A stretch of 14,994 nt of DNA from Planctomycetota bacterium (GTDB taxonomy: Bacteria; Planctomycetota; Planctomycetia; Pirellulales; Lacipirellulaceae). Position 1 is the stretch's first letter. Each line of letters opens with the position of its first letter. Positions 1 through 14,994 of this stretch are shown piece after piece. The stretch is taken from positions 1 through 14,994 of the forward strand of contig JBCCXZ010000076.1 in assembly GCA_039190745.1 (NCBI GenBank), given 5' to 3'. The position numbers and the translations under genes were made by a program. The notes under the pieces are model-generated. The model was not told the origin of the DNA. It saw nothing but the letters and a program-made list of their open reading frames with translations, and searched no databases.

Positions 1-1299
1 CTCGAAGTGGCCGACGGCGTGTTCCGCGTCATCAGCACCAACGGCGACACGCACCTCGGCGGCGACGACTTCGACGAGGCGCTCATCAACCACGTCGCGG
101 CCGAGTTCCAGAAGGAGCAGGGCATCGACCTCCGCCAGGACCAGATGGCCCTGCAGCGGCTGCAAGAGGCGTGCGAGAAGGCCAAGAAGGAGCTCAGCAG
201 CGCGCAGTCGACCGACATTAACCTGCCGTTCATCACCGCCGACGCCAACGGGCCGAAGCACTTGCAGCTGAACATCACCCGCGCCGAGTTTGAGAAGCTG
301 GTCGACGACTTGGTCGAGCGCGCTCGCGGCCCGGTGCTTAAGGCGATGGACGACGCCAAGCTGAAGCCTTCGGAGATCGACGAGGTCGTGCTCGTCGGCG
401 GCAGCACCCGCATCCCCAAGGTGCAGGAAGTCGTCAAAGAGATCTTCGGCAAAGACCCCCACAAGGGCGTGAACCCCGACGAGGTGGTCGCCATCGGCGC
501 GGCCATCCAGGGCGGCGTCCTCTCGGGCGAGGTGCAGGACATCCTGCTGCTGGACGTCACCCCGCTCAGCCTCGGCATCGAGACCCTCGGCGGCGTGATG
601 ACCAAGCTCGTCGAGCGCAACACGACGATCCCCACCGAGCGGAAACAGGTCTTCAGCACCGCCGACGACAACCAGGGTGCGGTCACCGTCCGCGTGTTCC
701 AGGGCGAGCGCGAGATGTGCGCCGACAACCGGCTGCTCGACCAGTTCAACCTGGAGGGCATCCCGCCCGCGCCGCGGGGCGTGCCGCAGATCGAGGTCAA
801 GTTCGACATCGACGCCAACGGCATCCTCAACGTCGCGGCCAAGGACCTCGGCACGGGCAAGGAGCACACGATTAAGATCGAGCAGTCGAGCGGCCTCTCC
901 GAGGAAGAGATCGACCGCATGCAGAAAGACGCCGACGCCCACGCCGACGAGGACAAGAAGAAGCGTGAGCTGATCGAGGCCCGCAACGAGGCGGAGAGCC
1001 GCTGCTACCAGCTCGAGAAGATGATCAAGGAGCAGGGCGACAGCCTCAGCGACGTCGACAAGGGCTCGCTCGAAGCGGCGATCACCAAGGTCCGCGAGGC
1101 GGCGGGGGGCGAAGACGCCGACGCGATCAAGAGCGCCATCGGCGAGCTGGAGCAGGCCTCCCACGCGATGAGCGAAGCCCTCTACAAAGCCGCGGCCGCC
1201 GAAGGCGGCGACCCCGCGGCCGCGGGCGGCGAAGCCGGCGGCTCCGACCCCTCAGCCGACGACGACGCGATCGACGCGGAGTTCGAGGTGAAGAACTGA
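1..1299 (+). CDS. dnaK: Molecular chaperone DnaK (Hsp70), 5'-truncated by the window edge
   Basis: Frame is open from base 1 (LEVADGVF...). Hsp70 motifs [75 protein letters not shown] and C-terminal IDAEFE. TGA at 1297-1299. Confidence 0.99.
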
Positions 1300-1416
1300 A
1301 CCCCACGTCAAGGCACCATCAGGGGACACTAGACAAGACCAACACTGTGAACGTGCTGAGAGGGATCTGCTGATAATTTCTTACTGATACGTCTTATCCT
1401 GCAGAGGCGGAGAGCT

Positions 1417-2400
1417 TTGCCAGTCGATCTTTCTAGGACGCTTGTGATCGGTGTCACGTCGAGTGCTCTGTTCGACATGACGGAGCCGAACCGTGTCTTC
1501 GAAGAGCAGGGTTTGGATGCGTACACTGAGTATCAGCTCAAACACGCCAACGATCCACTTCCGGCTGGCACGGGTCTGCCGCTTGTGAAGGCCGTATTGC
1601 GGCTCAACGAGGAGGCATCTGGCAATCCTAATTCGACTCGTCGCACAGATGTCGTTGTCGCGTCGAAGAATGACCCGTCAACTAGCGAGAGACTGTACCA
1701 CTCTATCGAGCACCATGGCCTCGACGGAATCCAGCGTTCGTTTCTGGTTGGTGGCCAGCCGGTAGCCCCATACCTTGGTGCTTTCTCTGTAGACTTGTTC
1801 CTCTCAACTTCGCACAGCGATGTTGAATCGGCTCTCGATGTCGGGATTCCAGCAGCCGTTGTGTATGCGGCACCAGAGAATCCGACGGAGGAGATAGACC
1901 AAATCAGAATAGCATTCGACGGCGATGCCGTGCTGTTTTCCGACGAGTCTGAGGCAATCTACAAGAAGTATGGTTTGGGCAGGTTTATCGAACACGAGAC
2001 TTCCAAGGCCAATGTGCCATTGCCTGAGGGGCCATTCTTCAAACTGCTGAAGGTCCTTTCATTCCTTCAGAATGATCCCGCTTACCTTGAGCGCCCACCT
2101 GTGCGTATTGCGCTTGTCACAGCTCGAAGCATGCCTTCCCACAAACGCGTGATCAAGACTCTCAAGCTCTGGGGTGTGAGAGTAGACGAAGCGTTCTTCA
2201 TGGGAGGTGTGCCGAAGACCAAGGTTCTCAGTGCCTTCAAACCACACATATTCTTTGATGATCAGGACGACCATTGTCAGCCGGCTTCTGTTGAGGTGCC
2301 GACTGCGCGCGTGCCAAACAACCTAACAGACCCGCAGCGCCAGCTATTTGCAGAAAGACCCGAAGAAGTAGGGGCTCTTGCCAGACGAGCACCCCGATGA
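1417..2400 (+). CDS. 5'-nucleotidase (HAD-type, cN-I/PF06189-like family)
   Basis: Motifs LVIGVTSSALFD, IRIAFDGDAVLFSDESE (HAD DxD), RIALVTAR, WGVRVDEAFFMGG, FKPHIFFDDQ. TTG start preceded by GGAG. GC about 52-57% in two hand-counted lines, visibly lower than dnaK/clpB. Confidence 0.9.
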   Translation: MPVDLSRTLVIGVTSSALFDMTEPNRVFEEQGLDAYTEYQLKHANDPLPAGTGLPLVKAVLRLNEEASGNPNSTRRTDVVVASKNDPSTSERLYHSIEHHGLDGIQRSFLVGGQPVAPYLGAFSVDLFLSTSHSDVESALDVGIPAAVVYAAPENPTEEIDQIRIAFDGDAVLFSDESEAIYKKYGLGRFIEHETSKANVPLPEGPFFKLLKVLSFLQNDPAYLERPPVRIALVTARSMPSHKRVIKTLKLWGVRVDEAFFMGGVPKTKVLSAFKPHIFFDDQDDHCQPASVEVPTARVPNNLTDPQRQLFAERPEEVGALARRAPR

Positions 2401-2455
2401 CTACCAGCAAGTGGCTCCGTAGACAAGCAATGGTGTGGGGGAAAGGTAGGGCAAA

Positions 2456-2513
2456 ATACCATTTCACTTCGACAAGCTTTCGATCAAGTCCCAGAAGGCC
2501 GTGCAGCGGTCGC
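2456..2513 (+). pseudogene. Decayed duplicate of the first 19 codons of clpB
   Basis: ATACCATTTCACTTCGACAAGCTTTCGATCAAGTCCCAGAAGGCCGTGCAGCGGTCGC matches clpB 3028-3085 at 49/58 nt without gaps. Translates IPFHFDKLSIKSQKAVQRS versus [22 protein letters not shown] is replaced by ATA. Confidence 0.92.
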
Positions 2514-2581
2514 TTCCGCTCCACGGCGTTCCCCGCCCTTGTTAACGCGTGGCTAAGTGAAGGTGCCTCGGCTGTGCTTGC

Positions 2582-2610
2582 TTGAAACCAGCCACTTATA
2601 GTGATAATAT
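2582..2610 (+). promoter_or_regulatory. Possible sigma70-type promoter facing clpB
   Basis: TTGAAA (2582-2587), N17, TAATAT (2605-2610) in an AT-rich patch about 420 nt upstream of clpB. Confidence 0.3.
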
Positions 2611-2990
2611 GTACAGTAATTTGAGCGCAGTGCGTAGATCGGTGATCAGACGTTAGGCGTAAGGAACAACGAAGCAGAAGGAGAATAGCCGCGATGCTAC
2701 GCATCGCTGGATGACCCGAGGGAAGCCCGCGCCTTCGAATCACGAACACGACACGAATGAACGTAAACGCAGAGCGTATTGACCAGCATCAACTCGATTC
2801 ACCCTCACGAATAAGGTGCAGCAAAGAACCCGGAGTCGACAAAACACCTGACTTATGTCCGCCGAGAGCGTGTTCCACGTGTTTCGCGCCAAAACGATCC
2901 AAGAAACCACGAGAAACCCCACGCGGACGCGGCCGTTTTGGCCTAACACGACGCCCGGCCGGTCGCCAGATGTCCCGACAGATCGGAGTT

Positions 2991-3027
2991 CCACTCACTA
3001 CCAACCACTCACCCCAACTTCACTTCT
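2991..3027 (+). repeat. Degenerate heptamer repeat in the clpB leader
   Basis: CCACTCA-CTACCAA-CCACTCA-CCCCAAC-TTCACTT directly before the ATG. G-free leader with no Shine-Dalgarno. Confidence 0.5.
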
Positions 3028-5670
3028 ATGCCATTCCGTTTCGACAAGCTGACGATCAAGGCCCAGGAGGCCGTGCAGCGGGCGCACGAGTTGGCGGCCG
3101 CGGCGGGCAATCCCCAGATCGACCCGCTGCACCTGCTCGCGGGCTTGTTGGACGAGAACGAAGGCGTGGTCCGGCCGCTGCTGGACAAGATCGGCGCCAA
3201 CCGCGACCAGCTCGCGCAGATCGTCGAGGCCGAGACGAAGCGGCTCGTCTCCTCCTCGGCGAGGAACCCGCCGCAGGTCTCCGCCGAGCTGGCCCGCGTG
3301 TTCGAGGCCGCTCAGCAGACCGCCGGAACGATGGGCGACGAATTCGTCTCCACCGAGCACCTGCTGCTGGCGCTCACCAAAGAGAAATCCTCCGCGCAGG
3401 ACACGCTGAAGCTCAACGCGATCGACGAGAAGGGCATCCTCGAAGCGCTACAGTCGGTCCGCGGTTCAGCCCGAGTGACCGATCAGAACCCCGAAGAGAA
3501 GTTCCAGGCGCTCGAGAAGTACGGCATCGACCTCGTCGCCCGCGCGGAGCAGGGCAAGCTCGACCCGGTAATCGGCCGCGACTCCGAGATCCGCCGTGTC
3601 GTGCAGGTCCTCTCTCGCCGCACGAAGAACAACCCCGTGCTGATCGGCGAACCCGGCGTCGGCAAGACGGCGATCGCCGAGGGGCTCGCCCTGCGGATCG
3701 TGCAGAGCGACGTGCCCGAGAGCCTGAAGAACAAGCGGGTGATCGCGCTCGACATGGGCGCCCTCATTGCAGGCACCAAGTTCCGCGGCGAGTTCGAGGA
3801 GCGGCTCAAGGCCGTGCTGCGCGAGGTGGAAGACTCGCAGGGCGCCGTGATCCTGTTCATCGACGAGCTGCACACCGTGGTCGGCGCCGGGGCGGCCGAG
3901 GGCGGCAACGACGCGGCCAACCTGCTCAAGCCGGCGCTCGCCCGCGGCGAGCTGCGGTGCATCGGCGCCACCACCCTCGACGAGTACCGCAAGTACATCG
4001 AGAAGGACGCGGCCCTCGAGCGGCGGTTCCAGCCGGTGATGGTCGGCGAACCGAGCGTCGAGGACACGATCGCGATCCTCCGCGGGCTCAAGCCGCGTTA
4101 CGAGGCTCACCACAAGGGCGTGCGGATCAAAGACTCAGCGCTGGTTGCCGCCGCGGAGCTCTCGCACCGTTACATTGCCGATCGGTTCCTGCCGGACAAG
4201 GCGATCGACCTGATGGACGAGGCCACGAGCCGGCTGGCGATGGAGCTGCAGAGCGTGCCAACCGAGATCGACGAGGTCCAGCGGCGGCTCGTGCAGCTGG
4301 AGCTCGCCGCGCGGCAGCTCGCCGAGGAGACCGAGGAGCACGCACAGCAGCGGCTGGCCGACGTGAACGCCGAAGCGGAAGATCTTCGCCGCGAGCTGGC
4401 CAACCTCCGCGAGCAGTGGGAGACGGAGAAGCTCGGCGTGGGCGACGTAGCTTCGGTGCGTGAGAAGCTTGAGCGGGCAACGCATGAGTACCAGAAGCAG
4501 GCCGCCGCGATCAACGACCGGCAATCCAGCGGCGAGCCGGTGACCGAGGACCAGTACCAGGCGCTATACGAGCTCGACACGCAGCGGAAGAACCTGGAAG
4601 CGCAGCTCGCGAAGATCGAGGCCGACTCGCCCGCCGCGGACGCGGAGGAGCCGACCGGACGCCGGCTGCTGCGGCAGGAGGTGGGGCCTGAGGAGATCGC
4701 CGAGGTGGTGAGCGCTTGGACCGGCGTGCCGGTCACCCGGATGATGGAGACCGAGCGGGCCAAACTGCTGGTGCTGGAAGAGCGACTGCACCAGCGGGTC
4801 GTGGGGCAAGACGAGGCCGTGGCCGCGGTCGCGAACGCCGTGCGCCGCAGCCGCAGCGGCCTGCAGGACCCCAACCGGCCGATCGGCTCGTTCCTCTTCT
4901 GCGGCCCGACCGGCGTGGGCAAGACCGAGCTGTGCAAGGCATTGGCCGAGACGCTGTTCGACGATGAGAACTCGATGGTGCGGATCGACATGAGCGAGTT
5001 CATGGAGAAGCACACTGTGAGCCGGCTTATCGGGGCGCCCCCGGGCTACGTGGGTTACGAGGAGGGGGGCAAGCTCACCGAAGCGGTGCGGCGGCGGCCG
5101 TACTCGGTCGTGCTGCTCGACGAGATCGAGAAGGCCCACCCGGACGTGTTCAATATCCTTCTGCAGGTGCTCGACGACGGCCGGCTGACCGACAACCACG
5201 GCCACACGGTGGACTTCACCAACACGATTGTGGTGATGACTTCCAACGTCGGCAGTCAGCTGATCCAGCAGGTGACCGAAGAAGGCGGCTCCGAAGAAGA
5301 ACTACAGAACGCTCTGCAAGAAAGCCTGCGAGCTCGGTTCCTGCCGGAGTTTTTGAACCGAATCGACGAGACGATCGTGTTCCACCCGTTGTCGCGGGAT
5401 CAGGTTTCGCGGATCGTCGACATCCAGCTCGACCACCTGTCCAAGCTGCTCGAAGCAAAGGGGCTGCAACTGGTGGTGACCGGCAGGGCGCGGGCCCGGA
5501 TCGCGGCGGACGGGTACGACCCGGCGTACGGCGCCCGGCCGGTGAAGCGGGTGCTGCAGCAGTCGGTGCAAAACCCGCTGGCGACGGAGCTGCTGAAGGA
5601 AGAGTACCCGGAAGGGGCGACCGTGGAGGTCGGCTTCGACGGGGATGGGTTTACCTTCGGTAAAATCTAA
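3028..5670 (+). CDS. clpB: ATP-dependent disaggregase ClpB
   Basis: Clp N-domain, [10 protein letters not shown], Walker [20 protein letters not shown], Walker B LFIDELH, long coiled-coil M domain, second AAA module GPTGVGKTE / [11 protein letters not shown] / [13 protein letters not shown] / [14 protein letters not shown]. 880 aa. Confidence 0.98.
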
Positions 5671-5674
5671 GGTT

Positions 5675-5736
5675 GAAGATTCAAGATTGCAGATCGCTTT
5701 GTGTCTGATTTCTGCAATCTGCAATCTGCAATCTTC
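5675..5736. terminator. Heptamer-built inverted repeat between convergent genes; probable bidirectional terminator or stabiliser
   Basis: GAAGATTCAAGATTGCAGA (5675-5693) pairs 17/19 with TCTGCAATCTGCAATCTTC (5718-5736). The right side is a tandem (TCTGCAA)x3 at 5711-5731. Confidence 0.65.
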
Positions 5737-5749
5737 GATCTGAGGTTCC

Positions 5750-5941
5750 CTACCTGTCCGCTTCGTTGAGTTCCCAGCGTTCGATGAGCTCCTCGGCTCC
5801 GGGGGTCATCTCTCGGAGTTTGCGGGCGATCTCGACCTTCTCGCTCGCGGTGGCCTTCTTGAGCCGGCCCTTGAGCTTGGTGAGCTGCACGCGACGCTTG
5901 GTCCTCCGCTTGATTTCTTTTTGACGCTCGCTGCAACCCAC
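5750..5941 (-). CDS. Small basic conserved protein (resembles planctomycete DUF6800 family)
   Basis: 63 aa, K/R-rich (SERQKEIKRRTKRR...EIARKLREMTPGAEELIERW). GTG start with AAGGAG RBS (5948-5953) and its own promoter. Family assignment is from memory. Confidence 0.85.
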   Translation of the reverse strand: MGCSERQKEIKRRTKRRVQLTKLKGRLKKATASEKVEIARKLREMTPGAEELIERWELNEADR

Positions 5942-5984
5942 GGTGGTCTCCTTGGTTCGATTGGGGATTGGTTGCGAATCGCGG

Positions 5985-6014
5985 AGTTTACCCGGCGGCG
6001 GCGGGGGGCGTCAA
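5985..6014 (-). promoter_or_regulatory. Sigma70-type promoter of the small basic protein gene
   Basis: Minus strand TTGACG (6014-6009), N18, TAAACT (5990-5985), 44 nt upstream of the GTG. Confidence 0.65.
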
Positions 6015-6330
6015 CGAATGGGGCCGTGAGCCGTTGGCGGTGAGCTTTTTTGGCAGCTGTGGGGCGGGTTTGCTCTGGCGGGACAGAACGGGGTGGTTTT
6101 GGCGGGGCGTGGTGTGGGTCTACCAGCGACTCGTAGAGTCGCGGCTAGTTGTGGGTGGACAGAACTCGGCGGGTTTAGGCGGTTTGGGGTTTGCAGAAGT
6201 CGATCGGTTTTGGCGGGCTAAGTCGTACGTAGGGATGGAATTCTCGGGGTTCTTGGTGGGCCGGAAGGGCAAAAGTGTTGGGGGTTTTGCTGCGGCTGGC
6301 TTGTGGTTTGTGGACAGAAGGGAGGGCTCT

Positions 6331-6354
6331 CGCAAAGGCGCTAAGGCACAAAGG
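6331..6354 (+). repeat. Octamer tandem repeat
   Basis: CGCAAAGG-CGCTAAGG-CACAAAGG. Confidence 0.6.
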
Positions 6355-6484
6355 GGGCGCCGCCCGGGCACGCTGGCCGGTCCTTGTTGTCGGGGTGGGT
6401 TTTCAAAGAGCTTTAGGAATCTTGTCGGTATGCAGTATATCTGTACAGGTGTCCATTTTCAAGGTGCGGCGGGCAGATCGTGTT

Positions 6485-6553
6485 GGGTGGCACTGGCGTC
6501 TCGCCGGTGTGAACTCAGTTGGGCGCAGCACTGGCAAGATGCCAGTGCGCCCC
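6485..6553. repeat. Inverted REP-like doublet, family A copy 1
   Basis: GGGTGGCACTGGCGTCTCGCCGGTG (6485-6509) and CACTGGCAAGATGCCAGTGCGCCCC (6529-6553). Each unit is palindromic and the two are mutually inverted. Confidence 0.85.
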
Positions 6554-6558
6554 GAGGG

Positions 6559-6699
6559 TTAACCGAACGGGTCAACGAGCTTGACGCCGGCGTGCTGGAA
6601 GTCGGCGGTGTAGCGGATTGCGACTGTGAGGCCGTGTTGCTTGGCGGCGGCGATGAGGCTGTCTTTGAGGGACATCGTCCGACCGTCCCTCTTGAGATT
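6559..6699 (-). pseudogene. C-terminal remnant of a PIN-domain (VapC-like) toxin
   Basis: Minus strand reads NLKRDGRTMSLKDSLIAAAKQHGLTVAIRYTADFQHAGVKLVDPFG*, matching the VapC C-terminal pattern D-x-LIAATA-xx-HGLTVATRN-xx-DF-xxx-GV-xxx-DPF. The N-terminal two-thirds and an antitoxin are not recognisable. Confidence 0.8.
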
Positions 6700-6951
6700 G
6701 CCAGGCCTGCGAATGGGAGTCACGAGGAAAGCTGTCTGCATCAGCGCATGGGGACAGCAAGCTGCTACACAAGGTCGGGCCGAGAAGACGCGGGCCCATA
6801 GAATCAGCCGATAGAATCGGGCCGAGCATCGGCGGCCCGTCGGGCTGTGGTAAAGGGCTCGCCTGCCGCAGTGGCTCGGAGGCGTGTGAGCGCTCCGAAC
6901 GCACGGCGGCAAGACGAGCTATCAACCAAGCACAGCGAATCCACCCCGCGA

Positions 6952-7004
6952 TGGTCACGACCCGCTGCCGTGCGCTGCTGACAACGCCGCGGGATTCGTG
7001 ACCA
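6952..7004. terminator. Imperfect hairpin downstream of the PEP-CTERM gene
   Basis: TGGTCACGA-CCCGC ... GCGGG-AT-TCGTGACCA, about 50 nt after the stop codon. No U-tract. Confidence 0.3.
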
Positions 7005-7055
7005 CCGTCTTCGCTGTGCGTGGGGAGACCTAGTCTTCGATCCTCGGAGGTTCTT

Positions 7056-7952
7056 CTACGGACGGACAGGACGCCGCCCAACGAGCAGCCCGGCCAGGCT
7101 CAACAGCATCAGCGACGTGGGCTCGGGGACGCCGGTGACCTCCGCGAAGGAGGTCGCGATCCGGATCTCGTCGTACCAGCCCGTGAAGTTGCCCGCGAAG
7201 AAGTTGTTGAAGCGTACGATCGAGATGTCGCTGATATCGCCATTGAACGACGTGTTCAAGATCGCGACGTCGTTGTCGTTGAGGTTCGCCGGGTCGGGGT
7301 TGACGTATAGGTCAAACAGGTCGTTGTCGAGGTCGACCTCGAGGACGATGAAATCGGCGGTCTCCGAGGACGCGACGGCCGACGTCTCGGCGTCGTCGAC
7401 TCCGTCGAGGCCCGTGTCGATCAGTTCACCGTTGCCCGGGGCGTCGAATTCGAGGTCGTTGTCGTACACGCCGACGACCAGTTCCTCTGCGACCGCGGTG
7501 TTGTTGCCGCTGCTCAGGAACGGGAGATTCGGGGCCGGGGCATCGTCGAATGCGATGGCGGTGTCTTGGAATCCGCCGTCCGAGGCGACCTGGAGCCAAC
7601 CGATCCAGATCACGCCGGAGTTGAGGGTCTGGCCTAGCGACCCTGAGTAGATGAGTTGGTCGCTGCCTCCGGTGATGTAGGCGACGGCGCTGTTGCCGCT
7701 GGTGGCGACCGAGTTGCCGTTCTTGGAGAAGGTCAGCGAGCCGGCGCCGACTTCCCACTGCGGAAGATCGCCCCCGCCACTTTGGTCAACCTGCACCTGG
7801 GGCGTCCAAGCGCTGCCGCTCGACGCGGAGAGCTCGCCCGTGCCGTAGTCGAATCCTTCGTAGAACAGAACCGCGGCGTCGACAGACGCCGCCGCCATGG
7901 CCAGCGTCGCGACGCAGGCAAAAAGTTGTAAGCAGAACCAGTTGCGTCTAAT
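7056..7952 (-). CDS. PEP-CTERM sorting-domain secreted/surface protein
   Basis: C-terminus DEIRIATSFAEVTG-VPEPTS-LMLLSLAGLLVG-RRPVRP (PEP, TM helix, Arg cluster). Acidic body beginning AVLFYEGFDY. The ORF track starts at ATG 7898, but the frame extends to ATT 7952, which completes a signal peptide. Start is uncertain. Confidence 0.93.
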   Translation of the reverse strand: MRRNWFCLQLFACVATLAMAAASVDAAVLFYEGFDYGTGELSASSGSAWTPQVQVDQSGGGDLPQWEVGAGSLTFSKNGNSVATSGNSAVAYITGGSDQLIYSGSLGQTLNSGVIWIGWLQVASDGGFQDTAIAFDDAPAPNLPFLSSGNNTAVAEELVVGVYDNDLEFDAPGNGELIDTGLDGVDDAETSAVASSETADFIVLEVDLDNDLFDLYVNPDPANLNDNDVAILNTSFNGDISDISIVRFNNFFAGNFTGWYDEIRIATSFAEVTGVPEPTSLMLLSLAGLLVGRRPVRP

Positions 7953-8106
7953 GAGCGGACACCTTGCGGGTGATCGCTAAGGGCGTTGGACTCGGCGCCA
8001 CACAATCGTGGAGACCTGACTCCGAATGGAGCCCATCGCGATAGGAAAAGAACAGAAAGGACTGGATAAGTGGGGCACGGAGGCCTTTTGCATCAACGTT
8101 TAGGCT

Positions 8107-8135
8107 ATGATAGTCGCCGATTTTAGCGATTGCAA
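8107..8135 (-). promoter_or_regulatory. Sigma70-type promoter of the PEP-CTERM gene
   Basis: Minus strand TTGCAA (8135-8130), N17, TATCAT (8112-8107). Confidence 0.6.
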
Positions 8136-8298
8136 GCTTTGGGGGCCTAAAAATGTGGTCCTGCGGTAGGGCCCTGTGGGAATGCGCCTATCGGACCGAG
8201 CGTCGTGACACGTCGGAGGGGGTTGCGCAACTGCCATCGGGGCTTTGCAGAGGACGCCCTTCATCCGCGGGCGGCTGCGGCCTCGGTTGGCCGCCGAG

Positions 8299-8420
8299 TA
8301 GAATCACGCCGACCGCTCGGCCGTGGTAAGGGGTGAACGACAACCCAGGGCTGCGGCCCGCGTTTCGCTTCGCTCTCGCGGGCCTTGCCCTGGGCTACAC
8401 GCCTTCGCCCCTCCGGGGCG
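8299..8420. repeat. Single arm of the multi-hairpin repeat, family B
   Basis: TAGAATC..ACCGCTCGGCCG..AACCCAGGG-ctgc-GGCCCG..CGGGCCT-tgc-CCTGGGCTA-N9-GCCCCTccgGGGC. Same motif order and N9 spacing as 9235-9348. Confidence 0.85.
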
Positions 8421-8426
8421 GATGAG

Positions 8427-8450
8427 CATGCCCACGCTTGCGTGGGCATG
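8427..8450. repeat. Perfect palindrome, REP-like family C
   Basis: CATGCCCACGC-TT-GCGTGGGCATG (11-bp arms), 8 nt past the stop of the 86-aa orphan. Confidence 0.8.
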
Positions 8451-8458
8451 GCGCGTAG

Positions 8459-8719
8459 TTAGTCCGTTCTATTGACAATATTCGATTCCTCAAGGCGTTC
8501 GTGTTTCCACCAGTTATTGCCGCAAGCGGTTACGCGTATTCGTAAGCTGTCCTCAGTGTGCTGAGAGATGGATACGCCGAATGTGATCAACGATCCGCCC
8601 GCGTAGAGTTCTGAGCAGATTTCATTCACGTTGACGATGCTGACCAAGTCTTCGAACGGCCTAGACCGGTATTCGCCAAGCAGTCTATAGACTTCTGTGC
8701 TGGCGGTGTCGGCGTGCAT
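8459..8719 (-). CDS. Small hypothetical protein (86 aa), lower GC
   Basis: ATG preceded by GAGAGG-ACGCC. Globular-looking composition, unlike the R/P/A-rich shadow ORFs. Overlaps no other credible gene. Confidence 0.65.
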   Translation of the reverse strand: MHADTASTEVYRLLGEYRSRPFEDLVSIVNVNEICSELYAGGSLITFGVSISQHTEDSLRIRVTACGNNWWKHERLEESNIVNRTD

Positions 8720-8844
8720 GGCGTCCTCTCAAGCTTACGAGGCATCCGAGTCTGTCGTGCTCAGGAAGTCACAGTACATCGTTGATTGGTTCACCTTAAC
8801 GTTGCGTTCGCAACGCTGCCGCGGGTTCGTTTAGGCTTCGGATC

Positions 8845-8873
8845 TTGCCGACTTGGCGAGAACCCCCTAGAAA
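8845..8873 (+). promoter_or_regulatory. Sigma70-type promoter of tRNA-Ser
   Basis: TTGCCG (8845-8850), N17, TAGAAA (8868-8873), 9 nt before the tRNA 5' end. Confidence 0.5.
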
Positions 8874-8882
8874 ACAGCAGCG

Positions 8883-8967
8883 GGACGGGTGGCAGAGTGG
8901 TCGAATGCACCGGTCTTGAAAACCGGCGATGGGCAACCATCCGGGGGTTCGAATCCCTCCCCGTCCG
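8883..8967 (+). tRNA. tRNA-Ser (anticodon TGA)
   Basis: Acceptor GGACGGG/CCCGTCC, D arm TGGCAGAGTGGTCGAATGC, anticodon arm CCGGT-CTTGAAA-ACCGG, long variable arm GATGG-GCAA-CCATC, T arm GGGGG-TTCGAAT-CCCTC, discriminator G. CCA is not encoded. Confidence 0.98.
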
Positions 8968-8976
8968 CTTTGAGAA

Positions 8977-9011
8977 GAGGTCAGGGGTCAGAGGTTGGAG
9001 GTCAGAGGTCG
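8977..9011 (+). repeat. Heptamer tandem repeat after the tRNA
   Basis: GAGGTCA-GGGGTCA-GAGGTTG-GAGGTCA-GAGGTCG (5 units). Confidence 0.85.
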
Positions 9012-9058
9012 AAGGGGAGGGGGCGGCGCCCCTGTCTGTTGGGTAGCTTTCCGTTCTC

Positions 9059-9349
9059 TGCCCCAACGGGGCTAGACGCCGTAGCCCAGGGTCAGCCTGC
9101 CGTAGGCAGGCGCCACCCTGGGTTTCTGGTCTGAATCGAACACGTCCGAGCGGACTGCGCCGCCGCAATCGGCTCGTCGCCGAGGACGCCCCAAACCGCG
9201 GAGCATTTCGGCCTCGATCGACCGCCGAACGCAATAGAATCCACCGCTCGGCCGCTTCTATTGCCGGGCTGAGAACCCAGGGTGGCGGCCCGGGGCGCTG
9301 CGCTGCCCGGGCCTGATCCTGGGCTATGGTGTTTAGCCCCTTCAGGGCA
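9059..9349. mobile_element. Non-coding REPIN/MITE-like element with long inverted arms, family B full copy
   Basis: Left arm 9059-9124 and right arm 9274-9349 are inverted. CGCCACCCTGGGTT/AACCCAGGGTGGCG pair exactly. 9068-9095 versus 9313-9340 gives 24/28 Watson-Crick pairs plus 4 G-T. Terminal mini-hairpins GCCCCAACGGGGC and GCCCCTTCAGGGC. Mobility is inferred. Confidence 0.8.
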
Positions 9350-9374
9350 TTTGGGGGTGGATGCTTCTACGGCG

Positions 9375-9440
9375 GGGCGGCACTGGTTTCTTGCCTGAGG
9401 TTCTTTGTGATGCTGCACTGGCGAGACGCCAGTGCCACCC
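9375..9440. repeat. Inverted REP-like doublet, family A copy 2
   Basis: CACTGGCGAGACGCCAGTGCCACCC (9416-9440) is the reverse complement of 6485-6509 at 24/25 nt. Degenerate partner GGGCGGCACTGGTTTCTTGCC at 9375-9395. Confidence 0.85.
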
Positions 9441-9448
9441 GTAAACGC

Positions 9449-11293
9449 CTAGTCTATGGGCTCTACGTCGACGGCCAGGCCCATTTGTTGGCAGTGGGCA
9501 GTGATGGCTCCTAAGAAACGCTCGCCGTAGTCTCGCCACTTTTTGCGGCCCACGCCTTGGGCGGCTAGGAACGTCTCTTCGGTTGACGGGCGTCGGCGGG
9601 CCAGGTCGCGGAGGGTGGCGTCGCCGAAGACGATATAGGCGGGGACGCCTTTTTCGGAGGCGATCTCTTTTCGGAGCGCGCGGAGCGCCTCGAACAGGTC
9701 GCGGTCGACGCCGGCCCAGTCTGCTTCTGCGGAAGGTTTGCGTGAAGAAGAGGAACGCCGCTCGGCTTTGGGGGAGGGCTTCAAGAGGCGCGGGGTGTGG
9801 TCGCCGCGGAGGACGTCGCGGCCGAGGTCGGTGAGGGCCACGAGGTTGTACTCGCCGTACTTCTCGGCGCAGCCCTGGCCGACGAGTTGCTCGAGCCAGT
9901 CGCGTACGGCTTGGCGGGGGTGCTCGCCGAGCAGGCCGTAGGTGCTGAGCTCGTCGTGGCCGTTTTCGAGGATGCGTTTCTCGCGCGAGCCGGTGAGGAC
10001 CAGGGCGTTGTAGTCGCCGCCGTAGCGTTGGTCGAGACGGACGACGCAGGAGAGGATTTTTTGGGAGAGCGTGAGCGGGTCGTCTACCTCGTCGAGCTCG
10101 CCGAGGCAGTAGTCGCAGGCGCCGCAGTTGTCTTGGTCGAGCGATTGGCCGAAGTGTTCGGCGAGTAGTTGATGGCGGCAGCGGAGGGTGCTGCAGAAGC
10201 GCTCGATGCCGGCGAGGGCGGCTAGGGCTTCGTCGTAGCCGGTTTCGGTCGGCTGGATGAGCCGCTTCCACTTCATGACGTCGGCCGGTGAGTAGAAGAG
10301 GCAGCACTCGGCTTCGAGGCCGTCGCGTCCGGCGCGGCCGGACTCCTGCTGGTAGGCCTCGAGCGACTTGGGCATGCCGGTGTGGACGACGTAGCGGACG
10401 TTCGATTTGTCGATGCCCATGCCGAAGGCGACCGTGGCGACGATGGTGTCGATACGTTCGGCGAGGAAGGCGTCTTGGGCGCGTTGCCTTTGGGCGGGTT
10501 CGAGCCCGGCGTGGTAGGGGGCGACGCGGCGGCCGTCGGCCTTGAGGGCGGCGGCGGTCTTTTCGACTTCCTTGCGGGTGATGCAGTAGACGATGCCGGA
10601 TTCATCGGGGTGGCGATTGATGACTTCGATGACCTGTCGGAGGCCGCCGTTGCGGCGTTCGACGCGGTACTCGAGGTTGGGGCGGTCGAACGAACCGACG
10701 AGGAGTTGGGGGTCGGAGAGTTCAAGCTGCTCGGCGATGTCGGCGCGGACTCGCTCGGTGGCGGTGGCCGTGTAGGCGTGGACGCCGACGTTGGGGAAGC
10801 GTTCTTTCAGGACCCGCAGGCCGCGGTACTCGGGGCGGAAGTCGTGCCCCCAGCTGGAGACGCAGTGGGCCTCGTCGATGGCGAACAGCGAAACGTCGAC
10901 CGAGGCGAGCACCGAGAGCATCTCGCCGGCTAGCAGCGTCTCGGGGGCGAGGTAGAGGAGTTTCAGTTCGCCGTCACGCATCTGGTCGACGACGATCTTC
11001 TTCTCGTCCCAGGAGAGGGTGCTGTTAAACGCGGCGGCGTCGACGCCGATCTCGCGGAGGGCGTCGATCTGGTCTTTCATTAGGGCGATGAGCGGCGAAA
11101 GGACCACGGCAACGCCGGGCATGCAGACCGCGGGGGCCTGGAAACAGAGGCTCTTGCCGCCGCCGGTGGGGAGTACGACGACCGAGTCACGCCCTGCGAG
11201 CACGGACTCGATAGCCTGCTCTTGGAGGGGGCGGAAGGCGTCGTAGCCCCAATGGGTTTGGACGGCGTGGCGGACGTCGTCGAGCGAGGGCAT
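9449..11293 (-). CDS. recQ: ATP-dependent DNA helicase RecQ
   Basis: FRPLQEQAI, PTGGGKSLCFQ, SPLIALMKDQ, IDEAHCVSSWGHDFRPEY, ATVAFGMGIDKSNVR, YQQESGRAGRDG, Zn-binding CRH...CGACDYC, RQC region and one HRDC domain (PAYIVFGDATL). Confidence 0.98.
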   Translation of the reverse strand: MPSLDDVRHAVQTHWGYDAFRPLQEQAIESVLAGRDSVVVLPTGGGKSLCFQAPAVCMPGVAVVLSPLIALMKDQIDALREIGVDAAAFNSTLSWDEKKIVVDQMRDGELKLLYLAPETLLAGEMLSVLASVDVSLFAIDEAHCVSSWGHDFRPEYRGLRVLKERFPNVGVHAYTATATERVRADIAEQLELSDPQLLVGSFDRPNLEYRVERRNGGLRQVIEVINRHPDESGIVYCITRKEVEKTAAALKADGRRVAPYHAGLEPAQRQRAQDAFLAERIDTIVATVAFGMGIDKSNVRYVVHTGMPKSLEAYQQESGRAGRDGLEAECCLFYSPADVMKWKRLIQPTETGYDEALAALAGIERFCSTLRCRHQLLAEHFGQSLDQDNCGACDYCLGELDEVDDPLTLSQKILSCVVRLDQRYGGDYNALVLTGSREKRILENGHDELSTYGLLGEHPRQAVRDWLEQLVGQGCAEKYGEYNLVALTDLGRDVLRGDHTPRLLKPSPKAERRSSSSRKPSAEADWAGVDRDLFEALRALRKEIASEKGVPAYIVFGDATLRDLARRRPSTEETFLAAQGVGRKKWRDYGERFLGAITAHCQQMGLAVDVEPID

Positions 11294-11336
11294 GCGGAGG
11301 AGTGGGAGTGGGAGAGGAGAGATTGGGGGCTATTGG

Positions 11337-12305
11337 TTACTGCGCGAGTGCCTGGGTGAGCGTTTGGGTGTTGGCTTCGGCGACCTCGTCGGAGACCGGG
11401 ACGTAGCCGGTTTCGGCGGCCAGCGGGCCTGCGTTGTCGAGGTAGAAGCGGATGAACTCTTCGACCTCGGGCCGCTGGAGGGAGTCTTTGCGGACGTAGA
11501 TGAAGAGCGGGCGTGAGAGGGGCTTGTACGTGCCGTTGCGGACCGTCTCGGGGGAGGGCGCCACGCAGCCGTCTCCGTCGTTGACGGGGATAAGTTTGAG
11601 GGTGTCTTTATTCTGGTCGTAGTAGGCCAAGCCGAAGTAGCCGAGCGAACCCTCGTCGGCGACGATGCCGCGGACGAGGAAGTTGTCGTCTTCGCTGGCG
11701 TTGTAGTCGGGGCGGCTGGCGCCGCCCTTGCCGCAGATGACTTTGGTGAAGTACTCGAAGGTGCCGGAGTCGGAACCGGGGCCGTAGAGCTGCAGGGGCT
11801 GGTCGGGCCAATCGGGGTCGACCTGGCTCCAGTTGTTGATGGTGTCGGCGGCCTCGGGGCTCCAGATGGTTTTGAGCTGCTCGACGGTGATGCAGTCGAG
11901 CCAGTCGTTCTCTTTGTGGGTGATGACCGAGAGGCCGTCGAAGGCGACGCTGAATTCGGCGTATTCGATGCCGGCCGCTTCGAGCTTCTCTTTCTCGACG
12001 GGCTTGATGGGACGGGAGGCGTTGCAGATGTCGATCTCGCCGTTGACGAACTGCTTCATGCCTCCGCCGGTGCCTTTGCGTCCGACGGGTATTTTGACGC
12101 CCGGGCGGACGGCCCCGAACTCCTCGACGACGGCGACGGTGATCGGGTAGACGGTGCTGGAGCCGTTGATGCGGATTGCGGGTGCGCGTATGCCGTCGCC
12201 GCAGCCTGAAAGCAATGGCGCCACGCACACCGCCGCACAGGCGGAAAGCCACACCGCCGACCGCTTCTTGGAGAGTGCTTCTGGCGCGGCTGGGGCACGC
12301 TGCAT
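11337..12305 (-). CDS. pstS: PstS-family phosphate ABC transporter substrate-binding lipoprotein
   Basis: IRINGSSTVYPI, GTGGGMKQF, DICNASRPIK, VAFDGLSV, LYGPGSDSGTFEYF, ASEDDN, GYFGLAYY, YKPLSRPLFIYV. Lipobox LLSG-C. ATG 12305 preferred over the longest-ORF start at 12392 (uncertain). Confidence 0.95.
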   Translation of the reverse strand: MQRAPAAPEALSKKRSAVWLSACAAVCVAPLLSGCGDGIRAPAIRINGSSTVYPITVAVVEEFGAVRPGVKIPVGRKGTGGGMKQFVNGEIDICNASRPIKPVEKEKLEAAGIEYAEFSVAFDGLSVITHKENDWLDCITVEQLKTIWSPEAADTINNWSQVDPDWPDQPLQLYGPGSDSGTFEYFTKVICGKGGASRPDYNASEDDNFLVRGIVADEGSLGYFGLAYYDQNKDTLKLIPVNDGDGCVAPSPETVRNGTYKPLSRPLFIYVRKDSLQRPEVEEFIRFYLDNAGPLAAETGYVPVSDEVAEANTQTLTQALAQ

Positions 12306-12534
12306 GGATTGGGTCTCGATATCGGTGGCTGCTTGAGCACCCAGAGTTTCCACTTCACGGGGCGGCTGGCAAGGGCCAGAAATCTGGGGCAATAGGCCGC
12401 TGCCGCGTGGCCGGCCGCGGGTGGGTCTGATACGCTCACGGCGCGACTTACGGGCGTGCCACAGAGTGCGCGGTCACCAAAAGCAAGGCAACGAACGGGC
12501 CCCTCGGCGCGGGGGCTGAGAAGAGCACTAGACG

Positions 12535-13380
12535 ATGGCAGAATCGCCCCGGCGGATTGGGCTGGTCGACTACGACCCAAATAACTTCCATGCGGACGTT
12601 TACTTGAAGATGCTCCGCGGGCCGCTCGTCGGTCGGGAGTATGTGGTGGCCGGCGTATCGGCGCAGCAGGAGCATGCGGGCCGTGGCTGGGCCGCCAAGA
12701 ACGACGTTCCCTACTTCGCAGGGCCGGCCGAAATGAACGAGGCGGTTGATTGCTTCGCGGTGCTGGCGCCCTCGAACCCCGAAGTCCACGAGGAGCTGTG
12801 CCGTGCGGTGCTTCCGCTGGGCAAGGCGACGTTTGTGGACAAGACCTTCGCTCCGGACGTCGCGACGGCCGAGCGGATCTTTGCATTGGCCGACGAGCAC
12901 GGCGTTGCGGTGCAGACGACCTCGGCGCTGCGGACGACCCTGGTGCAACGGCGGGCCGGAGAGTTAGAGAACCCGCTCCTCCACATGGCCGCTTGGGCTG
13001 GGGGTAGTTCGTTTGGGGAGTACGGCATCCACCCGGTTGAGATGGTGGTGAGCTGCATGGGGGCGGGAGTGGAGTCGCTGATGGTTCACGGGCCCGAGGA
13101 GCACCCGCAACTCGTGCTGCGATTTAGCGGCGACCGGGCGGCGACGATCGACTTCAACCCGAGCGAGTACGTGCCGTTCTCAGCGGCGCTGACGACCCGC
13201 GCTGGGACGGAGTTCGTCACGGTCGACGACGCGAAGCTGTTCGAGGACGCGGCGGCGGCTATTCTGGACTTCTTCGACGCCGGCAGGCCGCTGGTCGAGC
13301 AGGCCGAGACGCTGGCGGTGCTACGTGTGTTGGCTGCGGCGGCAAAGCCGGAGGCACGGGGCGGTTTTGTGCCGGTTTAG
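12535..13380 (+). CDS. Gfo/Idh/MocA-like oxidoreductase (short, atypical)
   Basis: HEELCRAVLPLGKATFVDKTFA (H...GK-x-x-F-V-DK-P variant), TTSALR, YGIHPVEM. 281 aa. Confidence 0.85.
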   Translation: MAESPRRIGLVDYDPNNFHADVYLKMLRGPLVGREYVVAGVSAQQEHAGRGWAAKNDVPYFAGPAEMNEAVDCFAVLAPSNPEVHEELCRAVLPLGKATFVDKTFAPDVATAERIFALADEHGVAVQTTSALRTTLVQRRAGELENPLLHMAAWAGGSSFGEYGIHPVEMVVSCMGAGVESLMVHGPEEHPQLVLRFSGDRAATIDFNPSEYVPFSAALTTRAGTEFVTVDDAKLFEDAAAAILDFFDAGRPLVEQAETLAVLRVLAAAAKPEARGGFVPV

Positions 13381-13468
13381 CGGCCGCTGGACGTTGGCGG
13401 AGGCGTGGGTTAGAACGCGGCTCGGCTTGTGAAACAGTAGAAAAGACAGCTTAATTGGGAGCAGCAGG

Positions 13469-14530
13469 GTGAGAATTGCAGTGATAGGCGCCGGGGCGAT
13501 CGGCACGAAGCACGCGGCGGCGGCCGTGGCGACCGAGGGTGTGGAGTTGGCCTTGGTCTGCGACCGCGACGGGGCGCGGGCCCAAGAGCTGGCCGAGGAG
13601 CACGGCGCGGCCTCGGCCGACAACGAGGCTGCGGCCTTGGGCGACGCCTCGATCGACGGGGTGGTGATCGCCGTGCCGAACCGCTTCCACACCCCGATGA
13701 CTCTGGCCGCACTCGAGGCCGGCAAGCACGTGCTGCTTGAGAAGCCGATGGCCATTACGGTCGACGACTGCCGGAAGATCGTCGCGGCGGTCGAATCCTC
13801 GGGCAAGCACCTGCAGATCGGTCACGTCCACCGCTTCACCGCGATGGGCAAAGCGGCCAAGGACATTGTCGACGCGGGGGAACTGGGCAGCGTGTACCAC
13901 GCGAAGGCCCACCTGTACCTGCGGCGTTCGGTGCCGGGGCTGGGAGGCTGGTTCACGAACAAGGAGATGTCCGGCGGCGGGGCGATGATCGACCTCGGCG
14001 TCCACCTGCTGGACCTGGCCCTCTACCTGACGGGCTTCCACGCGGCACAGCGCGTGTCGGGCAGCGTTTACAGCACGTTCGGCAAGCGGATGAAGGACTA
14101 CGTCTACGAGTCGATGTGGGCCGGGCCGCCGAGGTACGACGGCGTGTGCGACGTGGAGGACTCGGGGCACGCTTTGATTCATTTCGAAGGCGGCATGACG
14201 CTCGACCTGAACGTCTGCTGGGCGGGGAACTTCCCCGACGGGTCGCTGCCCGACTCTTTCATGGGCTTCTTCGGCGACCGGGGGGGGATGACGTTCCACC
14301 TGTACGGCGACCACGTGACCGTCGCGCACGAGCACTGCGGTCGGAACGTCGACACGCGGTACAAGCTGGCCGAGACGGACGAGCTGGCCGGGCAGATGGC
14401 AGACTTCCTCGCCGGGGCGACCGGCGGCGCGTCGATCGGCGCCAAGCCGAGGCAGTCGCTCGCGGTGCAGACGTTGGTGGATGCGGTCTACCAGTCGAGT
14501 GAGAAGCAGGAGACCATCGTGCTGGGTTGA
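13469..14530 (+). CDS. Gfo/Idh/MocA family NAD(P)-dependent oxidoreductase
   Basis: RIAVIGAGAIG Rossmann motif, AVPNRFH, AGKHVLLEKPMA, GWFTNKEMSGGGAMIDLGVHLLD, DVED. Confidence 0.95.
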   Translation: MRIAVIGAGAIGTKHAAAAVATEGVELALVCDRDGARAQELAEEHGAASADNEAAALGDASIDGVVIAVPNRFHTPMTLAALEAGKHVLLEKPMAITVDDCRKIVAAVESSGKHLQIGHVHRFTAMGKAAKDIVDAGELGSVYHAKAHLYLRRSVPGLGGWFTNKEMSGGGAMIDLGVHLLDLALYLTGFHAAQRVSGSVYSTFGKRMKDYVYESMWAGPPRYDGVCDVEDSGHALIHFEGGMTLDLNVCWAGNFPDGSLPDSFMGFFGDRGGMTFHLYGDHVTVAHEHCGRNVDTRYKLAETDELAGQMADFLAGATGGASIGAKPRQSLAVQTLVDAVYQSSEKQETIVLG

Positions 14531-14672
14531 TCCATCAACTCGACTCAGAACTGTTCGGCCCAGAATGGATCGTAGAGGGCTCTCCGAGCCCGATTTCGCT
14601 TTGTCTTGGTAGCCGGAATCGGCCTCGGAGAGGCCTCCTACAGATTTCTCTTCCTAGAATTCCGAGCTGCCG

Positions 14673-14994
14673 ATGCCGGTCGACTTCGACAACGTAATCG
14701 ACGCGATTGTGGTCGGCGGCTACCTGGTGCTGAGCTTTGGCTTTGGGCTGTTCGCCAGCAAGCTGCTGAAGACCGAGGGCGCCGAGGGTGAGGAGGGCTA
14801 CTACCTCGCGGGCCGGAAGGTGCCGGGGTGGATGAACGGCATCTCGTACGCCGTGACGGCGATGAACGCCGACGTGGCGCCCACGTACGCGGGGTTCGCC
14901 GTGGTGGTGGGGCTGCCGATCGCGTGGTTTTACCTGCCGCGGTTCGCACTCGCCTGGATGCTGGCGGCGATGCTGTTCGCGGTCCGCTGGCGGC
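14673..14994 (+). CDS. Sodium:solute symporter (SSS family), 3'-truncated by the window edge
   Basis: Absent from the ORF track because it has no stop in the window. Manual translation MPVDFDNVIDAIVVGGYLVLSFGFGLFASKLLK...EEGYYLAGRKVPGWMNGISYAVTAMNAD...AMLFAVRWR shows the SSS N-terminal TM helix and the YYLAGR-x-x-P-x-W motif. Confidence 0.9.
   Translation, partial: MPVDFDNVIDAIVVGGYLVLSFGFGLFASKLLKTEGAEGEEGYYLAGRKVPGWMNGISYAVTAMNADVAPTYAGFAVVVGLPIAWFYLPRFALAWMLAAMLFAVRWR

Follow-up and report, generated by a model that had tools for sequence, protein, structure and literature searches.

A planctomycete genome carries, between dnaK and clpB, a decayed duplicate of clpB codons 1–19 that stands behind a foreign nucleotidase gene, and the reading best supported by our analyses is the one proposed from the sequence alone, a scar of cargo exchange. 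In our judgment two alleles of the same variable slot were probably fused into a hybrid here, by one homologous and one illegitimate crossover.

The decayed clpB start and its surroundings

The window is the whole of contig C76 (14,994 nt) from a 95%-complete genome of 3.89 Mb in 125 contigs, labeled G000; G001 is the one congener to which it could be compared. The order along the forward strand is dnaK, a PF06189 5′-nucleotidase gene, a 58-nt copy of clpB, a 514-nt spacer, and clpB. The contig starts within dnaK, the 3′ part of which (positions 1–1299; HSP70, E = 2e-161) forms the left flank of the slot, and the right flank is an intact clpB (3028–5670) with Clp_N, AAA, AAA_2, and D2-small domains. 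Between them lie the nucleotidase gene (1417–2400; 327 aa; Pfam PF06189, E = 8e-114), a purine-rich stretch of 55 nt separating its stop codon from the relic (2401–2455), the relic itself (2456–2513), and the noncoding spacer that serves as the clpB leader (2514–3027). Judged from its sequence, the 55-nt stretch may be a former translation-initiation region of clpB; it has no homologue in the other 100 clpB upstream regions of our collection. The 514-nt spacer contains a sigma-70-like promoter match (2582–2610), whose hexamers are also visible in the G001 alignment, and a member of another dispersed family of palindromic repeats (2684–2712) that has many matches in the genome (40 by pattern, both strands counted). 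One sigma-70-like match was found in the spacer with 0.7 expected, which alone is not significant. Rfam gave no match within 1200–3200, Phage_integrase (PF00589) gave none on C76 and 10 elsewhere in the genome, and no Y1_Tnp gene (PF01797) was found in the 95%-complete assembly.

The copy aligns without gaps to clpB 3028–3085, 572 nt away, with 49 of 58 positions identical. It begins at the start-codon position, where ATG has become ATA, the similarity is over after codon 19, and seven of the nine differences have G or C in clpB and A or T in the copy. These features, first described in the sequence-only reading, were all confirmed, as was the lower GC content of the nucleotidase gene (GC3 of 0.57 vs. 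0.90 for clpB). Chance resemblance is excluded: over 7,769,612 positions on both strands of the genome, the clpB 58-mer matches itself at 58 sites, the copy at 49, and the next best sequence at only 37, and the relic finds the clpB start with a blastn E value of 3e-10. Six of the eight changed codons are nonsynonymous, against 27% among 1,197 working orthologue pairs with 7 to 11 differences (binomial p = 0.006), and two of the changes fall at alignment columns invariant in 97 of 97 clpB alleles. By this pattern of codon changes, the relic has decayed neutrally, as a dead copy and not a working foreign allele.

The idea that the relic might be detectably foreign was not borne out. Its closest sequence is the genome's own clpB (49 matches), followed by the alleles of G001 and G025 (47 each), and none of its nine differences from clpB matches the G001 allele. 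The divergence of the relic (0.155) is about half of the median four-fold divergence between G000 and G001 (0.26 across 107 gene segments), and the relic may therefore be as old as the split of the two genomes.

The nucleotidase is rare, being found in 3 of 120 genomes of the family and 20 of 401 of the class. It matches the phage-defense candidate PDC-S08 of PADLOC (E = 8e-118), one of the PDC systems described as unvalidated candidates (PMC10855318), and its two closest homologues (72 and 71% identity) follow type I R-M hsdM–hsdS genes. We collected 117 loci of the nucleotidase, drawing on genomes, metagenomes, and the 401-genome class sample. The donor allele predicted by the sequence-only reading, with the order dnaK–nucleotidase–clpB, did not appear, none of the 117 loci being near dnaK or clpB. 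Among the 93 loci with flanks, none had gene-end repeats bracketing the nucleotidase, and two had other short repeats.

The congener and the junction

In G001, dnaK is followed by a REP-flanked Y1 transposase gene (RAYT), the same spacer, and clpB, with neither nucleotidase nor relic. The spacer is common to both genomes, and the nucleotidase and the relic of G000 occupy the place of the RAYT unit of G001. The two dnaK genes are 96.8% identical at the nucleotide level, and the similarity ends at the stop codon; it restarts at about position 2516, 2–3 nt past the relic and inside the outer REP end. By the G001 alignment, the junction (2514–2530) is the outer end, now decayed, of the GTAG-type REP palindrome with which the RAYT unit of G001 terminates; this repeat family has 10 copies in the G000 genome, and the placement in a palindrome end had been missed earlier. 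Both sides of the joint are decayed, leaving its exact position uncertain by a few bases and any microhomology unreadable.

The spacer aligns to that of G001 with 399 matches and 88 mismatches (divergence 0.18) and has no homologue in the 99 clpB upstream regions from the remaining genomes. The clpB products are 98% identical, 99 of 479 four-fold sites in the gene differ (0.21), and both divergences lie near the median of the 107 segments. One of the two models offered earlier, in which 2514–3027 was the newcomer, is weakened as worded, since this segment is shared with G001 at roughly the genome-wide divergence; the other, in which a block of dnaK, nucleotidase, and truncated clpB was joined illegitimately, fits the comparison. 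Four-fold divergence is 14/204 (0.069) in dnaK and 21/294 (0.071) in groEL. We considered a recent transfer of dnaK and rejected it, because its low divergence equals that of groEL, and constraint on codons accounts for it better. A test for recombination in the flanks, possible with one genome pair only, showed no recombination tract in dnaK or clpB.

Variable cargo and gene-end relics

We assembled 101 clpB upstream regions, from G000, 98 further members of the family, and 2 members of the order, leaving aside the partial clpB matches of G003, G085, G092, G106, and G107. In 82 of these, dnaK stands in front of clpB, and 19 have no dnaK in the examined stretch. The distance between the two genes ranges from 3 to 3,696 nt and exceeds 320 nt in 33 of the 82 intervals; lengths above 400 nt were found in 32 of 81 dnaK–clpB intervals compared with 3 of 70 neighboring co-oriented intervals (1/13, 2/47, and 0/10). 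The cargo in the 82 intervals includes 8 RAYT units, 10 members of one ParE-like TA family, and 3 GH43 genes, along with HNH, DUF433, DUF488, Imm42, and unidentified genes. The 8 RAYT units lie immediately after dnaK, without a relic, and come from six genera. Cargo is patchy over the host tree (a quick tree of 77 rows that leaves out G000), and even near-identical sister genomes differ, with a RAYT in G123 and an empty slot in G134. The earlier claim of cargo exchange in this interval in the absence of a nearby integrase is thus upheld, and the check suggested with it, a catalogue of the intervals in relatives, showed them to be variable. In the titles and abstracts that we searched, no description of a dnaK–clpB cargo slot in planctomycetes was found.

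The same reading had expected clpB-start relics to recur among relatives, and they do not: only G000 has one, in 1 of 101 regions by nhmmer and 1 of 97 by a matrix scan. A weak match to the clpB start on the opposite strand (E = 0.01) was seen in G009. The mirror image is present, however, in 4 of 78 scored intervals (G091, G093, G095, and G099), where copies of the last 10–12 codons of dnaK lie behind a TA pair, scoring 16.8–40.4 bits against 8.2 for the best reverse-strand control. The four share their position and probably descend from one event; a fifth dnaK-end relic, more decayed, was seen by eye in G108. G067 and G071 each have 32 nt of the pheA end repeated behind a mazEF-like pair next door, with one boundary common to both.

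We then scanned the ends of 2,732 genes in G000 for similar copies, using a crude gene caller that misses low-GC genes; the scan recovers the clpB relic. The scan gave 30 matches, of which we judged 6 to be relics at single-copy host genes, that of clpB and five more. Visual inspection assigned the remaining matches to neighboring paralogues, repeat proteins, or palindromic repeats, apart from those on C6, C40, and C75, which were left uncounted. All five further relics have cargo between the relic and the working gene. They comprise start relics of mtfA (an M90 peptidase; C20, with a PemK pair as cargo) and uvrB (C84, with a nucleoside hydrolase), and end relics of dnaA (C23, with a 1,050-aa NACHT gene), a Na/H antiporter gene (C56), and glnA (glutamine synthetase III; C54, with LysR and Rieske genes). 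Over all the relics described here, lengths run from 32 to about 400 nt. Phage_integrase had no match on any of the six relic-bearing contigs.

Three of these relics were compared with other alleles. At dnaA, G001 shows an empty site for the relic of G000, which has the stop codon and downstream flank of G001 where the working dnaA end does not; among eight differing sites, five side with G001 and two with the working copy. G001 carries a longer dnaA relic of its own, farther out (83 + 316 nt), and we regard the scars in the two genomes as independent and stacked. The differing sites of the antiporter relic split three to three. The uvrB relic has an N terminus one codon longer, a type that the uvrB of G000 lacks but that 7 of 19 other genomes have; the two copies hence come from different alleles, which favors recombination over a local duplication or a route specific to restriction enzymes. 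Relics of the dnaA end were absent from 40 genomes beyond the genus, relics of the uvrB start from 1.5 kb in each of 19 other genomes, and the relic scan over 400 kb of G001 gave no match; the dnaA and G001 results argue that the pattern is not a general one.

Origin of the scar and its relation to known systems

Under the hybrid model, allele A would have had the order dnaK–nucleotidase–clpB and allele B the order dnaK–(REP–RAYT–REP)–spacer–clpB, the present-day state of G001, where it is observed directly. A homologous crossover in one of the flanking genes would have combined the two, while at the opposite end codon 19 of the clpB of A would have been fused illegitimately to the outer end of the REP in B. 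This would have yielded a single intact clpB with the leader of B and a stranded clpB start from A, which then decayed. Similarity starting exactly at the ATG is expected if the alleles differ upstream of the same start, and the two edges, at the ATG and at the point where similarity to G001 restarts, fit an unequal exchange between slot alleles. Besides allele B, the elements that we observed directly are the copy, its neutral decay, the REP-end junction, the variable slot, and the other gene-end relics. Allele A would have had cargo flush against clpB, a shape that we found in the relatives G016, G064, G067, G095, and G108. The incoming DNA may have been taken up by transformation and recombined in a RecA-dependent manner; both G000 and G001 have a ComEC-family gene, though its presence also in 10 of 14 control genomes means that it shows little, and Ku, for end joining, was not found in either genome. 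Either direction would give the same product, and with one congener for comparison the entry of A into B, as in the illegitimately joined block of the earlier model, is slightly favored because B is the outgroup state. Short relics would persist since long repeats recombine out. Against the hybrid stand the absence of allele A from the 117 nucleotidase loci, the lack of a visible recombination tract in dnaK or clpB, and the description of homology-facilitated illegitimate recombination (HFIR) as rare; moreover, with no foreign signature in the relic, any donor must have belonged almost to the same species.

A doubtful alternative is that the REP–RAYT–REP–spacer unit was inserted long ago at the clpB start of a dnaK–nucleotidase–clpB ancestor with a 58-nt duplication, after which G000 lost the RAYT and G001 lost the nucleotidase and the relic. 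The possible age of the relic agrees with this (0.155 against a four-fold divergence of 0.26), the unit between the repeats starts with a REP end, and the geometry is a textbook case of the insertions described by Furuta et al. 2010 (PMC2853133), where R-M genes are inserted, the target being duplicated over long stretches of variable length, and mobile elements are absent. It requires two additional independent deletions, however, and RAYT units sit relic-free behind dnaK in the relatives described above; furthermore, the relic has the G000 state at both sites that cleanly separate the clpB genes of G000 and G001. In the published class (PMC2853133), the repeats exceed 30 bp, the inserts are below 20 kb, the duplication often spans a start or stop codon so that the target gene stays intact, and the species are mostly competent. 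The clpB locus resembles it in its direct repeat (58 nt, 84%), in an insert shorter than 20 kb, and in having no PF00589 match on the contig and no PF01797 match in the genome. It differs in having no empty site, as G001 has the 514 nt that lie between the repeats, no relic, and other cargo; the dnaA relic of G000 does have a matching empty site. The cargo also differs, being not R-M but a PF06189 nucleotidase, albeit one with its closest homologues in type I R-M clusters, while the cargo at the other relics comprises TA pairs, metabolic genes, and a gene for a NACHT protein. We class the clpB case as a hotspot scar akin to the long-target-duplication class that departs from it in the empty site and the R-M cargo.

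It is distinctly unlikely that the clpB start was copied once, by local duplication or template switching, independently of how the nucleotidase arrived. In favor of this, the nearest match of the relic is its own clpB, and a relic is present in 1 of 101 regions; yet such an event leaves unexplained the left edge exactly at the ATG, the right edge where similarity to G001 restarts, and the five other relics, all of which bracket cargo.

The position of the joint within the outer REP end raises the possibility that the RAYT took part, its HUH nuclease nicking near the REP and transferring the strand to incoming DNA. TnpA-REP is described as cutting at CT or CA near GTAG REPs and as performing strand transfer in vitro (PMC8266576). 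By the G001 sequence, the strand that has GTAG 5′ of the hairpin shows no CT or CA at the joint, inspection by eye noticed no REP where the mtfA, dnaA, antiporter, glnA, and uvrB relics are joined, and the 95%-complete genome has yielded no Y1_Tnp gene; we hold this account to be very unlikely. An attL/attR pair usually shows as direct repeats at a gene end, and site-specific integration with the integrase acting in trans and the clpB start as attachment site would produce them, a reading with which the common boundary of the pheA-end relics in G067 and G071 agrees. It is largely refuted and highly improbable, given the six relic contigs free of integrase matches, at least six unrelated targets in one genome, variable repeat lengths, and no further clpB relic in 100 relatives. 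An assembly chimera, the refuter named in the earlier reading, has next to no probability: although the genome is in 125 contigs and no unitig crosses 3050–3087 among the pieces listed, a unitig from a public run that may be the source sample spans 1000–3049 with no difference at a depth of 9.4, the relic has changes at the invariant clpB columns, and G001 confirms the joint of spacer and clpB.

The hybrid is best placed among processes already described for other slots. Oliveira et al. 2017 (PMC5635113) report that half of the hotspots are free of mobile elements and suggest that core genes on either side recombine, and the minimal mobile elements of Neisseria embody the same idea (PMC1797815). 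The dnaK–clpB slot is like these in holding alternative small cargoes at one syntenic position with no integrase; a double homologous crossover, as in the hotspot model, leaves no relic, whereas at clpB one end would be illegitimate. HFIR has been invoked for Vibrio T6SS and Rhs orphan arrays (PMC5361080, PMC6382021). Under the hybrid model, the clpB locus and its counterparts would have in common with it a homology anchor on one side and an illegitimate joint on the other; gene ends are displaced in both, and at dnaA successive events are stacked. Unlike in those arrays, the anchors are housekeeping genes, and the microhomology cannot be read. To our knowledge, HFIR has never been tested in planctomycetes. 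Some integrative elements replace the end of the gene that they enter and leave a displaced gene-end fragment past the cargo; our scars have such fragments too, but with no integrase, no fixed attachment site, and many unrelated targets.

The locus illustrates a described process and is not a new system, this kind of scar having been published already. A broader reading, that integrase-free addition of genes at the ends of housekeeping genes is routine in this lineage (one genome with six scars or more, and independent, stacked dnaA scars in both congeners), with the resident REP–RAYT perhaps supplying the joint at dnaK–clpB, is unlikely; if true, domesticated RAYT nucleases would have a role in capturing defense cargo. 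The added value lies in the measurement of the hotspot, in a single slot scarred at either end, depending on the lineage, and in one genome with several scars, which extend the long-target-duplication class to cargo other than R-M. The first entry of cargo into slots free of mobile elements is poorly documented, and this locus gives a natural record of it.

Relics at dnaA, uvrB and pheA

The relics of the dnaA 3' end in the genome under study (G000; contig C23:10653-10736) and in its sole available congener (G001; locus L223:1424-1850) are stacked and of separate, independent origin. They bracket a NACHT gene in the former and a DUF2332 gene in the latter, and no such relic was found in the 40 other family genomes.

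The uvrB start relic of G000 (C84:3225-3335; L212:2241-3335, minus strand) is of a different allele type from the working uvrB. As it shares a reading frame with the nucleoside hydrolase ORF downstream, a gene fusion is possible; the query used gave no uvrB match in G001.

In two relatives, G067 (L101) and G071 (L107), 32-nt repeats of the pheA end with identical boundaries enclose a mazEF-like pair 3' of pheA. In each, the relic matches the genome's own pheA allele, a correspondence in sequence that suggests repeated events or conversion.

Other direct repeats near gene ends

G001 also carries three copies of a deaminase gene 3' end (157 nt, about 90%; C2:200349-203135, L232). Candidate relics or paralogues in G000 comprise three direct repeats of 72-235 nt close to gene starts or ends (C6:83553-83787 and 85206-85440; C40:27362-27547 and 32214-32399; C3:107357-107428 and 109217-109288).

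The dnaK-clpB slot and its surroundings

Among relatives, a thioredoxin-like ORF of G095 (L149:4563-5048) starts within the dnaK-end relic, its stop overlapping the clpB start. In G009, a stretch 3.3 kb upstream of clpB weakly matches the ClpB N-terminus, on the opposite strand (L048:5396-5545). The nearest homologues of the window's nucleotidase gene (L274, L277) sit directly 3' of hsdM-hsdS within defence-like clusters.

Elsewhere in the window, a long inverted repeat built of short tandem units separates clpB from a convergent DUF6800 gene (5664-5747) and is conserved in G001. REP-type palindromes (8379-8419, 9059-9095, 9308-9349) surround a plus-strand tRNA-Ser(TGA) (8883-8968). The non-coding clpB leader (2514-3027), of uncommon length and with no Rfam matches, diverges from G001 by 0.18, below the 0.26 of four-fold sites, and may be under constraint.
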